A stretch of DNA of 64,000 nt. It comes from Porphyromonadaceae bacterium UBA7207. Its GTDB lineage: Bacteria; Bacteroidota; Bacteroidia; Bacteroidales; Muribaculaceae. The position numbers were made by a program, and so were the translations under genes. Position 1 is the first letter of the stretch; every line of letters starts with the position of its first letter. The DNA lies in the NCBI GenBank assembly GCA_002490635.1, contig DKUJ01000022.1, positions 7,146 through 71,145 of the forward strand, read 5' to 3'. The notes under the pieces are model-generated. The model had not been told where the DNA came from. It saw nothing but the letters and a program-made list of their open reading frames with translations, and searched no databases. This document shows positions 1-64,000 of the stretch, piece after piece.

Positions 1-829
1 GAGCTACACACAGACCGTTGCCAACGTGGACACCATGCGCTCTTTCCAGTGCCATGCCGTGTATCCACACCAGGAAGAATACTGGGACGGCCACCAGAAC
101 ATCGTGAATGGCGTTGTGCCCGTGAGCCGCACCCTCTCGCCCGTGCGCTGGGTAGAACCCGAGGAATGGGATCAGGAACGCTTCAACACATACTATCCCG
201 AAGGTTTCGCTGCCGAATTCCTCGCCAAGGTGTACGAATACCTCACCTCCGAGGAAAGCGCTCCGTCCTACTATGCGGCACTGCGTAACGTATATCTGAA
301 CTACAACTTCACCAACGAGCAGTTCACAGCTGTAGGTCTTCCCCAAATCGATCTCTCCGGCGACGATGGCGGCGCCGGCAACAAGAGCGAAGCATGGTTC
401 ACCACAACAGAGCAGGAGCCCGAAAACGTGATCGGCGTGTACTTCATCACCTACGATGAGAACGGCAAAACAATCTACAACGAACGTCCTGCCGACTACA
501 CCCCCTCCGAAGGCCAGGTGGTATATCCCGTCTACAAAGCTGCCGAATGGGTTTTCTGCCGCTACGACGACAACACCGGCACCATTGTCAACTCCGTACG
601 CAACGAGTGGCTGCCCAAATTCCGCACTCTGCTGGAGAACATCCCCTTCCAGGACTGGATTTATGATTCCTCCAACGGCGTATACAAAGTCGAGTTCTCC
701 CGCGCCTACGACGTTCTGGCTCAGTTCCGCTCCTACGACAAGGAGACTTCGCGCCTCAACGACCCCGACGCACCCGAATATGAAGGCGTGACCTCGCCCA
801 CCGATCTCAAGACAATTGCCATCAACTAA
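1..829 (+). CDS. C-terminal part of an uncharacterised, probably surface/lipoprotein protein; truncated at window start
   Basis: The frame of ORF 26..829 is open back to position 2. It has the same C-ending codon bias as its neighbours and stops (TAA) 21 bp before the next gene. Confidence 0.7.
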   Translation, partial: SYTQTVANVDTMRSFQCHAVYPHQEEYWDGHQNIVNGVVPVSRTLSPVRWVEPEEWDQERFNTYYPEGFAAEFLAKVYEYLTSEESAPSYYAALRNVYLNYNFTNEQFTAVGLPQIDLSGDDGGAGNKSEAWFTTTEQEPENVIGVYFITYDENGKTIYNERPADYTPSEGQVVYPVYKAAEWVFCRYDDNTGTIVNSVRNEWLPKFRTLLENIPFQDWIYDSSNGVYKVEFSRAYDVLAQFRSYDKETSRLNDPDAPEYEGVTSPTDLKTIAIN

Positions 830-850
830 TACTTCCAAAACCACGCAAGC

Positions 851-2590
851 ATGAAAATCTATAGCAAAATAGCCGTGGCACTGGCAGCAGGTGCGATGGC
901 AGCAGGCTGCGTCGACAAGGAAATCGACGAACAGTTCTTCCCCAACCCCGACGTTGACTTCACTTACGCTGTCGACGGCGACGAATACCAGTACGACTTC
1001 TATGTGGTGTCCACCATCAAGTTCAACAACACTTCGTCGGCTTCGGGCAACTTCACATGGGACTTCGGCGACGGCACAACCTCCACCGAGGTAAGCCCAA
1101 CCCACAAGTATGAACGTGCTGGCCTCTACCAGGTAAAGCTCACCCACGACACCAAAGGCTCCTGCACATATCCTCTGATGGTGTACGATATCACACCGGT
1201 GCTCACCATGGCTTCGTCGTCCACCGAAATCGTGGAGTTCAACAACACCACCGTCACCTTCAACCTCGAGCTCCCCAACCCCGATAACCTGCCCGTGCGC
1301 TACGAATGGACATTCCCCGAAGGCACAACCTACGAGGACGGTACCGAAGTACGCACATTCACCGGCTTCTCCGATGCCGAAGGCAATATTTCCTATCCCG
1401 CTCCTGTGAAATTCCGCAACATCGGTTCGCAGCGCGTCGATATCCGCACATTCTTTGACACCGAAGGTGAGAACCGCCGCCTCGAAGACGCCTACCTCAA
1501 CGTGCAGGTAGGCCTCAGCGAACCGGCTCCCACACTGTACTACGCTCAGCGCGGCGGCAACATCAAGGCCCTCAAACTGCTCGAGTCCATTCCCGAAGGC
1601 ACGAAAGTGCTTCCCTACGACATGGGTGTGCAGTCCGGCGCAACTGTGTTCAACCTCTGCTACTCCGACGTTACAGCTGCCATTGACGACGAGGGCAACA
1701 CCGAAACCCAGGGCTGGGTTTACATTCTCGACGCCGGCAAGCAGTACTACTTCATAAACGATGAGGACGGCGTGCTCGGCGACGGCAAAATCACCGCCAT
1801 GCGCACCGACGGCACCAACGTGAACACCATGATTACCAACGTCGGCGGTGCTGCGTTCCTCGATCCATTCATCGGCTGCGTACATAACGGCCAGCTCTAC
1901 TACACCGACCGTAACACCGGTACTTCCGCCATCGACGTCACTACCCGCGGCGCCGTGCAAGGCAAGATATCCAACTCGCAGCGCGACACCTACGCATGGC
2001 AGAACAACCTCATTCCCTACTACGGCCGCGGCATCTCCTACGGTGCCATCTCCAACGGTCTGTTCCGCGATTCCGCCGGTTACTGGTGGTGGGGCAAGAA
2101 GTACAACGGTGAAGGTATCTTCCGCTTCCGCGACTCCGACATCTACACCACCCAGAAAGATGCCGAAGCTGCCGGCCTCCCCGGTCCTGTTGTCCTCAAC
2201 GGTATCCGTGCGAGCTGCTTCGCAATCGACGAGACACACCAGGCTCTCTATGTATGGCGCCGCTCTCCCGATCCCGGTCTGCTGGTTTACCGTCTGCCCA
2301 AAATCAACGAAACCATCACCATCGAAGAGAACCCCGAAGTATTCATAGCCATGGAAGCCGATCCCGTGAATACCACTGATGCGGAAGGTCTCTACACAAC
2401 CCAGATGGCTGTCGATGCCACAAACGGTCGCGTATACTTCTGCTACCGTCCCGCAAACGGCGACGAATCGGGAGTGGCTGCAGGTATCAACTACTACGAT
2501 CCCAACGACAAGAAAGTGCACAAATACGGCGACACTTCCGACCTCGGAACCGGCATCGTGATCAATCCCAATCCGACAAAACTTTTCTAA
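851..2590 (+). CDS. PKD-domain lipoprotein with probable C-terminal beta-propeller
   Basis: Lipobox AMAAG-C; PKD signature FTWDFGDG...PTHKY; second PKD-like YEWTFPEG; C-terminal repeats typical of propeller blades. Confidence 0.8.
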   Translation: MKIYSKIAVALAAGAMAAGCVDKEIDEQFFPNPDVDFTYAVDGDEYQYDFYVVSTIKFNNTSSASGNFTWDFGDGTTSTEVSPTHKYERAGLYQVKLTHDTKGSCTYPLMVYDITPVLTMASSSTEIVEFNNTTVTFNLELPNPDNLPVRYEWTFPEGTTYEDGTEVRTFTGFSDAEGNISYPAPVKFRNIGSQRVDIRTFFDTEGENRRLEDAYLNVQVGLSEPAPTLYYAQRGGNIKALKLLESIPEGTKVLPYDMGVQSGATVFNLCYSDVTAAIDDEGNTETQGWVYILDAGKQYYFINDEDGVLGDGKITAMRTDGTNVNTMITNVGGAAFLDPFIGCVHNGQLYYTDRNTGTSAIDVTTRGAVQGKISNSQRDTYAWQNNLIPYYGRGISYGAISNGLFRDSAGYWWWGKKYNGEGIFRFRDSDIYTTQKDAEAAGLPGPVVLNGIRASCFAIDETHQALYVWRRSPDPGLLVYRLPKINETITIEENPEVFIAMEADPVNTTDAEGLYTTQMAVDATNGRVYFCYRPANGDESGVAAGINYYDPNDKKVHKYGDTSDLGTGIVINPNPTKLF

Positions 2591-2623
2591 TCCTTCCCTA
2601 CGGCCTCTTCGGCCGGAAAAACC

Positions 2624-2668
2624 GAATGAAGGGGCGCGGCAACAGCCGCCGCCCCTTCATTCTTTCTC
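2624..2668 (+). terminator. Intrinsic terminator-like hairpin after PKD gene
   Basis: GAATGAAGGGGC...GCCCCTTCATTC stem (2624-2662) followed by a T-rich tail. Confidence 0.7.
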
Positions 2669-2701
2669 TATTACAACAACAATCCGATTCTAAACCTCAC
2701 C

Positions 2702-5329
2702 ATGAAAAAACTCTACACCGCCGTTCTCTTCCTGGCCTGCACGCTCAGTGCCATCGCTGCCGGTGAGAACGTAGTGCGCGAGCACAGGGCCATATGGATG
2801 AGCCCAATGCTTTCGTCCACATGGCCTTCGGGAGAAATCACCGAATCCAACGCGCAGGCACGTCGCGAATCGCTGCGGCAGCGTTTCGCCACCCTGCGTT
2901 CGCAAGGCATCAACACCATCTATTTCCACACCCGCGCACACTGCGACGCCACATATGCTTCTTCCTACGAACCATATGCTTCTTCCGTAGCCGGAAGCCG
3001 CGGCGGAACACCTGCTTTCGACCCGTTCGGCTTCGTGGTGCAGACCGCCCACGAACAGGGCATGGAAGTGTATGCATGGGTAAACCCTCTGCGATATTCC
3101 GCCGGAGGAACCTACGGCAACGGCGACCCGCGGAACTATGAGGTGTCGCATCCCGAATGGCTGCTTCGCTCCCCGGAGCAGATCATTCTCAATCCTGCCA
3201 TCCCGGAAGTGCGCCAGAGGGTGGTGGACATCTGCCGCGAAATCGCCGCCAACTACGACATCGACGGCATGATTTTCGACGACTATTTCTACCACAGCTC
3301 CATAAAACTGGAAATGGACGCCGATTATTACCAGGAATACTGCAATTCAGTGCCGAAAGACCAAAAAGCCATGAGCCAGGAGGAATGGCGCCGCGAGAAT
3401 GTGAATAACGTTGTGCGCTCCGTCCGCCAGGCTGTGATCGAGGAGCGCCCTTATGCTGTGTTCGCCATCGGCCCGGCAGGCCGCATCTCCCCCGACGATA
3501 TCACCGACTACGGCCTCACTCCAGGCCCACACGGCGACATGAACTACACAGGACTGTTCGCCGACCCTATCAAATGGCTGTCCGAAGGCCTGCTGGATTT
3601 CCTCTCGCCACAGATCTACTGGCCGGAATGGTTCGACGATCTCCAGAAATGGTATTCCATAGCCCTTCCCCACTTCAACAGACACCTCTACACCTCGCTG
3701 GACTGCAATAAACTCAAGAATGTGAAGAGCGAGGAATTCCTGCGCGAGATAGATTTCATGCGCTCCCATGTGCGCCCCAACGAAAGCGGTGTGGTCTTCT
3801 TCGACCTCGGCGCCTTCCTGAACTACGGCGAACGCTACCAGGGCTCAAAACGCCTCACATGGGGCGAAATCCTCCACCAGTATACTTTCCCCTACACTGC
3901 CCTCGCTCCGCTCCAGGGATGGCGCGGAATACGCACTGAACACCACACAGGCATGCCGGCACGCAACGGCGATAATCTTGTATGGGATGCACCGGCCTCG
4001 GCAGGCCAGGAAGCCTTACGATATGCCGTGTATGCGCTGCCGGAAGCCATGGATCGCGCCGACTTCGCCTTCCAGCCCGAATATCTCGCCGGAGTGGCAT
4101 ACACAGAGAGCTTCGACATCTCCGCCAACCCGTCGGCTGTGTACGGTGTGGCTGTCTATGACCGCTACGGACGTATGGGCGCCATCCGCTTCGAAGGCTG
4201 CGCCAACCTTGCCGACGGAGCTGTTCCCACGGGCCTCGCACCTGCCGGAGGCAATGCCGCCGACCTCACAGACCTGTCGTGGAACTATTCCGGAAACGCC
4301 CGTTTCGTTGTGGAATTCGCCACCGACGCCTCATTTACCAGCATTGTGGCTACCGGAGAGACAACGGAGAAACGTATTCCTCTGAACCACCTGGCGTCGC
4401 TTGAGCCGGGAACCGAACACCACTGGCGCGTTATCGCCTATGCCGCCGACTGCAAAGCCGCCACAAGTGCCCCCGCTGTTTTCACTCCCTCGCGAGTGGC
4501 CATAACAGCACCCGTGGCCGGAGCAAACGATGTTCCTTTCAATCCCGTTGTCGCCTGGACTCCCTGCGAGAACGGCACAGAATACACACTCGAGATAAGC
4601 ACTACCGAAAACTTCAGCAACGTGGTGTTCACCGCCACTACCGACAAGGCATCGCTCCAGGTGCCCCAGCGCACTCTCATAAGCGGCATGAAGTACTTCG
4701 CACGTGTCACGGCCTCACGTTCCGGCGCCGAATCCAAATCGGCTACCACCATGTTCCTCACTGCCGACCGTAGCGACTACACGGCTCCGGCCTTCGCCAA
4801 TCCCGCAGAAACCGGCACAACATTGAACACCAACAGCATCGTGCGTCTGCAGCAATGGGAGGGCATGACCAACGTAACCATCGAGATTGCCGCTAACCAG
4901 GATTTCCCCTCGCGTTCCATCTACCGAAAGACACTCACCGACTTCGCCACCGAACTGCCCGAACTATCGACCGTGCGAATTTCATCGAAATCACTCGAAG
5001 CCGGCAAGACCTATTATATGCGTAACCGTGGCGGATACCGACTCCAGAATGCCTCGGCGGTGAAATACACACCCTACAGCGATGTGATAACCTTCGTGTA
5101 TTCCGGTGTGGCAGGCGTGGACCAGGCAGAGACCGCAAAAGCTTTTGTCGACGGCAACAATATTCTCCATCTGCCTCTCGAGGCCGCCGTAGAGGTATTC
5201 GACCTCGCAGGACGGCTCGTGCTGGCCTGCGACCCTGCCAACGAGCATTCCCTGCAGGCCATTCCCGCTGGATGCTACATTATCCGCGTGGCGGCACACA
5301 ACATTTCACCCATCAAATGGGTTAGATAA
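2702..5329 (+). CDS. Family 10 glycosyl hydrolase-like (GHL10/DUF187, YddW/DigH-like) enzyme with Fn3/Ig-like repeats and T9SS C-terminal domain
   Basis: Signal peptide; RAIW..., GINTIYFHTRAHCDA.Y.S.YEP, AHEQGMEVYAWVNP, YDIDGMIFDDYFY, DFLSPQIYW motifs; C-terminus VEVFDLAGR...GCYIIRV...KWVR. Confidence 0.85.
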   Translation: MKKLYTAVLFLACTLSAIAAGENVVREHRAIWMSPMLSSTWPSGEITESNAQARRESLRQRFATLRSQGINTIYFHTRAHCDATYASSYEPYASSVAGSRGGTPAFDPFGFVVQTAHEQGMEVYAWVNPLRYSAGGTYGNGDPRNYEVSHPEWLLRSPEQIILNPAIPEVRQRVVDICREIAANYDIDGMIFDDYFYHSSIKLEMDADYYQEYCNSVPKDQKAMSQEEWRRENVNNVVRSVRQAVIEERPYAVFAIGPAGRISPDDITDYGLTPGPHGDMNYTGLFADPIKWLSEGLLDFLSPQIYWPEWFDDLQKWYSIALPHFNRHLYTSLDCNKLKNVKSEEFLREIDFMRSHVRPNESGVVFFDLGAFLNYGERYQGSKRLTWGEILHQYTFPYTALAPLQGWRGIRTEHHTGMPARNGDNLVWDAPASAGQEALRYAVYALPEAMDRADFAFQPEYLAGVAYTESFDISANPSAVYGVAVYDRYGRMGAIRFEGCANLADGAVPTGLAPAGGNAADLTDLSWNYSGNARFVVEFATDASFTSIVATGETTEKRIPLNHLASLEPGTEHHWRVIAYAADCKAATSAPAVFTPSRVAITAPVAGANDVPFNPVVAWTPCENGTEYTLEISTTENFSNVVFTATTDKASLQVPQRTLISGMKYFARVTASRSGAESKSATTMFLTADRSDYTAPAFANPAETGTTLNTNSIVRLQQWEGMTNVTIEIAANQDFPSRSIYRKTLTDFATELPELSTVRISSKSLEAGKTYYMRNRGGYRLQNASAVKYTPYSDVITFVYSGVAGVDQAETAKAFVDGNNILHLPLEAAVEVFDLAGRLVLACDPANEHSLQAIPAGCYIIRVAAHNISPIKWVR

Positions 5330-5373
5330 TAGAAGCGTTTCAACCCGCCAACCGCAACCCTGAATCAAAACTC

Positions 5374-5408
5374 GCGGCCACCCGGGACAACGGGGTGGCC
5401 GCGCTTTG
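5374..5408 (+). terminator. Hairpin terminator after GHL10 gene
   Basis: GCGGCCACCC / GGGTGGCCGC stem (5374-5402) followed by GCTTTG. Confidence 0.6.
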
Positions 5409-5419
5409 TATGATATGCA

Positions 5420-5833
5420 ATGAAATCAGTAGCAGCAATCTTAGCAGTGCTGGCCGTAGCGTCCGTGTCATGCTCCGGCCGACACGGCTACGACCCGGCG
5501 ACCTGCGAGGAGCTGTCGATAAAGATAGAACGTCACGACAGCCTCACCCAGACCGACTATTCGGCCATGATAGACCAGAACGAACAGATTCTACGCTACC
5601 TCATCGAGGAAAGCGAACGACTGCAGGACACTCCCGACGACGAACGGTATGCCGCCTTTCGCGAACTGCTTGCCGAGCCTGTATACCGCGAGCGTTTCAG
5701 CTATCTGTTCACGCTCGGATCGGCCCTATACCAGGCCGACGAACTCGGACTTCTCGACAGAAGCAATGCCAGAGCATACCGGCGCCTCGACGAATACAAC
5801 GCACGTTTTGCAGCCATTTCCGACCGCATGTAA
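5420..5833 (+). CDS. Small helical lipoprotein, unknown function
   Basis: Lipobox ASVS-C after a hydrophobic stretch; 137 aa ORF. Confidence 0.7.
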   Translation: MKSVAAILAVLAVASVSCSGRHGYDPATCEELSIKIERHDSLTQTDYSAMIDQNEQILRYLIEESERLQDTPDDERYAAFRELLAEPVYRERFSYLFTLGSALYQADELGLLDRSNARAYRRLDEYNARFAAISDRM

Positions 5834-5837
5834 GTTA

Positions 5838-6689
5838 TTACCCTCGGCCTGCCGTAGCTGCGAAATCCGCGGCGATATAGCGCGCAACAGCATCGGTGTA
5901 GTTGGCATCTATGACTTCGTGGGCCGCAGCCTTCACCTGCGGCATGGCATTGCCCACAGCTACCGCAATGTCGGCCACTGCAAACATGGGCAGGTCGTTC
6001 AGATTGTCGCCGAACACCACAATGCGTTCCGCACCCTCGGCCTTGGCGACACGCCGTATGGCGCTGGCTTTCGACACTCCGGGAGCGAGCACTTCAAGAT
6101 TGTAGATATCGCTGTTGAAAATGTCGGGATAGCACGAAACCGAGCATTCCGTGCTATCGCGAACCATTTGTGCAAGGGCTTCGACGGGGCCGCGTTCGCC
6201 CATGGCGAAAAATAGCATGGCGCGGCCTGTGGAACGTTCCGGCACGGGAGTGCCGAGATGGAAGCGTTTCAGCGCCACATGGCGGCGTTCGAGCCAGAAA
6301 CTTTCCTCGGCGCGGTTGAGTGTCTTTCCGGAATGGTAGACATCGAGAGTGCGCCCCTCGGGCGACTGGATGTAGACAAACGGATGCACACCGTGCATGG
6401 CTCCCATATCCAGCAGCAGCCGGCTGTCATCGGCTCCTATGAAACATGAATCGACAAATTCGCCGCGGGTGCGGTTCCAACCGGCGGCACCTGTCATCAC
6501 TATATAATCGACTCCTGTTGCCGCATGTGCCATCAACGGAACCACGGTGGCCGGAGTGCGCGCCGTAGCCACGGTTATCAGGGCACCTCGGGCGCTGAGT
6601 TCTGTAATCAGTTCAGCGCTGCGCTGGCTCACCCGGCTGTCGCTGCCGAGCAGCGTGCCGTCGAGGTCGCTTACATAGAGTGTTTTCAT
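5838..6689 (-). CDS. HAD-superfamily Cof-type hydrolase
   Basis: Motifs DLDGTLL, TAR, GVSKA, FGDNLND. Start placed at the ATG overlapping the upstream stop (ATGA). Confidence 0.9.
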   Translation of the reverse strand: MKTLYVSDLDGTLLGSDSRVSQRSAELITELSARGALITVATARTPATVVPLMAHAATGVDYIVMTGAAGWNRTRGEFVDSCFIGADDSRLLLDMGAMHGVHPFVYIQSPEGRTLDVYHSGKTLNRAEESFWLERRHVALKRFHLGTPVPERSTGRAMLFFAMGERGPVEALAQMVRDSTECSVSCYPDIFNSDIYNLEVLAPGVSKASAIRRVAKAEGAERIVVFGDNLNDLPMFAVADIAVAVGNAMPQVKAAAHEVIDANYTDAVARYIAADFAATAGRG

Positions 6690-7930
6690 TGTTCTGTGGG
6701 CAACCACCGGTAAAGCCTGTCGGCAGGGCGTATTTTCGCCGGCACGGCAATTGAGAACGCATCGCCTTTAACGGCTTTTTCCACACTCTTTCCTCCCACA
6801 CGGATATCGTCGGCACGTACAATCAGAGCTCCAGTGGTGGGGCCTGTTATCACCACCTCATCGCCTCGGACAAGCTCGCCGGCTTCCATGAGGAATTCTC
6901 CCACACCGAGTTTCGAGAAGTATTTCACACCTTTGGCCGCGTACTGTTTCACACGCGTTGCCGAAGAGCCGTATCTGGCGCTCCATTCACCCAGGCGCTG
7001 CCCGAGATAATATCCGTTCCAGAATCCGCGGTTGAATATCTTTTCAAGCCTGCTGTTCCACTGCTCCACCTTCTCCTGGCCATAAGTGCCATCGCACAGC
7101 GCCTCGAGAGCCTCGGAATAGCATTCCACGGCTGTGGCAACATATTCAGGACCACGCGCACGACCCTCGATTTTGAACACTCTGACTCCCGCATCTGCCA
7201 TGCGGTCGATAAAATGGATGGTCTTGAGGTCTTTGGGAGACATTATGTATTTGTTCTCCACGGCAAGGCTTTCGCCGGTTTCCAGGTCGGTGACCTCGTA
7301 GCCGCGGCGGCATATCTGTGTGCATGCCCCGCGGTTGGCGCTGGAGTTCATCTGGTGAAGCGATAGATAGCATTTTCCCGACACGGCCATGCACAAGGCA
7401 CCGTGGCAGAACATTTCTATTCTCACAAGTTCGCCACGCGGTCCGCGGATATCTTCGGCTGTAATGGCGTCGGAAATAGCCTTCACCTGGTCGAGACTCA
7501 GCTCGCGGGCAAGCACCACCACGTCGGCAAAAGCGGCATAGAACCGCACTGCCTCGATATTGGAAACATTGCATTGTGTGGATATGTGCACTTCCACGCC
7601 CTGCCGGCGGCATTCCGATATAACGGCTATATCCGAGGCTATCACCGCTGTGATTCCTGCGGCGGCAGCAGCGGCTATCGTTTCCCGCACAGCCTGCAGG
7701 TCGTTGTCGTAGACTATGGTATTTACGGTAAGATACGTTTTCACTCCCGCTCCGGCGGCTATGGATGCTATGTTCCGCAGGTCGTCGAGGGTGAAATTGG
7801 CACTCGAGCGCGAACGCATGTTCAGCCCCTGCACACCGAAATAAACGGCATCGGCACCGGCGGCAATGGCAGCCGACAACGAATCGTAGCTGCCAACGGG
7901 GGCCATTATTTCAAAATCACTTCTTTGCAT
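6686..7930 (-). CDS. U32 family protein (TrhP/PrtC-like, 4Fe-4S-dependent hydroxylase/peptidase)
   Basis: EIMAPVGS..., AGADAVYFG, VLARELS, EMFCHGALCMAVSGKC, NRGAC.QICR, FKIEGRAR motifs. Confidence 0.9.
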   Translation of the reverse strand: MQRSDFEIMAPVGSYDSLSAAIAAGADAVYFGVQGLNMRSRSSANFTLDDLRNIASIAAGAGVKTYLTVNTIVYDNDLQAVRETIAAAAAAGITAVIASDIAVISECRRQGVEVHISTQCNVSNIEAVRFYAAFADVVVLARELSLDQVKAISDAITAEDIRGPRGELVRIEMFCHGALCMAVSGKCYLSLHQMNSSANRGACTQICRRGYEVTDLETGESLAVENKYIMSPKDLKTIHFIDRMADAGVRVFKIEGRARGPEYVATAVECYSEALEALCDGTYGQEKVEQWNSRLEKIFNRGFWNGYYLGQRLGEWSARYGSSATRVKQYAAKGVKYFSKLGVGEFLMEAGELVRGDEVVITGPTTGALIVRADDIRVGGKSVEKAVKGDAFSIAVPAKIRPADRLYRWLPTEQ

Positions 7931-7940
7931 TTGGGTAGAT

Positions 7941-7995
7941 AAAAAAGTGTATCCCGCACCTGTCGGTTTGCATGGACAGGCTGCGGGATACTTTT
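7941..7995 (-). terminator. Hairpin terminator after secG
   Basis: GTATCCCGCA (7949-7958) / TGCGGGATAC (7982-7991) plus inner CCTGTC/GACAGG stem; T-runs on both strands. Confidence 0.75.
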
Positions 7996-8011
7996 CTATT
8001 ATTTCTTTTCC

Positions 8012-8395
8012 TTATTGCTGGGCGGGTGTTTCCACTTCTTCGGCTTCCACTACTGTGGCCTCGGTTTCAGGAACGGTAACGGGTACCACATCCATCTGGC
8101 CGGGAGCCGGAAGCGCGGGAGCGGCTGCCGCCGGAGCCTGGGGAACGGCACGGAGCTCGGAAGCGTTGTTGACACGGGGAGCGGTCCATACGGATACTAT
8201 GGACAACACCACCAGCAGAGACACCAGCACCCATGTGCCTTTTTCGAGGAAACTGTTGGTCTGGCGTACGCCCATCACGTTTCCGGCGCCACCGAACTGG
8301 CTGGAGAGACCGCCGCCTTTGCTTTTCTGTATCAATACTATTCCTATGAGCAGAATCGATACCACTACAATAAGGGCTATTATTACGATGTGCAT
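8012..8395 (-). CDS. secG: Preprotein translocase subunit SecG
   Basis: LIQKSKGGGLSSQFGG...FLEKGTW signature with two TM helices. Confidence 0.95.
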   Translation of the reverse strand: MHIVIIALIVVVSILLIGIVLIQKSKGGGLSSQFGGAGNVMGVRQTNSFLEKGTWVLVSLLVVLSIVSVWTAPRVNNASELRAVPQAPAAAAPALPAPGQMDVVPVTVPETEATVVEAEEVETPAQQ

Positions 8396-8444
8396 GTCTT
8401 ATAATGTTATTTTTCTAATTATCAATTATTTGGCAACAGCAAAG

Positions 8445-9209
8445 CTATTCTTCGGCCTTTTTGCCGGCTTTGTCTATCAATATCAGTTTCCGCAGAAACC
8501 GCAATTGGTCTGCAAAGTAAGCACTTTTTTTCGGAAATTTCAAGTTTAGCGACGAAATAATATCGTAGGCACGCTGATATTTACCTTGCCTGATATAGAT
8601 TTTCGCCAGCGATTCGCTGAGCAGGGAATCGGCCGGTTCGTCAGCCGGTTTTTTCAGTGGCTTCGCCTTCGGTGCAGGCTGTGGCGCAGGCTCGGGCCGG
8701 TGATGCTGCGCCGCCGGATGCCGACTGAGAATAAAGGCATCTATACGCCCTTCGGGACTGTCGGCATCGACCGGTTCGGAAGGCAGATGTTCCTGTTCCT
8801 CGCGGGCGAGCACTTCGCCGTAGTCGGGAGTGGGATTGAATATCATGCGTTCGAGCATCGCGTCCTCCGCAGGGCTGCTGTGGCCGTAAGTCTGCAAAAA
8901 AAGGTCTATCACATTCTCTGTTGCCGGCGATTCGTTTTCCTCAGGCGGATAGAAGCCCGCAAAGTCGCCGCCTCTGGCGCTTTCTATGGCATCGGCATTG
9001 TCGGAAGCGAGCATGATTTTCATCTCCAGACTGCTGCGCTGTTCCCTGTCCAGCGACGGGCTTCGCAGCATGAGCATATCTATCGCCGTGCAGTATGGAA
9101 AAGCCTTGGATGCGCGGGCGAGGACCGCCATGTCGTCGGCCGACGGTGCCGACACGCTGCCGGCATATCTGCGCAGGATAGCGCCTGTAGTCTGTAATAA
9201 TTCTTCCAT
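8445..9209 (-). CDS. Conserved Bacteroidota protein with C-terminal TPR-like motif
   Basis: SESLAKIYIRQGKYQRAYDII..L.LKFPKKSAYFADQ, typical of the gene between lptE and secG; start at MEELL. Confidence 0.8.
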   Translation of the reverse strand: MEELLQTTGAILRRYAGSVSAPSADDMAVLARASKAFPYCTAIDMLMLRSPSLDREQRSSLEMKIMLASDNADAIESARGGDFAGFYPPEENESPATENVIDLFLQTYGHSSPAEDAMLERMIFNPTPDYGEVLAREEQEHLPSEPVDADSPEGRIDAFILSRHPAAQHHRPEPAPQPAPKAKPLKKPADEPADSLLSESLAKIYIRQGKYQRAYDIISSLNLKFPKKSAYFADQLRFLRKLILIDKAGKKAEE

Positions 9210-9211
9210 TA

Positions 9212-9739
9212 TCACCAGTCGCCCAGGGTGGAGTTGAAAATAAGATCTACAAGCTCCTTGCATATCTCCTGACAGAGACCGTCCTGCACGTCGGTGAGCA
9301 TCTCGCTGCTGGTGAAGTCCCGGTAGGCGCTGAATGTCTGGTCGAAGTCCTTGCCGTCGACTTTGGTATCTGTGTATTTCACGCGCACCGATATGGTGAG
9401 ACGTGTCATGGAGCCGTAGCCGTCTTCTGTCACCGCCTGCGGTGTGAGGTTGTAGCCGGTGATTTCGCCTTCAAGCCGGAGGTCGGAAAGGCCGTCGACA
9501 GTCTGCAGGCGTGTGTTGCGGGTTATGTAGTTCTGCAGCTCGTTCTCGAACATAGGCTGCAGGGGCGGATACACCAGTGCCGCACGAATCGGGAACTCGC
9601 TCACGGATATCGTGCGATATACATTGTAGTCGATGGATGTGCCGTTCGGCGTAAACCTTATCTTGCAGGCTCCCGCAACAACGAGAACACACAGCATTAC
9701 AAGCGCCGGCAACGTCCGGGAGTATTTATTCGAGTCCAT
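9212..9739 (-). CDS. lptE: LPS assembly lipoprotein LptE family
   Basis: Lipobox AGA-C; LRLEGEITGY...TRLTISVRVKY...LVDLIFNSTLGDW. Confidence 0.85.
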   Translation of the reverse strand: MDSNKYSRTLPALVMLCVLVVAGACKIRFTPNGTSIDYNVYRTISVSEFPIRAALVYPPLQPMFENELQNYITRNTRLQTVDGLSDLRLEGEITGYNLTPQAVTEDGYGSMTRLTISVRVKYTDTKVDGKDFDQTFSAYRDFTSSEMLTDVQDGLCQEICKELVDLIFNSTLGDW

Positions 9740-10985
9740 ATTCTTTTATTTTGCGGTATAGAGTGCGTTCCGATATCTGGAGTTCCGCGGCTGCCGCCTT
9801 ACGCTTTCCTTCGTTGCGCCGCAGAGAATCCTCTATTGCCTGTTTCTCCGTCTGCTGCATTGTGGCCGGAACGCTGCTTTCTATAGTCTCCACTTCCTCG
9901 CACACCACATCGGCACAGCTGTTGCCTATATCCTTCTCTTTTTTGTCCAATACAATGAGAGCCTTGGCCGTGTTTCCTTTTTTGTCTTCAGGGGCTACCG
10001 ACTGTTCGCTGAGCATGCGGTTGGCGGTCTCGGCATGCGGATGGCTGTCGCTGCGGCGCTGAAGCTCATCGACACGCCGCTGGAGATTCAGAATCATTCC
10101 CAGAAGCATGTCGCGCTCGCGGCTGTAGCTGTGTATGCTGTCGTCGTCGCGTGTGGCCGGCATGTATGTCTGCGATGCCGCCGGCAACGCCTCTTCCACG
10201 GTATCGGCCTCTACACGGCTTCCGGCATGGAAAAGGGCAATCTGGTCGATGATATTCTTAAGCTGTCGCACATTTCCCGGCCAGCGGTAGCGGCGCAGTA
10301 AAGCCATTGCCTCCGGCGAATAGCTCACAGGGTCCACGCGGTAGCGTTCGGCAAAATCGCTGCTGAACTTGTAGGCAAGCAGGTCTATGTCGGCACCGCG
10401 TTCGCGAAGCGGAGGCACAACTATCATCACTGTCGATAACCTGTAGAAAAGGTCTTCGCGGAACCGGCCCTCGGATATGGCTTTCGGAAGATCCACATTC
10501 GTTGCCGCCACAATCCTTACGTTTGTGCGTCGCACCTCAGAAGAGCCTACTCTGAGATACTGGCCGCTTTCGAGCACACGAAGCAGTCGGGCCTGCGTGG
10601 TAAGCGGCAACTCTGCAACCTCGTCGAGAAAGATTGTGCCACCGTCGGCTTCCTCGAAATATCCCTTGCGGGAATCGACAGCACCGGTGAAAGCGCCCTT
10701 CTCATGGCCGAAAAGTTCGGAGTCGATGGTGCCCTCTGGAATGGCACCACAGTTCACTGCTATATATTTTCCATGCTTGCGCGAACTGAAGGCATGGATG
10801 ATTTGCGGAAAGAATTCCTTGCCGGTGCCACTTTCGCCGCACACAAGCACCGACAGGTCGATTGGCGCCACCCTCACAGCCCTCTCCAGAGCTGCTGTGA
10901 GAGCCGGAGCATTGCCGACAATTCCGAAGCGCTGGCGGGCCTGCTGCACCGCAGCCGACGGACGGTTGGTTTTCTCTGTCATCAT
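9726..10985 (-). CDS. Sigma-54-dependent Fis-family activator lacking an N-terminal receiver domain
   Basis: Walker A GESGTGKE, GAFTGA loop, FLDEV, FREDLFYRL, WPGNVRQL, C-terminal HTH (ISERTLYRKIKEY). Confidence 0.95.
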   Translation of the reverse strand: MMTEKTNRPSAAVQQARQRFGIVGNAPALTAALERAVRVAPIDLSVLVCGESGTGKEFFPQIIHAFSSRKHGKYIAVNCGAIPEGTIDSELFGHEKGAFTGAVDSRKGYFEEADGGTIFLDEVAELPLTTQARLLRVLESGQYLRVGSSEVRRTNVRIVAATNVDLPKAISEGRFREDLFYRLSTVMIVVPPLRERGADIDLLAYKFSSDFAERYRVDPVSYSPEAMALLRRYRWPGNVRQLKNIIDQIALFHAGSRVEADTVEEALPAASQTYMPATRDDDSIHSYSRERDMLLGMILNLQRRVDELQRRSDSHPHAETANRMLSEQSVAPEDKKGNTAKALIVLDKKEKDIGNSCADVVCEEVETIESSVPATMQQTEKQAIEDSLRRNEGKRKAAAAELQISERTLYRKIKEYGLE

Positions 10986-10989
10986 AGTG

Positions 10990-10997
10990 CAAAGATA
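10990..10997 (-). promoter_or_regulatory. Bacteroidota -7 promoter element (TATCTTTG) for sigma54-activator operon
   Basis: Exact TAnnTTTG match; the ATG begins 5 nt downstream. Confidence 0.7.
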
Positions 10998-11044
10998 CTA
11001 TTTTTTCGCCGTTCGCTGCTGTTGTTCCAGCCTGGACCTTGTGG

Positions 11045-11990
11045 TTCTGAACATGCTTTTATTCCTGTTATCTCTCCAATCATAGAAAATATAATACAAA
11101 GGAATAATAATAATAGCTGTCGATATGTATGAAATCCCGTAGGATACGATATCCGCTCATTGCTTATAAAAGACCTGTTTATTATTTTACACACTTTATC
11201 TACATTATATATTGCAGATATATAATAGATTAAGCATGTTATAAACACTATGTTGATAACGCAGATATCCTGTTGTTTGATAACGTCAAGCGTTGACAGT
11301 CCGTCTGATTGTGGTCTATAAGCAGGAAAATAACATTGATATCCATACAATAAAAAGACGACCGGAAACCTTGACTTTACAGAAACAGTGCGGCTTAATA
11401 AATGACGGCGGGATTCCAAAGTATATCTACCGAGAATTTGTCGCGTCCTTATTGACACCGGTATCATAGCCGGCCATAGCTTATGGTACGATTAGAAACC
11501 GGCGGAGATTTCTTTTCTATTCTTCCTTCATCGGGTTTCTGTCGACAGTTCCGGGTTTTCAACATGCCTTTATTATTATAGTCTTCTTTGTTTAAAAAAA
11601 ATTATTTTGAAAGAAAGACACAGGAAGAATAATAATGGCTGTTGATATGTGCGATAACTTTTTTGCTGTTTCCTTGACTTTATGGGTTATTGATGTCCGG
11701 GTTATGAATTTGCACACTTTATTGACATGCTATATTGCAGATATAATGTGTGTTGGATGTGTTATCTACATAGTGTTGATAATGTTGTGTTTTGATAATT
11801 TGATAACTTCAGGCGTTGATAAACCTATAGATTACGGTCTGTTCCGGTAGATAACCGCATTGATATCTATGTGAGAAAAAGAACAGCCATAGACTTGACT
11901 TTTCCGAAATTGTACGGCTTAGCACATAATTGTGCAATTTCAAAATATAGTTTTCAGTAACTTATTCCGGCATTATCAACAGCGGTTGTC
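11045..11990. repeat. Diverged tandem direct repeat, two units offset 523-524 bp (about 11045-11465 and 11556-11990)
   Basis: Co-linear anchors: ACACTTTAT 11191/11714; TATATTGCAGATATA 11208/11731; TGTTGATAA 11251/11774; TTTGATAAC 11276/11799; CATTGATATC 11334/11858; CTTGACTTT 11370/11894; CGGCTTA 11391/11915. Confidence 0.9.
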
Positions 11991-11995
11991 AATAA
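11045..11995. other. Candidate chromosomal replication origin (oriC): AT-rich region with DnaA-box-like cluster and DnaA-trio-like runs
   Basis: TTATCAACA at 11251(rc), 11774(rc), 11973; TTATCTACA at 11196, 11762; TTATTGACA at 11449, 11719, 11987(rc); further variants at 11118, 11556, 11640, 11814, 11846; (TAT)n/(ATA)n runs beside boxes; no credible CDS. Confidence 0.7.
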
Positions 11996-12058
11996 GTGTC
12001 AGTGAGATTTTCTCCGTTTAAAACGGACAAGATCTGTCTCACTCGGTGGTATGTAAAT

Positions 12059-12095
12059 AAAAAAGGCTGCACCGTGAATATACGGCACAGCCTTT
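12059..12095 (-). terminator. Terminator of the T9SS protein gene
   Basis: AAAGGCTG..CCGT/ACGG..CAGCCTTT stem, with a T6 tail on the minus strand. Confidence 0.75.
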
Positions 12096-12117
12096 GATGT
12101 ATCAGCGGAGGTATAGC

Positions 12118-13698
12118 TTAGCGAACGTAAACTTTGGTAACGTTGCTGCCCTGGCGGCGGATATAGATGCCGGCTTCGGGGTTGGCTACGCGCACGCCCT
12201 GGAGATTGTAGAATTCAACGGGAGCTTCATTGTCGACAGCTACGGATTCGAGGCCGCTGCCTTTTTTCACGAAGAGTGTGGGCAGGAGAACTTCAGCGGC
12301 ATTTACGCTGGGAGCGATGTTGTTGTACCATGTACCTTCAGCACCTTTGGTAACGCCTACCAGACCGGTGTTGCCTTCGGCGGTGAGGGAGATGGAAGCT
12401 TTGCCGGCGGTGAAGCTGATTGTCCAGATGCAAAGGGGGCTTACTTCGGTGTAGAGCTGGAAGGAAGTGGTGTGGGTGCCGTCGAAGCCGAGATAGCGGC
12501 CATAGGAGTCCTTCATGGTGTATCCTTCGCCTTCGGCTTTGATGGTGATGGCGTTCTTGACATCGCTGGTGAGTTCGCCGTTGGTGATGGTAACGTCGGT
12601 GAGGCTGAGGCGGCCGAATGTGGAGCTTTCGGAGATAACGGTGCCGAGCTTGTCGTTGGCTACCATTACATATTCGGCACCGGAAGCGATGGCGGCGGTT
12701 TCAACGAAGATAGCTTCGTTTACCGGAGGAATAACCACTTCGCCCTGGAGTTTGAAGAGCTCGGGTTTGGCGGCATTCTCGGGGAGCTCTTCGGGCAGGT
12801 AGCATCCGAAGGAACCGAAAGCGGGATCCTGATAGATGGAATGGCCGGTAGCGATGTTGGTGATGGTGGCCACGCCGGCATCGAAGCTTACAGTCCATAC
12901 GCGGTTGTCCGCGCTGTCGTCGGTGGTGTCGAATGTCTTGTATCCGGTTTTGGCACCAAGCATTTTTCCCTGTGCGGTCTCGATGGTGTAGCCACCCTGT
13001 ACGGCAGTGAATTTAAGGGCATAGGAAGCGTCGCCTGCAAAAGAGGTGGCTGTTGCGCCGGCGGGGAGATTGGTGGAGCTCATGTAGCCGTAGTTTTTCT
13101 CAAAGAGCATGTTGTACATGCCACCTGCTACGAATACATAGCTCTGGCCGCTTTCAACGGCTGTTGCCTTGAAGTAGTTGGGTTCGGCAGGCTCGGGGGG
13201 AGTGATTCCGCCAAGTTCGCCGCCGCCAACGATATTCATGCTGGTGAAGCAGAACTGGCCGGCTTTGGATTCACCATCGGTACCGTATGTTGCCTTTTCG
13301 CCCACGGTGAAGGTAACTTCAGCGGCGTTGCCGGTCCAGGTAACAGTCCAGTCGCCTTCGGCAGGATTGCTGATGGTAACGTTGCCGTTGCTGGCGGTAA
13401 TGTCGGTGAGGCGTTTCTTGCCCTGCTTGGAAATGTTGAACACCATGGATGTGATGTCGGCACCGCTGGTAACGGTGAGGGTGTTCTTGGCATAGAGGCG
13501 CAGGTCCTTGTTGTTTGCGTTGTATGCAGGCTTTGTGGTGCCGCCATTCTGGTCGGCAACGAACTTGAAGTCGGTACCTGCGGTGAACTCGGTAGGATTG
13601 GCACCCAGCTCGAGGTCGGCGAATGTCACTGTGGTGTCGGCCAGTGCGGAACCTGCACACAGCAGGCCGGCAGCCATGCTTAGTAAAAGTTTTTTCAT
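12118..13698 (-). CDS. Secreted protein with two internal repeat domains and T9SS C-terminal sorting domain
   Basis: Signal peptide MKKLLLSMAAGLLCAGSALA; C-terminus VEFYNLQGVRVANPEAGIYIRRQGSNVTKVYVR; repeats starting YFKATAVESGQSYVFVA and IFVETAAIASGAEYVMVA. Confidence 0.9.
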   Translation of the reverse strand: MKKLLLSMAAGLLCAGSALADTTVTFADLELGANPTEFTAGTDFKFVADQNGGTTKPAYNANNKDLRLYAKNTLTVTSGADITSMVFNISKQGKKRLTDITASNGNVTISNPAEGDWTVTWTGNAAEVTFTVGEKATYGTDGESKAGQFCFTSMNIVGGGELGGITPPEPAEPNYFKATAVESGQSYVFVAGGMYNMLFEKNYGYMSSTNLPAGATATSFAGDASYALKFTAVQGGYTIETAQGKMLGAKTGYKTFDTTDDSADNRVWTVSFDAGVATITNIATGHSIYQDPAFGSFGCYLPEELPENAAKPELFKLQGEVVIPPVNEAIFVETAAIASGAEYVMVANDKLGTVISESSTFGRLSLTDVTITNGELTSDVKNAITIKAEGEGYTMKDSYGRYLGFDGTHTTSFQLYTEVSPLCIWTISFTAGKASISLTAEGNTGLVGVTKGAEGTWYNNIAPSVNAAEVLLPTLFVKKGSGLESVAVDNEAPVEFYNLQGVRVANPEAGIYIRRQGSNVTKVYVR

Positions 13699-13752
13699 AA
13701 GCTGAAAAATATTAATGATTGGTGATATATATGGTTTCAGACGTTAAGCCGG

Positions 13753-14814
13753 TTATCGGGCACGGTTCTCGACATATCGGCGAAGGAAAATTTCGGTAGG
13801 GAAGTGGTCGGAATATCCTCCGAGAAAGCTTCCTGCGGAGAACGTGCGTCTGGGATATCCTTGCCGGTTGCCTTCGGTGTCTTTCAGGAAGTCGAAGTTG
13901 AGCACGCGTGCCTCGAAGAAGTTCCAGCGGTTGTCGGGTGCGTTTACAAGGTTTCCGGAAACGATAATCTGGTCGAAGAGGTTCCAGCTGCTTTTGTATG
14001 CCAGAGTGCCTATTCCGCGGTCGAGTATGCGCCACCAGGGATTGTAGAAACCGTGCTCCCCTACTCCTTCTTTATCTTTTCCGGCGCCGATAACCTTTGC
14101 GCAGCTGCGATCCATGGGGTCGTCGTTGAGGTCGCCCATTATGATAACGCCCATCTGCGGGTTCACGCGCCACAGCGAGTCGGCAATCTGCATGCACAAT
14201 TCGGCGGCTGCCACGCGGTTAGGCTCGGATTGTTCCTGGCCGCCTATGCGCGATGGCCAGTGGTTCACTATTACTGCTATCTGCTGTCCGAGCAGGCTGC
14301 CCACCACGCACATCTGGTCGCGGGTGCGGAAAGGAACGGCGTTGAGGCGGTGGTTTGTCACATTATGTACGCGGAAATAGCGGGGGTTGTAGATCAGTCC
14401 CACGTCGACGCCGCGGGCGTCGGGCGAATCATGATGGACGATGCGCAGGTTCAGGTCGCGTAGTTCTGGCTGGTTTATCACATCCTCCATCACCGAACGG
14501 TTTTCGATTTCGCTCACGCCCAGCAATGCCGGGCCGTAGGGGGTGGTCGGAGTCTTGAACTGGGAGATGGCGTAGGCCAGGTTGTGGATTTTCTGCCGGT
14601 ATTTTCGGCCATCCCATTGTCGCTGTCCGGCGGGAGTGAATTCCTCGTCGCGTCCCTCGGCATTGTTGGGGATGGTGTCGAAAAGGTTTTCGAAGTTGTA
14701 GAAAGCTATTCCGGCCACCTGTACGCGGCGACCATTGTCGGCAGCGCCGACAGTAGGGCTTCCCAGCAAGCAGGCAACTGCTGCAAGGAGCAAAGAAATA
14801 GTGAATTGTCTCAT
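13753..14814 (-). CDS. Exported endonuclease/exonuclease/phosphatase (EEP) family protein
   Basis: Signal peptide; FYNFENLFD, GVSEIEN, VNHWPSR, MGDLNDDP, WNLFDQI, YSDHFP motifs. Confidence 0.9.
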   Translation of the reverse strand: MRQFTISLLLAAVACLLGSPTVGAADNGRRVQVAGIAFYNFENLFDTIPNNAEGRDEEFTPAGQRQWDGRKYRQKIHNLAYAISQFKTPTTPYGPALLGVSEIENRSVMEDVINQPELRDLNLRIVHHDSPDARGVDVGLIYNPRYFRVHNVTNHRLNAVPFRTRDQMCVVGSLLGQQIAVIVNHWPSRIGGQEQSEPNRVAAAELCMQIADSLWRVNPQMGVIIMGDLNDDPMDRSCAKVIGAGKDKEGVGEHGFYNPWWRILDRGIGTLAYKSSWNLFDQIIVSGNLVNAPDNRWNFFEARVLNFDFLKDTEGNRQGYPRRTFSAGSFLGGYSDHFPTEIFLRRYVENRAR

Positions 14815-14844
14815 GAGTATGAATTCAGGCAGTATGAACCGTTG

Positions 14845-14852
14845 CAAAAATA
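14845..14852 (-). promoter_or_regulatory. -7 element (TATTTTTG) for EEP gene
   Basis: TAnnTTTG match upstream of the start codon. Confidence 0.55.
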
Positions 14853-14925
14853 CGCTTTTTTTTTGTTACAACAAAAAATAGTGCTGGAGTTGAGCGCCGT
14901 AACTGTCAGTTTCAAAAAAAAATGC

Positions 14926-14933
14926 TATATTTG
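14926..14933 (+). promoter_or_regulatory. -7 element (TATATTTG) for secDF
   Basis: TAnnTTTG match 57 bp before the ATG. Confidence 0.65.
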
Positions 14934-14989
14934 CCCGCTGAAACCGTCATATCGCGAAATTTAATTAATAATCTAAACCATATTATTAC

Positions 14990-17869
14990 ATGCAAAGCAA
15001 AGGAAACTTAGGCAGCATCGTTGCCGGCGTTATCGCTGTGTTCCTGGTGCTGGTATGTTTGTTCTATCTCTCGTTTACCTATATCTCAAGTAGTTACGAG
15101 AGCAAGGCCGAACAGTACGCACGTGTGGAGAGCGGCAACAACGACGACGAAGCCTACAACCAGGCTTACAAACACTACATGGACTCGCTGGGCGAGCGCA
15201 AAGTGTATCTGGGCTACTACACCCTCAACGATGTACGCAAGTGGGGAGTCGGACTCGGTCTTGACCTCAAGGGCGGTATGAACGTGATTCTCCAGGTGGA
15301 CATGCCCGACATGCTCCGCTCCATGAAAGCCGGCGCCACCGACAGCGTGTTCGAGCGCGCTCTCGCCGGTGCCCAGGCTGCCGTGACCAGCCACAGAAGC
15401 GACGACTTCGTCAGTTCCTTTATAGAATCCTATCGTGAACAGCGTCCGCAGGCCGATTTCGGCGTGGTATTCCAGGGAATAGTTCCTTCGGGAGCTTCCG
15501 ACGATGCCGTGCGCACCGCACTCAAGAGCCAGGTGAAGGACCGTGTGGACAATTCCGCAACCAACGTGCTCCGCAACCGTATCGACCAGTTCGGCGTGGT
15601 TTCTCCCAACATCCAGGTGCTCCAGGGCAAGGACGGTCAGATTCTGCTCGAGCTTCCCGGTGTGAAAGACCACTCGCGTGTGCGTGACCTGCTGCAGCGT
15701 TCGGCCAACCTCGAGTTCTACGAGACTTTCACCGCCGACCAGGTGACTCCTTCGCTCAACCGTCTGGCTCAGGCAGCCGCCGGCGACACCGCGCTTAATG
15801 TGGCAGCGCTCTACACCATGCTCCAGCAGCCCGGTTATGGCGCTACCGTAGGCTATGTGCCCGACGCCCGTGCGATGGCTCAGATCGATGCCGTGCTGGC
15901 AAGTCCTGCTGCACGTACTATCCTCAACCCCGACCTGCGTCTGCGCTGGAGCGTAAAACCCAGCATCCATGTCGATGCCAACGGCAACGAGGTGAATCTC
16001 GGCTATGCTCTCTATGCACTCAAGGCCAACGGCGGACGTCCTGCCCTCGACGGCAAGGCCGTTTCCGACGCTTCTTCCAACTACGACCCTCTGCGCGGCA
16101 ATGAGGTTTCGATGCGCATGACAAGTGAGGGCGCACGCAACTGGGCACGCATCACCGGCCAGAACATCGGTCATCAGGTGGCAATCGTGCTCGACGGCAA
16201 AGTGTACTCCGCGCCTAACGTGAACGACAAAATCGAAGGCGGACAGTCTTCGATCACCGGCGACTTCACCATCGAGGAAGCCCGCGACCTTGCCAACGTG
16301 CTCAAGAGCGGCAAGATGGATGCCAAGGTAACCATCATCTCCGACATGGTTGTAGGTCCCTCGCTCGGCAAGGCAGCCATCAAGGCAGGTATTGTGTCCT
16401 TCGTTGTGGCTCTTGTGCTCCTCATGGTGTTCATGATTGCCTTCTACGGCCTTATCCCCGGTCTTGTAGCCAATCTGTGCCTCATCTTCAACCTGTTCTT
16501 CACAATAGGTATTCTCGCATCCTTCCAGGCCGTGCTTACCATGAGCGGTATCGCCGGTATCGTGCTCGCACTGGGTATGGCTGTCGATGCCAACGTGCTC
16601 ATCTTCGAGCGCACCAAGGAAGAGCTGCGTGCAGGTAAGAACGTGCGCAACGCACTTGCCGACGGCTACAGCAACGCCTTCTCCGCAATCTTCGACTCCA
16701 ACCTCACCTCCATCATCACAGGTGTTATCCTGCTGCTCTTCGGCACAGGTCCTATCAAAGGCTTCGCCACAACGCTGATTATCGGCCTCATCTGCTCGTT
16801 CTTCACAGCAGTATATCTGAGCCGTCTTGTGTTCAACTGGATCAGCCGCAGCAAGACCTTCGCCAGCCTCACCTTCACAACCGCACTCGGCCGCAAGCTG
16901 TTTGTAAACTCCAAAATCAACTTCCTTGGCCAGCGCAAGGCCAGCTTCACCATCGTGGGTGTGCTCATCGCCATTGTGGTCTGCTCGCTGTTCGTGCGCA
17001 AGCTCAACCAGGGTATCGATTTCTCCGGTGGCCGCAACTACATCGTGCGTTTCGAGCAGCCTGTGAACACCCAGGAGCTCCAGCAGGTTCTCTCTGCCGA
17101 GTTCCCCGGAGCATCCACCTCGGTGATCACCATCGAAAGCTCCAACCAGGTGCGCATCTCCACCAACTACAACATCGACAGCGAAGATGCAGGCACCGAG
17201 GAAGAGATTGTAGGCAAACTCTTCAACGCCCTCACTCCCTACCTCCACGAAGGTATCACACCCGAGCAGTTCTCGACTTCCGACGTTAACTACGGCATTG
17301 TTTCCAGCCAGAAGGTAGGTCCCAGCGTGGCCGACGACATGAAGAAGGACGCCGTTATTGCCGTTGTGATTTCGCTGATTGCGATGTTCCTCTACATTCT
17401 TCTGCGATTCCGCAATGTAGCCTTCTCGGTAGGCGCGCTTGCCGCCGTGGCCTTCACCGCATTCATGATCATAGGCTTCTACAGCCTCTTCTATGGCGTG
17501 TTCCCCTTCGCCATGGAAATCGACCAGAGCTTTATCGCGGCGATTCTGACAGTCATCGGCTATCAGATCAACGATACCGTGGTGGTGTTCGACCGTGTGC
17601 GTGAAAACACAGCACTGTATCCCAAACAAGACTTCTTCAGCACAATCAACAACTCCATCAACACCACACTGAGCCGTACCATCATGACATCGGCCTCTAC
17701 CCTGCTGGTGCTTCTGTGCATCTTCATCCTCGGTGGCGATGCTATCCGCAGCTTCACCTTCGCAATGCTCTTCGGTGTAATCATCGGTACCCTGGCAACC
17801 ATCTATGTGGCTTGCCCCGTTGCCTACCTCACCGACAGCCGTCGCAAGGCAGCTCCCAAGAATGCCTGA
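14990..17869 (+). CDS. secDF: Fused protein translocase subunit SecDF
   Basis: GLGLDLKGG, LRNRIDQFGV, VGPSLG, GMAVDANVLIFER, GIDFSGG, GYQINDTVVVFDRVRE motifs. Confidence 0.98.
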   Translation: MQSKGNLGSIVAGVIAVFLVLVCLFYLSFTYISSSYESKAEQYARVESGNNDDEAYNQAYKHYMDSLGERKVYLGYYTLNDVRKWGVGLGLDLKGGMNVILQVDMPDMLRSMKAGATDSVFERALAGAQAAVTSHRSDDFVSSFIESYREQRPQADFGVVFQGIVPSGASDDAVRTALKSQVKDRVDNSATNVLRNRIDQFGVVSPNIQVLQGKDGQILLELPGVKDHSRVRDLLQRSANLEFYETFTADQVTPSLNRLAQAAAGDTALNVAALYTMLQQPGYGATVGYVPDARAMAQIDAVLASPAARTILNPDLRLRWSVKPSIHVDANGNEVNLGYALYALKANGGRPALDGKAVSDASSNYDPLRGNEVSMRMTSEGARNWARITGQNIGHQVAIVLDGKVYSAPNVNDKIEGGQSSITGDFTIEEARDLANVLKSGKMDAKVTIISDMVVGPSLGKAAIKAGIVSFVVALVLLMVFMIAFYGLIPGLVANLCLIFNLFFTIGILASFQAVLTMSGIAGIVLALGMAVDANVLIFERTKEELRAGKNVRNALADGYSNAFSAIFDSNLTSIITGVILLLFGTGPIKGFATTLIIGLICSFFTAVYLSRLVFNWISRSKTFASLTFTTALGRKLFVNSKINFLGQRKASFTIVGVLIAIVVCSLFVRKLNQGIDFSGGRNYIVRFEQPVNTQELQQVLSAEFPGASTSVITIESSNQVRISTNYNIDSEDAGTEEEIVGKLFNALTPYLHEGITPEQFSTSDVNYGIVSSQKVGPSVADDMKKDAVIAVVISLIAMFLYILLRFRNVAFSVGALAAVAFTAFMIIGFYSLFYGVFPFAMEIDQSFIAAILTVIGYQINDTVVVFDRVRENTALYPKQDFFSTINNSINTTLSRTIMTSASTLLVLLCIFILGGDAIRSFTFAMLFGVIIGTLATIYVACPVAYLTDSRRKAAPKNA

Positions 17870-17883
17870 TAAGGACATCACAT

Positions 17884-17923
17884 AAAAAGTACGCCCGGGA
17901 CCGAAATCCCGGGCGTACTTTTT
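17884..17923. terminator. Bidirectional terminator between secDF and GT2
   Basis: AAAAAGTACGCCCGGGA / TCCCGGGCGTACTTTTT perfect stem between convergent genes. Confidence 0.9.
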
Positions 17924-17950
17924 ATGTTACGGTTATGTTGTGTGTGCGGT

Positions 17951-18886
17951 TCAGGCGTTTAGGATTGCCCGAAGGAGTATGTTCTGGCCTCGTCCGCCGA
18001 GGCGGCGGAAATGATAGAGGAATCTCAGTATCGCGCGCTCGCGCATTGTCTTTCCGCTGCATATCTGCCCGAGGCGTTGGCGGCATAGTGATGAAATACC
18101 GGTGTCGGCGCCACGTGCGGTATTGCCCAGATTGATGGCGCGCACGCAGTCGGTCCACAGATGTGCCTGCGGAGGCAGGCTGCGGGATATGAGCCGGAGA
18201 GGCAGTTCCATGCGTTCTATATAGTCTCCGTTGATATTCGCGCTTATGGATGCGGCCTGCTCTACCGTGGTTACTGTTGCGCGACCGTTAAGCTTCACAG
18301 CTTTGGCTCCGCCGGCTACCATGCGCACTCCAAGCTCGATGTCGTCCCATAGTCTTACCTGCGGGTTCCACATTCCGGCGTTTCTCACAGTGTCGGTGCG
18401 GGCGCACCATCGTTGTGTGGCGTAGCCGCCGTCGAAGAGCGAGTGCCAATGGGCGTTGTCGGCGTAGAAACGGTGTATGGAGCGCTTTCCTGAGATATTC
18501 CGGTGAATTGTATCCCAGCCGAGTATGTCGGCCTCAGGATGGCTTTCTATGCCGTTCAGAACGCGTTCTATATGTCCGGGGTGCATCAGGTCGTCGGAAT
18601 CGAAGAAGAGCACCCATGGCGACTCCACGGCGTCCAGGCCGCGGTTGCGTGCGGCACAGGCTCCGGGTGTGCTTTCGGAGAGAACAGTTACCGGACGTTC
18701 GGGGGAGTTGTTTTCGGCCTGCCACTTGCGCAGCACTTCGATGCTGCCGTCGGTGCTGGCGTTGTCGACCAGCACGGTGGCGAAACGCGGGGCGGTCTGT
18801 TGCCTCAGGCTCCCGAGGGTGTGCTCTACCAGATTCCGGCGGTTGTGCACCGGAATCACTATTGTGAGCATATGGGCGCCGGACAT
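17951..18886 (-). CDS. Glycosyltransferase family 2
   Basis: TIVIPVHNR, VDNASTD, GACAARNRG, FFDSDD motifs. Confidence 0.9.
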   Translation of the reverse strand: MSGAHMLTIVIPVHNRRNLVEHTLGSLRQQTAPRFATVLVDNASTDGSIEVLRKWQAENNSPERPVTVLSESTPGACAARNRGLDAVESPWVLFFDSDDLMHPGHIERVLNGIESHPEADILGWDTIHRNISGKRSIHRFYADNAHWHSLFDGGYATQRWCARTDTVRNAGMWNPQVRLWDDIELGVRMVAGGAKAVKLNGRATVTTVEQAASISANINGDYIERMELPLRLISRSLPPQAHLWTDCVRAINLGNTARGADTGISSLCRQRLGQICSGKTMRERAILRFLYHFRRLGGRGQNILLRAILNA

Positions 18887-18892
18887 CGGCTG

Positions 18893-19729
18893 TCAGCGTT
18901 CTATCGCGGCGAGGTAGCCGGCCATGCGTTCGGCCATCTCGCGGGCAGCGGCAGCGGCGGCTTCCGCGAAGTCGTCGCCGGAAGAGGCATGGATAATGCC
19001 TCTTGAGCTGTTCACCAGAAGGCCGCATTCGTCGATCATGCCGTTTTCCACCACCTGTTCGAGATTGCCGCCCTGGGCGCCCACACCGGGCACCAGAAAG
19101 AAGTGACGGGGCACGAGCTTGCGCAGTTCCACAAGGCTTTCGGGACGTGTGGCGCCTACAACATACATTGTGTTCACCGGCGAGCCCCAGTGGCGGCTGA
19201 GGCGCACCACGCGCTGGTAGAGGGGCATGCCTTCGGCATCGGCGATTGTTTCGAAGTTTCCGGCCGAAGGGTTAGAGGTCAGAGCCAGCACAATGCTCCA
19301 GCGGTCGGCATGGTCGAGGAAAGGCCGCACCGAATCCTCGCCCATGTAGGGAGCGAGAGTAACGGCATGGCAGTCCATTGTGTCGAAGAACGTGCGGGCA
19401 TAGCGTGCGGCGGTGTTGCCTATGTCGCCGCGTTTTGCGTCGGCGATAACGAACTGGTCGGGGTAGTTTTTGCGTATATAGGCCACGGTATCCGCCAGCG
19501 CCTGCCATCCTTCCGCGCCGTGGCATTCGTAGAAAGCTGTATTGGGCTTGTATGCCACGCAATAGGGGGCTGTGGCATCGATTATGGCTTTGTTGAAGGC
19601 CAGGATTGCTGCCGCAGGATTTGCGTCGGCACCAAGCGAAGCGGGCATGCGTGCGGGATCGGGGTCGAGGCCTACGCACAGGAAGCTGCCTTTGCGGAAA
19701 ATGTTTTCTACTAATTCGGTGCGTTTCAT
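18893..19729 (-). CDS. pyrF: Orotidine-5'-phosphate decarboxylase (subfamily 2)
   Basis: LCVGLDPD, AYKPNTAFYE, DAKRGDIGNTA, LVPGVGAQGG, NSSRGII. Confidence 0.97.
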   Translation of the reverse strand: MKRTELVENIFRKGSFLCVGLDPDPARMPASLGADANPAAAILAFNKAIIDATAPYCVAYKPNTAFYECHGAEGWQALADTVAYIRKNYPDQFVIADAKRGDIGNTAARYARTFFDTMDCHAVTLAPYMGEDSVRPFLDHADRWSIVLALTSNPSAGNFETIADAEGMPLYQRVVRLSRHWGSPVNTMYVVGATRPESLVELRKLVPRHFFLVPGVGAQGGNLEQVVENGMIDECGLLVNSSRGIIHASSGDDFAEAAAAAAREMAERMAGYLAAIER

Positions 19730-19760
19730 ATCGTGTTGATGGCTTTTGTTTGTAATTGTT

Positions 19761-20870
19761 TCAGAGTTGCGCGGCCTTGAGTTTTTCGGCGTTTTCGGCT
19801 ACGGCGAGGGCATCGAGGAGTTCCTGGATGTCGCCGTCGACAAATGCCGCCAGATTATAGGCCGTGAAGTTTATGCGGTGGTCGGTAATGCGTCCCTGAG
19901 GATAGTTGTAGGTGCGTATTTTGGCCGAGCGGTCGCCGGTGGAAACCATTGTCTTGCGGCGCGAGGCAATGTCGTCGACGTATTTCTGGTGTTCTTTATC
20001 GTATATGAAAGTGCGAAGGCGGCTCAGGGCGCGTTCCTTGTTTTTGGGCTGGTCGCGGGTTTCGGTGCACTCTATGAGTATTTCCTCGCTCACTCCGGTG
20101 TTCGGGTTGCGCCACATGTAGCGCAGGCGCACACCGCTTTCCACCTTGTTCACGTTCTGGCCGCCGGCGCCGCCGCTACGGAAGGTGTCCCATTTTATTT
20201 CGCCCTCGTTTATCTGCACGTCGAACGGTTCTGCCTCCGGCAGCACTGCCACGGTGGCGGCGGATGTGTGCACACGGCCCTGTGTTTCGGTGGCAGGCAC
20301 GCGCTGCACGCGGTGCACGCCGCTTTCGTATTTCAGCACTCCGTACACACCCTCGCCGCTTATGGCCAAAACGACTTCCTTGAAGCCTCCGGCGGCACCT
20401 TCGCTGGCCGATGTCACGGCCACGTTCCATCCGCGGCTTTCGCAGAAGCGGATATACATCTTGCACAGGTCGCCGGCGAAGAGTGCGGCCTCGTCGCCGC
20501 CAGTGCCTCCGCGGATTTCCAGGATGGCGTTCTTGGAGTCTTCGGGGTCGGCAGGGATAAGCAGCAGACGGATTTCGTCCTCAGTGCCGGGCAAAGCCTC
20601 ATTGGCGCTGTCGAGCTGTTCCTGGGCCATCTGACGCATCTCCGGGTCGCTTTCGTCGGCAAGGATGGCGCGAGCCTCGTCGGCGCGGTCGAGCAGTGTC
20701 CGGTAGCGGCGTGTGGCCTCGGTAAGGCGTTCGAGTTCCTTGTATTCCTTTGTGAGGCGCACATAGCGTTGCATGTCGGCTATTACGGCAGGGTCGGTAA
20801 TCAGTGTGGCCACTTCGCGGAAGCGGCTTTCGATGCCTTCGAGTTGTTGGAGAAGCTTGTTGTCAGCCAT
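19761..20870 (-). CDS. prfA: Peptide chain release factor 1
   Basis: GGQ motif (GGAGGQNVNK), RVPATETQGRVHTS (PAT anticodon), IRTYNYPQGRITDHR. Confidence 0.98.
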   Translation of the reverse strand: MADNKLLQQLEGIESRFREVATLITDPAVIADMQRYVRLTKEYKELERLTEATRRYRTLLDRADEARAILADESDPEMRQMAQEQLDSANEALPGTEDEIRLLLIPADPEDSKNAILEIRGGTGGDEAALFAGDLCKMYIRFCESRGWNVAVTSASEGAAGGFKEVVLAISGEGVYGVLKYESGVHRVQRVPATETQGRVHTSAATVAVLPEAEPFDVQINEGEIKWDTFRSGGAGGQNVNKVESGVRLRYMWRNPNTGVSEEILIECTETRDQPKNKERALSRLRTFIYDKEHQKYVDDIASRRKTMVSTGDRSAKIRTYNYPQGRITDHRINFTAYNLAAFVDGDIQELLDALAVAENAEKLKAAQL

Positions 20871-21792
20871 TAGTAGTTTCCGGTTGATTGGCGGGAAGCT
20901 GTGTAGCGAAACTTTTTTTAATCTTCATTTTCACCTTCAGCTCGTCGAAGCCTTTGCCGTACACGCCGTTCACATGAGCCTGCGCGCAGAACGCGTTGGG
21001 GTCGATGCTCTTTATTATCCTGCTAATGGTCACGGCTTCGATTTTGCGGCACATTACCAGAAGCACTTTCACTTCTTTCTTGGAATACCATCCCATGCCT
21101 GTCAGGACAGTGCATCCGCGGTGCGCCTCGTTGTTGATGGCTGTGGCTATCTCTTCCCACTTGGAGGAAAAGACGGTGAACTGCACCGCCTGGCGGTCGG
21201 TGTTGATTACCATGTCGGCCACGTAGGAGCAGAGAAAGAGCACTATGAGGCCGAACACCACTTTGTCGATCTGCAAGGTAACGAAGTACGACGAGGATAT
21301 GATGAACAGGTCGGTATAGAGCATCGTGCGCCCTACGGTAACGTTGGAGTGCTTGCTCACCATGGCGGCAACAATGTCGGTTCCGCCCGAGGAGCCGTTG
21401 TGGGTGAATGCCAGCCCCACGCCAAGACCTGCGGCAACGCCGCCGATTACTATGTTGAGGAAGCTTTCGTCGGTGAATCCCGAGGCCAGCAGCGGCTGGA
21501 AGATGCCCAGGAAAACGCTCATCATGGTGCATCCGAAGATGGTGCCGAGCACAAACTGTTTGCCCACAATCTTGTATGCTATGGCCAGCAGGGTTAGATT
21601 GAGGGCATAGTTGGTGATTGCCACCGGAATGCCGGTGAGGAAGTAGACAATGGTGCTAAGACCTGCGGCACCACCGATTACCACCCTTTCGGGAAGAATG
21701 AAACCGCAGAATCCGAAGGCATAGATGGCCATGCCCAGCGAGATGAAGACATAGTCGCGGGCCGAGCGCCACAGGTTGATTTTTTTAGTCAC
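20863..21792 (-). CDS. YitT family membrane protein (DUF161/DUF2179)
   Basis: GGAAGLS, NGSSGGTD, HRGCT...GMGWYSK, IDPNAF; GTG start; -7 box TATCTTTG at 21828-21835. Confidence 0.9.
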   Translation of the reverse strand: MTKKINLWRSARDYVFISLGMAIYAFGFCGFILPERVVIGGAAGLSTIVYFLTGIPVAITNYALNLTLLAIAYKIVGKQFVLGTIFGCTMMSVFLGIFQPLLASGFTDESFLNIVIGGVAAGLGVGLAFTHNGSSGGTDIVAAMVSKHSNVTVGRTMLYTDLFIISSSYFVTLQIDKVVFGLIVLFLCSYVADMVINTDRQAVQFTVFSSKWEEIATAINNEAHRGCTVLTGMGWYSKKEVKVLLVMCRKIEAVTISRIIKSIDPNAFCAQAHVNGVYGKGFDELKVKMKIKKSFATQLPANQPETTNG

Positions 21793-21877
21793 TATTGTAA
21801 CGGCTTTGATGATGCGATAATTCGCGGCAAAGATAATACATTTTACAACAGTTTTCCGGCGGAAGCCAAAAAAACCG

Positions 21878-23122
21878 TTAAAGCAGCGATTTGTCGAGCG
21901 ATGTCTGGCAGGATGAGAGTGCCTCGCATATGGCGTGGCGGTCCATGTCCTTGCCTATGAATACGAGTTTCACCATCCTGTCGCCGTAGACGGGATCCCA
22001 GTCGAGGGCTATGGCTGGGTCGGCGGCCATGATGTCGCGGAGTTCCTCTTCAGGTGCGGTGGCGAACCACAGTCCGGCTTCGGTGAGCTTCTTCTGCCGG
22101 CCGGCGGTCTCGAACAGATAGCTCATGTCGGGGTTGTGCCTGAAGTAGACCACACCTTTGCAGCGGATTACCGATTCTGGCCAGCTGCCGGCGATGAAAT
22201 GGTCGAAGCGGTTGATATCCAGAGGCCGGCGGTCGGAATACACGAACGTGCCTATGCCGTATTCTTCGGTGTGGCCGTTTTCGCCGTGGTGGCAGTGGCC
22301 GCAGTGGCAGTCGGCGCCATGTTCATGGTGGTGCTCCTGGTGGTTGTGTTCGTGATGGTCGTGGTCTTCGTGGTTATGCCGGTTTTCTATTTCCTGCACC
22401 CATGTGGCGGAGGTGGCCACGTCCTCGAAGTCGAACAGGCTGGTATTCAGAAGGCAGTCAAGATCCACGTTGCAGTAGTCGCACTCGATTATGCGTGCCT
22501 TGGGCTGTATGGCACGTATCACGGCACGCACGCGGGCCGCTTCCCCGGCGGATATCTCGCTGATTTTGTTCAGCAGTATGATGTTGCAGAATTCTATCTG
22601 TTCTATTACCAGATTCTCGATGTCGTCGCTGTGGTGGTGTTCGCGCAGGCTTTCACCGCAGCCGAATTCGTCGCGCATGCGCAAGGCGTCCACAACAGTG
22701 GCTATGGCGTCGAGCCGCGGGATGCCCGCTTTGCGGTATTTACTCTCCATGTTCGGGATGGAACAGATGGTCTGGGCTATCGGCGCCGGCTCACATATGC
22801 CGCTGGCCTCGATAACGATATAATCGAATGAGCGGCTTTCCACAAGCGATGCCAGCTGTTCCACAAGGTCCATTTTGAGGCTGCAGCATATGCATCCGTT
22901 CTGCAGAGCCACCAAATCTGTATTGTCGGCGGCTTTGTCCTGTCCCACCACACCTCCTTTGGCAATGAGGGACGCATCGATGTTCACTTCGCCGATATCG
23001 TTCACAATCACTGCAAAGCGGATTCCGCGACGGTTGGTGAGTATGTTGTTCAGCAGTGTCGTTTTGCCGCTGCCAAGATAGCCGGTGAGCAGAAGCACCG
23101 GCACTTGTGTGTTGCTGGTCAT
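21878..23122 (-). CDS. COG0523/CobW-family metal-chaperone GTPase with His-rich linker
   Basis: GYLGSGKTT, NDIGEVNID, GCICC (CxCC), IEASG, His/Cys-rich stretch, CobW_C RCKG. Confidence 0.93.
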   Translation of the reverse strand: MTSNTQVPVLLLTGYLGSGKTTLLNNILTNRRGIRFAVIVNDIGEVNIDASLIAKGGVVGQDKAADNTDLVALQNGCICCSLKMDLVEQLASLVESRSFDYIVIEASGICEPAPIAQTICSIPNMESKYRKAGIPRLDAIATVVDALRMRDEFGCGESLREHHHSDDIENLVIEQIEFCNIILLNKISEISAGEAARVRAVIRAIQPKARIIECDYCNVDLDCLLNTSLFDFEDVATSATWVQEIENRHNHEDHDHHEHNHQEHHHEHGADCHCGHCHHGENGHTEEYGIGTFVYSDRRPLDINRFDHFIAGSWPESVIRCKGVVYFRHNPDMSYLFETAGRQKKLTEAGLWFATAPEEELRDIMAADPAIALDWDPVYGDRMVKLVFIGKDMDRHAICEALSSCQTSLDKSLL

Positions 23123-23733
23123 AGTTTTATGCTCTTATTGTAGAATTCCCTTAGGGAAAGTTGTTGTAGGTCTATAATTTTTTCGATGGATAGCGACGAC
23201 TCGTCGGTTTCGGCGAAGCGGTGTTCCGCAGGGGTGACTCTAAGAGCCTCGGGGTCGAAATGCTCGCCGAAGCTCAGCGAGTAGCCTGCATCGAGCAGCT
23301 GGCGGGCCAGAGCGGCGTTTCGCCGGAAACCGTGAATAATCCGCGGGCAATCGCCGGGCAGCTTTCTTGCAAGTGCCAGCAGGCGGTGCCATGCGCCCGT
23401 GCAGTGCACTATTATCGGTTTTCCGGCATCGGAGGCAATGGCGGCCTGGCGCAGAAATATCTGTTCCTGGATTTCGAGTGTGGCGCCGCGGCGGCTGTCG
23501 AGCCCGCATTCGCCCACAGCGACGACTTCAGGCCGTGCTATGGTAGCTTTCAGGCGTTGCCACAACTCTTCGGGAAGTGGTGCTGCTGTGTCCCAGGGGT
23601 GTATGCCTGCGCTGAAAAGGCGGCCTTCGGAGGCAGCGGGGGCGGAAGTATAGGACGGGAGGTTGAAGATGGCATGAGCCGACGGCCACTTGTGGGTGTG
23701 TATGTCGACAATTTCCGGTGGAAACGGATTCAT
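23119..23733 (-). CDS. TatD family hydrolase
   Basis: DIHTH, GIHPW, VGECGLD, IVHC, IIHGF, ETDES; ATGA overlap with yidD. Confidence 0.9.
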
Positions 23734-23969
23734 GGCACGGGGTCGTAGCCGCAGCCTCCCCACGGATGGCAGCGCAGAATGCGCTTCAATGCAAGCCAGG
23801 AGCCTTTCATGGGGCCGTGGCGGCGCAGGGCTTCAAGTGCATAGGCACTGCAGGTGGGTGTGTAGCGGCAGCTTGGTGGAAACAGTGGCGAGATGCACAG
23901 GCGGTAGATGTGCACAGGCAACGACAGAAGCCATACTGCGGCTTCAGCAATCGGATTGCGGGCTTTCAT
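23730..23969 (-). CDS. yidD: Membrane protein insertion efficiency factor YidD
   Basis: [18 protein letters not shown]...[17 protein letters not shown]. Confidence 0.95.
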
Positions 23970-24378
23970 TGTAGTATGTGCTCAGAGAGGAGAGTATTCT
24001 GCGCATGGCCTCGGCCACGGAAGCATAGCTTTTGAGCGAGTCGGCCACGTAGACGAATGCCAAGTCGAGCCGCAGACCGGGAGCAACGGGATAGGCTCCT
24101 TTCTGCAGGCGATATGCTTCGCGAATGAGCCTTCGCATGCGCACACGGTCCACGGCGTGGCGCAGACGCTTTTTGGGTACGCTGATCAGGAAGGCCACGG
24201 GGGCATCGCTCTTGCGCCGCGGATTGTTGCGGGCCACAGCGCGGAGGGGATAGGCAAGCCGTGAAAAATCGGCTCCGCCACGGCCGAACAATTGCTCGAT
24301 GGCCACGACGGAGCACAGTTTCTCTTTTTTGTAGAGAGGGAATTCTTTCACTTTACCTGCCGGATCATGAGTTGACAA
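23944..24378 (-). CDS. rnpA: Ribonuclease P protein component
   Basis: KKEKLCS...[27 protein letters not shown] (RNR-like motif). Confidence 0.92.
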
Positions 24379-25137
24379 TCAAGCGGAAGTCTTGTCTTTC
24401 TCGGTGGTAAGCCAGCGGTCGATGGCGGCGGGCATCGAGGGTGCCTCGGGTGCCGGAGCCTGGATATCGAGCCGGAGGCCGGCATCGGTCACACTCTTGG
24501 CAGTGGAAGGGCCGAGAGCGGCAATGGCGATTTTGTCCTGTTTGAAATCAGGGAAATTCTTCAGCAGGCTGTCGATTCCCTGCGGGCTGAAGAACACAAG
24601 CATGTCGTAATCGAATGCTTCGTCGGGAGCGAAGTCGTTGCTTACGGTGCGGTAGAGGGCGGCACGCGTGAAGTTGATTTTCGCCGATTCCAGCAGCGAG
24701 GATTCGGAGCCGTTGTTGACATCGCTCACGGCCCAGAGGAATTTCTCGGTCTTGTGTTTTGCCAGATATGGCACAAGATCGGAGAGGCGTCCGGTGTTGG
24801 AGGCGAAAATTTTACGTTTGCGGTACACTATGTATTTCTGCAGGTAGTTGGCTATGGTTTCGCTGGTGCAGAAATACTTCATGGTTATGGGAATGGTGAT
24901 TCTCATCTCCTCACAGAGACGGAAGAAACTGTCGACGGCTATTTTCGCAGTGAAAATCACGGCGGTGAAGTCGGCGATATTGATTTTTTGCTGGCGGAAC
25001 TCGCGGGAGCTCAATCCTTCTACCTTGATGAACGGGCGGAAAACGATTTCCACACCGTGTTTCTGAGCGATATCAAAGTAAGGGCTCTTTTCCGATTCGG
25101 GGCGGGGCTGGGATACTAATATTTTTTTAATGCTCAC
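24379..25137 (-). CDS. hemD: Uroporphyrinogen-III synthase-like protein
   Basis: KKILVSQPRP, YFC.SETIANYLQKYIVYRKRKI, LVFFSPQGI; conserved position before rnpA. Confidence 0.9.
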   Translation of the reverse strand: MSIKKILVSQPRPESEKSPYFDIAQKHGVEIVFRPFIKVEGLSSREFRQQKINIADFTAVIFTAKIAVDSFFRLCEEMRITIPITMKYFCTSETIANYLQKYIVYRKRKIFASNTGRLSDLVPYLAKHKTEKFLWAVSDVNNGSESSLLESAKINFTRAALYRTVSNDFAPDEAFDYDMLVFFSPQGIDSLLKNFPDFKQDKIAIAALGPSTAKSVTDAGLRLDIQAPAPEAPSMPAAIDRWLTTEKDKTSA

Positions 25138-25165
25138 TCTTTCAGGTGCTTAGTTGGGGTCTCTG

Positions 25166-26101
25166 CTATACGACAACTGTAAGAAAGCACAGCAGTCGGT
25201 ATATTAAAAGTACCGGTATGATTTCCAGGGTGCAAAGGTACAAAATAAAGTAAAGCAAAGAGCGCAGTTTGTGGTAAAAAATTTTAAAGCCCTTGACCAC
25301 GAAAACTGCTCTTGAAGCGGCATATATGGCCGCGGAAAGCCAAAGCATGGGTGTGGTCCATTCCGGGCGGCACACTATGAGCAGGGCGGGAGCGGCAAGC
25401 GCCAGGCCGGCTATTGCCGAGGATGCGGCAAAGCCCTGCACCCACTGGCGGCGCCCTTCGGGGCTGGAAAAGGAATAGCCTATCAGTGAATACACGGCAA
25501 TCTGGAAAAGATAGTACAGACCGAGTATTCCCATGGCGGCAGTGGTGCCGGAAAATGATGCTGTGGCGGGGCGACCGTTGATATTGTAGAGCACCACGCC
25601 ACCGAAGACAATGAACGCCAGAGCCAGAAGGAAAGCGGTGGGCAGGTGCACGCGGGTGTTGTCGTCGAAGGCGTTGTTGCGCCGGCGGTAGCCGGTGAGT
25701 TCGTTGCAGTAGGCACGCAGTGCGCGCAGCACCGACTGGCCGTTGAGCGCCGTAGCGGCGAGGGTGAGCATGAGTATGGCGGTGAGAATGCCTCCGCCGG
25801 AAGGGAAATCGGGTCGGCTCTCGCCTACGATGCCGCGCGTGAATCCGGAATCGACACCTACGACAGTGTGCGCGGCTATGGTGTCGGCAAGTAGATCGAC
25901 GGCCACGCTGTCGCGGTAGGTCTCGGTGGCGAAGTGTGGTATCCGGCCTGTCACGGTGTCGGCGAGAACGGAGTCGAATATGGCTGTGCACACTCCGTTG
26001 TCGACGAACTGTGCAGGCGGATTTAGGCTCCGTGGCGCCGGCGTTGGAGCAGGAATGCCAAACGGTGTCAGTGGCTGTGTGTGCAGGCTGTCGGCGGCCA
26101 T
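25166..26101 (-). CDS. DUF4271-like membrane protein
   Basis: Multiple TM helices and C-terminal LYFILYLCTLEIIP; conserved position before hemD. Confidence 0.85.
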   Translation of the reverse strand: MAADSLHTQPLTPFGIPAPTPAPRSLNPPAQFVDNGVCTAIFDSVLADTVTGRIPHFATETYRDSVAVDLLADTIAAHTVVGVDSGFTRGIVGESRPDFPSGGGILTAILMLTLAATALNGQSVLRALRAYCNELTGYRRRNNAFDDNTRVHLPTAFLLALAFIVFGGVVLYNINGRPATASFSGTTAAMGILGLYYLFQIAVYSLIGYSFSSPEGRRQWVQGFAASSAIAGLALAAPALLIVCRPEWTTPMLWLSAAIYAASRAVFVVKGFKIFYHKLRSLLYFILYLCTLEIIPVLLIYRLLCFLTVVV

Positions 26102-26670
26102 CAGAACTTGGCGGAGAATTCACGGTGTTCCACAGGTGCCAGAGCCATTTCCACGGCTTCGGCTGCGGTGGAGGCCACGCTGAACAGGCGCAGGTGGTCG
26201 GTGTTCATGAATCCGTGGTCAACGGCATTGTGGAGCATTGAAAGGAAAGCGTCGTAGTAGCCGGCGGTGTTGAAAATCACTATATTTGCATTCAGAAGCC
26301 CCAGCTGGCGCCATGTTATGGCCTCAGTTAGCTCCTCGAAAGTGCCTATTCCGCCGGGAAGAGCTATGATGCCTGTGGCTGTTGCGGCCATTTTCTCCTT
26401 GCGGGTGTGCATAGTGTCGGTGACTACGAGGTCTGTGAGTCCTCTGTGGTGCCAGCCGCGCTCGACCATGAAGCCGGGGATTATGCCGGTTACTTTTCCG
26501 CCGGCGGCAAGGGCTGCGTCGGCGGCCGCTCCCATCAGGCCGGTGCGTCCTGCACCGTACACAAGAGTGGCGCCGGCGGCGGCAATACGCCTACCGAGGG
26601 CGCTTGCGGCTTCGATGAACTCCGGCGCCAGATTCGCCGAGGATCCGCAGTATATTGTGATATTGCTCAT
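26101..26670 (-). CDS. LOG family (TIGR00730) nucleotide phosphoribohydrolase
   Basis: YCGSS, YGAG..GLMG, MHTRKEKM, PGGIGTFEE motif. Confidence 0.93.
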   Translation of the reverse strand: MSNITIYCGSSANLAPEFIEAASALGRRIAAAGATLVYGAGRTGLMGAAADAALAAGGKVTGIIPGFMVERGWHHRGLTDLVVTDTMHTRKEKMAATATGIIALPGGIGTFEELTEAITWRQLGLLNANIVIFNTAGYYDAFLSMLHNAVDHGFMNTDHLRLFSVASTAAEAVEMALAPVEHREFSAKF

Positions 26671-27383
26671 TGTTGTTTGCTGATTTTTTGCAGAGTCTGT
26701 TCCAGATACGGCGTGGGGCGTATTGTGTAGGCACGGCGGAGCAGGGCGGCGGCTTCGTCGCTGTCGGTCTGTAGCAGCCAGTAACCCAGAGCGAGCAGCA
26801 CATTATGGTTGTCCGGCTCTATGGCCAGGGCCTCGCGGAGCGCGGCTTCACCTGTGGTGTCGTCGCCTGCGGCGATGGATGCTTTGCCGAGAATCTCAAG
26901 CAGCGAGGTGTCGCCGGGCGATGCCAGCAGAAGCAGACGGGCATAGCATGCCGCTGAGGCGTTGTCGCCGCGGCGCATGCTGTGGTCGAGCAGCCGCAGT
27001 CTCAACGGGCGCAGCAGCCACGGCATTTTCTCTCCAAGAGTGGCGAGCAGCTGAGGATAGTATGGTGCTATGGAGCATGAATAGCAGTCGCGGCGCACGG
27101 CCTCGAGCAGAGTGTCGAGATTCACGGCATTGGAAAGGGCGCGTTCCACGGTTTTCGACGCCATGGCCGAGTCGCCGCGGATGGCTCCGGCCACAATCAT
27201 GCGTGCAGTGGCTCCGGCATCGGAGGGATTACGGTCGGCCACAAGGGTGTACAGCGCCTGCGCCGCGGCATATTCGCCGCTGTCCCAGGCGCGTTCGGCC
27301 TGCCGTACGAGTGTGCTGTCTGGAGTGCCGGCCAATGCGGCGGCAGCGACAGCAGTTGCCATTATTACAGACAGCAGGCGCAT
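26667..27383 (-). CDS. Exported TPR-like helical protein
   Basis: Signal peptide MRLLSVIMATAVAAAALA; TPR-like repeats; start overlaps the upstream TGA. Confidence 0.75.
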   Translation of the reverse strand: MRLLSVIMATAVAAAALAGTPDSTLVRQAERAWDSGEYAAAQALYTLVADRNPSDAGATARMIVAGAIRGDSAMASKTVERALSNAVNLDTLLEAVRRDCYSCSIAPYYPQLLATLGEKMPWLLRPLRLRLLDHSMRRGDNASAACYARLLLLASPGDTSLLEILGKASIAAGDDTTGEAALREALAIEPDNHNVLLALGYWLLQTDSDEAAALLRRAYTIRPTPYLEQTLQKISKQQ

Positions 27384-29047
27384 CAGTATTTGAAAGAACT
27401 GCCGCCGAGAAATTCGCGTAGCAGGCTGGTGGAAGGTATCAGGTGCATGCCTATGGGCATGAAATAGCTCAGGAACTTGCGCAGGCGGTATGCCTCGGCA
27501 TATTCGGGCACGTCGTTGGGGACGGTGCGGAGGATTTCGTCGGCATAGTCCTTCATTACGCCGAGTTCGAAGATAAGCGATGAGTTGAACATGGCGTCGG
27601 CGTTCTCCTGATAGGGGAATATCCATTTCTCTTCGCCACGGCGCACGCTGGGCCAGCGGCGGATGGTGTCGGCGGCACTCGTTCCGCGGTATTTGTAGTC
27701 GCGGACAATACGGCGCAGCAGCCTGTTGTCGGTTGTCGGCACCCAGTTGTGGTCGTCGATGCTCAGGGTGGTGAGAGCCGATACATACACGCGGTATTTG
27801 GCTTTTTCGGGTATATGGGCCGTAAGTTCGGGGTTGAGTCCGTGGATGCCTTCTATCAGCAGCACGGAGCCTTCTTCGAGACGTATGCGGTTGCCTTTGT
27901 ACTGCCGTTTGCCGAGTTCGAAGGAATAGGAGGGGAGTTCCACTTCCTTTCCGGCGAGAATGGCGTTGAGGTCGGCGTTGAACTGTTCCAGGTCGAGGGC
28001 GTAGAGCGATTCATAATCGTAGTCGCCGTCGGCGTCGCGCGGTGTGCGCACCCTGTCCACGAAGTAATCGTCGAGAGAAATCAGCTGAGGTTTCAGCAGA
28101 TTGGTCATGAGCTGTATGGCCAGTCGCTTGGTAGTGGTGGTCTTTCCCGACGACGACGGGCCTGCGATGAGCACAATCCTCGCTCCTCCTTCGGCGTAGC
28201 GTGCGGCGATGTCTTCGCTGATGCGTGCTATGCTTTTCTCGTGCAGGGCTTCGGCGACGTTGATAATGTCGGCGGCGCGACGCCGTTCAACCTGCTCGTT
28301 GAGCTGCCCCACGTCATGCACGCCGATGATGCGGTTGAAGTCGAGGTAGGCAGTGAAGGCGCCGAACATTTTTTCCTGCACAATCGGCGTGGCCGGTACT
28401 GCGTGGTTGTCGGCATCGGGGCCGAGCAGCAGAAGCCCGTCGTGGTATGGCAGCAGATCGAACACCTTCAGATAGCCCGTGGACGGAACCAGGGCGCCGT
28501 AGTAGCTGTCGGCGATTCCGTCGATGGTGTAGAATGTGGTATATAGCGGATGGGTGGTTGTGAGCAGTTTTACTTTGTCGTCGAGTCCCTGGGACCGGAA
28601 GATTTCTATCACGTCGGCTGTGAGCATCTGCTTGCGCTCGAAAGGAATGTCGGCATCGGCCAGGCGTTTCATTTCGGCTTTCAGCGCCAGAGCGTCGGCT
28701 TCGTTGCACGGGCGGTCGAGTTTGCAGAAATACCCTTTGGCTATGGAGTGCTCGATGCGCAGTTTTGCACCGGGCATCAGTGCGCACACGGCGCGGTAGA
28801 GCATCATGCACAGCGAGCGCACGCACACACGGGGCCCGGAGCCGGCGGTGGCATCCTGGAACTCGACCATCTTTGGCTGGTACACGGCGAAGTCCAGTGG
28901 CTCGGTCTTGTTGTTCACGCGGGCGCATACCGGCGGTGCCGGAAGCCTGTCGGACAGTGTGGCTGCGATTTCGGCCAGAGTGGCGCCGCCTTCCACATCG
29001 ACGTATTCCGAGGTGTTGACGCAGTAAATCTTTATGGTTCTGCTCAT
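27383..29047 (-). CDS. Nucleoside (uridine) kinase family with N-terminal TGS/ThrRS-like domain
   Basis: IAGPSSSGKTT, ISLDDYF, IEGIHGLNP, DNRLLRRIVRD in the C-half; ARVNNK..PL (TGS) and HSIAKGYF in the N-half. Confidence 0.9.
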   Translation of the reverse strand: MSRTIKIYCVNTSEYVDVEGGATLAEIAATLSDRLPAPPVCARVNNKTEPLDFAVYQPKMVEFQDATAGSGPRVCVRSLCMMLYRAVCALMPGAKLRIEHSIAKGYFCKLDRPCNEADALALKAEMKRLADADIPFERKQMLTADVIEIFRSQGLDDKVKLLTTTHPLYTTFYTIDGIADSYYGALVPSTGYLKVFDLLPYHDGLLLLGPDADNHAVPATPIVQEKMFGAFTAYLDFNRIIGVHDVGQLNEQVERRRAADIINVAEALHEKSIARISEDIAARYAEGGARIVLIAGPSSSGKTTTTKRLAIQLMTNLLKPQLISLDDYFVDRVRTPRDADGDYDYESLYALDLEQFNADLNAILAGKEVELPSYSFELGKRQYKGNRIRLEEGSVLLIEGIHGLNPELTAHIPEKAKYRVYVSALTTLSIDDHNWVPTTDNRLLRRIVRDYKYRGTSAADTIRRWPSVRRGEEKWIFPYQENADAMFNSSLIFELGVMKDYADEILRTVPNDVPEYAEAYRLRKFLSYFMPIGMHLIPSTSLLREFLGGSSFKY

Positions 29048-29865
29048 TTTTTCTGTGATTGTTCTATGGCTCGCCTGTCGCGGCAGATGTCGCTGTCGGT
29101 GGTTGCTGAATGTCGTTTTTCTTCAATTTTGGCGAGTGTCGCGAAACGGTACACTGCGTCGTGGACAGCATGTATGAATCCTGGCCATCCGTCGCGGAAA
29201 CCGCCTTTGAGCACAAATGCCTTGAAGAAGCGGAAAGGAGGGTCGGTAAAGAGTTTTATCCTGCTGTAGCCAGGTGCGCGGCGTTCGGCCTCGCGGTCGG
29301 TGTAGGCGTTGAGTTTGGCTATGCTCTCGGCCATGCTTTCGTTGGCAAGGTGCACGAAAGCCAGGTCGGTGCGGCTTGCTGGAATGGTAACCACCGGCCC
29401 GAGGTGGTTCGGGCGTGAATGCACCTGATATGGCCATGTCGCGCCATCACGGTTGAAGAAGCGCAGGATATAGGCAGGGTAGTAGCATTTCATCCAGCGC
29501 CCCATGAAATAGTTCTTTATGGGTATTTGGAAGCCTCGCGGCGAGGGGTCGGCGTCGATCTGCGCGCGCAGATAGTCGATGAGCGCCTGCGGCACCAGTT
29601 CGTCGGCATCGACCACCAGCACCCAGGGGTGTGTGGCGGCATGGATGGCGAAATCGCGGTATGCCTCGGCTATGCGGTGCTCTCCGCGGGGCTTTACAAT
29701 CACCCTGGCGCCATGTCGTCGGGCTATTTCCACGGTATCGTCGGTGCTCTCCATATCCACAACTAGAATCTCGTCGACATCGGCGAGGCAGCTCAGGCAG
29801 GCATCGAGATACCGGCCGGCATTGTAGGTGTGTACGATGCCGGATATGGGTGTGCGTTTGCTCAT
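29044..29865 (-). CDS. Glycosyltransferase family 2 (KdtX/WaaE-like)
   Basis: VVDMESTDDT, VVDADE, KGGFRDGWPG. Confidence 0.9.
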   Translation of the reverse strand: MSKRTPISGIVHTYNAGRYLDACLSCLADVDEILVVDMESTDDTVEIARRHGARVIVKPRGEHRIAEAYRDFAIHAATHPWVLVVDADELVPQALIDYLRAQIDADPSPRGFQIPIKNYFMGRWMKCYYPAYILRFFNRDGATWPYQVHSRPNHLGPVVTIPASRTDLAFVHLANESMAESIAKLNAYTDREAERRAPGYSRIKLFTDPPFRFFKAFVLKGGFRDGWPGFIHAVHDAVYRFATLAKIEEKRHSATTDSDICRDRRAIEQSQKK

Positions 29866-30635
29866 TTTTTCTTTCGGGAGAACATGTTTTTGAAGCGTCG
29901 GCGGCTTATGAGCTTGTGCTGGTGGGCGCTGTAGATTTTGCGTGCGTAGCTTTCGAAATCGGCGGCGGGGAGCTCGATGTCGTTCTTTTTAAGAATGGCT
30001 GCGTAGTATGCGGCCACAGTTGCTGTGGCGTCCTCGGTGTCGAGGAGGGCGCGGAAGTTCTTGCTGAGTTCCTTCCAGCTGTTGCAGTCGAAGGTCATGC
30101 GGTTGATGTCCACCAGGGCGAACTCATAGCCATCTTCGCCGGTACGGAACAGAACGTTGCCCGGGGTGAGGTCGGACATGAACACTCCTTTTATGTGCAT
30201 GCTGAAAATGAACGCTGCGAAGGCGCGTGCTATGGCATCGAAATCGGGGTTGTTCTGCACTCCTCTCATCTCTTTCCATCCTTTGAGGAGCTCGCAGGCA
30301 TAGAAACTGTTGGCAAGGGCGCCGTAGCGGTTGTAGATTTCCACGGCGAAAAACGGCTCGGGAGTGCGGATGCCCATCTCCCGCAGCCGCATTCCGTTGC
30401 TGAAGGCACGGCGGCACTTCGGTTTGCGCAGCCAGTGGTACACCAGCCCTTTGGCGAGTCTGGGGCGTTTGTAGCTCTTGATCATCAGACCGGCGTTTTC
30501 GAGTTTCGCCAGTACGTTGCGGCCACGGTAAACCACAACAGAAGCATCGGGGATTCCCTGTTCCACTGTGGCGCGGGCAAGGATGGAGATGTTGCTGTGG
30601 GCGTAGCGGGGATTGATGGTGATGTATTTCTTCAT
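29862..30635 (-). CDS. Lipopolysaccharide kinase (Kdo/WaaP/InaA-like)
   Basis: IKSYK, GIRTPEP, H.KGVFMSDLTPGN (catalytic loop), LVDINRM. Confidence 0.85.
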   Translation of the reverse strand: MKKYITINPRYAHSNISILARATVEQGIPDASVVVYRGRNVLAKLENAGLMIKSYKRPRLAKGLVYHWLRKPKCRRAFSNGMRLREMGIRTPEPFFAVEIYNRYGALANSFYACELLKGWKEMRGVQNNPDFDAIARAFAAFIFSMHIKGVFMSDLTPGNVLFRTGEDGYEFALVDINRMTFDCNSWKELSKNFRALLDTEDATATVAAYYAAILKKNDIELPAADFESYARKIYSAHQHKLISRRRFKNMFSRKKK

Positions 30636-31741
30636 GATCGGGTGTCGGGGGACAGGCAGCGTCGGTATATGCCGGTGATGTTTTTATAGAAATTGTCGTA
30701 GCCGAAAACGGCCAGTGCCTTGCGGCGTGCGGAGGCGCCGAGCTGCGCGGCGAGTTGCCGGTCGGCAATGAGGTCGCCGATTGCGGCAGCGAGAGCTTTG
30801 GAGTCGGAGGGTGGAACGAGGATGCCGTTCTCACCTGCGGTAATGAGTTCGGGCTGGGCGCCGTTGTCGGTGGTGACCACGGCCATTCCAGCCTGCATGA
30901 ATTCGAGAATCGACAGGCCGAAGGCTTCGGGCGCCACTGTGGGGACAATGCCGGCGTCGGCTGCTGCGAGCAGTGGGGCGATGTCGTCGACGGGACCTGC
31001 CCAGTCCACTTTTCCATCGATTCCTGCCTGGCGGCAGCGGCGCATCAGAGGCAGCACATAGGTGCCCTTTCCTTCGCCGGCGACGGTCAGTTGCCAGGAT
31101 GCCGCCGGCATCTGTTCGAGCGCTTCTATGAGCGTGTGCAGACCTTTTTCCGCGCACAGGCGCCCGCAGTAGAGCAGTCGCAGTGGTGCGTCCGCGTTTG
31201 CCGGCTCATGCTCTGCGGCGGTGTCCAGCAATGAGTTGTGAATCACATGCAGCCTCCCGTGGTCCACGGCTGGCGAACTGCTGAGAAACGTGCGGCGGGC
31301 TGTCTCGCTCACAAAAACAATGGCGTCCAGGCCGGCATATGTGGCCTTTGCAGTGGCGCCGGTGTCGGCGGGTCGTGCCAGATGGCGTGTCGTGACAACG
31401 TGTATCTGCCGAGGGCGGCGGCTCAGGCGGCGTGCCGCCAGTGCGGTGCGGGCGTCCTTGAAGTTGTGGGTATGCACTATCACGGGAGCGTCCAGGCGGT
31501 TCAGAATCCTTGCCAGCTGCAGGGGGCTGACAAGGTCGAGAGGTCCGCCCAGCGGTAGGTGTCCGGGTTTGAATCCCGCTGCGGCGAAGCGGCTGTCGAC
31601 GGCCTCGATGCCGCGGGTGACAACGGCTATGCTGTGGCCGTCGGCGGCGCAGCGTCGGCATAGGTCGAGGGCATAGCGCTCGCCGCCGCCCCAGGTGCGG
31701 TTGCTTATCAGATGGATAATGTTCAGAGGTTCTTCTGTCAT
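30632..31741 (-). CDS. Glycosyltransferase family 4
   Basis: WGGGERYA, GRLCAEKG, EAFGLSILEFM; start MTEEPLNI overlapping the upstream TAA. Confidence 0.92.
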   Translation of the reverse strand: MTEEPLNIIHLISNRTWGGGERYALDLCRRCAADGHSIAVVTRGIEAVDSRFAAAGFKPGHLPLGGPLDLVSPLQLARILNRLDAPVIVHTHNFKDARTALAARRLSRRPRQIHVVTTRHLARPADTGATAKATYAGLDAIVFVSETARRTFLSSSPAVDHGRLHVIHNSLLDTAAEHEPANADAPLRLLYCGRLCAEKGLHTLIEALEQMPAASWQLTVAGEGKGTYVLPLMRRCRQAGIDGKVDWAGPVDDIAPLLAAADAGIVPTVAPEAFGLSILEFMQAGMAVVTTDNGAQPELITAGENGILVPPSDSKALAAAIGDLIADRQLAAQLGASARRKALAVFGYDNFYKNITGIYRRCLSPDTRS

Positions 31742-32508
31742 TATTTCTCTTCGTCGATAATGCGCCTTGCGGCGCGGTATGCCGCCAGTGTGGAGCGGAA
31801 GCGTGTTGCGGCTATGCGCCGTCCGGCCTCGCCGTCGAGCCATGCGCCCTGGCTGAGGTGGCAGCGCACGAAAGCACTGGCAGCCCGTAGCCAGCACATG
31901 GGTTCGGCGGCGCTGATGCCTGCCGCGGCCATCAGGCGTGCGCGCATGGCCGCATGGCGCATCTCTTTGGCTTCGTACTCGGTGTAGCGGTTGCAGCGGT
32001 AGTGGTGCATTTCGCCGTCGATGGCGGCAGGCATTATGCCCGCCGGGTAGCTGAGGCGCTCGCCCACGTCGAGCATGTCCCAGTTGGCATAGCGTTTGTC
32101 GAAGAGGCGTATCTGCACCTCGGGTTCGAGTCCGCTGTGGCGCACCGGCTTTCCGCATATGTAGTTGATTACCCTGAAACGGTACATGCGGTGTGTGAAT
32201 CCGGCCTCCTTCAATGCCGAGAGGTTCTGCCTGAGTTCCTCGGTGAGCACTTCGTCGGCATCGATGCTCAGCACATAGTTGCCGGAGGCCAGTGTGGCTG
32301 CGTATTGCCTTTGCGGGCCGTAGCCTGCAAATGGGCGCACGGTAACTTTTGCGCCATAGCGGCGGCAGATGTCGACGGTGGAGTCGTCGCTGCCGGAGTC
32401 CACCACCACGATTTCGTCGGCGACGCCTATGAGCGAGTTGAGGCATCGCTCGATATTGGCAGCCTCGTTGCGGGTGATAACAGTTGCTGACAGGAAGTGG
32501 GAAGCCAT
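31741..32508 (-). CDS. Glycosyltransferase family 2
   Basis: ITRNEAANI, VVDSGSDDST, GYGPQRQYA, SIDADE. Confidence 0.92.
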   Translation of the reverse strand: MASHFLSATVITRNEAANIERCLNSLIGVADEIVVVDSGSDDSTVDICRRYGAKVTVRPFAGYGPQRQYAATLASGNYVLSIDADEVLTEELRQNLSALKEAGFTHRMYRFRVINYICGKPVRHSGLEPEVQIRLFDKRYANWDMLDVGERLSYPAGIMPAAIDGEMHHYRCNRYTEYEAKEMRHAAMRARLMAAAGISAAEPMCWLRAASAFVRCHLSQGAWLDGEAGRRIAATRFRSTLAAYRAARRIIDEEK

Positions 32509-32544
32509 TTAGCCGGTGGTTGCTGGGTTGGTGTCGGGGTGTTT

Positions 32545-33744
32545 TCAGTCCATCTCAAGGTCGCCGTCGACCACGGTGTGCCATGGCAGACCGTCTTTGG
32601 CGAGCTGTTCCAGGAATGGATCGGGATTGAATTCCTCTACGTTGCGCACGCCTTTGAGGTTCCATTTTCCGGTGAGGAACATCATGGCGCCCACCATGGC
32701 GGGTACGCCGGTGGTGTAGCTCACGGCCTGCATGCCGGTTTCGCGGTAGGCGGCTTCGTGCGAGCAGTTGTTGTATATGTAGTAGGTTGTGGGCTTGCCT
32801 TCCTTGTCGAGGCCGGCGATGCGGCAGCCGATGGAGGTTTCGCCATGGTAGTTGCTGCCGAGGTCCTGGGGGTCGGGGAGCACGGCCTTGAGGAACTGCA
32901 GGGGCACGATTTTGGTGCCGTTGTATTCCACTTCGTCAATCCGGGCCATGCCTATGTTCTGAATCACTCGCAGGTGGGTGAGGTATTCCTGGCCGAATGT
33001 CATCCAGAAGCGGGCGCGCTTTATGCTGGGGAAGTTCTTCACCAAGCTTTCGAGTTCTTCGTGATAGAGCAGGTAGCTTTCGCGCGGGCCTATGTTGGGG
33101 TAGTTGAGGCTGCGGTGGTATTCCAGAGGTTTTGTCACCACCCAGTTGCCTTCGCTGTAGTAGCGTCCGTTCTGGGTTATTTCGCGTATGTTGATTTCAG
33201 GGTTGAAATTTGTCGCGAAAGCCTTGCCGTGGTCGCCGGCGTTGCAGTCCACGATGTCGAGGGTGTCCATGCGGCTGAAATGGTGCTTGGCGGCATATGC
33301 TGTGAACACGCCGCTGACTCCGGGGTCGAAGCCGCAGCCCAGGATGGCCGTGAGGCCGGCTTTCTCGAAACGTTCGGCGAAAGCCCACTGCCAGGAGTAT
33401 TCGAAGTGTGCCACGTCGCGGGGTTCGTAGTTGGCGGTGTCGAGGTAGTTTACGCCGCACTGCAGGCAGGCTTCCATTATTGTGAGGTCCTGGTAGGGCA
33501 GTGCGAGGTTGATAACCAGGTCGGGGTTGTGGCGGCGCAGCAGGGCTACCACCTGGTCGAGGTGGTCGGCGTCGACGCTGTCGGCGCTCACATATTCCTT
33601 GCCTATTTCTTCTGCCAGTTTCTGGCATTTGGAGAGTGTGCGGGAAGCTATGACTATGGAGGAGAACACTTCGGGGTGCTGGGCGCATTTGTGGGCAGCT
33701 ACAGTGCCCACGCCGCCGCATCCTATGATAACTACTTTTGCCAT
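32545..33744 (-). CDS. Saccharopine dehydrogenase family; probable carboxy(nor)spermidine dehydrogenase
   Basis: IGCGGVG, NLALPYQD, YLDTANYE, GCGFDPG, TNFNPEINIRE, QAVSYTTGVP. Confidence 0.92.
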   Translation of the reverse strand: MAKVVIIGCGGVGTVAAHKCAQHPEVFSSIVIASRTLSKCQKLAEEIGKEYVSADSVDADHLDQVVALLRRHNPDLVINLALPYQDLTIMEACLQCGVNYLDTANYEPRDVAHFEYSWQWAFAERFEKAGLTAILGCGFDPGVSGVFTAYAAKHHFSRMDTLDIVDCNAGDHGKAFATNFNPEINIREITQNGRYYSEGNWVVTKPLEYHRSLNYPNIGPRESYLLYHEELESLVKNFPSIKRARFWMTFGQEYLTHLRVIQNIGMARIDEVEYNGTKIVPLQFLKAVLPDPQDLGSNYHGETSIGCRIAGLDKEGKPTTYYIYNNCSHEAAYRETGMQAVSYTTGVPAMVGAMMFLTGKWNLKGVRNVEEFNPDPFLEQLAKDGLPWHTVVDGDLEMD

Positions 33745-33775
33745 TTTCGGAACTTGGAGTGTATGTTGTGTTATG

Positions 33776-34846
33776 TTATTGATTCTTTGGAGTATGCCTC
33801 TGCTGTTCAGCCGTTGTTACAAGGCGTTTGCGGTCCAGGGCTATAGCCGTGAAGGTAACGATTCCCAGCACGATAAGCATCAGGGTCTGGCTGCCGAGCA
33901 CAAGGTTGGCGAAGGCTGCGGCCTGCGCTTTGCCAACGCCGTAGATGCCAAGGCCGAAGATTACAGCCCACTGCCAGGGGCCTATGCCGCCGTTGGACGG
34001 AACGCCCATCGACAGGCTTGCGATTACGAATGTAACCAGTACCGCGGGTAGGCCGTGCACGGCAATCGCCTCGCGGGTGAAGGGGAAGGCCATAAAGCAG
34101 ATGTACATCTGTGAGGCGAAGCAGCCCCAGATGCCAAGGGTCCACAGCAGCCACTGGACTTTCGATTTCATATGTGCTATTCCGGCGAAACCGTTCCACA
34201 ACTCGCGGATTATGTTCTGCACTTTCGCTGCCAGAGGGTTGGATGTGTGTCGGGTCATGAATATCCACAACGCTGCGATGATAGCCAGCGCCGTGCCCCA
34301 TACCCACGGCGAAGTGAGAAGCGCGCCTATGGCGCGGTAGCTTTCCATATTGGCATGCAGGAAGCGCATGATTGCCCGGGAAGCCATTAGAAATGTGGCG
34401 ATTGCCAGAATGAACACTGTCACCGTGTCGGCGAGGCGGTCGGCGACCATGGAACCGAACACCGATGTGAACTGGGCGTTCTGCCGCTGGGCGATGTAGC
34501 CCGTGCGCCAAACTTCGCCGAGGCGTGGAAAGACAAGATTTACCGAATATGTGCCGAATATGCTGTATATCAGCGCATGCATGGGTGGATTCACACCGAT
34601 GGCCCGCAGCTGCAGACGCCAGCGGTAGGCACGGCACACGAATGAGACAATGCTTATTGCCATGGCCAGGGCAATCCATCGGAAGTCGCACTGGTCGCGG
34701 ATTATAGAGAGTATAAGCCCGAAGTCCACGCCGGTGAACAGGAGGTAGCACAGGCTCACGCTGACAATCAAGGGAATCGCGTACTTCACGAGATTCCCCA
34801 GCAGCTTCTTCCGTTTTCCGGTATGTGTGGCGTCGGTTGTGGGCAT
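33776..34846 (-). CDS. Lysylphosphatidylglycerol synthase TM / flippase-like domain protein
   Basis: RAYRW, NLVFPRLGEVWR, GSMVADRLAD, PSNGGIGPW; multi-TM. Confidence 0.9.
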   Translation of the reverse strand: MPTTDATHTGKRKKLLGNLVKYAIPLIVSVSLCYLLFTGVDFGLILSIIRDQCDFRWIALAMAISIVSFVCRAYRWRLQLRAIGVNPPMHALIYSIFGTYSVNLVFPRLGEVWRTGYIAQRQNAQFTSVFGSMVADRLADTVTVFILAIATFLMASRAIMRFLHANMESYRAIGALLTSPWVWGTALAIIAALWIFMTRHTSNPLAAKVQNIIRELWNGFAGIAHMKSKVQWLLWTLGIWGCFASQMYICFMAFPFTREAIAVHGLPAVLVTFVIASLSMGVPSNGGIGPWQWAVIFGLGIYGVGKAQAAAFANLVLGSQTLMLIVLGIVTFTAIALDRKRLVTTAEQQRHTPKNQ

Positions 34847-34878
34847 TATGCAAACTGTATGAGCGGATTCCCGCGGTG

Positions 34879-34960
34879 CAAAGATACGTATAAGTCGAGG
34901 GCAAAGCCAAATTTATTTGGGCTTTGCCGAGCGGGAGTATCTAAGACGAAGTCAAAGATA
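34879..34960 (-). repeat. Short hairpin element flanked by direct-repeated TATCTTTG promoter boxes
   Basis: CAAAGATA at 34879 and 34953; internal stem GGCAAAGC-CAAAT / ATTTG-G-GCTTTGCC (34900-34928); outer AGATAC/GTATCT pair. Confidence 0.7.
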
Positions 34961-35036
34961 ATAAAAAATCGTTGCTTGTCGCCATAATTACAACACTGTG
35001 CGCATACCCCGGGTTTGTAAGCGGGCATGATCTTAA

Positions 35037-35103
35037 ATAAAATAAGGAGACCTTTCCGCGCCGTTAGTCGCACTTGGCTGTCGGAAAGGTCGTCGCTTAT
35101 TTT
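35037..35103 (-). terminator. Terminator after the beta-barrel gene
   Basis: GACCTTTCCG (35049-35058) / CGGAAAGGTC (35082-35091), flanked by AAAATAAG/CTTATTTT. Confidence 0.65.
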
Positions 35104-35124
35104 GGCGGCGAGGTGTGGTGTCGC

Positions 35125-37563
35125 TTATTTCTTGCCTCCTGTGAGGTCGTCGTTCGATATGGATGCTTTGGTTTTCTTCACCGAAGCGGTAAGTGAGCCG
35201 AAGCGGTAGCGTATCGAGATGCCTACATCGCGTCGGTAGTTGTAGGTAGTGGTGGAGCGGCTCACGTAGTCGGTGTTGAATGTTTCGGAGGTATAATCAA
35301 GTGTGTTCGGACCGAAGGGATTGTTGATGAATATCGACACTGACAGTCGGTCTTCCTTCAGGAAGTTGCGTTGCACGCCGATGCTGTGCCATATGGAGGA
35401 TGCGTTGTTTTTCGAGCGGGTGTACAGGCTGCCGTATCCGCCGAAGAAACCTGCATTTGCCCGCAGGATGATTTTCCAGGGTATTGTCTGCTGGATGTTA
35501 AGGTATATGTGGGATTGCCATACGGTCTCCGAGAGCTTTGCCGAGGGGCGGTGGTAGCGCACGGGGCCGCCGCTGGCGTTGACGACAATGCGTGTCTTGT
35601 CCCATGGTGTCCATTGTGCATAGGCAGAGAGCCTTAGCTGGCGATAGTGGTCCACATTGTCATAGGTGTAGTAGGTGTGCTGGTTCTCAACTGTTTTCAC
35701 CTGGGCGATGGCGTTGTTGGAGATGGTGCCTGAAATCGAGGCGTCGAGGGTGATGCGTGGGCGGATCAGGGTGTAGTTCAGTGTAACTGCGTTGTATGCC
35801 GATGAGCCGAGGTCGGGATTGCCGCTGCTTGTCACCAGCGGGCTTACGCTCACCGTGGGGTCGAGGTAGCTGATGCCTGGGCGGTTGATGCGGCGGTTGT
35901 AGCTTAGCTTAAGTGTATTGGCATCGTTTATGTTCCAGTTCACGGCTGCGTTGGGTGCGAAGTCGTTCAGGTTGCTGCCGAAGTGCCGCATGTCGCCGGT
36001 GCGGAATTTCGCCGACAGGTGCGAATATTCGTAGCGGATTCCGGCACGCAGGCTCACGCGGCCGAATGTTGCCCGCCAGTCGGCATACACGGCGCCTATC
36101 GAGGTGCGGTGAGTGAAGTCGTCGTAGGTGTTTCCGGCTCCGGTGTAGTAGCGCGTGTTCCGGGAGTCGTTGTTGCGCTGGATGAATTTGGCGCCGAGAT
36201 CCAGTTTGTGGATTCGGCCGTAGGGGCGGCTCCAGTCGAGCTGGAAGGTCTGCTCGAGAAAGTTCAGGTCGAAATGGCTGTTGATGCCGGTGTAGTCCAT
36301 CGGCGCGTTCACCATATTGGAATATTCCGTGGCCATGACCTGCCTCTGGTTCGTGTGGGCTATGCGGTACGATGCCGTTATGCTTTCGTCCTTGCGGCGG
36401 GTGGAGCGCTGGTAGTTGATGGCTCCGCCAAGGTCGGTATATCGGTGTGTAGGGTAGTGGGAGAAGGTGGAGAATGAGTAAACGGGATTTCCGTCGGCCT
36501 GTGTGAGCAATGTGTTCTCGTTTTTTCGCGTCTCGAAATTATAGCTGTACATGTCGAAATTCATGGTCACCAGATTCATTGTGTCGGGTTCCCAGGAACC
36601 TTCGGCGCTTCCCCAGCCGCCTTCGCTGTCGTTTCGGGAGATTGCGTTTGTGTAGAGCTTGTCGCCGGTCGATATATATGTGCCATCGGAAACCATATTG
36701 CTCCGTTCGCGGCGTCCTCCCTGTTGCCACTAGGACCCCATCACACTGAATGTGACCTTGTCGATCTGGGTTGTGAGGTATGCGTTGGCTTGTGGCACGG
36801 GATTGTTGATGTCTGCATACAGTCCTACCGAGCCTGTGACACCTTTGAGCGATGTGCCGCTTGCCGTGACTATATTGAGAATGGCGCCGACACCTTCGGC
36901 GTCCTCGCGGGCACCTGGGTCGGTGATTACCTCTATTTTCTTTATGGTAGATGCCGGTAGGGCGCGGAATATGTCTTTGGCGTTTTTGCTGAAAGAGTTG
37001 TTGGGGCGGCCGTTTTTGTATATGGTGAAATTGTCGCTGCCGTTCACTTTTATATTGCCTTCGGCGTCCACCGATACCAGCGGGACTTTCCGGAGAATGT
37101 CGAGCAGAGGTGCTGTCTGTGATTCGGTATCGGAAAGGACGTCGTAGCTCAGGCGGTCGATTTCTTTTATCACAAGCGGGCGCTGGGCGGTAACGGTGAT
37201 TTCGGCGAGTTCGGTGGCGACGGCCGGCATCACGATTGCGCCGAGGTTGGCCACCGGCGATTCGTCGCTGACGCTGAACTGCCGTTCGGCTACGGCCGAG
37301 TTCATGCCCACGACAACGAGCCGGTAGTCGCCGCGGTGGGGTAGGGGAGTGCTGATTAGTCCGTCGTCGCCGGAAACGGCGCCCTTGACAGGGCGGACCG
37401 AGTCGGCTGCGGAAAAGACTCGCCATGTCACAAAGACATCGGGTTGTCCGAGTGTATCCACCGCTGCGGCTGTCATCTTGAAATCGGCGGCGGCAGCGGG
37501 TGGATTGTTAAAGAGGAAAAAAAGGAGAATGAAGAGAATTGATGCGACGGTTTGTTTTTTCAT
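35125..37563 (-). pseudogene. TonB-dependent-like outer membrane beta-barrel family protein interrupted by a single in-frame TAG (36730-36732)
   Basis: ORF 36730..37563 (signal peptide, plug-like LRKVPLVSVD...IKKIEVIT...GAILNI) and ORF 35125..36696 (barrel, ending ISIRYRFG) share a frame, joined by TCC TAG TGG and 11 sense codons. Confidence 0.8.
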
Positions 37564-37634
37564 TGGATTTGGACGTTTGCGAGTCTTTGTACAATAGACA
37601 CAAAAATTGGCGGAAAGTTACTGTTTCGGTTATG

Positions 37635-37674
37635 AAAAATGCCTGCCGTAGCGATTTAATTTCGTACGACAGGC
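37635..37674 (-). terminator. Terminator after apt
   Basis: GCCTGCCGTA (37641-37650) / TACGACAGGC (37665-37674), T-tail on the minus strand. Confidence 0.6.
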
Positions 37675-37783
37675 AGAACTTTGTGCGAATTTTGAAATCT
37701 CAGAGGCTTAAAAATCGATTAATATCCAGTATGTCAAACGCTTCTGAGATAATTTAAGGTGCGTGTCCGGCGGTGGAATAGAA

Positions 37784-38302
37784 TCAGTACTTGATCAGGG
37801 AGGTCACATCGGCGTCGGCGGGCAGTGCGGCGCGGCCGTTGAGCGATGTAAGCTCGATGATGAAGTTTATGTAGATTTTTTTGGGGTTCATGCTTTTCAC
37901 CAGAGCATATGCCGCGGCCATTGTTCCGCCGGTGGCCAGAACGTCGTCGTGGAGCACCACGATGTCGTCCTCGGTGATTGCATCGGAATGCATCTCGATG
38001 GTGTCGGTGCCGTATTCTTTCTGGTAGGACATTTTAATTGTGTCGGCGGGCAGTTTGCCCGGTTTGCGCACTGGAACGAATCCTGCTCCGAGTTCGAAGG
38101 CGAGAATGGAGCCCCCGATGAATCCGCGGCTTTCGATTCCCACCACTTTTGTAACGCCTTTGTCGCGATAGAGCTGAGAGAGATCCCAGCCAATCACATG
38201 CAGGGCGCGCGGGTCTTTGAAAGCCGTGGTAAGGTCCTTGAACAGGATGCCTTTGGAGGGGAAGTCCTGCACGTCGCGGATGTGTCGCTTGATGTATTCC
38301 AT
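37784..38302 (-). CDS. apt: Adenine phosphoribosyltransferase
   Basis: DFPSKGILFKD, GIESRGF, RKPGKLP, DDVLATGGT. Confidence 0.97.
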   Translation of the reverse strand: MEYIKRHIRDVQDFPSKGILFKDLTTAFKDPRALHVIGWDLSQLYRDKGVTKVVGIESRGFIGGSILAFELGAGFVPVRKPGKLPADTIKMSYQKEYGTDTIEMHSDAITEDDIVVLHDDVLATGGTMAAAYALVKSMNPKKIYINFIIELTSLNGRAALPADADVTSLIKY

Positions 38303-38352
38303 GTTGTTTATATTACTTAAGTGTTTGATATTCTATTTGATAGGTTGTCAAT

Positions 38353-38368
38353 TGTTTCACGTGGAACA
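38353..38368. other. parS centromere-like site
   Basis: TGTTTCACGTGGAACA matches the bacterial parS consensus; it lies within a 24-bp palindrome (38349-38372) with one mismatch. Confidence 0.88.
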
Positions 38369-38377
38369 ATTGGCCGT

Positions 38378-40258
38378 TCATTTGTCGAGAATTAGCAGCA
38401 GTATGTTTATGTCGCTGGGTGATACGCCGGGGATGCGGCTGGCCGCTCCTATTGTCGCGGGCTTCTGTTCGGTGAGTTTCTGCCGGGCTTCTGTGGAAAG
38501 CGACTGCAGCGCCGAATAGTCGAAGTCGGGTCGCAGCCTTATTTCGTCGAGTCGCCGCAGCTTTTCGGCCACCGCCCGTTCGCGTTCGATGTAGCCGCTG
38601 TATTTTATAAGCACTTCGGCGGCTTCCACGGTTTCCTGACGGCGGTCGTCGGGCAGTTCCTCGATAAGAGCGTTCAGCTCGGGTATTGCCGTGGCCAGAA
38701 TCCCGAGGCCGAGCTGCGGGCGCTGCACAAGGTCGGCGAGTTTCACTCCTTGTGTGAGAGGGCTTGTCTGTTGTTGTTCCAGCAGGTGGTTCACTTCAGA
38801 TGGCCGCACGGTTCGGCTGGCGCACAATGCGAGAATGTTGTCGCGCATGCGTTGCTTTTCCAGCATCAGCTCGTAGCGGCGGCGCGATGCAAGCCCTATC
38901 TCGTAGCCCAGGGGCGTAAGGCGCATGTCGGCATCGTCCTGCCGCAGCAGGATGCGGTATTCGGCTCTCGAGGTGAACATTCGGTAAGGTTCGTCGACGC
39001 CTTTGTTTATCAGGTCGTCGATAAGTACTCCGATGTATGCTCTGTCGCGACCGAGCACCAGAGGGCTTTTCCCGGATTTGGCAAGTGCGGCGTTGGCTCC
39101 GGCGACGAGTCCCTGGCCGGCTGCCTCCTCATATCCGGTGGTGCCGTTCACCTGCCCGGCCAGGTAAAGACCCGGCACGACCTTGCTCTCCAGTGTGGGG
39201 TGAAGCTGTGTGGGGTCGAAGAAGTCGTATTCTATTGCGTATCCGGCACGGTACAGCTGGGCATTTTCGAGTCCGGGCACTGTTCTCAGAGCTTCCACCT
39301 GTATGTCGAGTGGCATCGACGATGAGAAGCCGTTGAGGTAGTACTCCTGGGTTTCCTCACCTTCGGGTTCGAGAAACAGCTGATGCTGTGTGCGGTCGGC
39401 AAAGGTTACTATCTTTGTCTCGATCGAGGGGCAATAGCGTGGGCCTATGCTTTGTATCTGCCCGTTGTATAACGGCGAGTCCGGAAGACCGCGGCGAAGC
39501 ACCTCGCAAGTGTTTTCATTGGTATATGTGATGTTGCAGGGTCGCTGGCGCAGTTCGGAGCGAACCTCCGGAAGGTAGCTGAACAGCTTGTGGCAAGGGT
39601 CGCCTTCCTGGACCGTTGTCCTGGCGAAGTCGATTGTGCGGCCGTCGATACGCACCGGCGTGCCGGTTTTCATGCGGTCGGTTCGTATGCCCAGGTCGCT
39701 GAGCTGTTCTGTCACACCATGGGCTGCGGGTTCGGATATGCGTCCGCCTTCGAAACTCTGGCGGCCGATGTGCATGAGTCCGTTGAGGAATGTTCCTGCC
39801 GTGAGCACCACGCGCGGGGCGTGGAACTCGGCGCCTTCTGAGGTGGCAACGCCGCACAGAGTGCCGTCGCCGTCGAAAAGCAGGCGGCACACATTTCCTT
39901 GCCACATGCTCAGGCCGGGAGTGTTCTCAAGCACCGAGCGCCACATGCGGGAGAATTTTTCGCGGTCCTCCTGCGCCCTGGGGCTCCACATCGCCGGACC
40001 TTTGCTGCGGTTGAGCATGCGGAACTGGATGGAACAGCGGTCGGCGATAATTCCTGTCATACCGCCGAGTGCATCAATCTCGCGGACAATCTGTCCCTTG
40101 GCGATTCCGCCGACGGCCGGATTGCAGCTCATCTGTGCAATCTTTCCCATGTCCATGGTAACAAGCAGCGTGGCTGCGCCCATTGTGGCAGCGGCATGTG
40201 CGGCCTCGCAGCCGGCATGGCCGGCGCCGACTACTATTATGTCAAAATCGAAATTCAT
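38378..40258 (-). CDS. mnmG: tRNA uridine-5-carboxymethylaminomethyl modification enzyme MnmG (GidA)
   Basis: GAGHAGCEA, MSCNPAVGGIAKG, GPRYCPSIE, GQVNGTTGYEEA, YRMFTSRAEYR. Confidence 0.98.
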   Translation of the reverse strand: MNFDFDIIVVGAGHAGCEAAHAAATMGAATLLVTMDMGKIAQMSCNPAVGGIAKGQIVREIDALGGMTGIIADRCSIQFRMLNRSKGPAMWSPRAQEDREKFSRMWRSVLENTPGLSMWQGNVCRLLFDGDGTLCGVATSEGAEFHAPRVVLTAGTFLNGLMHIGRQSFEGGRISEPAAHGVTEQLSDLGIRTDRMKTGTPVRIDGRTIDFARTTVQEGDPCHKLFSYLPEVRSELRQRPCNITYTNENTCEVLRRGLPDSPLYNGQIQSIGPRYCPSIETKIVTFADRTQHQLFLEPEGEETQEYYLNGFSSSMPLDIQVEALRTVPGLENAQLYRAGYAIEYDFFDPTQLHPTLESKVVPGLYLAGQVNGTTGYEEAAGQGLVAGANAALAKSGKSPLVLGRDRAYIGVLIDDLINKGVDEPYRMFTSRAEYRILLRQDDADMRLTPLGYEIGLASRRRYELMLEKQRMRDNILALCASRTVRPSEVNHLLEQQQTSPLTQGVKLADLVQRPQLGLGILATAIPELNALIEELPDDRRQETVEAAEVLIKYSGYIERERAVAEKLRRLDEIRLRPDFDYSALQSLSTEARQKLTEQKPATIGAASRIPGVSPSDINILLLILDK

Positions 40259-40267
40259 CGTCTAATG

Positions 40268-40708
40268 TCAGTTTCCTTCCCCCATGTTATCGAGGAGTGC
40301 GAGGGCGTTGTTTTCGGCCTGCTCCATTATTTCCCTCTCTCCGGGGCCTTTGTCGTTTATTCCGCACAGGTGCAGTATGCCGTGGATAATCACTCTGAGC
40401 AATTCGGTTCCGGCATCCACGCCGAGTCCTTCGGCATTGCTGGACACGGTGTCGATGCTGATGAACATGTCGCCGCGCAGCAACTTCCCGGAGCAGTCGT
40501 CGAAAGTTATAATGTCGGTGTAGTAATCGTGGTTGAGAAAGCGGCGGTTGACCTCAAGAATTGTCTCGTCGTCGCAGAATACATAGCTCAGTGTGCGTGC
40601 AATGCGTCCATGGCTTTCCGCAACACGGGCTATCCATAGTTCAAGTTGTTGATAATCAAGGCATGGCAATGCTACGCCCTGAGAAGTCCATTCAATGGCG
40701 GGTTTCAT
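40268..40708 (-). CDS. ybeY: rRNA maturation endoribonuclease YbeY
   Basis: HDYYTDIITFD, HGILHLCG..D (HxxxHxxGxD); -7 box TAACTTTG at 40727-40734 supports the 40708 start. Confidence 0.95.
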   Translation of the reverse strand: MKPAIEWTSQGVALPCLDYQQLELWIARVAESHGRIARTLSYVFCDDETILEVNRRFLNHDYYTDIITFDDCSGKLLRGDMFISIDTVSSNAEGLGVDAGTELLRVIIHGILHLCGINDKGPGEREIMEQAENNALALLDNMGEGN

Positions 40709-40859
40709 AGGCGACAAAGTGAAGCACAAAGTTAATAAAATCTTTTCTATATATTACGCCTTTGGCTTTAATTCCGGCGCCGCCTCGATTACAGCGTAAT
40801 TGCTGAAAAATTACTACCTTTGCATGCGAATAGCAAACAACGGCCAGTAAGCTCACGCA

Positions 40860-41849
40860 ATGATTGAACGCATTGTAATCATCGACAAAGTCGACCCTGT
40901 ACAATTCTACGGCGTAAACAACGCCAATATGCACCTGCTCAAGAACTTATTCCCCAAACTGCGGATTTCGGCCCGTGGTTCGGTTGTGCGGGTCGTAGGC
41001 GAAGAGAGCGAGACCGCCGAATTCGAGGCACATATCAGGGAGCTCTGCGACTATGCCGAGCAGTACAACGCACTGCCCGAGGATGTGATTATCGACATCG
41101 TAAAGGGCGAAGCTCCACGCGAGCGCAAGACCGACGGCGCCATAATCTACGGAGTCAACGGCAAGCCCATCAGCGCACGCACTCCCAACCAGGCCAAGCT
41201 TATCGAGACTTTCGACACACACGACCTCACTTTCGCCCTGGGGCCGGCCGGTACCGGCAAAACCTATATCGCCATAGCCCTGGCCGTGCGCGCACTCAAG
41301 AACCGCCAGGCGCGGAAGATAATCCTCTCGCGCCCTGCCGTGGAGGCCGGAGAAAAACTCGGCTTCCTCCCCGGCGACATGAAGGACAAGATCGATCCAT
41401 ACCTTCAGCCCCTTTACGATGCCCTGGAGGATATGATTCCCGCTGTAAAGCTCAAGGAATACATGGAAACCAAGGTGATACAGATAGCGCCACTGGCTTT
41501 CATGCGCGGCCGCACGCTCAACGACGCCATAATATTGCTCGACGAGGCGCAGAACACCACCACACACCAGATCAAGATGTTCCTCACCCGTCTTGGCATG
41601 AACGCCAAGATGATAGTCACCGGCGATGTGACTCAGATCGACCTGCCGAGAGCGACCGCTTCCGGCCTGGTGCAGGCTTTGAAAATCCTCGAAGGCGTGC
41701 ATGGTGTAGGCCGCATCGAATTCGGAAAAAAGGACATCGTGCGCCACCACCTGGTGCAGCGCATTGTCGAAGCGTATGAAAAATACGACCGCGAAACCGA
41801 AGCCGCACGCGAGATAGAACGTGCCGCCTCGCAGCTCGACAGCCAATAA
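40860..41849 (+). CDS. phoH: PhoH family ATPase
   Basis: [43 protein letters not shown]; -7 box TACCTTTG at 40815-40822. Confidence 0.95.
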
Positions 41850-41874
41850 AAACCTCACACACGATAACTCTCAT

Positions 41875-42822
41875 ATGACCATCACCAAAACCGACTTCCA
41901 TTTTCCCGGCCAGACCGGAGTGTACAAAGGCAAAGTCCGCGATGTCTATTCTCTCGGCAACGACCTGCTGCTGATGATTGCCACCGACCGAATTTCGGCC
42001 TTCGACGTTATTCTTCCCGAAGGCATTCCCTTCAAAGGTCAGGTTCTGAACCAGATTGCAAACTACTTCCTGGATGCCACCGCCGACATCGTTCCCAACT
42101 GGAAAATCGCCGAAGTCGATCCTATGGTCACCGCAGGACTGCGCTGCGAGCCGCTGCGCGTGGAAATGATTATCCGCGGATACCTCGCGGGCAGCGCATG
42201 GCGCGACTATGCCGCCGGCTGTCGCGAAATCTGCGGAGTAAAACTCCCCGAAGGTCTACGGCAGAACCAGAAGCTCCCCGATCCGATAATAACACCCACC
42301 ACCAAGGCCGATGCCGGCCACGACCTCAACATCTCCGCCGATGAAATCGTGGCCCAGGGACTCATGTCGCGCAGCGAGCTCGACATCGTATGCGACTACA
42401 CCCGCCAGCTCTTCGCCCGCGGAACGGAAATGGCTGCCGACAAAGGCCTCGTGCTCGTGGACACCAAATACGAGTTCGGCATGCACGACGGACGCGTGAC
42501 TCTCATCGACGAAATCCACACACCCGACTCATCGCGCTATTTCTATGCCGACACCTACGACGAACTGTTCGCCAAAGACCTGCCGCAGCGCCAGCTGTCG
42601 AAGGAATTCGTGCGCGAATGGCTCATGGCAAACGGTTTCATGGGACAGCCCGGACAGAAACTTCCCGAAATGACCGAACAGGTGTGCCGCGAAATCTCCG
42701 ACCGCTACATCGAGCTGTACACCCGCGTTACAGGGCGTGAGTTCGTGCCGGCTTCCGAAGAGCATGCCGAGGAACGCATCGCCACATCTGTCCTCGATTT
42801 TCTCGACAACGTCAACCGCTGA
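41875..42822 (+). CDS. purC: SAICAR synthetase
   Basis: [49 protein letters not shown]. Confidence 0.97.
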
Positions 42823-43550
42823 TGTCGGCCGTAGAGGACATAAAACCCTACGGCGACGACGGTCGCGAAAAGGCGCCGCAGGTGGAGTCGATGTTCGACT
42901 CCATCGCTCCCGCCTACGACTTCATGAACCACGCCATGACCGCAGGCCTCGACCGCCTGTGGTTGCGGCGCCTGGTTGGAGAGGCCGCCAATGGAAATCC
43001 TGCCAGGATTCTCGACATGGCCACCGGCACCGGCGATGTGGCACTCGCACTTGCCCGCCGTATTCCCGAGGCCGACATAACCGGCATGGACCTCTCCGAC
43101 GGAATGCTCTCCAAGGCAAGGGCGAAGAAAGGTGCGGCAGGCATAAAATTCGTACAGGCCGACTGCTGTGCCACCGGTCTGCCCGACGGCAGCTTCGACC
43201 TCATCACCATTGCCTACGGCCTGCGCAATTTTGCCGACATCAGCGCCGGCCTTGCCGAAATGCTCCGCCTGCTGCGTCCCGGAGGCAAGCTGCTGGTGCT
43301 GGAGTTGTCGCGGCCCACTTCGCCCATCCCCGCCGCCTTCTACAATATCTACACCGCCACGGTGATACCGGTGGCCGGAAAGCTTGTGAGCGGCGACAGC
43401 AATGCCTATTCCTATCTTCCACGAAGCATTGCCGCCTGTCCGGCACGGGGGCAGATGACAGCCTTGATGGATGCTGCCGGTTTTGTCGACAGCTCCTTCA
43501 GAAGTCTTACAATGGGCGTATGCACCCTTTATAAAGCTTTCAAACCATAG
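42822..43550 (+). CDS. menG: Demethylmenaquinone methyltransferase (MenG/UbiE)
   Basis: MFDSIAPAYDFMN, LDMATGTGD, AYGLRN, LRPGG, YSYLPRSI. Confidence 0.92.
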   Translation: MSAVEDIKPYGDDGREKAPQVESMFDSIAPAYDFMNHAMTAGLDRLWLRRLVGEAANGNPARILDMATGTGDVALALARRIPEADITGMDLSDGMLSKARAKKGAAGIKFVQADCCATGLPDGSFDLITIAYGLRNFADISAGLAEMLRLLRPGGKLLVLELSRPTSPIPAAFYNIYTATVIPVAGKLVSGDSNAYSYLPRSIAACPARGQMTALMDAAGFVDSSFRSLTMGVCTLYKAFKP

Positions 43551-43578
43551 AAACGCAACAGCAGCAACACAAGCGCCA

Positions 43579-45018
43579 ATGATTCATCACATAAGCCTCC
43601 GCAACACCGCGGCAGTCGCAATAGTTCTGGCTGCACTGGTTCTGCCGGCAAGTGCCGGAGCACAGGCCATGTACTTCGACAGCGCACGAATGGCCGATAC
43701 AACAACTACCACGAACGCACAGCCCGTGCCGACCTCCGTTATGGCATTGCCGGTGCGTGGCGCCGCCCAGGCCGATACAACCGATATCGTATGGCCTCTG
43801 CTTACCGACTTCGACAATGTGGACACCTACATGCTGGCCACGGCTCTGTACCCATATAAAAAGCTTGTGGCCTCGCGACCCCTTCCTTCCACGGCGTTCA
43901 TGCCCTCGGTTTTCACCGGATACACTTTCAGCGAAAACCGCGATGTATTCATATCCGACTTCAGCGGAGAGCCTGCCTTGCGCTGGCTCGAGGAGGAAGC
44001 TGCCGGAGCTCGCGCCCTGGAGCGTATGCAGCGATATCTCTTCTATCAGCATCCCGAAAAGGTGGTGTACGACATCAACCTGCTGCCGGAGGCTCCCAAG
44101 CGCTACCATGCCGTAGTGAATCCCCAGGACCACACCATCGAGATAAAGGAACTTGCCACTCCCGACAAGGTGGAGGCAACTGTGGAGGCTGAAGTGAAGC
44201 AACGCCACTGGATACGCGCGTTCTCGGCGTCGCTGCAGTTCTCGCAGGCATATGTGTCGCCCAACTGGTACCAGGGCGGCAACAGCAATATAAACGGCCT
44301 TGCCAACATATACTACAATGTAAAGCTCAACCAGGCCTTCCACCCCAATCTGCTGTTCGAGTCCACGATGCAATACAAACTCGGCATCAACAACGCCCCC
44401 GAGGACAAGGTGCATTCCTACAACATCAGCGACGACCTCCTGCAACTCACCTCCACATTCGGTGTCAAGGCTGCCCGCAGATGGTACTACTCGGTGTCAG
44501 GTATGTTCAAGACGCAGCTGTTGAATTCATACAAACCCAACTCCAACGATGTGCAGTCGGCATTCCTGTCGCCCGGCGAGCTCAACCTCGGTGTCGGTAT
44601 GACATACAATTTCACCAACACCAAGAAAACCATCAGTTTCGACGCCTCGATATCACCGCTGTCGTACAACCTGAAGACCTGCACCTACTGGCGTGTCGAC
44701 CCCACGGCCTATGAAATCGCCGAAGGCCGCAAATGCCGCCATAAATTCGGTTCCAGCGCCGAACTGAAATTCCAGTGGAAGATAAGCTACAACATCACAT
44801 ACAGCACACGTATGTTCGCTTTCACCGACTATTCCGATGCCTACGCCGACTGGGAGAACACCATTGTTTTCGACATAAACCGTTTTCTCACCACGCAAAT
44901 CTACGCACACCTGCGCTACGATTCCGCCACACAGCCCTGCGACGACCCGCAGTGGCATAAGCTGCAGATAAAGGAAATATTGTCGATAGGCTTCGCCTAC
45001 AAGTTCAACAGCATCTGA
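43579..45018 (+). CDS. DUF3078-like outer-membrane beta-barrel protein
   Basis: Signal peptide; SPNWYQGGN, KTQL, SAFLSPG, C-terminal IKEILSIGFAYKF. Confidence 0.85.
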   Translation: MIHHISLRNTAAVAIVLAALVLPASAGAQAMYFDSARMADTTTTTNAQPVPTSVMALPVRGAAQADTTDIVWPLLTDFDNVDTYMLATALYPYKKLVASRPLPSTAFMPSVFTGYTFSENRDVFISDFSGEPALRWLEEEAAGARALERMQRYLFYQHPEKVVYDINLLPEAPKRYHAVVNPQDHTIEIKELATPDKVEATVEAEVKQRHWIRAFSASLQFSQAYVSPNWYQGGNSNINGLANIYYNVKLNQAFHPNLLFESTMQYKLGINNAPEDKVHSYNISDDLLQLTSTFGVKAARRWYYSVSGMFKTQLLNSYKPNSNDVQSAFLSPGELNLGVGMTYNFTNTKKTISFDASISPLSYNLKTCTYWRVDPTAYEIAEGRKCRHKFGSSAELKFQWKISYNITYSTRMFAFTDYSDAYADWENTIVFDINRFLTTQIYAHLRYDSATQPCDDPQWHKLQIKEILSIGFAYKFNSI

Positions 45019-45530
45019 TGTGGCGCCTAATGGCGGCATTGGCCGTTGTCGTTGCCGGCACGTTTGCCGCGTTTGCCCAGTGGACGCGCCTCGACAGCAT
45101 CGCTCCGGCGGCCGCTGCCAGTCCCTGCTGCGGAGTGTGGCAGATTGTGCCGGATGGCGCGCTGGTGAGAATCGAGCCGCAGGCCTTGTCAGGGCAGTTC
45201 ACGATATCGGTGGTCGACTCTCCCGACTATGCGATAGCTCCGGGCACAGTCATGGGAACCATGAGCGAGATTGCCGGAAACGGTCGCTATCATGCATCGC
45301 TGCTCACACACCCCATGCGCGGAAACGGATCGTCGAGGCGCGACTGCATTGTAGAGGTGCAGGACAACAATCTCGTTTTCCGGCCCTACCGCGCGCGGAC
45401 AAGACTCTCGCTGCGCCGCTGGGTTTCGTATCTCTTCCGCATTGCCATCGACCACGCCGAAAGTCCCGAAGGACTCGAAGGCGCGGTAAGGATAGCTCCC
45501 GGATCCGGTAATATGCCGATTACGCTATGA
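45018..45530 (+). CDS. Exported hypothetical protein
   Basis: Signal peptide; start overlaps the upstream stop. Confidence 0.7.
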   Translation: MWRLMAALAVVVAGTFAAFAQWTRLDSIAPAAAASPCCGVWQIVPDGALVRIEPQALSGQFTISVVDSPDYAIAPGTVMGTMSEIAGNGRYHASLLTHPMRGNGSSRRDCIVEVQDNNLVFRPYRARTRLSLRRWVSYLFRIAIDHAESPEGLEGAVRIAPGSGNMPITL

Positions 45531-46006
45531 AGACAAAAGCCCTTGCCGTCCTGCTCCTTTCGGTTTCAGCCCTGAGCACCGTGGCTCAGCGCACCACGCG
45601 CCCGCGGTTGCGCCCACAGCCACAGGAACCGTCCATGGAGTTTCCTGCCGCTGCTCCCTGTATCGTAGTGCCCGACAGCGGCGCCGTGGTGCTGCGAGGC
45701 TACGACAAGCCTTTGCGTGCGCGCCGTGAGACTGTTCTTGCCGTGAACAACAGTTCCGATACCATAGAGGCGCTGTACGTGACATTCAGCTATTTCGACA
45801 TGAACGGCCGCATGCTCCACCGGCGTTCGCTGCGCCTGCCTGAGGTGTTGCCGCCACAGCAGACGCGTATGCTCACCTTCCCCTCCTGGGACACACAGAA
45901 CACCTACCGCTACCACCTGTCCGCTCCGGCACCACGTTCGGCTGCTGTGCCGTATAAAGTCACTGTAAAGGTCGATTCCGTGCAGCTGTACAATAAAACT
46001 GAATGA
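45527..46006 (+). CDS. Exported hypothetical protein (FxLYD-like Ig fold possible)
   Basis: Signal peptide; VTFSYFDMNGRML segment; ATGA overlaps on both sides. Confidence 0.7.
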   Translation: MKTKALAVLLLSVSALSTVAQRTTRPRLRPQPQEPSMEFPAAAPCIVVPDSGAVVLRGYDKPLRARRETVLAVNNSSDTIEALYVTFSYFDMNGRMLHRRSLRLPEVLPPQQTRMLTFPSWDTQNTYRYHLSAPAPRSAAVPYKVTVKVDSVQLYNKTE

Positions 46007-46752
46007 AACATCTCCTTCTCTTTCTTGCCGCTCTTGTGGCCATGCCTCCGGCTGTCGCAGGCGATTACATGTCTCTGCGGCTTATGACATACAACGTGCA
46101 CAACTGCATAGGAACCGACCGGCAGACCGACATCGAGCGTATCGCCGCCATTGTGCGCCGCCAGGCTCCTGATGTGGTGGCCGTGCAGGAAGTCGACAGT
46201 GCCACACAACGCAGCGGCGGACGCTATGTGCTCGGCGAACTGGCATCCCTTACAGGCATGCACGCTAATTTTGCCCGAGCTATCGATTTCCAGGGCGGAG
46301 CATACGGTATCGGAGTGCTCTCGAAGCGGAAGCCACTGTCCTGCACCATGTGCCCGCTGCCTGGGCGCGAGGAGGAGAGGGCGCTGCTTGTGGTGGAATT
46401 CCCAGAGTTTTTCTTCGCCTGCACGCATCTGTCGCTCACCGAGACCGACCGTATGGGCGCCCTCGCCACAATCGAACGTATGGCATCCGGAAGCGGCAAA
46501 CCCTTCTTCATCGCCGGCGATCTCAACGCAAATCCTGCCGATGGGTTCATGAGCGCTTTCGGCCAGTCGTTCAATGTCCTTTCAGACCAGACAGAGCACA
46601 CCTTTCCAGCAACCGAACCGGAAGTGACCATCGACTACATAGCCGTCGACAGGCGGCATGCAGCCGCGGCAAAAACCGTGAAACAGCAGGTACTTCCGGA
46701 GCGTCTCGCCTCCGACCACCGCCCCATAGTGGTGGATATCCTTATCCGTTGA
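46003..46752 (+). CDS. Exported EEP-family phosphatase/nuclease
   Basis: MTYNVH, DVVAVQEVD, CTHL, GDLNA, IDYI, SDHRP. Confidence 0.9.
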   Translation: MKHLLLFLAALVAMPPAVAGDYMSLRLMTYNVHNCIGTDRQTDIERIAAIVRRQAPDVVAVQEVDSATQRSGGRYVLGELASLTGMHANFARAIDFQGGAYGIGVLSKRKPLSCTMCPLPGREEERALLVVEFPEFFFACTHLSLTETDRMGALATIERMASGSGKPFFIAGDLNANPADGFMSAFGQSFNVLSDQTEHTFPATEPEVTIDYIAVDRRHAAAAKTVKQQVLPERLASDHRPIVVDILIR

Positions 46753-46798
46753 ATTCGGCAAGAAAGTGCAAAATCAACCGGTGCTTCAAACATTTACT

Positions 46799-46861
46799 AT
46801 TACACCCTAAAGGGTATAATAGCTGCAATTTAAGGATGGTTTATACCCTTCAGGGTGTAAT
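46799..46861. repeat. 21-bp inverted repeat pair with 21-bp spacer; each arm is itself palindromic
   Basis: ATTACACCCTAAAGGGTATAA (46799-46819) versus TTATACCCTTCAGGGTGTAAT (46841-46861); one mismatch. Confidence 0.85.
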
Positions 46862-47147
46862 TTACTTTGTTCGGCGGTATGCCGGTGCGGAGGTTGACAA
46901 GTTTGGCGACGCGCATCAGATGGCGTTTTTTTAATCCCGGATATCTTTTCAAGGCAAGTTATCCGGGATGATTTTTATTATATTTTATACTATACGAGCC
47001 AACCAAGTCGATTCCGGAGTGTTCATTAATTGGATGGACTTCCCATCCGGGTTAATAGAGTGGCGCCATCGGGTCACGGATTGTTGAACACAATAGCGTT
47101 AGTTCTCATTAGCCGCATTTGTCACCAACAATTTAATCCATATAGTT

Positions 47148-48572
47148 ATGTTTGACCCTGATTATCGTAAAGGAGACAGCAACAGCACTCCATTCGGACA
47201 AGACGCGATGCTCAATCCCGCTCCGGAACAGAAAATACCCGACGGTCCCACCACACCGCAGGTAGCGTACCAGATGGTGAAAGACGAGACCTACGCCCAG
47301 ACTCAGCCCCGGCTGAATCTCGCCACCTTCGTGACAACCTACATGGACGAGTACGCCACAAAGCTGATGAACGAGGCCATCAACATCAACTATATCGACG
47401 AGACCGAGTATCCCCGTGTGGCAGTGATGTGCCAGAAGTGCATCAACATCGTGGCCAACATGTGGAATACCCCCGAACAGAACCGCTGGAAGACCGGCGC
47501 CCTTGCCATAGGCTCGTCGGAAGCATGTATGCTGGGCGGTATCGCCGCGTGGAAACGCTGGATCGAACGCCGCAAAAAAGCAGGAAAACCCTACGACAAG
47601 CCCAACTTCGTTATTTCCGCCGGCTACCAGGTTGTGTGGGAGAAATTCGCCACTCTGTGGAATATCGAGATGCGGCAGGTGCCTCTCACCCGGGAGCACA
47701 CAACACTGGATATCGACCAGGCCATAAAAATGTGCGATGAGAACACTATCTGCGTGGTGGGCATTGAGGGCGTGACCTGGACAGGCCTTAACGACGATGT
47801 GGAAGCCCTCGACGCTGCAATCGACAAATACAATGCCGAGACCGGCAACGAGGTGTGCATACACATCGACGCGGCAACCGGCGGCTTCATTCTTCCCTTC
47901 ATCAATCCCGACAAGAAATGGGACTTCCGTCTCAAATGGGTGCTCTCCATCAGCACTTCGGGCCACAAGTTCGGTCTGGTATATCCCGGTCTGGGCTGGG
48001 TGGTATGGAAGGACAAACAGTATCTGCCGGCCGATATGTCGTTTACCGTGGACTACCTCGGCGCCGAAGTCACGCAGGTGGGCCTCAACTACTCACGTCC
48101 GGCCGCTCAGATTCTCGGACAGTACTACAACTTCATCCGTCTTGGATTCGAGGGCTACAGGAACGTGCAGTACAACTCCATGCAGATTGCAAAATACCTG
48201 CATGCACAGCTCTCGGCCATGCCCGAATTCGTGCCCTATTCCACAGAGGTGCCCAACCCCATCGTTACCTGGCTTATGAAGCCCGAAGTGCAGAACAGCG
48301 CCAAATGGACACTCTACGACCTGCAGGACAAGCTCGCCCAGCACGGATGGATGGTGCCCGCATACGCAATGCCCATAGACATCCAGGACATGGTTGTGAT
48401 GCGTGTTCTCTGCAAGCAGGGCTTCAGCCGCGACATGTGCGACGAACTTCTCCACGACATCACGGCAGCGGTAGCCGAGCTTAACGCGCTCGAATACCCC
48501 ACACCCACGCGCATAGCCATGGAGAAAAACATACCTTTGGCCACCAAGGCGTTCAACCACACCGGCAAATGA
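47148..48572 (+). CDS. gadB: Glutamate decarboxylase
   Basis: NLATFVTT, NYIDETEYP, GSSEA, HIDAATGGF, PLP-lysine SGHKFG. Confidence 0.96.
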   Translation: MFDPDYRKGDSNSTPFGQDAMLNPAPEQKIPDGPTTPQVAYQMVKDETYAQTQPRLNLATFVTTYMDEYATKLMNEAININYIDETEYPRVAVMCQKCINIVANMWNTPEQNRWKTGALAIGSSEACMLGGIAAWKRWIERRKKAGKPYDKPNFVISAGYQVVWEKFATLWNIEMRQVPLTREHTTLDIDQAIKMCDENTICVVGIEGVTWTGLNDDVEALDAAIDKYNAETGNEVCIHIDAATGGFILPFINPDKKWDFRLKWVLSISTSGHKFGLVYPGLGWVVWKDKQYLPADMSFTVDYLGAEVTQVGLNYSRPAAQILGQYYNFIRLGFEGYRNVQYNSMQIAKYLHAQLSAMPEFVPYSTEVPNPIVTWLMKPEVQNSAKWTLYDLQDKLAQHGWMVPAYAMPIDIQDMVVMRVLCKQGFSRDMCDELLHDITAAVAELNALEYPTPTRIAMEKNIPLATKAFNHTGK

Positions 48573-48705
48573 CCATAATGTAAAAAGGCCATCAATATAC
48601 TGATACACGGAACAGGCGGCAGACAGAATACCACACAAGGCAATCTTCCTGCCGCCTGTCTCGGTATTACCTTCAACCATTTCTATTACCCATACGCTCC
48701 CGACC

Positions 48706-49671
48706 ATGGAAAGAACGATTACAGTATCGGATATACGAAAGGCTGCCCAGGAGGCCTACAACGAAGCCAAGGGCGTAAAGGGCGGCGCCAATGCCGACTA
48801 CATACCCTATCTGGCAAATATCGACCCGGAGCTGTTCGGGCTGAGTATCACACTTACCGACGGCACCTCGTTCAATTTCGGCGACACTGAATACAGGTTC
48901 GGCATCGAATCGGTGTCGAAGGTTCCCACCGCCATCCTGGCGATGATACAGCACACCCCCGATGGTGTGCTCGAGCGCATCGGCGCTGATGCCACAGGCC
49001 TGCCGTTCAATTCTATATTCGCAATCCTGCTGGAGAACGACCACCCGTCGACACCTCTTGTCAACGCAGGCGCCATAGCCGCATGTTCGATGATAGCTCC
49101 GCAGGGCGCCACGGATGATAAATGGAAAGCGATTACCGACAATATAACTGCTCTTTGCGGCTCGGCACCCGAGCTTATCGACGAACTGTATGAGAGCGAA
49201 ACGGCCACCAACTTCAACAATCGAGCCATTTCGTGGCTGCTGAAAAACTATGGCCGCATCTACGATGACGTGGACATAAGCCTCGACCTCTACACCCGCC
49301 AGTGTTCGCTCGGCATCACATCGGCACAGCTGGCGGTGATGGGTGCCACCATCGCCAACAGGGGTCTGAATCCCGTTACGGCGAAGCAGGTGTTCGATCC
49401 CGCCATATCTGCAAAGATAACCACCATGATGGCCTCGGTGGGCTTCTACCAGCACACCGGCGACTGGCTGTATACCTCCGGAATCCCCGCCAAGACCGGT
49501 GTGGGCGGCGGTGTGATGGGCGTTATGCCAGGCCTGTTCGGCATTGCGGCTTTCGCTCCGCCTCTCGATGGAGCAGGCAACTCCGTAAAGGCGCAGACCG
49601 CCATAAGGCTTCTTATGAGCAAACTCGACCTGGGCATCTTCAGCGGCGACAAGGTTTCTGTAGTTTCCTGA
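48706..49671 (+). CDS. glsA: Glutaminase A
   Basis: NADYIPYLA, IESVSK (SxxK), PLVNAGA, YTRQCS, PAKTGVGGG, PPLD..GNS. Confidence 0.96.
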   Translation: MERTITVSDIRKAAQEAYNEAKGVKGGANADYIPYLANIDPELFGLSITLTDGTSFNFGDTEYRFGIESVSKVPTAILAMIQHTPDGVLERIGADATGLPFNSIFAILLENDHPSTPLVNAGAIAACSMIAPQGATDDKWKAITDNITALCGSAPELIDELYESETATNFNNRAISWLLKNYGRIYDDVDISLDLYTRQCSLGITSAQLAVMGATIANRGLNPVTAKQVFDPAISAKITTMMASVGFYQHTGDWLYTSGIPAKTGVGGGVMGVMPGLFGIAAFAPPLDGAGNSVKAQTAIRLLMSKLDLGIFSGDKVSVVS

Positions 49672-49731
49672 TACTATCGCAGCCATATATAAATAACCGT
49701 ACGAACGTACGACCTCTAAATACTTAACATT

Positions 49732-51348
49732 ATGTCAAATTCACCCGGACAAACAAAAGCGACAGTCAGGCAGGCTGCCAAAATGGGGGTGTTCACGCTC
49801 ATAATAATGAACATCGTGGCGGTTGTCTCGCTGCGAGGACTGCCAGCGGAAGCCGAATATGGAGTAAGCTCCGCATTCTATTATATACTTGCAGCACTTG
49901 TTTTCCTGATACCTGTATCTCTTGTGGCCGCCGAACTCGCGGCCATGTTTCCCTACCAGCAGGGCGGTATGTTCCGCTGGATAGGCGAGGCCTTCGGCGA
50001 CAAGGCCGGATTCCTGGGCATATGGCTGCAGTGGATAGAGAGCACCATCTGGTATCCTACGGTGCTGACGTTCGGTGCCGTGTCGCTTGCCTTCATAGGC
50101 ATGGACCATGTGTTCGACATGCATCTTGCAGCCAACAAGTACTACACCATCGTAGTGGTGCTGGCCATCTACTGGCTCGCTACGCTGATATCACTCAAGG
50201 GCATGGGCTGGGTCGGAAAGGTGTCCAAGATAGGCGGTCTTGTGGGCACAATCATGCCCGCCGGACTGCTGGTGGTGTGCGCTGTGATATATCTCGCCTC
50301 CGGAGGCCAGTCGCAGATGGACTGGCATGGCAACTTCATTCCCGACTTTTCCAACTTCGATAATGTTGTTCTGGCGGTATCCATTTTCTTGTTCTATGCC
50401 GGCATGGAAATGAGCGGCGTGCACGTAAGGGAAATCAAGAACCCGACAGTCAACTACCCCAAGGCAGTGATTATCGGCGCCCTCGCCACGGTTGCCATCT
50501 TCATTCTGGGCACCTATGCCCTGGGCGTAATCATTCCGGCCAAGGATATCAACCTTGTGCAGAGTCTGCTTGTGGGCTTCGACAACTATTTCACCGGGCT
50601 TCACATAAAATGGCTCTCTCCTGTTATCGCCATTGCTCTGGCATTCGGTGTGCTCGCCGGCGTGCTCACATGGGTTGCGGGACCTTCCAAAGGTGTGTTC
50701 GCTGTGGGTCAGGCAGGCTATTTGCCGAAGTTCTTCCAGCGGACCAACAAGAACGGTGTGCAGAAAAACATACTCTATGTGCAGGGCGCTATAGTCACAG
50801 TCCTTGCGTTCCTCATGGTGCTTATGCCCTCGGTGCAGAGCTTTTACCAGATACTCTCGCAGCTTACCTGCATACTCTACCTGATAGCCTATCTGCTCAT
50901 GTTCGCCGCGGCCTTGCGCCTGCGCTACAAAATGAAGGGCGCACCTCGGCCATACAGGCTCGGCAAGCGCGGCAACGGTGTGATGTGGCTCATAGCAGGT
51001 GTGGGATTCGTGGGTTCGCTTGTGGCGTTCATATTCAGCTTCTTCCCCCCGAGTCAGGTGAATATGGGATCCGATGCGGTATGGTTCACCGTACTGATTG
51101 CCGGCACCCTTGTGTTCGTTGTGCTTCCATTTATAATACTGAAGTTCAGGAAACCGTCCTGGGACTCCATGGGCAACAACTTCGTGCCTTTCAGCTGGGA
51201 CAAGACCCCCGGTGCGGCCGATCTCCGCTTGAGGGCTGCCGAAGAATTCGCCACTGAAAACGCCGACACAACCCCGGACCACGCCCAGGCATTCCTGACA
51301 TACGCCAAATCAATAGAAAAACCAGAAACGCCCGCCGGGAATAAGTAA
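49732..51348 (+). CDS. gadC: Glutamate/GABA antiporter
   Basis: VVSLRGLPAEA, FYAGME, APC-family TM pattern; operonic with gadB and glsA. Confidence 0.93.
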   Translation: MSNSPGQTKATVRQAAKMGVFTLIIMNIVAVVSLRGLPAEAEYGVSSAFYYILAALVFLIPVSLVAAELAAMFPYQQGGMFRWIGEAFGDKAGFLGIWLQWIESTIWYPTVLTFGAVSLAFIGMDHVFDMHLAANKYYTIVVVLAIYWLATLISLKGMGWVGKVSKIGGLVGTIMPAGLLVVCAVIYLASGGQSQMDWHGNFIPDFSNFDNVVLAVSIFLFYAGMEMSGVHVREIKNPTVNYPKAVIIGALATVAIFILGTYALGVIIPAKDINLVQSLLVGFDNYFTGLHIKWLSPVIAIALAFGVLAGVLTWVAGPSKGVFAVGQAGYLPKFFQRTNKNGVQKNILYVQGAIVTVLAFLMVLMPSVQSFYQILSQLTCILYLIAYLLMFAAALRLRYKMKGAPRPYRLGKRGNGVMWLIAGVGFVGSLVAFIFSFFPPSQVNMGSDAVWFTVLIAGTLVFVVLPFIILKFRKPSWDSMGNNFVPFSWDKTPGAADLRLRAAEEFATENADTTPDHAQAFLTYAKSIEKPETPAGNK

Positions 51349-51419
51349 GGCCACTCCGCATATCTGAAATCATTTTATTCCTGCCGGATTAAAGTCTTGA
51401 CCAGACAAACCGGACACAG

Positions 51420-51455
51420 AAAACCTCAGAACTGCGTGGCAGTCTGAGGTTTTTT
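51420..51455. terminator. Bidirectional terminator between gadC and ssrA
   Basis: AAAACCTCAGA-ACTGC / GCAGT-CTGAGGTTTTTT stem. Confidence 0.85.
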
Positions 51456-51477
51456 GTGTCCGAAAAAATGTTTCAAG

Positions 51478-51875
51478 TGGAGCTGGAGGGATTCGAACCC
51501 TCGTCCAAACGCGGAATCAATGAGCTTTCTACGTGCGTAGTTTCAAGTTGATTTTCGAGCTGCGCCAGGCCTGAAACTACCAAACGCAGCCTTATCCTCT
51601 AAGATTTCGGCTTCCTCCCGAGGCTTCCGGAAGCCTATTTCCGATATTCCTGCACCGCCTTGTCGATTAGTCTCGGAAAAAGGACAATCGGGCGATGTCT
51701 TGTCGCTGCAACTGTTGCGGCGATTAAGCTGATCTACTGTACTTCAATCAAGCAGCAAGAGCGTAGTTATTTTCGCCATTTAGAATTGCTGAAAGCCTGA
51801 TATTAAAGAGCATAGACTTCAAAGCTCTGCACGCTTACCCACCGCTTCTACACGCTGTCAAAACCGGTCAGCCCC
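51478..51875 (-). ncRNA. ssrA: tmRNA; tag peptide (A)GENNYALAA encoded at 51777-51748
   Basis: 5' GGGGCTGACCGGTTTTGACAG; 3' T-arm/acceptor GAGGGTTCGAATCCCTCCAGCTCCA; internal GGC GAA AAT AAC TAC GCT CTT GCT GCT TGA. Confidence 0.97.
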
Positions 51876-52012
51876 GTTTTTTTGCGCCATAATCGATGGT
51901 TGTAGTCTGCAAATATATGGATTATCCGCCAAAGAACGTGCATTTTATTGATTTTTAACTACCGGATAAATCAGCTGACATACTACTGTGAATATTAAAT
52001 CTGTTATTCCAT

Positions 52013-54085
52013 TCAGTCGGTGATCATCACCTTAGCGACTTTACCTCTGTTATTGATTATGTATAATCCGGAACGGAGAGAACCGCGCGATATCTCCATA
52101 CCTGACAGATTATATATTTTGCAGTCCGGTGGCAGCAAGTGGATTGAGGTCAGAGAAAGTGTATCCGTATCGCGGATAGTGGTTATTCCACCGGTCTGCC
52201 CTTTATGGAAGGCATGAGCCACGGTCTGCACCACATCATTTCCCGCCGAATCCTTGCATATGAATCTAAGGTCATACCATTTGTCGGCATCAAGCTTGTC
52301 ATGAGGCACTGAAACTTTGCCATATCCATCATTGATGTACTGGTTGTATTCCAGCGGCGTCCACAAATCTTTTTCATGCTCGGAAATCTGAACCAGCGGA
52401 GTGGTTCCAGGCGAATGCTCTATAATAATATGTGAATTTCGAGTTGCGTCTTGCGTCAAATTGCCCGAAGCATCCCTGAGTTGCCATCTGTAGACCTGTG
52501 AATACACGTTATCCAATGAAGTATTGTCGATCATGACCCGGAGGCTGGAAGAATAGCTGTCGGAATATGGCATTTCCACATATATGTCGTAAAGTCCGGA
52601 GACTGCATTATCATTAGATGTCCACGCTATAAAATCGAAGCTGTCGGCTCCCTCTGCTATCGTTTCTCCATTGAATCTGACAGTTATTTTAGCAGGCAAC
52701 AACAGATTGCCCAGACACGGAAACAGACACGAAGTATCGAAATAGATTAGATTTTTATCCTGCCATTCATCATAGGAAAGGCTATATGAGAAACCTACAA
52801 GCGGAGCCTCGTTATAAAACTCCATATCTTCCCTGTATTCAAGGCATAGAGGATAATCCGCGGGGAAGAAGAGTTCATAGTCATTTTCGTCGCTTCGTGT
52901 ATATGCCGGAGGTATGCACCACATGTGCCCATCGGTATCGGTATATATCCATGGCGAAGTCATTGTGCTGTACTGCCGGTCGTATTGGATGTTCCCTTCA
53001 GAATCTGTCCACTCATTGTCGGTATACGAGTAACCGCCTATGCCTGCAAATACAAAATTCCATCCGTCATCCGGGCTGCTCTGTTCCTTGAGAACCGGAG
53101 CGTTGATATACACGGGAAGGTTCCTGCTTTCGGCTTTCATGTCGAATGAATATGCCGATACAGGCATAGTCATGGTAGGTGTGCCGTTCCATACTGTCTG
53201 CGCCGTTATCCCCCCGACACTGGCATCATCTTTCTGGCCGGCAAGATTGCCGGCGAACCTCATATGAACAGGCTCATTGTATAGTTCAGCTCCGTTGTAC
53301 ATGCATCGTGAGTCATCAAAAGGACCATCCGATGTAATGAAATTGATGTATGTGGCCTTTGAATCGGCTGCCACATTATTTACCGATAAAGTCCATTTGT
53401 CGGAAAGATTGTTGACAAAAAACTCTTCATAGCAGATATTAATCATCATCCGTACCAGAGGATAGCTTCCGTCCTTGCGTTTCAGTTCCCGGTAGTACAT
53501 CATGCTGAGTTCGCCGGTTTCATCTTTAAGATTGTCGTACGGAATCTGACTGCCGTCGGGATAGAAAAACTTGCAGCTCAACTTGTTTTTGGCATCCGAC
53601 TGTGTGAACACGTAAGTCATGTCTTCCGATATTTCGATGTCTTCCGCAATCACATAGCTGTCATAGAGAAAGGTATGTTCATCGTCGGGGTCAATATTGT
53701 CGGGACGTATGTCGGAGCGCAGTATAAGGTCATATCTCCCTTTGGGCACCATCAGTTCCCAGCCGAGTCCTTCCTCAATCATGTATTCATCGGGATATGT
53801 GGCCCAGTCGCAAAAGCCGCAATAGTATTTTCCGTCGGGCTGATATACTATCACTTCTTTAGGTTCATATGTGAACCCGGCGGTAGCTTCCTCTTTTACC
53901 TCAAATTTTATTTTCACCCAGTCGGAAGAATCCTCTTCATCATCCACCCGTCCCGCCACGTTAAGATTTGCTGCAACGGGATGGATTACGCTCGTCTGCT
54001 TGCCCGAAGTAGAACCCGTGGCTTGCGTGGAACCTGTGGCCGAAGCCACAACCACAACAAATAAAAAGAACCAGAATCTCATCAT
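52013..54085 (-). CDS. Acidic secreted protein with T9SS-type C-terminal domain, unknown function
   Basis: Signal peptide; C-terminus KIYNLSGMEI...LRSGLYIIN...KVMI; -7 box TAAATTTG at 54111-54118; more AT-rich than flanks. Confidence 0.85.
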   Translation of the reverse strand: MMRFWFFLFVVVVASATGSTQATGSTSGKQTSVIHPVAANLNVAGRVDDEEDSSDWVKIKFEVKEEATAGFTYEPKEVIVYQPDGKYYCGFCDWATYPDEYMIEEGLGWELMVPKGRYDLILRSDIRPDNIDPDDEHTFLYDSYVIAEDIEISEDMTYVFTQSDAKNKLSCKFFYPDGSQIPYDNLKDETGELSMMYYRELKRKDGSYPLVRMMINICYEEFFVNNLSDKWTLSVNNVAADSKATYINFITSDGPFDDSRCMYNGAELYNEPVHMRFAGNLAGQKDDASVGGITAQTVWNGTPTMTMPVSAYSFDMKAESRNLPVYINAPVLKEQSSPDDGWNFVFAGIGGYSYTDNEWTDSEGNIQYDRQYSTMTSPWIYTDTDGHMWCIPPAYTRSDENDYELFFPADYPLCLEYREDMEFYNEAPLVGFSYSLSYDEWQDKNLIYFDTSCLFPCLGNLLLPAKITVRFNGETIAEGADSFDFIAWTSNDNAVSGLYDIYVEMPYSDSYSSSLRVMIDNTSLDNVYSQVYRWQLRDASGNLTQDATRNSHIIIEHSPGTTPLVQISEHEKDLWTPLEYNQYINDGYGKVSVPHDKLDADKWYDLRFICKDSAGNDVVQTVAHAFHKGQTGGITTIRDTDTLSLTSIHLLPPDCKIYNLSGMEISRGSLRSGLYIINNRGKVAKVMITD

Positions 54086-54250
54086 ACATATTTTTTATGT
54101 TCAACGGCGGCAAATTTATCGGGAGGGACGCGGACTTCAAAATTTACATGGGGCATAATAGGGGTACAAGGGGTGACACATGGCGTACAGGCCTGTGTGT
54201 ATGCCTGAAGCGTGTTGTCCGTTGTGGTAAAGTTGAATATATTTGTGTGT

Positions 54251-55939
54251 ATGAAAACTATAAAATTTCTGCTGTGTGTTTCGATTATGATTATTTCCGG
54301 CTGTGGCGTGCGGCCGGAATCGGATTCGCTGTATCGATGGAGGCGGATTCATCCGGCAGCAGATTCGATTGTCTTTGCGCTGGAAGATGGTTTCGTGAAT
54401 TCTGTTCCGGATTCTCTCCTTTGGCCGTTGCTCGACAGTCTGAAGAATACGACGGTAGAAAGAGATGCCGAAAATCAGCATAGAAGCAGGGTGTTGTTCT
54501 GGAAGGCGAGAATTGCCAACCGAAGAAATATAACAGGGAGGGATAGCGTGATAAGAGACCTGACAGATGCGTTGTCGCTATGCGATACGGCTACATATGA
54601 ATACGACTGTTCGCGCATTCGCTATCTGCTTGCTCTTGTGGCCGAGTGCGATCCTCTGGTAAGATTCAGGAGTCTAAAAAAACTTGACAGATATTATTAT
54701 TCTTCGGGCGATGACATGATGACAGCTTCCGTGAGAGTGGATATAGGCCATATCATGGGCGAAATAGGTTATTACGACCGCGCATTACAGTATTATAGAG
54801 AGGCTGACAGCATCTATCGACGTATAGGCATGGAACCGTATGTCAGAAAAAACACATTGAATATGGCCAACGCCTTGGTAGCTATGGGGGATAAGAATGC
54901 GGCACTGGCAATTGTCGATTCTCTTATGAATGACAAAAGTCTGTCGCTGTCGCCATCGTTTCATACCAACCTCCTGCGTGTGGCATATATGGCTTCGGAC
55001 AATGCTGATTATCTGTATGAAGCCGAACGGTATATCGACAGTATTAATCCCCGGTCGCTCGACCGGCTGCCAGTCGAGTTTTATCTGTCGCGATATTGTG
55101 CGGACACCGATGATTCCGCAGGAATGAGAACACATACACAAAGGATGGAGGAATGTTTCGATTCTGCGGCGCATGGCTTCTATTATCCGGAAATGCTTAA
55201 AATCATGGCTCTGACACACGACATATATGGCGGGCGGGACACGGCCCTGTCGTTATACAGGCAATATATTGCGGCAAATGATTCGGCCCGTCTGGTGGAA
55301 AGAGTGAAAGAAATAGCCAATGCGGAAGCCCGGAGTTCCATCCTTAAATACGAATCGGAAATGCGCCACGCGCATAAAATCAAAAGTCTGCGGTTATGGA
55401 TAATCATATTGCTGCTTTTAATACTCATTCTGGCGGTAGTGTGCATTTACATCTATAGGCAGCGCCAGCACAGGCTCACAATTGTGAGGTACGATACCGA
55501 ACTGGCGCATAACAGACGCCGCGTGGTAGCCCAGGAACTTGCCATGACAGAAAAGAACAATGTATTACAGGAGGTATTGGACAATCTGGACAGTCTTAAG
55601 GACAAAGGAATTATATCGGACAATATTTGTCATGAACTTGAGAACAGCATAAAGCTCCATCTGAGCGGACGTCAGAACTGGGATTATTTCATAACGGTGT
55701 TCAATAAGGTGTGTCCTGCATTCGTGAACACGCTGATGCTTAATCATCCTGCGTTGACAGAAGGCGACGTGCGGCTTGCGGTATATATTCGCGCGGGACT
55801 TACATCGAAACAGATTGCACAGATGCTTCTGCTGCAGCCCGACTCTGTAAAGAAAAACCGTCAGCGCCTGCGCAGGAGAATGAACCTTACATCCTCGGAG
55901 TCTCTTGAAGAAGTGTTGTACTCGATTTCCCCGACATAG
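54251..55939 (+). CDS. Membrane-spanning sensor/regulator: exported TPR-like region, TM helix, C-terminal LuxR-type HTH
   Basis: N-terminal MKTIKFLLCVSIMIISGC; TM LWIIILLLLILILAVVCIYIY; HPALTEGDVRLAVYIRAGLTSKQIAQML...SVKKNRQRLRRRM; -7 box TATATTTG at 54238-54245. Confidence 0.9.
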   Translation: MKTIKFLLCVSIMIISGCGVRPESDSLYRWRRIHPAADSIVFALEDGFVNSVPDSLLWPLLDSLKNTTVERDAENQHRSRVLFWKARIANRRNITGRDSVIRDLTDALSLCDTATYEYDCSRIRYLLALVAECDPLVRFRSLKKLDRYYYSSGDDMMTASVRVDIGHIMGEIGYYDRALQYYREADSIYRRIGMEPYVRKNTLNMANALVAMGDKNAALAIVDSLMNDKSLSLSPSFHTNLLRVAYMASDNADYLYEAERYIDSINPRSLDRLPVEFYLSRYCADTDDSAGMRTHTQRMEECFDSAAHGFYYPEMLKIMALTHDIYGGRDTALSLYRQYIAANDSARLVERVKEIANAEARSSILKYESEMRHAHKIKSLRLWIIILLLLILILAVVCIYIYRQRQHRLTIVRYDTELAHNRRRVVAQELAMTEKNNVLQEVLDNLDSLKDKGIISDNICHELENSIKLHLSGRQNWDYFITVFNKVCPAFVNTLMLNHPALTEGDVRLAVYIRAGLTSKQIAQMLLLQPDSVKKNRQRLRRRMNLTSSESLEEVLYSISPT

Positions 55940-56107
55940 ATCTGGAGTGATACATGAGCATCTCTATAGATTGGTTTTCGCCGACAATCGCGCACAATTT
56001 CCTTATAAAATTTTGGCATTGGCAAAAATTGCTTATTTTTGCTGATGGAAGTGCCGGCGAGGCATTTCAGCAATCTAATACTAACCCGCAATCAAGGAAA
56101 AGAATCT

Positions 56108-56344
56108 ATGGCTAAGGTCCACGGAGCCGTTGTGATCGACGGCAAACGCTGCAAAGGCTGCGACTTGTGCGTGGTGGCTTGCCCCACCGACGTGTTGCTG
56201 CTTCAGCCAAAGGAAGTGAACGACCGCGGCTACCACTATGCGTATGCCGCCAATCCCGACAAGTGCATAGGGTGTGCCGCCTGTGCCACCGTGTGCCCCG
56301 ATGCATGCATCGAGGTGTACCGCGTGGTTGAGCGTCCCGCCTGA
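56108..56344 (+). CDS. 2x[4Fe-4S] ferredoxin (delta subunit of 2-oxoacid:ferredoxin oxidoreductase)
   Basis: CKGCDLCVVACP and CIGCAACATVCP; -7 box TATTTTTG at 56034-56041. Confidence 0.95.
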   Translation: MAKVHGAVVIDGKRCKGCDLCVVACPTDVLLLQPKEVNDRGYHYAYAANPDKCIGCAACATVCPDACIEVYRVVERPA

Positions 56345-56416
56345 GGCGGCACAGAACATGTGCCCGCAGGCACCACCAACCAATCCCCATCCTACCCCCT
56401 CACCCTACCCCTAAAA

Positions 56417-57505
56417 ATGGAAGCAGAAGAAGTAAGATTAATGAAGGGCAACGAAGCCATAGCCCATGCCGCAATCCGCTACGGCGTCGACGGCTACTTC
56501 GGTTATCCCATCACCCCCCAGAGCGAAGTTCTCGAGACTCTTGCCGAGCTCAAGCCCTGGGAAACCACCGGCATGGTCGTGCTCCAGGCCGAAAGCGAAG
56601 TGGCGGCCATAAACATGGTATACGGCGGTGCCGCCACGGGCAAAGCCGTGATGACATCGTCGTCGTCGCCGGGAGTGAGCCTCAAGCAGGAAGGCATTTC
56701 CTATATCGCCGCCTCCGAGCTGCCGGCACTGATTGTCAATGTAATGCGTGGCGGTCCCGGACTTGGAACCATCCAGCCTTCGCAGGCCGACTATTTCCAG
56801 GCTGTCAAAGGCGGCGGACATGGCGACTACCACCTGATTGTGCTGGCTCCCGCTACCGTGCAGGAGATGACCGACTTCGTGGCCCTCGGCTTCGACCTGG
56901 CCTTCAAATACCGTAATCCGGCAATGATTCTGGCCGACGGCGTCGTGGGGCAGATGATGGAGAAGGTCGTGCTGCCTCCGCAGCGTCCGCGCCGCACCGA
57001 GGAAGAGCTGCGCGCTCAATGTCCCTGGGCTGCATGCGGCAAAGGCGACCGCAAGAACCGCAATGTGATCACTTCCCTGGAGCTGGACTCCGCCAGGATG
57101 GAAGAGAACAACCACCGCTTCCAGGCCACATACAAGCTCATTGAACAGAACGAGGTGCGCTACCAGACCTACTACGCCGACGATGCCGACTATCTCATCG
57201 TGGCATTCGGATCGGTGGCCCGCATATGTCTTAAGGCTATCGAGGAGGCGCGCGAGGCCGGAATCAAAGTGGGCATGCTGCGTCCAATCACCCTATGGCC
57301 TTTCCCAAAGACACAGATTGCCGAACTCGCCAAGAGCGTACGCGGCATCCTCACCGTGGAACTCAACGCCGGCCAGATGGTGGAGGACGTGCGCCTGGCC
57401 GCTCCTACCACCCCCGTGTACCATTTCGGCCGCATGGGCGGCATAGTGCCTAACCCCGGCGAAGTGCTTCAGGCACTGAAGGAACACTTCCCGGAACTTG
57501 CCTAA
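56417..57505 (+). CDS. vorB: 2-oxoacid:ferredoxin oxidoreductase alpha subunit (VorB-like)
   Basis: KGNEAIA, GYPITPQSE, QAESE, SSSPGVSLKQE, RGGPGLG. Confidence 0.92.
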   Translation: MEAEEVRLMKGNEAIAHAAIRYGVDGYFGYPITPQSEVLETLAELKPWETTGMVVLQAESEVAAINMVYGGAATGKAVMTSSSSPGVSLKQEGISYIAASELPALIVNVMRGGPGLGTIQPSQADYFQAVKGGGHGDYHLIVLAPATVQEMTDFVALGFDLAFKYRNPAMILADGVVGQMMEKVVLPPQRPRRTEEELRAQCPWAACGKGDRKNRNVITSLELDSARMEENNHRFQATYKLIEQNEVRYQTYYADDADYLIVAFGSVARICLKAIEEAREAGIKVGMLRPITLWPFPKTQIAELAKSVRGILTVELNAGQMVEDVRLAAPTTPVYHFGRMGGIVPNPGEVLQALKEHFPELA

Positions 57506-57524
57506 CCTCTATGTTCGTTCACCA

Positions 57525-58304
57525 ATGACTACTGAAGAAATTATCCAACCTCAGAATAAGGTTTACTCGCGCCCGAGGCTTCTCGACGAGCGCGACACCC
57601 ACTACTGCCCGGGCTGCAGCCACGGCGTGGTGCACAAAATCATCGCCGAGCTGCTCGACGAAATGGGACTCGAGAACAAGACCGTGGGCGTTGCTCCGGT
57701 CGGTTGCGCCGTGTTCGCCTACAACTACATCGACGTCGACTGGGTCGAGGCAGCCCACGGACGCGCTCCCGCCGTTGCCACCGCCGCCAGCCGCCTGAAT
57801 CCGCAGAACCTGGTGTTCACCTATCAGGGCGACGGCGACCTCGCAGCCATCGGCACTGCCGAAACCATCCATGCGGCGAACCGCGGCGAGAACATCGCCA
57901 TGATATTCATAAACAACGGAATCTACGGCATGACCGGTGGCCAGATGGCACCCACCACACTGCTGGGCATGAAAACGGCCACCACACCATATGGCCGCAC
58001 CGCCGAGCTAAACGGCTATCCGCTGCCTATCTCCAATATTCTGGCGACACTCGACGGCACCTGCTATGTGACACGCCAGGCCGTGCACACACCCGCAGCA
58101 GTGCGCAAAACAAAGGCCGCCATCAAAAAAGCATTCGAGAACGCTCTGGCAAAACGGGGAACCTCGGTGGTGGAAGTGGTTTCCACCTGCAACTCCGGAT
58201 GGAAACTCAGCCCCGCCAAGAGCAACGAATGGATGGTGGAGCACATGTTCGAGAAATATCCTCTGGGCGACCTCAAGACTCCCTCCGAAGAACCTAAAAA
58301 CTGA
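57525..58304 (+). CDS. 2-oxoacid:ferredoxin oxidoreductase beta (TPP-binding) subunit
   Basis: YCPGCSHG, HGRAPAVAT, GDGDLAAIG, NNGIYGMTGGQ. Confidence 0.95.
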   Translation: MTTEEIIQPQNKVYSRPRLLDERDTHYCPGCSHGVVHKIIAELLDEMGLENKTVGVAPVGCAVFAYNYIDVDWVEAAHGRAPAVATAASRLNPQNLVFTYQGDGDLAAIGTAETIHAANRGENIAMIFINNGIYGMTGGQMAPTTLLGMKTATTPYGRTAELNGYPLPISNILATLDGTCYVTRQAVHTPAAVRKTKAAIKKAFENALAKRGTSVVEVVSTCNSGWKLSPAKSNEWMVEHMFEKYPLGDLKTPSEEPKN

Positions 58305-58309
58305 ACACC

Positions 58310-58846
58310 ATGAAAGAAGAAATAGTAATCGCAGGCTTCGGCGGGCAGGGTGTGCTCTCCATGGGTAAGATTCTGGCATACGCCGGCCTTATGGATGGCA
58401 AGGAAGTGACCTGGATGCCATCCTATGGCCCCGAGCAGCGAGGCGGAACGGCCAACGTGACAGTTATCGTATCCGACAATGCCATCAGCAGCCCCGTACT
58501 CGACACTTTCGACACCGCCGTGGTGCTGAACCAGCAGAGCCTCGACAAATTCGAGAGCAAGGTGAAACCCGGCGGCACTCTCATCTACGACCCCTCGGGC
58601 ATTCATCGCCTGCCTTCGCGCACCGACATCCGCGTGATTCCTGTCGATGCAATCACCGCATCCATCGAACTCAAGAACTCCAAGACCTACAATATGGTCC
58701 TTCTCGGTGCTCTTCTCAAGTGCCGGCCGATTGTAGGCATCGACGCCGTAATCCGCGGCTTGCGCAAAACCCTTCCCGAACGCCATCACCATCTCATCCC
58801 TCTCAACGAAGAAGCTCTAAGGAAGGGTATGTCGCTGGTCGACTGA
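58310..58846 (+). CDS. 2-oxoacid:ferredoxin oxidoreductase gamma subunit
   Basis: AGFGGQGVL, SYGPEQRGG, NMVLLGA. Confidence 0.95.
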   Translation: MKEEIVIAGFGGQGVLSMGKILAYAGLMDGKEVTWMPSYGPEQRGGTANVTVIVSDNAISSPVLDTFDTAVVLNQQSLDKFESKVKPGGTLIYDPSGIHRLPSRTDIRVIPVDAITASIELKNSKTYNMVLLGALLKCRPIVGIDAVIRGLRKTLPERHHHLIPLNEEALRKGMSLVD

Positions 58847-58869
58847 GATATTCCTGACCACGCGTATCG

Positions 58870-59604
58870 ATGACCGACCGCACGGCACGGCGACTCGCAA
58901 TATGCATAGTGGCAGCCACGGGATTGTTCGTGGCTGCCTTTGCTGTATTCAGACTTGCCAGCCGGCGTGAGCCGCATGTCGAGGTGGACCGGACTCTCTA
59001 TCCCGTGGCGGGGCTGGACATCTCGGCTCACAACGGGTTTGTGGACTTCGACAGCGCCGCCGCCGCAGGCATTGATTTCGTGTATCTGAAAGCCAGCGAA
59101 GGCAACACATTCCGCGACACCACTTTCCGAAGCAATTGCCGGCGTGCCCGACAGGCCGGCATGGCCGTGGGCGCCTATCACTTCTTCCGCTTCGACTGCG
59201 ACGGGCGCCGCCAGGCCATGAACCTGCTTGCCGCCACAGACTCGTGCCGGCTTACATTGCCGCTGGTAATCGACATCGAAGAGTGGGGAAACCCTGTGGA
59301 GGTGGCCACCGACGTTGTCATCGGCCGCCTGCAGACCATGGAAGCCATGCTCCGCGGCGCCGGCCACCGCGTGATGTTCTACACCAATAAGAACGGCTAC
59401 TGGCGCTTCGTGCGTCCGGCGTTCCCCGAGCCTCCACATCCTCTGTTGTGGATATGCTCCTTCACCGACCCTCCTCTGGCAGGAGGAAACTGGGCGCTGT
59501 GGCAGCACAGCCATCGGGGACGCGTGCCGGGGGTGCCGTCCGCTGCCGATCTGAACACCTTCAACGGTTCCTATGCCGAATTCCTCGAATTCCTGAATCA
59601 CTGA
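58870..59604 (+). CDS. GH25 lysozyme/muramidase with N-terminal membrane anchor
   Basis: GLDISAHNG, YLKASEG, GAYHFF, IDIE (DxE), WQHSHRG. Confidence 0.92.
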   Translation: MTDRTARRLAICIVAATGLFVAAFAVFRLASRREPHVEVDRTLYPVAGLDISAHNGFVDFDSAAAAGIDFVYLKASEGNTFRDTTFRSNCRRARQAGMAVGAYHFFRFDCDGRRQAMNLLAATDSCRLTLPLVIDIEEWGNPVEVATDVVIGRLQTMEAMLRGAGHRVMFYTNKNGYWRFVRPAFPEPPHPLLWICSFTDPPLAGGNWALWQHSHRGRVPGVPSAADLNTFNGSYAEFLEFLNH

Positions 59605-59652
59605 ACCTGACAACCCGCAATTTCATAAAACTTCTAAACAACAACTGATTCC

Positions 59653-60561
59653 ATGAAAAAACTTATTCTGAGCACCCTGGCTGTGCTCGCCGCAATGGGC
59701 TTGCATGCCCAGCTGCTGAAGGTGGAATCGATGGAACGCGTCCGCCTGCCGCAAGGCGTCCGCGCCGAGCAGGCAATACTCAGCCCCGACGGTAATTCCA
59801 TCGCCCTCTCCGACCTCGACGGCAGTCTCAAGGTTGTGGACCGCCGCAGCGGCACAGCCCGCACAATTTCCCGCACAGGCTCTATGATGGATCTCGCCTT
59901 CACCGCCGACGGCATCGTATTCCGCGAAGCCTCCACCGACGGGCAGCGCCGCCGCCATGTGGCCGTGAAATCCTACCGCCTTTCCGACGGCCGCACCACC
60001 GAACTGGTGGCTCCCTCGCGAAATCTCCAGACCGTGGCCGTAGGCTCCGATGGCTCCGTACTGGCTGTGGAATCCGGCCGCATGTATGCCGCCGGCAACG
60101 CAGTGTCGGCTGAAGCCGTACGCCCGGTTCCGAGCATCGATCACGGACTTCTGTATCTCAACTACGGCAGCACGCGCACAGCTGTGTGCCCGCTCGGCAC
60201 CGACGGCATGAGCTATCTGTGGCCATCGGTTTCGCCGGACGGCAACAGCCTGCTGTTCTTCGCCGCCGGATACGGAACCTATACCTGCAGTCTCGACGGC
60301 AGCAACCTCAGGCATCTGGGATGGCTTTACGCCCCCGTATGGTACGACAACAGCACTGTGGTGGGCATGCGCACCGCCAACAACGGCGTTGTCACCACCG
60401 AGGGCCACATCATCGCCACGGCAGCCGACGGTTCCGCCAGCCAGACACTTACCGAAGACAATCTCATCGCCGTGCTGCCATCGGCCACTCCCGGGCAGAT
60501 TTCCTTCACCACGACAGAGGGCGAAATGTATATCATGAACGTTAAAAGCATAGCCCGATGA
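59653..60561 (+). CDS. Exported TolB/WD40-like beta-propeller protein
   Basis: Signal peptide; LSPDGNSI and VSPDGNSL blade motifs. Confidence 0.8.
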   Translation: MKKLILSTLAVLAAMGLHAQLLKVESMERVRLPQGVRAEQAILSPDGNSIALSDLDGSLKVVDRRSGTARTISRTGSMMDLAFTADGIVFREASTDGQRRRHVAVKSYRLSDGRTTELVAPSRNLQTVAVGSDGSVLAVESGRMYAAGNAVSAEAVRPVPSIDHGLLYLNYGSTRTAVCPLGTDGMSYLWPSVSPDGNSLLFFAAGYGTYTCSLDGSNLRHLGWLYAPVWYDNSTVVGMRTANNGVVTTEGHIIATAADGSASQTLTEDNLIAVLPSATPGQISFTTTEGEMYIMNVKSIAR

Positions 60562-63500
60562 AAACACTCCGACTCTTTCTTGCGGGCGCTGCAGCCCTGA
60601 TGTGCGCCGCCACAGCATCTTCCGCACCCATCAATCCCGCCGAGACCGACATCGAGACCCTGCGCATCTACATCAATCCCGGCCACGGATCGTGGACCGG
60701 CGGCGACCGCGCTCTGCCTACCATCAAGCACGGCCCGTATAATTCGACTGCGCCCGACACCACCGGATTCTTCGAAAGCAACACGAATCTCTGGAAATGC
60801 CTCAGTATGGTAGACAAACTGCGCGAATACGGACTCAAATTCGACGGCACCCTCAACCAGGTCAATCCCAACCCGGCACGTCGCGGCCCGGCGCTCGACA
60901 TGCGCAACAACATCGTGATGAGCCACGTGAAACTCGGCCCGTATCCCGTAGGTTCGGGCGATGCCCACGCCTACAACCGCGACCTTTACGAGATTGCCTG
61001 CGAGGTGGAACGCAACAACTTCGACTTCTTCATTTCTGTGCACTCCAACGCCCACACCGACGGCTCCAACACCAACTACCCCGCACTGTTCGTGCGCGGT
61101 GAGAACCGTACGGCTTCGGTCGAAGGTTCCGACGATGCCTGCCGCGTGTTCTGGCCGTTCGCATTCCAGGACGAACACCAGACTTGGAGCACCTACTCCA
61201 TGACCAATCCTGCCCTCTACTACGACATCGACTTCCAGCATGGCGACTACGCCATAAACAACATCGACGGCAAGCAGTACAAGGGCTACTACGGTGTTCT
61301 GCGCCACGGCGTAATCGGCTTCCTGTGCGAAGGATACTTCCACACCTACCAGCCGGCACGCCACCGCGCCATGAACATGGACGTGTGCCGCCACGAAGGC
61401 ATCGGCTATGCCCATGGCCTGGCGGCAATCTTCGGCATTCCCACCGAAAGCTACGGCGAGCTGTACGGTATCGTGCGCGACCGCCACGAACGCTTCCGCC
61501 ATACCTATTACAACTGCTCGGCTTCGTCGTATGACGCCATGAAGCCCATCAACAACGCCGAGGTCGTTCTCTACAAGGGTGGGCAGGAAATCAGCCGATA
61601 CACCACCGACGACGAGTTCAACGGCGCTTTCGTGTTCACCGGTCTCGAACCAGGCAACGACTACACCGTGGCCGTGACTGCTCCGGGCTACAAACCCGCC
61701 CACGAGGATTTCTGCGGTCCTTTCACTGTGGAAGCGTCCAAGACCACCTATCCGCGCGTGTATCTCGAAAGCGAGGACTATGTGCCGCCGGCTGTCAGCT
61801 ACTCCGACTATCCCGATGAGGCCGCCGGTGCCGATGGCATCCTGGCCGCACCTTCCTATGCTTTCAAGCGCGTGTTCACCGACAAGACCATAACCGCACT
61901 CAAGGACAAGACCGTGCGCCGCCTCATCGTGCGCGACCGCTACATCTACGTTCTGGCTCTCGATGCAGAGAACAACCCCACCGTAGTGGTGCTCAACTCC
62001 GACAACCTCTCGCAGATAGCCCAGGTATCGACCGAAGGCTGCGAAGGCACCGAATATGCCCTCAGCGACATCCAGGTGACCAGCGACGGCCAGCTGATAG
62101 GCTGCTCCATGGAGCTCTGCCACCTCACCGATGAGGAAGTAGAGGAGGGCGAGGAACGCGGCGTATGCAACATCTACCGCTGGACCAACGACGACAACGG
62201 CGTTCCCTCCGGTGCTCCGCGCATCTGGTTCACCACAATGATGACCGGCAACCTCTTCAAGGCATGGACCGGCCAGAGCATGGCCTACACTGGCACCCTC
62301 CAGGAAGGACGCATGCTGCTGTCATCAGCCTCGTGTTACTACAACCGCAAGATATTCTTCACTATAATCGACATCGTCGACGGTGCCAAATCTTCCGAAG
62401 GCTACTCCAACAAGAGCGATGTCTGCGATTATTTCAACGTCGACGACCTGCAGGATTTCACCTTCACCATCTCGCCGCTTAGCTCGCAGAGCTTCATCGC
62501 CAACAGCACCCATGCCCTTGCCCGCCAGTACACCATCAACGACATGGCTCTGGAGACCGAACTCTCCGAAGCCATGAGCCCCAAGGCCTCCGGTCAGGCC
62601 GGATTCTTCCGCTTCGCCGGCCATTCCATGATGGTTGCCCCCGCTGTCGACGCCGACAGCAAGAACATCGGTCTGCGCCTGCTCGACATAACCGACGGCC
62701 TGGACAAAGCCCGTCTTGTGGAGACCACCAACACCGAGCTTAAGGCTTCCGAGGGAATCGCTGCCGCAGCGGGACGCACCGAGGTGGTACGCGACGAGGA
62801 AGACCGCGTCACAGCCGCCTACATGCATCTCTATATCCTGCGTCCGGGCGGCAAAATAACCCGCATGACCACCAAGGGTGTGGAACAGCCCGTGGAAATA
62901 CCCGCCTATGCATACAATCCCTCAATCGGCGAATTGTCCGGAGCGAACGGCTATAATATTTCCTTCAGCCTCACCGATGCCGCCGACGTGTTCCTGCGCC
63001 TGCGCGACAAGACCGCCGGCACCGTGGTCGACCTTGATGCCGTTAGCCTCGAGAAGGGCGAAAACAGCCTGCCTGTATACTCCAACAATATCCCCGAAGG
63101 TGAATATGAAGTCGATATCGTTGTCGACAACAAGGCTGTTGCTGGTGTTAAGGAGCTGTTCCGTAACGAAATAGAAAGCTCTGGTGTGGCTGTGGACTGC
63201 AATCCCGCCTCACCGTTCTTCGGCAACGCATACTTCACCATCAAGGCCGGTGAACGCGGCGTGATGCAGTACGACCCCATGTTCACTCCCGCCACCGAAG
63301 CTCCCTACCAGAGCGGAGGATGGGACCTCAGCATCGGCGGCTCCTGCTTCCGTGCCAGCACATTGGCCGACGGCACACTGCTGGTATCCGACTTCGGCGA
63401 CAAGCAGGGCGGCATATACGTAATCGACCCCGCCAACCCCTCCACACCCCGCTATTCGATGTTCGAAGGAACACAGAATCCTGCCAGCGGTGAATGGACC

Positions 63501-64000
63501 AACGCACAGGGGCAGGTTATCGGCGGCTCCACCTCCGACATGTGCGCCTTGGGTAGCGGAGAGAACCAGGTTCTCTACTCCTTCCAGGAGGACTATCCCT
63601 CCGACTACTCGCTCAGCATGGTAAGCTACAACATCGGCACCGCGCACACCATCTCCACAGTACCCGATGCCACGTATCCCGAGCTGAGCCGCTATCTGCT
63701 CAACGGCAACGTAAACGTCGTAGCCCGTCCGCAGGCATTGTTCCTGAGCCAGACCCGCGGCAGCGGCAACAACACCGCCAATGTTCCCGTGGTGCTCATC
63801 GCCGACTACGACCAGAACATTCTCTTCAACTCCGGTAACGACTGGGAGACCCTCGGCGGCGGCGACGGCGCTCTGGCTGTCAATGCCGACGCCACACTGA
63901 TGGCCGTTACCGACGTGGCGCAGAATGTGCATATCATGCGACTGAACTGGGAGGCCGGTTTCAAAGCCGAACACATCTATTCCTTCCCACTGGGCTCCGA
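60558..64000 (+). CDS. Large secreted N-acetylmuramoyl-L-alanine amidase (Amidase_3) followed by Ig-like and beta-rich domains; truncated at window end
   Basis: My translation from ATG 60558: MKTLRLFLAGAAALMC...IYINPGHG, FFESNTNL, FISVHSNA, FLCEGYFH (Zn ligands and catalytic Glu). The same frame reads as sense codons at the window end (FKAEHIYSFPLGS); only both ends were checked. Confidence 0.88.
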   Translation, partial: MKTLRLFLAGAAALMCAATASSAPINPAETDIETLRIYINPGHGSWTGGDRALPTIKHGPYNSTAPDTTGFFESNTNLWKCLSMVDKLREYGLKFDGTLNQVNPNPARRGPALDMRNNIVMSHVKLGPYPVGSGDAHAYNRDLYEIACEVERNNFDFFISVHSNAHTDGSNTNYPALFVRGENRTASVEGSDDACRVFWPFAFQDEHQTWSTYSMTNPALYYDIDFQHGDYAINNIDGKQYKGYYGVLRHGVIGFLCEGYFHTYQPARHRAMNMDVCRHEGIGYAHGLAAIFGIPTESYGELYGIVRDRHERFRHTYYNCSASSYDAMKPINNAEVVLYKGGQEISRYTTDDEFNGAFVFTGLEPGNDYTVAVTAPGYKPAHEDFCGPFTVEASKTTYPRVYLESEDYVPPAVSYSDYPDEAAGADGILAAPSYAFKRVFTDKTITALKDKTVRRLIVRDRYIYVLALDAENNPTVVVLNSDNLSQIAQVSTEGCEGTEYALSDIQVTSDGQLIGCSMELCHLTDEEVEEGEERGVCNIYRWTNDDNGVPSGAPRIWFTTMMTGNLFKAWTGQSMAYTGTLQEGRMLLSSASCYYNRKIFFTIIDIVDGAKSSEGYSNKSDVCDYFNVDDLQDFTFTISPLSSQSFIANSTHALARQYTINDMALETELSEAMSPKASGQAGFFRFAGHSMMVAPAVDADSKNIGLRLLDITDGLDKARLVETTNTELKASEGIAAAAGRTEVVRDEEDRVTAAYMHLYILRPGGKITRMTTKGVEQPVEIPAYAYNPSIGELSGANGYNISFSLTDAADVFLRLRDKTAGTVVDLDAVSLEKGENSLPVYSNNIPEGEYEVDIVVDNKAVAGVKELFRNEIESSGVAVDCNPASPFFGNAYFTIKAGERGVMQYDPMFTPATEAPYQSGGWDLSIGGSCFRASTLADGTLLVSDFGDKQGGIYVIDPANPSTPRYSMFEGTQNPASGEWTNAQGQVIGGSTSDMCALGSGENQVLYSFQEDYPSDYSLSMVSYNIGTAHTISTVPDATYPELSRYLLNGNVNVVARPQALFLSQTRGSGNNTANVPVVLIADYDQNILFNSGNDWETLGGGDGALAVNADATLMAVTDVAQNVHIMRLNWEAGFKAEHIYSFPLGS

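Follow-up and report, generated by a model that had tools for sequence, protein, structure and literature searches.

Gene content of the locus

The DNA analysed here, hereafter called the window, is a stretch of 64 kb (G000:C40:7146-71145) from a draft genome of 2.08 Mb in 55 contigs, which is 92% complete and has a GC content of ~56%. Between a sigma-54 activator gene and the terminator of a 526-aa gene, the window contains an AT-rich element that is considered below as a candidate chromosomal replication origin (oriC). The element and the principal features around it are as follows.

9726-10985, minus strand: sigma-54 activator gene (Pfam Sigma54_activat, E = 6e-66), to the left of the candidate origin region
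11040-12007, no strand assigned: whole candidate oriC region, consisting of two tandem putative origin units and bounded by the sigma-54 activator gene and the terminator of the 526-aa gene
12062-12095, minus strand: intrinsic terminator of the 526-aa gene, with a stem of 14 pairs and a T run after it, which closes the region on the right
12118-13698, minus strand: 526-aa gene, to the right of the region
38353-38368, no strand assigned: consensus parS site TGTTTCACGTGGAACA, adjoining mnmG and 26 kb from the region
38378-40258, minus strand: mnmG (GIDA Pfam, E = 1e-152)

The GC content falls to 0.358 at 11040-12000, compared with ~0.56 for the window, and the lowest-GC kilobase of the window lies there. 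The description of the element in the original prediction as an AT-rich non-coding stretch holds, as an iteratively trained codon model called no genes within it. Two open reading frames inside the element look spurious (GC3 of 0.31, with no Pfam match above the cut-off), and an Rfam scan of 9-14 kb of the window (E ≤ 1) gave no match. The element has housekeeping genes as neighbours, encoding a U32 peptidase, LptE, an EEP-family nuclease and a fused SecDF, and mnmG and the genes for YbeY, PhoH, a TonB-dependent receptor and a DUF3078 protein are located farther along the window. A Bacteroidota-type -7 promoter motif, TAnnTTTG, is also visible in the window.

A parS site and mnmG had been placed ~27 kb from the element; both are indeed present, at a distance of 26 kb. 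The window was also said to lack dnaA, which we located on another contig (C26:75059-76447), and no box cluster was found beside dnaA on that contig, upstream region included. Adjacency to dnaA, a feature typical of many phyla that does not define oriC, is therefore not seen here; that the window has no dnaA is unremarkable because oriC is commonly distant from dnaA in Bacteroidetes (PMC4755523).

A unique cluster of DnaA boxes

Every 9-mer of the original prediction was recovered at its position. Boxes of sequence TTATCAACA start at 11251 (minus strand), 11774 (minus strand) and 11973 (plus strand), those of sequence TTATCTACA at 11196 and 11762, and those of sequence TTATTGACA at 11449, 11719 and 11987 (minus strand); the variants ATATCGACA, ATATCAACA and TTTTCAACA are found at 11118 (minus strand), 11640 (minus strand) and 11556, respectively. 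Both inverted pairs were reported correctly, one at 11762-11782 with a gap of 3 bp and the other at 11973-11995 with a gap of 5 bp, and the canonical box TTATCCACA, which had been reported as missing, occurs nowhere in the element.

The pattern TTATC[A/T]ACA is present 39 times in the 2.08 Mb of the genome, and five of these occurrences fall within a 956-bp stretch of the element, whereas no other 1-kb window contains more than one. Composition-matched Markov simulations gave an expectation of 0.047 for the element, with a maximum of two in 2000 simulations; the enrichment greatly exceeds what chance would give. A weight matrix of the lineage box yielded 15 matches in ~960 bp against 1.4 expected (maximum of six in 500 simulations), all of which lie within one to two mismatches of TTATCAACA. 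The densest 500 bp of the genome correspond to the second of the two tandem units (unit 2), with 11 matrix matches compared with five for the runner-up. The Mackiewicz criterion, as quoted in PMC7561715, calls for at least three DnaA boxes with a mean spacing of less than 100 bp, and the 15 matrix matches of the element, with 11 concentrated in a 500-bp part of unit 2, agree with it. The top 1-kb window for one-mismatch TTATCCACA matches, C28:67474-68410 with six, has a normal GC content and no lineage-type boxes, and was rejected as a candidate.

The proposed consensus TTATYDACA is a good description of the 63 TTATNNACA boxes collected across 13 homologous elements. Positions 5-6 of these boxes are CA in 31, CT in 10, TG in 10, TA in 5, AA in 4, TT in 2 and GA in 1, so that C at position 6 occurs in 0 of 63. 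The term 'non-canonical', as applied to these boxes, claims little: they are variants one mismatch away from the E. coli box, a difference that the standard settings of Ori-Finder already accept. Literature searches on TTATCAACA as a Bacteroidetes DnaA box and on DnaA residue contacts gave nothing usable.

Two tandem units with a common architecture

The element contains a tandem duplication, which the original prediction for this locus does not mention and in which four direct-repeat families are spaced 522-523 bp apart. The two copies align over ~440 columns with 63% identity, and each unit spans ~450 bp, corresponding to an origin unit of ~500 bp. A genus profile (HMM) was built from an alignment of seven units from six species, and it is this alignment to which the conservation counts below refer. 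The features of unit 1 are as follows.

11040-11482, plus strand: putative origin unit 1, the more diverged copy (nhmmer C40:18185-18627, 274.8 bits, model positions 5-459)
11045-11053, plus strand: left boundary box TTCTGAACA (degenerate), which aligns with the left box TTnTCAACA kept in 7 of 7 sequences
11054-11101, no strand assigned: AT-rich putative DNA unwinding element of unit 1, containing part of a low-stability 40-mer
11102-11116, plus strand: DnaA-trio-like run GAA TAA TAA TAA TAG, with adenines at period 3
11118-11126, minus strand: unwinding-module box ATATCGACA (TGTCGATAT on the plus strand), matrix score 9.4, 1 nt past the trios
11196-11204, plus strand: DnaA box TTATCTACA, inside the conserved block ACACTTTATCnACAT
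11239-11259, no strand assigned: inverted pair TTATAAACA-cta-TGTTGATAA, matrix scores 12.0 and 15.8
11449-11457, plus strand: right-end box TTATTGACA of unit 1, identified by alignment and matrix

Unit 2 comprises the following features.

11551-12007, plus strand: putative origin unit 2, the conserved copy (nhmmer C40:18696-19152, 350.8 bits)
11556-11564, plus strand: left boundary box TTTTCAACA, matrix score 14.2, followed by TGCC and TTATTATTA
11565-11623, no strand assigned: AT-rich putative DNA unwinding element (…GTTTAAAAAAAATTATTTTGAAAG…), an A/T tract kept in relatives
11624-11638, plus strand: DnaA-trio-like run GAA GAA TAA TAA TGG, which fits the genus consensus GAATAATAATAATGG
11640-11657, minus strand: tandem unwinding-module boxes TGTTGATAT and GTGCGATAA (plus-strand reading), ATATCAACA having a matrix score of 12.2
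11719-11727, plus strand: DnaA box TTATTGACA, identified by the matrix
11762-11782, no strand assigned: inverted pair TTATCTACA-tag-TGTTGATAA, identified by alignment and matrix
11814-11854, minus strand: two further boxes, TTATCAACG (11814-11822) and TTATCTACC (11846-11854), identified by the matrix, with the block GCGTTGATAA conserved
11973-11995, no strand assigned: right-end inverted pair TTATCAACA-gcggt-TGTCAATAA, which matches TTATCAACAnGGTTATCAACA of the genus consensus

In both units, the AT-rich element adjoining the boxes overlaps one of the three 40-mers with the lowest predicted stability in the window, as judged by nearest-neighbour free energy: 11568-11608 in unit 2 ties as the least stable of the whole window, and 11076-11116 in unit 1 is the third least stable. 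The adenines at 11100, 11103, 11106 and 11109, which follow one another at a period of 3 nt, are invariant in 7 of 7 aligned sequences, as is TGTTGATAA of the inverted pair. The ATATCGACA box at 11118 corresponds in position and orientation to TGTTGATAn of the genus consensus, and the second, weaker tandem box, nnCGATAAC, is kept in 6 of 7 sequences. At the left end, the box and its C-rich spacer are kept in the alignment. The TTATTATTA stretch of unit 2 forms a mirrored trio-like run on the minus strand and may act as such; the corresponding left 'trios' are merely T-rich in most relatives. Blocks unrelated to the boxes, such as TATATTGCAGATATA and CTTGACTTT, are also kept in both copies and bear no resemblance to DnaA boxes. 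The CTTG… and TTCCAAA blocks are kept genus-wide, and TATATTGCAGATATA is common to the two copies only.

The sequence identity to the units of relatives is 50-59% for unit 2 and 41-50% for unit 1. Because unit 2 has both the better score against the genus profile and the closer similarity to relatives, it is probably the primary module and, judged from these comparisons, probably the main firing site. Unit 1 is probably a lineage-specific duplicate that retains the trios, the unwinding-module box, the inverted pair and the end box, and it may serve as an auxiliary DnaA-loading module or be a decaying duplicate.

Conservation of the unit among relatives

BLAST searches of 40 relatives identified the unit in 11 genomes, all from the same genus, with one unit per genome wherever this was checked. 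When the genus profile was run against the host genome with nhmmer, the two tandem units were the only matches. Full-length homologues were found in metagenome-assembled genomes (MAGs) labelled Porphyromonadaceae, Bacteroides and Muribaculaceae, and Mediterranea gave a weaker match that was less complete. Among named relatives, the one closest to the element belongs to a MAG labelled 'uncultured Porphyromonadaceae bacterium' (L127), and the host genome is accordingly placed in the Bacteroidales.

The seven aligned units have a fixed internal order. It begins with the left box TTnTCAACA, a C-rich spacer, an AT tract (…TTTAAAAAAAATT…), GAATAATAATAATGG and the directly adjoining boxes TGTTGATAn and nnCGATAAC, and continues with ACACTTTATCnACAT, the inverted pair GTTATnAACAnnGTGTTGATAAC, the stretch TTTGATAAC…GCGTTGATAA and the terminal TTATCAACAnGGTTATCAACA. 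Within the TAA run, four adenines at 3-nt spacing are unchanged in 7 of 7 sequences. The flanking genes differ among all of the species examined, and no synteny exists around the element. In the genome G017, the unit sits between convergent genes encoding a GDPD-domain protein and an S41 peptidase, and hence it is not the promoter region of those genes. An additional, partial trio-plus-box module lies ~270 nt upstream of the main unit in the genomes G019 and G042; module gain thus seems to recur in the genus, in these two genomes and in the host genome.

The inverted-pair pattern TTATNNACANNNTGTTGATAA occurs at two places in the host genome, both of them in the element. A scan of the genome collection with the same pattern returned matches in many unrelated lineages. 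A match in the complete genome of Segatella copri, with a local GC content of 0.51 and two boxes, looks like chance and was set aside, and the exact inverted pair was rejected as an order-wide signature, being found in just 25 of 151 genomes of the order against five control matches.

Strand-composition skew switches at the element

Raw GC skew is misleading in this genome because the coding strand is C-rich at third codon positions and raw skew therefore tracks gene orientation. The GC3 skew of the coding strand is ~-0.27 and reaches -0.4 to -0.5 in ribosomal-protein genes; at 40 kb of the window, raw GC skew turns negative again. The orientation term was removed using genes called by the iteratively trained codon model, and the corrected skew was read at the scale of contigs in the 55-contig draft. 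The second skew component that is left after this correction appears to be real. Almost every contig shows it coherently, with no more than five minus-to-plus switches in 1.73 Mb, and it tracks the skew measured in short intergenic spacers (r = 0.82). Divergent spacers show it too, as does one of the two classes of convergent spacer. Its GC3 part runs opposite to its AT3 part (r = -0.86), such that G-richness accompanies T-richness.

The clearest minus-to-plus switch in the genome falls exactly at the element. To its left, 13 of 13 genes on both strands are negative (pooled GC3 skew of -0.18), and to its right, up to 40.7 kb, 20 of 24 genes are positive (pooled GC3 skew of +0.09), while AT3 skew passes from +0.04 to -0.21 across the element. 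The original prediction had named a skew inflection at this locus as supporting evidence, and the orientation-corrected GC3 skew does flip from negative to positive there at contig scale. Weaker minus-to-plus switches were detected at the ends of the contigs C23 and C35.

The picture in relatives is mixed, though for the most part supportive. The closest relative has the same polarity at its element (G042:C13; 21 of 26 genes negative to the left and 9 of 11 positive to the right), and in G017:C4 skew is uniformly positive over the 117 kb that adjoin the element on the right, with a 12-kb left flank close to zero. G005:C70 shows six sign changes in 245 kb and no switch at its element, and G044:C45, which is negative for 12 kb rightward, also shows no switch there; these two are neutral to mildly unfavourable.

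A complete Paludibacter chromosome (3.74 Mb) served to calibrate the polarity. It carries nine TTATCAACA-type boxes at 2,965,389 with a box-spacer-trio-AT arrangement of its own. Samples taken from 2.975 Mb, past coordinate zero, to 0.85 Mb have a positive skew and those between 1.0 and 2.955 Mb a negative one, which places the box cluster at the global minus-to-plus switch (2.965 Mb), ~1.05 Mb from dnaA. The leading strand of this chromosome is G- and T-rich and carries 55-59% of the genes. On the basis of this calibration, the polarity at the element is that of an origin. The ribosomal-protein operon on C23 is confounded as a leading-strand calibrator by its extreme codon bias, and rpoC is absent from the assembly. 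If the polarity is standard, 23 of the 24 genes at 12.1-40.7 kb would be oriented head-on to the rightward fork, and ~59% of the genes called genome-wide would lie on the apparent lagging strand; this arrangement is unusual and is not seen in G017 or G042.

A candidate chromosomal origin and its alternatives

The unique box cluster, the architecture of unwinding element, trios and boxes, the single-copy conservation in relatives and the skew switch with origin polarity together support the original reading of this locus as oriC. The parS site and mnmG at 26 kb point the same way. Against this reading stand the raw GC skew with its return to negative at 40 kb, the two relatives that show no switch, the near-zero left flank in G017, the head-on genes to the right and the lack of synteny around the element. 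We estimate a probability of roughly 0.85 that 11040-12007 is the DnaA-dependent chromosomal oriC of this Bacteroidales bacterium, present as two diverged tandem copies. In keeping with one locus per chromosome, the element is both the sole profile match and the sole box cluster in the 92%-complete genome; a second box cluster could have its place in the missing 8% of the assembly.

A cluster of DnaA boxes outside the origin, such as a datA- or DARS-like titration or reactivation site or a DnaA-regulated promoter, would also account for the boxes, and the true oriC would then lie elsewhere, perhaps in the missing 8%. The location of dnaA on another contig, the incompleteness of the assembly and the weaker switches at the ends of C23 and C35 leave some room for such a site. 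The reading nevertheless fits poorly and is in our judgement very unlikely, because the AT-rich unwinding element and the trios, which are absent from datA and DARS, are present and conserved here, and because the strongest skew switch of the genome coincides with the element. Moreover, the 2.08 Mb contain no other box cluster, including the region upstream of dnaA, and the homologous units are single-copy in relatives. We give still less credence to a duplicated AT-rich regulatory spacer, containing promoters or operators of the sigma-54 activator or small-RNA genes, in which the 9-mers would be the sites of another transcription factor. Such a spacer would agree with the position of the region upstream of a regulator gene, with nine sigma-70-like promoter matches where 4.1 are expected, and with the conserved blocks that are unlike DnaA boxes. 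It fits poorly, however, with a unit that is kept while its neighbours change in every species and that lies between convergent genes in G017. Apart from one variable position, the motif that recurs is that of the DnaA box, Rfam gives no matches, and neither the trios nor the AT-rich element nor the skew switch would be explained.

Tandem repeats, together with many short direct and inverted repeats, might also mark the origin of a mobile replicon, such as a plasmid or a phage, that has integrated here, with the 9-mers serving as iterons for an element-encoded Rep protein. The flanks vary among species, and in G019 and G042 the unit is adjoined by a transposase-like open reading frame and AT-rich, foreign-looking genes. 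This is the least probable of the alternatives, and we regard it as highly improbable. No rep, integrase or mobilisation gene lies beside the element in the window, where its neighbours encode LptE, the sigma-54 activator, the EEP-family nuclease and SecDF, and the single-copy unit keeps its internal order across MAGs labelled as several Bacteroidales families, so that a mobile replicon fits poorly. An iteron origin would be marked by direct repeats of 17-22 bp next to a rep gene, whereas the repeats here are 9-mers in both orientations. Their motif is that of the DnaA box, and the skew switch marks replication on the scale of a chromosome.

A possible initiation mechanism

If the element is the DnaA-dependent oriC, DnaA would bind ~7-10 double-stranded boxes in each unit, with the consensus TTATCAACA (TTAT[C/T][A/T/G]ACA, with C never at position 6). 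A filament of DnaA-ATP would then grow from the tandem boxes (TGTTGATAn and nnCGATAA), which adjoin the G-rich spacer, onto the TAA-TAA-TAA trios and would open the AT-rich element past the trios, at 11565-11623 in unit 2 and at 11054-11101 in unit 1. A second box, which faces inward from beyond the AT-rich core, may assist from the other strand. DnaA binding, the unwinding site and the choice of the unit that fires are predictions from sequence features.

The DnaA proteins of the host genome and of G042 carry the signature DRTHATVIH (RTHATV), compared with GRDHTTVIH (RDHTTV) in B. subtilis and RDHATVLH (RDHATV) in Paludibacter and Mediterranea. The equivalents of the changed residues in E. 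coli DnaA, D433 and T435, are presumably base-contacting in domain IV (1J1V structure). One could speculate that the change in signature is linked to the lack of C at position 6 of the boxes.

A bolder possibility, which we consider doubtful and put forward tentatively, is that both units are working modules. The element would then be a natural double origin with its parts 0.5 kb apart, in which inward-facing box-spacer-trio cassettes flank each AT-rich core; DnaA may have co-evolved with boxes that never have C at position 6, and the copy number of origin modules may be evolving.

Locating the origin aids growth-rate estimates from metagenome coverage, contig ordering and analyses of strand bias in this uncultured gut or rumen-type Bacteroidales lineage. 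It also provides a comparative picture of the Bacteroidales origin, in which the TTATCAACA consensus excludes C at position 6, the trios are TAA and the modules keep a fixed order, and the tandem duplication and altered DnaA signature are leads on the co-evolution of origin and initiator. An oriC with one-mismatch boxes distant from dnaA is already expected by standard predictors in this phylum; the notable points are the complete origin unit duplicated in tandem, the inward-facing boxes flanking the AT-rich core and the changed DnaA signature. The literature searched contained no experimental study of a Bacteroidota origin.

Comparison with known origins

The basal unwinding system, as summarised in PMC8287927 and PMC6669920, consists of DnaA boxes, DnaA-trios and an AT-rich region; it was defined in B. 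subtilis and is predicted in 85% of 2070 origins. The conserved central adenine is described as the hallmark of the DnaA-trio (PMC8287927). We took as the criterion a box within 16 bp of at least three NAN trios, with an AT-rich region beyond. Both units contain such an arrangement, which reads GAA TAA TAA TAA TAG-C-TGTCGATAT in unit 1 and GAA GAA TAA TAA TGG-C-TGTTGATAT in unit 2. The published layout runs from the box through a GC cluster and 5'-CTA… to the unwinding element (PMC7561715). The order of the element, in which an AT-rich tract is followed by 5'-TAA trios, a G-rich spacer and a box read as TGTNGATAA, mirrors this layout, and the arrangement is thus the same. Tandem boxes, a short G/C spacer, three or more trios whose central base is adenine, and an AT-rich tract are common to the element and the B. 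subtilis-type system, which also agree in the order and relative orientation of these parts. They differ in that the trios here are TAA (3'-AAT-5'), whereas the commonest trio there is 3'-GAT-5'. The element also has the TTATCAACA box, an inward box and C-rich spacer across the AT-rich core, and a doubled module.

Within the phylum, the predicted origin of Prevotella intermedia OMA14 in DoriC comprises 476 bp with multiple DnaA boxes and a GC-skew transition, far from dnaA (PMC4755523). By description, the element resembles that origin in its phylum, in a length of ~450-480 bp per unit, in its one-mismatch boxes and skew transition and in the location of dnaA elsewhere, and it differs in that the unit is duplicated in tandem.

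Outside the phylum, a streptomycete oriC with two putative unwinding elements was reportedly described by Plachetka et al. in 2019, and the presence of two candidate unwinding sites in one origin region is the feature shared with the element. The streptomycete DnaA box has the consensus TTGTCCACA, and we know of no description of that oriC as a whole-unit tandem duplication. The datA and DARS loci of E. coli are clusters of DnaA boxes without an unwinding element or trios and do not lie at a skew switch. Like the element, these clusters are away from dnaA; the element is set apart by having an unwinding element, trios and a skew switch.

The bipartite origins of B. subtilis, H. pylori and C. 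difficile (oriC1/oriC2) also have two clusters of DnaA boxes close together. Their parts are unequal and flank dnaA, with the unwinding element in one alone. In the element, by contrast, each part is a full copy paralogous to the other, repeated at a period of ~523 bp with no intervening gene, rather than one of two non-equivalent clusters split by dnaA, and each has an AT-rich element and trios of its own.

Coding-strand composition and gene orientation

Third codon positions are strongly C-rich on the coding strand in all contigs of the source draft genome (G000), with a GC3 skew of approximately -0.27 that reaches -0.4 to -0.5 in the ribosomal-protein genes. Because of this C-richness, the raw GC skew follows gene orientation rather than replication, and plotting its raw cumulative skew would lead origin finders astray. 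After correction of the third-codon-position skew for gene orientation, ~59% of the called genes genome-wide lie on the apparently lagging strand, which is C- and A-rich. Of the 24 genes immediately to the right of the predicted origin (window 12118-40729), 23 would, with standard polarity, face the rightward fork head-on. Unlike G000, the relatives G017 and G042 exhibit the usual weak leading-strand gene bias.

Along contig C70 (244,677 bp) of another relative, G005, the orientation-corrected skew shows six sign changes over 245 kb, forming blocks of 30-50 kb, a pattern that points to numerous recent inversions or else to a chimeric contig in a metagenome-assembled genome. A search of the G000 assembly for the RNA polymerase beta-prime family (PF04997) gave no hits, which places rpoC in the missing 8% of the genome. 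Within the window, the region 51000-56000 has a GC content of 0.45-0.49 vs 0.56 and carries genes at 52013-54085 (minus strand) and 54212-55939 (plus strand) with atypical skew residuals; this low-GC island was probably acquired horizontally.

Surroundings of the predicted origin and a box cluster elsewhere

The best match of a naive scan with the E. coli box was G000:C28:67474-68410, where six one-mismatch variants of TTATCCACA occur within 1 kb at normal GC. No lineage-type boxes, the kind found in the predicted oriC, were detected in this interval, and its variants probably represent chance occurrences in coding sequence.

Flanking the origin region in the window are minus-strand genes for a 272-aa protein (8445-9263) and a 526-aa protein (12118-13698), neither of which has a Pfam match; similarity to the latter in the relatives' contigs is only patchy. 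Between the last pair of DnaA boxes and the terminator that belongs to the gene for the 526-aa protein, there is a nested inverted repeat, GTGAGA…TCCGTTTAAAACGGA…TCTCAC (12002-12048).

In G019 and in G042, the closest relative, the main origin unit is accompanied by a partial extra module consisting of TATTAATAATGG and GCGTAGATTA/TATTGATAAG, positioned ~270 nt upstream:

L013:480-640, partial extra module of G019
G042:C13:39200-39330, partial extra module of G042

A transposase-like ORF directly adjoins the module in G019, and the G042 origin is bordered on both sides by AT-rich, foreign-looking ORFs.

DnaA signature

The gene for the initiator was located outside the window:

G000:C26:75059-76447 (L001:1120-2508), dnaA

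The domain IV signature of DnaA reads DRTHATVIH in G000 and G042, RDHATVLH in Paludibacter and Mediterranea, and GRDHTTVIH in B. subtilis. Two signature positions that contact bases in E. coli DnaA are therefore altered in the G000 and G042 proteins.

Follow-up and report, generated by a model that had tools for sequence, protein, structure and literature searches.

A head-to-tail duplication of a predicted replication origin in a genome of the Muribaculaceae

Introduction

To our knowledge, a single origin of replication is generally assumed for bacterial chromosomes, and natural exceptions are very few. The bipartite origins of Bacillus subtilis and Helicobacter pylori consist of DnaA-box clusters that flank dnaA and are not paralogous to one another, with one unwinding element.

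Duplicated oriC regions have been described in BCG Pasteur, as identical copies including dnaA-gyrA, and in Acidaminococcus fermentans (dnaA-dnaA) (PMC4403523); these duplications are large, taking in dnaA and neighbouring genes, and the BCG copies are recent. Pseudomonas aeruginosa has two origins at separate locations, oriC1 and oriC2, and such a pair is also predicted for Halomonadaceae; one of the two has repeatedly undergone “demise or downgrading” during diversification (Weigel, bioRxiv 10.1101/2025.08.05.668638). In Bacteroidota the predicted oriC, such as that of Prevotella intermedia OMA14 (DoriC/Ori-Finder), is a single unit, commonly far from dnaA (PMC4755523).

Here we analyse an AT-rich gap in a genome of the Muribaculaceae in which an origin-like unit is present twice, as a left copy (unit A) and a right copy (unit B). 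Like predicted Bacteroidota origins, the unit is a gene-free stretch of ~0.5 kb that contains several DnaA boxes and lies at a switch in GC skew, far from dnaA, but the whole unit occurs twice in tandem and its preferred boxes are TTATC[A/T]ACA instead of TTATCCACA. As in BCG Pasteur and A. fermentans, tandem duplication has set two paralogous DnaA-box regions, here predicted origins, side by side on one chromosome; unlike those cases, the duplicated element is a gene-free 0.5-kb unit, the duplication is old (~35% diverged), and the copies are asymmetrically conserved. Two DnaA-box origins on one chromosome also recall P. aeruginosa and Halomonadaceae, and the downgrading of one origin there parallels the apparent decay of unit A, although here the two are contiguous, head-to-tail paralogs. 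As in bipartite origins, there are two nearby DnaA-box clusters that could cooperate, but the units are paralogous, each has a meltable tract and an AAT-plus-box cassette, and no gene lies between them, since the ORFs over the units are spurious; neither non-homologous clusters, nor an intervening dnaA, nor a single unwinding element is found in the gap. The candidate cassettes loosely resemble the basal unwinding system (Richardson et al.; Pelliciari et al. 2021, PMC8287927) in combining a box, a 3-bp G/C-containing spacer, at least three NAN repeats, and an A/T-rich tract, and differ from it in that the candidate trio is AAT, not GAT, and the adjacent box is single.

A preliminary description of this DNA had not recognised the architecture as described. 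That is too broad, since duplicated oriC regions and dual origins are in the literature (PMC4403523; bioRxiv 10.1101/2025.08.05.668638), but it holds to the extent that none of these is compact, old, and gene-free. A compact, gene-free, old head-to-tail copy of an entire oriC is an unusual form of a known element, and no new type of origin.

Results

An AT-rich gap between two genes

The window, a stretch of 64,000 nucleotides of contig DKUJ01000022.1 whose positions are used throughout, belongs to a metagenome-assembled genome of 55 contigs, 2.08 Mb, 92% completeness, and 56% GC. The gap and its flanking genes are listed in Table 1. Judged by the sigma-54 activator protein, the closest named relative of the genome is Muribaculum caecicola (69% at the amino-acid level), followed by “uncultured Muribaculaceae” records, and an identical protein is present in many public assemblies. 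On the other side, the C-terminus of the 526-aa protein reads like a candidate T9SS sorting tail, judging from its sequence, and resembles proteins adjoining the unit in two relatives (G002 and G016); the hairpin and T-run is likely the intrinsic terminator of this gene.

Other readings of the gap were set aside. The 161-aa ORF over the units is not a gene, its ATG being lost in other strains, between which there are seven amino-acid differences; a 71-aa ORF was grouped with it as spurious. No RNA family was matched when the gap and three related loci were scanned against Rfam. A plasmid similarity search (blastn, distant mode) came back empty and so speaks against the origin of a plasmid or ICE. 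A sigma-54 or sigma-70 promoter reading of the conserved blocks was rejected because the spacings, judged by eye, do not fit.

Table 1. Coordinates of the doubled origin-like region and its surroundings (positions in the window).
Feature	Position	Strand	Details
LptE gene, beyond the sigma-54 activator	9212-9739		Pfam PF04390
Sigma-54-dependent activator gene (left flank)	9726..10985	-	Pfam PF00158, PF25601, PF02954
AT-rich intergenic gap	10986..12117		1132 bp, ~36% GC; contains the entire doubled origin-like region
Unit A (left, divergent copy)	11043..11553	+	Delimited by repeats, MAFFT, local alignment
Unit A low-stability tract, candidate unwinding element	11077..11116		Nearest-neighbour ΔG -38.9 kcal/mol per 40 bp
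Unit A DnaA-trio-like cassette	11103..11126	+	(AAT)4, AGC spacer, TGTCGATAT (DnaA box, 2 mismatches, reverse orientation)
Unit A box-like sites	11196..11259		TTATCTACA 11196 +; TTATAAACA 11239 +; TTATCAACA 11251 -
Further unit A box-like site	11449	+	TTATTGACA
Unit B (right copy)	11554..12060	+	Orthodox ortholog of relatives' single unit; relatives' DNA matches unit B best
Unit B low-stability tract with A8 run, candidate unwinding element	11569..11608		ΔG -38.6 kcal/mol per 40 bp
Unit B DnaA-trio-like cassette	11628..11648	+	(AAT)3, GGC spacer, TGTTGATAT (DnaA box, 2 mismatches)
Genus-conserved non-box block	11653..11693	+	gATAACTTTTT..tttCTTGc..TGgGTTATTGA; in unit B, lost at ~11131-11173 of unit A
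Unit B box-like sites	11719..11782		TTATTGACA 11719 +; TTATCTACA 11762 +; TTATCAACA 11774 -
Unit B right-hand box cluster	11973..12060		TTATCAACA 11973 +; TTATTGACA 11987 -; TTATTTACA 12052 -
Hairpin and T-run	12062..12095	-	Inverted repeat and sequence; right-hand limit of the origin region
526-aa protein gene (right flank)	12118..13698	-	No Pfam match

The gap contains a diverged tandem duplication

Units A and B, ~510 bp each, stand head to tail with no spacer and fill the 1132-bp gap. Co-linear direct repeats pair 11043 with 11554, 11093 with 11615, 11159 with 11682, 11237 with 11760, and 11276 with 11799, at spacings of 511, 522, 523, 523, and 523 bp; the seven constant-offset anchors listed in the preliminary description all fall within repeat blocks at an offset of 523-524. 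MAFFT aligns ~11030-11560 end to end with 11545-12080. Aligned locally, 11040-11520 and 11551-12040 score 105 (346 columns, 68% identity, 24 gap positions), against 21.1 ± 2.4 and a maximum of 31 for 500 dinucleotide shuffles (z = 35), and against 35 for the reverse-complement control. The repeats, the MAFFT alignment, and the comparison with shuffled controls, which had been proposed as the check, thus bear out the earlier claim that an oriC-like unit has undergone a diverged tandem duplication.

The doubling recurs in other assemblies of the species. Among ENA records, three contigs of 55-95 kb from different studies, of which one is a mouse-gut metagenome, have this doubled gap at 98.8-99.7% identity and share the order EEP, 526-aa gene, 1.13-kb gap, sigma-54 activator; one NCBI contig of 4.8 kb is 98.6% identical and ends inside unit A. 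As the same arrangement is found in independent assemblies, it is no assembly artefact, in agreement with what had been argued from the divergence of the copies.

Most relatives carry a single unit

A DNA search of relatives found the element in the same genus. Ten species have one unit each, in an AT-rich gap of 370-790 bp, and the gaps of those ten contain no internal repeat. A sequence-only profile, R1, was built from these ten species, without this genome. R1 is present in 144 of 158 genomes of the genus (91 of the 94 of high quality) and, across the family, in 116 of 120 high-quality genomes and 27 of 29 sampled genera; in this genome it finds nothing outside the gap. Its matches usually amount to one full-length copy, with a second unit in at least six genomes of the genus. 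To the question whether relatives have one or two units, raised by the preliminary description, the answer is mostly one full-length unit, with doubling in a minority.

Both units carry DnaA boxes and meltable tracts

Ten TTATNNACA boxes lie in the gap where 0.48 are expected, and none of 2000 dinucleotide shuffles of the gap reaches 10; five of the ten are TTATCNACA, against an expectation of 0.08 (2000 dinucleotide shuffles, none reaching the observed count). The gap is the densest DnaA-box-like cluster genome-wide, ranking first of 55 AT-rich 1132-bp intervals, and no other AT-rich interval of the genome approaches its box count. No DnaA boxes were found near dnaA, on contig C26. When strict one-mismatch boxes are counted, a single interval, C28:68020, has more than the gap. 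We rejected this cluster as an origin: its GC content is 0.48-0.58, it reads as mostly coding, and it lies outside any AT-rich gap.

Box columns are invariant across species (TTAT..ACA / TGTT.A.AA), and in G009 and G015 the column that corresponds to 11239 has the perfect box TTATCCACA, where unit A has TTATAAACA and unit B TTATCTACA. The right-hand cluster of unit B gives a weak partial match to R1 (11934-12011, 8.8 bits), and relatives carry the same cluster.

The low-stability tracts of the two units occupy homologous positions, and both are beyond the 99.9th percentile of the genome (-42.4 kcal/mol per 40 bp; genome mean -58.0); the tract of unit B is homologous to the tttAAAAAAAATT tract of relatives. 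The unit B cassette is conserved genus-wide as AATAATGGnTGTTGAtA, adjoining the A/T tract. Published rules for basal unwinding systems specify a box with at most two mismatches, no more than 16 bp from at least three NAN repeats, beside an A/T-rich region (PMC8287927); the cassettes of both units fit these permissive search rules, which are loose in AT-rich DNA.

The unit of a congener lies at the best-fit skew origin

GC skew is weak in the genus (replichore coefficient ~0.015 in G100) and confounded by gene strand, and even sampling resolves positions to ~±0.25 Mb. Because raw skew tracks gene strand, coding strands being C-rich, we used regression on ORF strand instead; a raw-skew maximum at ~40 kb of the window was discarded as misleading, since the gene-strand effect dominates. 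The congener G100 is a single contig of 3,637,252 bp with its unit at 1,370,591-1,370,768. From ±200 kb of contiguous sequence around the unit and 40 evenly spaced 20-kb samples, per-ORF GC skew was regressed on gene strand and a replichore term while origin and terminus positions were scanned. In the best fit the origin falls at 1.36 Mb and the terminus nearly opposite, at 3.04 Mb (RSS 5477 to 5226, n=922 ORFs); once the dense region is thinned to even spacing, the origin lies within 1.24-1.76 Mb, with the terminus still at 3.04 Mb. All four rRNA operons, at 520,938 (-), 1,569,799 (+), 1,629,684 (+), and 2,284,610 (+), are directed away from the unit, two of them within 260 kb of it, a polarity that identifies the unit with the origin and not with the terminus.

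Signals elsewhere are mixed. On the window's own contig the best skew switch falls at 15-20 kb, with the unit at 18.7 kb, and in G015 the skew clearly turns from minus to plus near the unit; short-flank skew is weak in G017 and G013. Some observations count against an origin: in G005 the local skew runs the other way over the 12 kb that follow the unit, co-orientation of genes with replication is just 51% in G100, and the genes adjoining the unit differ between species of the genus. The unit also lies apart from dnaA, which is 1.47 Mb away in G100 and on another contig in this genome, but adjacency to dnaA is not a defining feature of oriC here, given the distance commonly found in Bacteroidota (PMC4755523).

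A box cluster above chance, an A/T-rich meltable tract, a skew switch and rRNA polarity (both tested in G100), and conservation among relatives are thus all found. We consider the gap very probably the chromosomal replication origin, oriC, of this mouse-gut member of the Muribaculaceae, predicted to be DnaA-dependent. The oriC-like identity assigned to it previously is upheld by the unique box cluster, the family-wide unit, and the skew switch and rRNA polarity of G100.

Units A and B are unequal

R1 scores 39.8 bits over the core of unit A (11100-11267) and 94.9 bits over that of unit B (11620-11808, E 1e-28). Of 67 genus-conserved columns, unit A keeps 51 and unit B 63, and 21 single-unit species keep 58-67; the corresponding losses are 16, 4, and 0-9. 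In the non-box block unit A keeps 7/14 conserved columns, compared with 36/42 elsewhere (Fisher p = 0.011), and it lacks the A-run. Assemblies of the species differ by 12 variant events in unit A versus 7 in unit B, those in unit A including one AAT deletion and substitutions in two DnaA boxes; their flanking coding DNA differs by ~0.2%.

The nearest relative of unit A is unit B, at 62% (next best 56%), and the two share 66% of genus-variable columns in the 10-species alignment, or 56% with the 21 single-unit species, against ~29% between species. This closeness and excess of shared variable columns show that the duplication arose in this lineage. The block TATATTGCAGATATA common to A and B is a mark of lineage-specific common ancestry, or of gene conversion, and no conserved site.

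We compared the losses in unit A with neutral decay. The 44% difference between A and B at variable columns corresponds to a per-branch change of ~22-28%, from which ~15-19 of the 67 conserved columns would be lost in unit A (an estimate based on ~45 columns), and 16 are. Outside the lost block the 36/42 columns kept are slightly above the neutral expectation (p ~0.07). As a whole, unit A appears to show no excess conservation, and its losses look consistent with roughly neutral decay. The suggestion that selection had preserved short sites in both copies is therefore not supported for unit A, whose loss of 16/67 columns is about the neutral expectation, whose genus-conserved block is gone, and whose boxes and AAT run vary among strains of the species. 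Unit B looks like an ordinary ortholog and unit A like a lineage-specific paralog, apparently decaying. Some function in unit A is possible nonetheless, because it retains the tract, the (AAT)4-plus-box cassette, the main boxes, and 36/42 columns.

Second units have appeared in other species

In G069 two units scoring 98 and 83 bits lie in tandem, ~950 bp apart within a 1.6-kb gap, with ~550 bp of spacer at normal GC between them. In G056 the units (76 and 76 bits) are inverted and 2.7 kb apart, flanking the genes for WbqC and signal peptidase (LepB). G100 and G103 have in common a degenerate second unit ~400 bp downstream of the main one, and a second unit on the same contig is also found in G161 and in several genomes of other genera. 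The two units of G069, those of G056, and those of this genome are in each case one another's nearest relatives, a pattern that points to independent duplications or concerted evolution.

In G069, 61 and 60 of the 67 conserved columns are kept by the two units, which agree at only 43% of variable columns; by our own estimate ~48 columns would be kept under neutrality (p ~0.0005). The G056 units keep 62/67 each, and variable-column identity over G069 and G056 together is 43-60%. Since both copies are conserved in these genomes despite their divergence, two constrained copies can persist in the genus.

Discussion

We suggest that the ancestral origin was a single unit of ~500 bp, made up from left to right of a left DnaA box, an A/T tract, an (AAT)n-plus-box cassette, the non-box block, a TTATCnACA array, and a right-hand cluster, and that a head-to-tail duplication of the complete unit took place in the lineage of this species. 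On balance we favour, with some reserve, unit B as the one working origin and unit A as a relaxed, slowly decaying paralog. Unit B has retained every conserved module. DnaA would fill its TTATC[A/T]ACA array and, starting at the TGTTGATAT box, oligomerise over the GGC spacer along the AAT repeats, opening the A/T tract at ~11569-11640, a scheme modelled on the basal unwinding system (PMC8287927). Unit A, with four or five boxes and a meltable tract 0.5 kb away, would be at most an auxiliary cluster for loading or titrating DnaA, and not a second independent origin.

This reading presupposes that the duplication is real and that the gap is an origin. In a metagenome-assembled genome of 55 contigs the doubling might be suspected to come from faulty assembly, or from a chimera between the origins of two strains that occur together; we regard this as vanishingly improbable, since units that are ~65% identical would not be collapsed or mis-joined through shared k-mers and the three independent ENA assemblies carry the same arrangement on contigs of 55-95 kb. 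The gap could instead be a conserved non-coding element of another sort, such as a datA/DARS-like box cluster that titrates DnaA or serves regulation, a promoter or other regulatory region, or an RNA gene that escaped recognition. The true oriC would then lie in the 8% of the genome missing from the assembly. In favour of these possibilities are the incompleteness of the genome (92%), the coarse resolution of the skew analysis, the differing flanking genes, and the separation from dnaA, here by contig and in G100 by 1.47 Mb, although such separation is normal in the phylum (PMC4755523). Against them, the gap is the sole dense box cluster of the genome, with neither an Rfam match nor plasmid similarity; the overlapping ORFs are not conserved, the 161-aa ORF even losing its start codon in other strains; the unit occurs in 27/29 sampled genera, usually in a single full-length copy; and in G100 it sits at the best skew origin, with 4/4 rRNA operons diverging from it. 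Together we judge these non-origin readings quite improbable.

A more serious competitor is that both units function, firing redundantly or under different conditions, or forming one enlarged origin that needs the boxes of unit A for normal timing. Both units have the (AAT)n-plus-box cassette, a tract of extremely low stability, and the central box array; apart from the lost block, 36/42 conserved columns survive in unit A; the doubling is fixed in all examined assemblies of the species; and G069 and G056 keep both copies at 60-62/67 columns. We nevertheless find it unlikely in this genome, where unit A scores 39.8 bits to the 94.9 of unit B, falls with its 51 columns below every single-unit species (58-67), lacks both the genus-conserved block and the A-run, and is polymorphic within the species in its boxes and AAT run, with a total loss that fits neutral decay. 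Of the doubled origin with two homologous units envisaged in the preliminary description, the duplicated oriC-like unit therefore stands, and function in both units finds partial support, unit A looking relaxed (51/67 columns to 63/67). For this window alone, the likely answer is the modest one, a working origin and a relic.

The genus as a whole offers a graded natural series, from single units in most species, through an old pair with one decaying copy (this genome, G100 and G103), to pairs in which both copies are conserved (G069, G056). Such a series could reveal how origins duplicate, which modules an active copy needs, and how arrays of DnaA boxes grow. The profile also gives a usable oriC signature for Muribaculaceae, an abundant gut family that is genetically poorly tractable; it could aid estimates of growth rate from metagenomic peak-to-trough ratios, and the construction of replicative vectors. 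More speculatively, and we think this a long way from the likeliest outcome, Muribaculaceae may tolerate and sometimes even select for doubled origins, with unit A binding DnaA and firing or tuning initiation and with both units active in G069 and G056. If the units of those two genomes are indeed both active, they would be natural adjacent dual oriCs that have arisen repeatedly by duplication of the origin.

Paired origin units in congeners and their neighbours

Two congeners carry paired origin units in which both copies are full-length, each retaining 60-62 of the 67 genus-conserved columns. The pair in G069 is arranged in tandem, and that in G056 is inverted around WbqC-LepB. Of a genuinely doubled origin these two genomes are better candidates than the window. 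In L139, a locus from a further Muribaculaceae species (uncultured Muribaculaceae iMGMC-520), a homolog of the window's sigma-54 activator gene is followed about 2.2 kb downstream by the origin unit, so the window is not alone in having its origin near this gene cluster. Elsewhere in the genus, NadA-LeuRS is the commonest neighbour of the unit.

Two ORFs within the window's origin units are annotated as genes in public ENA contigs. The start codon of the longer is absent from other strains, and both are likely annotation artefacts.

The right-hand end of unit B holds an inverted repeat whose 22-nt arms are 77% complementary and separated by 1 nt; no clear counterpart is seen in unit A. Elsewhere in the window, GC content falls to 45-49% across about 5 kb, against about 57% in the surroundings; this stretch may be a horizontally acquired segment.

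Coordinates of origin units, ORFs and other features in the window and congeners
Feature	Location	Position	Strand
161-aa ORF	window	10982-11467	-
71-aa ORF	window	11635-11850	+
Inverted repeat	window	11998-12042	
Low-GC stretch	window	51000-56000	
G069 origin unit, first copy	L115 (G069:C11)	5703-5892	
G069 origin unit, second copy	L115 (G069:C11)	6652-6839	
G056 origin unit, first copy	L116 (G056:C13)	5670-5858	-
G056 origin unit, second copy	L116 (G056:C13)	8392-8579	+
iMGMC-520 origin unit	L139	6442-6621	-
G100 origin unit	G100:C1	1,370,591	
G100 dnaA	G100:C1	2,845,311	

dnaA position and GC skew

In the complete congener G100, dnaA and the origin unit are 1.47 Mb apart, an extreme dnaA-oriC separation, and dnaA lies about 0.2 Mb from the inferred skew terminus (about 3.04 Mb). 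The same contig holds 13 weak matches to the DnaA AAA+ domain (positions include 80019, 189767, 319867 and 3294548), in ORFs of about 262-270 aa, 11 of the matches having equal scores; an insertion sequence that has multiplied in G100 is the probable source, with these ORFs as its IstB-like helpers.

Gene strand is the dominant influence on GC skew, both throughout the window and in the contigs of relatives: coding strands are C-rich (strand coefficient -0.03 to -0.06). Only about 51% of genes in G100 are co-oriented with replication. Finding origins by naive cumulative skew would be misleading in this genus.

Follow-up and report, generated by a model that had tools for sequence, protein, structure and literature searches.

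Does the AT-rich intergenic region described here hold the chromosomal replication origin (oriC) of the Porphyromonadaceae bacterium UBA7207, a member of the Muribaculaceae, and if so, is its duplex engaged by DnaA from one end of the bubble or from both? The question arises from an earlier reading of the window, that is, the whole stretch of 64 000 nucleotides that was analysed. In that original prediction, each of two repeated units carried a pair of inward-facing cassettes, composed of a DnaA box, a short GC spacer and DnaA-trios, on either side of an AT-rich core, an arrangement that would let DnaA filaments engage both strands of one bubble. All the strings on which the prediction drew were found where it had placed them.

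Two diverged tandem units with a period of ~523 bp make up the intergenic region (Table 1). It is flanked on the left by a sigma-54-dependent activator gene (9726-10985, minus strand), identified through Pfam, and on the right by a 526-aa open reading frame (12118-13698, minus strand) with no Pfam match. A GC-rich inverted repeat at 12062-12095 (AAAGGCTGCACCGT / ACGGCACAGCCTTT) is followed by a T-run on the minus strand, and this hairpin is likely to be the intrinsic terminator of the 526-aa gene, placed at the edge of the origin region. An Rfam scan of 10500-12600 returned nothing relevant. Further into the window, ~23 kb of housekeeping genes (17951-40729; prfA, pyrF, hemD and others) all lie on the minus strand and are transcribed towards the origin; because genes diverge from the origin in relatives, this block looks like a local inversion or rearrangement beside oriC.

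Table 1. Features of the putative origin region, in coordinates of the window.
Feature	Position	Strand	Description
Putative oriC intergenic region	10986-12117	.	1132 bp, 36.6% GC against ~56% GC for the genome
Unit 1, decaying paralogue	11038-11266	+	R1 107.5 bits (window search)
Unit 1 left box remnant	11045-11053	+	TTCTGAACA; conserved C5 replaced by G
Unit 1 right cassette	11099-11126	-	Box ATATCGACA at 11118-11126 (quoted plus-strand string TGTCGATAT)
Unit 2, full-featured copy	11550-11792	+	R1 156.8 bits (window search)
Left DnaA box	11556-11564	+	TTTTCAACA, pointing right into the core
Left C-rich spacer	11565-11568	+	TGCC
Left T-rich tract	11569-11593	+	TTTATTATTATAG..., with a 5-nt spacer leading into (TTA)3; minus strand A-rich
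AT-rich core	11594-11619	.	A8 run at 11594-11601, then TTATTTTG
Right DnaA-trios	11621-11635	+	3'->5' from the box: AAT AAT AAG AAG GAC
Right 4-nt spacer	11636-11639	+	3'-CGGT-5' on the trio strand
Right proximal DnaA box	11640-11648	-	ATATCAACA on the minus strand; plus-strand letters TGTTGATAT
Abutting co-oriented half-box	11649-11657	-	TTATCGCAC; conservation limited to the GTTATC half
Unit 2 DnaA-box array	11660-11860	.	Boxes at 11719(+), 11762(+), 11774(-), 11790(-), 11814(-) and 11846(-)

The intergenic region was compared with the rest of the genome for its content of DnaA boxes. Matches to TTATCNACA with at most one mismatch occur in it at 16 per kb, against a genome mean of ~1 and 6 in the next-best stretch, and dinucleotide shuffles of the region averaged 1.8 such boxes and never exceeded 8. 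It is the sole intergenic DnaA-box cluster of the genome and also the densest. Other DnaA-box candidates, on contigs C23 and C28, were rejected since their exact TTATCCACA sites fall inside genes. The dnaA gene itself sits on a different contig (C26) from the candidate origin, and no DnaA boxes were found upstream of it.

Conservation was followed with R1, a sequence-only model of one unit built from alignment A3. Of 60 genomes of the genus, 54 carry a full-length match to R1, as do 32 of the 35 Muribaculaceae genera, at one copy per genome; the exceptions, each with two copies, are the UBA7207 genome and L113. A search of eight named genomes gave one full-length match, in a member of the sister family (G038, E = 1e-7). 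In unit 2, A and T make up nearly all of 11569-11635, and over the entire R1 module (11550-11792) the GC content is 31%.

oriC is conventionally recognized by a minimum in GC skew, flanked by diverging genes, at a cluster of DnaA boxes that is conserved and present once. The module occupies such a position in two relatives that have long contigs. In G105, a member of the same family with a 288-kb contig, GC skew is negative in each of the eight 10-kb bins to the left of the module (-0.09 to -0.18) and positive in each of the eight to its right (+0.04 to +0.12), and the long open reading frames lie on the minus strand on the left (9 of 9) and mostly on the plus strand on the right (10 of 14). 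In G038, from the sister family, the skew along a 1.09-Mb contig averages -0.057 over the 100 kb to the left and +0.074 over the 80 kb to the right, with genes mainly on the minus strand on the left and, past the first 20 kb, mainly on the plus strand on the right. On the UBA7207 contig, the best change-point in skew falls exactly at the site (-0.065 to +0.017), as one of several change-points and with a borderline permutation p of ~0.05. Coding strands in this genome are C-rich, with a GC skew of -0.06 overall and -0.27 at third codon positions, and the strand richer in genes was the C-skewed strand in 16 of 17 informative contigs. Naive origin calls from GC skew are therefore unreliable in the UBA7207 assembly, where coding-strand skew and expression effects (a ribosomal-protein block on C23) swamp the replication signal. 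The orientation of tRNA genes in UBA7207 was uninformative for locating the origin.

Because a single-copy, conserved module lies at a minus-to-plus skew switch with divergent genes in two relatives, the intergenic region is the predicted chromosomal replication origin of UBA7207. The assignment of the region as an origin had been made from its letters alone and is borne out by the box cluster, the one-copy conservation and the skew switch in G105 and G038. A dif-like site with an exact XerD-arm 11-mer, TTGTTCTATAA-TCAGTG-TTATGTTAAAT, was located at 14004-14031 of contig C26 in the UBA7207 genome (G000). It is intergenic, in a 3-kb low-GC stretch devoid of confident genes and ~61 kb from dnaA on the same contig, and the GC skew across it passes weakly from plus to minus; its position on the contig of dnaA, away from the module, fits an origin that does not adjoin dnaA. 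Assemblies of relatives often end 0-2 kb from the module (G019:C6:724, G011:C11:35 and G062:C162:7, with G008:C44 and G021:C63 near ends). A search of 17 contig ends, ~3-14 kb from the module, with Rfam models found no rRNA or tRNA genes, and these breaks could stem from rearrangement at the strain level, from duplication or from poor coverage where the DNA is AT-rich.

We then asked how the cassettes of unit 2 relate to the basal unwinding system (BUS). Tables S1 and S2 of PMC8287927 print the trio strand from 3' to 5', the B. subtilis entry, for example, reading AATAGGTGT-TTAGGTGT-CCGG-GATGAT..., and the box strand therefore reads 5'-TTATCCACA-spacer-(NTN)n-3'. By the rule drawn from these tables, both cassettes of unit 2 have the BUS orientation and face inwards, as originally proposed. 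The right box (ATATCAACA) has two mismatches to TTATCCACA, the most that a BUS box may have, and the half-box that abuts it lies in the block gATAACTTT, which is nearly invariant in all alignments. When 83 distinct related sequences were anchored on the box, T was present at +6, +9, +12, +15 and +18 of the box strand in 94, 82, 92, 87 and 75% respectively; T at +5, +8 and +11 was a little less conserved, and +7, +10, +13 and +16 were free. The period-3 power was 0.49 in a set of 47 sequences, and the periodicity was found again in the 83-sequence profile. Substitutions in the trios of relatives retain the central A (AAC AAC AAT AAC, or AAT GAT AAG GAG, for instance). The right spacer reads N-C-C-A on the box strand, with the two C residues in 73% and 80% and the A in 48% of the 83 sequences, and the spacers listed in Table S2 of PMC8287927 include CCGG, CGTG and GGG. 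With a box and a half-box, a spacer of ~4 bp (where up to 16 is allowed), five trios (where at least three are needed) and all of these on the correct strand, the right cassette is, by every sequence criterion, a canonical predicted BUS. Its earlier designation as such thus holds, the orientation agreeing with the rule from PMC8287927 and the five trios being conserved with a period of three.

The BUS of B. subtilis incC and H. pylori oriC2 (Richardson 2016/2019; Pelliciari 2021, 2023) is matched part for part by the right cassette, in order as well as in orientation. Shared are the co-oriented boxes, a 4-nt spacer containing GG, at least five trios with an invariant central A, and AT-rich DNA beyond; the B. 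subtilis spacer, 3'-CCGG-5', has the same length and GG pair as the 3'-CGGT-5' found here. The right cassette differs in that the proximal box is strong and the distal one only a half-box, and in that the trios are 3'-AAT-5' rather than 3'-GAT-5'. A further difference is the conserved, phased inverted box with its own spacer that closes the far side of the AT-rich DNA.

This far side, the left cassette, has a box in the correct BUS orientation with two mismatches to TTATCCACA. The family consensus of the left box is TT[T/A/G]TC[A/G]ACA, which is present with at most one mismatch in 83 of 97 distinct sequences, a set that includes 51 matches found with a search pattern from which the left box had been omitted. 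Its commonest form, with 35 cases, is the TTTTCAACA of UBA7207, and the P. gingivalis entry in Table S1 of PMC8287927 has the same box. In the left spacer, 92% of the 83 sequences have C at +3 and 77% have A at +4, giving the N-Y-C-A form also seen on the right. It is followed by T at 57-96% per position from +5 to +18, in a tract extending over about 15-20 nt. No 3-nt periodicity was detected in this tract (power of 0.002 in the 47 sequences), which was aperiodic again in the 83-sequence profile, and no second DnaA box is present on the left side. The left tract of UBA7207 does satisfy the loose (NAN)3 rule as given in PMC8287927. Set against the BUS, the left cassette thus has the box, the spacer and the adjacent AT-rich DNA, and lacks trios in a fixed register. 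The original prediction had been made to depend on conservation of the (TAT)n runs in orthologous regions; the left run has no counterpart as a repeat in relatives, whose tract is T-rich and aperiodic (0.002 against 0.49 on the right), and for want of a 3-nt periodicity on the left, the notion of trios on both sides is unsupported. The left cassette nevertheless clearly appears to be a selected, cooperating element. In the homologous module of the sister family (L224:1501-1722, equivalent to G038:C3:356485-356706), from a genome with 36% GC, the right trios are ATGATGATG as written on the trio strand, and the left tract, ATT ATA CTA TTA, is more trio-like than its counterparts in most Muribaculaceae.

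Between the two cassettes lies the core, the presumed first-melting segment, in which the block AaAAAAATtTtt is conserved in a 31-sequence alignment. Of the 83 sequences, 82 have a T-rich plus strand in the left half of the module and 71 an A-rich one in the right half. This flip of strand asymmetry across the core gives the module a two-fold pseudo-symmetry, centred on a conserved A-run/T-run; a significant reverse-strand self-match of R1 model positions ~7-105 was found in ~30 genomes. The gap between the two boxes is trimodal, with values of 62-66, 72-77 and 81-86 nt and single cases at 91 and 94, whereas gaps of 70-71, 78-80 and 87-90 nt are absent from the set. Measured from centre to centre, these classes correspond to ~7, 8 or 9 helical turns, and they recur within a genus and between genera. 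At a 10-bp period, the Rayleigh R was 0.55, a statistic that ignores shared ancestry and so inflates the nominal p; with unique gap values in a 44-sequence set, p was ~0.03-0.05. Steps of ~10 bp in the spacing argue that the two sides act together. As a measure of chance, the BUS search rule set out in PMC8287927 gave 7 matches in the region against 1.6 in dinucleotide shuffles. Exactly one convergent pair was found under this rule, 11556/11640; such a pair arose in 2.75% of shuffles under the loose rule and in 0 of 400 when the spacer was held to at most 5 nt. Since the arrangement is kept in 83 distinct related sequences, it is far beyond chance, and this conservation carries more weight than the shuffles. 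The expectation that the same symmetry would be seen in other origins is thus borne out across the Muribaculaceae for the inverted box, the spacer and the strand flip, and fails for the register of the left trios.

Unit 1 departs from this pattern. Its left box, TTCTGAACA, has three mismatches to TTATCCACA and breaks the near-invariant C5. On the right, the trios form a good run (C-GAT AAT AAT AAT AAG on the plus strand, 3'->5' from the box), and the half-box is lost (GGATTTCATAC). Missing from unit 1 as a whole are the left-box C, the half-box, the TTGC block and, through a deletion of 11 nt, the central A-run. Of the 77 columns with a conservation of at least 85% among the 29 other species, unit 1 matches 58, the lowest of 31 sequences, and unit 2 matches 72. 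The full predicted pair of cassettes is restricted to unit 2, and unit 1 is, as judged from these losses, a tandem copy in decay, in which a right box and trios survive. Convergent cassettes had been described in each unit; this stands for unit 2 and, in unit 1, for the right box and trios, the left box there being degenerate and the core devoid of its A-run. The Muribaculaceae assembly MGBC112867 (L113) has two full-length modules, at 3693-3928(-) and 6322-6551(+), inverted and 2.4 kb apart, so that duplication of the module recurs, and additional, incomplete copies of the box-array half lie beside the main copy in several other genomes.

Beyond the half-box, the array of unit 2 contains a convergent pair of boxes, TTATCTACA-TAG-TGTTGATAA, and conserved blocks that are not DnaA boxes, CTTG[A/C] and GGGTTATTGA. 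A strongly conserved (C)TTGC...tGGGTTATTGA, which is not a DnaA box, follows the half-box at 11660-11710 (alignment A4), and TGCAAAGTT, again not a DnaA box, follows the convergent pair at 11795-11800 in many species. Such conserved non-box blocks may bind another origin factor.

Taken as a whole, unit 2 is probably the duplex-opening module of oriC, in which a right-hand BUS would cooperate across the bubble with a phased, inverted DnaA anchor on the left. DnaA binding, melting and filament polarity at the module are what we infer from its sequence. DnaA would occupy the right box and half-box on the minus strand, next to the GG-containing spacer and the five plus-strand trios, and from this BUS a DnaA-ATP filament would be threaded leftwards into the AT-rich core. 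The left side would close the core with its single inverted box, C-rich spacer and oligo-T tract, ~7, 8 or 9 turns from the right box. There, the box would serve as a DnaA anchor facing the opposite strand, for capture of the second strand or placement of the second helicase. The left side would not equal the right as a trio array: a DnaA filament could bind its A-rich strand, which has no trio register, and given no trio periodicity and no second box, the left tract may load no filament at all. The UBA7207 genome encodes DciA, which in Bacteroidetes is the minimal single-domain form (bioRxiv 10.1101/2022.01.24.477630), and no DnaD/DnaB_2 protein was found in it. With DciA alone and no DnaD/DnaB_2, a second-strand function would fall to DnaA or some other factor, and since DnaD reads the strand opposite the trios in B. 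subtilis and is absent here, a solution based on DnaA is plausible. The proposal that inward-facing cassettes engage the core thus retains its orientation, its C-rich spacer, a T-rich tract on the correct strand and the phasing, and loses the left trios, a second left box and the left cassette of unit 1.

How much of the left side takes part in opening the duplex is the point on which other readings of the module diverge. The DnaA-dependent step could be wholly one-sided, DnaA being loaded by the right cassette alone, with the left box delimiting the bubble or regulating it and the left T-rich tract forming the distal part of the trio-bearing plus strand, in the manner of the E. coli 13-mers. 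In E. coli, T-rich TT[A/G]T(T) 13-mers lie beyond the R1-proximal trios. That the E. coli trio strand runs on into T-rich repeats (Table S2 of PMC8287927, together with the known layout of oriC) favours this reading, as does the aperiodic left tract; a conserved C-rich spacer and a distance quantised at ~10 bp are, however, unexpected for a mere boundary, and strand asymmetry flips symmetrically across the core. We therefore hold it to be a tentative possibility, on the unlikely side. At the other extreme, the module could be a fully symmetric double BUS, with DnaA-ATP filaments on each A-rich strand converging on the core and holding both strands. Box orientation, a C-rich spacer of 3-4 nt and the A-rich strand are correct on both sides, the spacing is helically phased, no DnaD is present to deal with the second strand, and the left tracts of UBA7207, whose (TTA)3 passes the published rule, and of G038 (ATT ATA CTA TTA) would suit such a design. 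The loose (NAN)3 rule is, however, satisfied by almost any A-rich run, the left side has a single box, and its tract shows none of the 3-nt periodic conservation that is strong on the right, all of which makes a second complete BUS a doubtful proposition.

Two further explanations would remove the paired cassettes, or the origin, altogether. The quasi-palindrome could be a hairpin or cruciform, whether extruded DNA or an RNA stem, with no paired protein-binding cassettes, and as single-stranded DNA unit 2 does fold to -15.8 kcal/mol (z = -5.0), with z of -3.6 and -2.4 in two relatives. Six other relatives, however, gave z from -0.02 to -1.9 and unit 1 gave +0.25, pairing outside the two boxes is not conserved, so that the palindromy resides mainly in the boxes, and a stem could not have 3-nt periodicity in one arm alone, as is seen here; no Rfam family matched. 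On the folding of unit 2, unit 1 and eight relatives, a hairpin was rejected as the main explanation and is highly improbable. Alternatively, the locus could be a set of DnaA boxes outside the origin, such as a titration or reactivation site of the datA/DARS kind, or an element associated with the terminus. The location of dnaA elsewhere, the genes to the right that point towards the site and the weak skew evidence in the UBA7207 genome would all be compatible with this, but a homologous module at a minus-to-plus skew switch with divergent genes in two relatives, the presence of a trio array with an AT-rich core, single-copy conservation throughout the family and a dif-like site on another contig render it barely credible. 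The reading that we prefer remains the right-hand BUS with a phased, inverted box acting across the core of a predicted oriC.

To our knowledge, the BUS papers describe no inverted box on the far side of the AT-rich DNA. Within the range of our term searches and in the methods sections of those papers, there was no mention of one. Literature text searches, with their incomplete coverage, likewise brought up neither a phased, inverted box at the far side of a duplex-unwinding element (DUE) nor experimental work on oriC in the Bacteroidales. Bioinformatic predictions of BUS elements do exist for Bacteroidetes, as listed in Table S1 of PMC8287927. Opposed DnaA sites do occur in E. coli oriC, where Left and Right DnaA subcomplexes face each other (R1 faces R4) and depend on helical phasing, and where both are considered in PMC12818906 to assist in loading the two helicases. 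The E. coli subcomplexes share one side of the DUE, whereas here the opposed boxes bracket it. Archaeal origins have inverted ORB or mini-ORB elements, bound by Orc1/Cdc6, that flank the DUE with two-fold symmetry for the loading of two helicases. Initiator sites of opposite polarity thus bracket an AT-rich element in both cases, while the protein and the motifs differ, making this an analogy and not a homology. A dedicated feature for the strand that is not bound by the DnaA filament is also known from B. subtilis, in the form of the DnaD recognition element (DRE), which lies opposite the DnaA-trios and is read by DnaD (PMC10201434; review PMC13220808). The left side of the present module may be likened to it, with the difference that the DRE is read by DnaD and the UBA7207 genome has DciA without DnaD/DnaB_2.

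Capture of the second strand and placement of the second helicase are open questions for bacterial origins, especially in phyla that lack DnaC/DnaI and DnaD and have DciA alone. A speculative extension, which we consider improbable as it stands, is that the Muribaculaceae, and perhaps other Bacteroidales, have a two-fold symmetric core at which DnaA on two phased, inward-facing boxes engages both A-rich strands. Were this true, a two-sided DnaA core would replace the DnaD/DRE system of the Firmicutes in bacteria with minimal DciA alone and would be the bacterial counterpart of the archaeal inverted-ORB design. A core found throughout the family, with a predicted BUS on one side and a phased inverted box on the other, offers a mutable design in which DnaA may act from both ends of the bubble. 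For the Muribaculaceae, a major and mostly uncultured gut family, the module provides a usable signature of oriC, of value where the origin does not lie beside dnaA and where GC skew is unreliable in fragmented assemblies.
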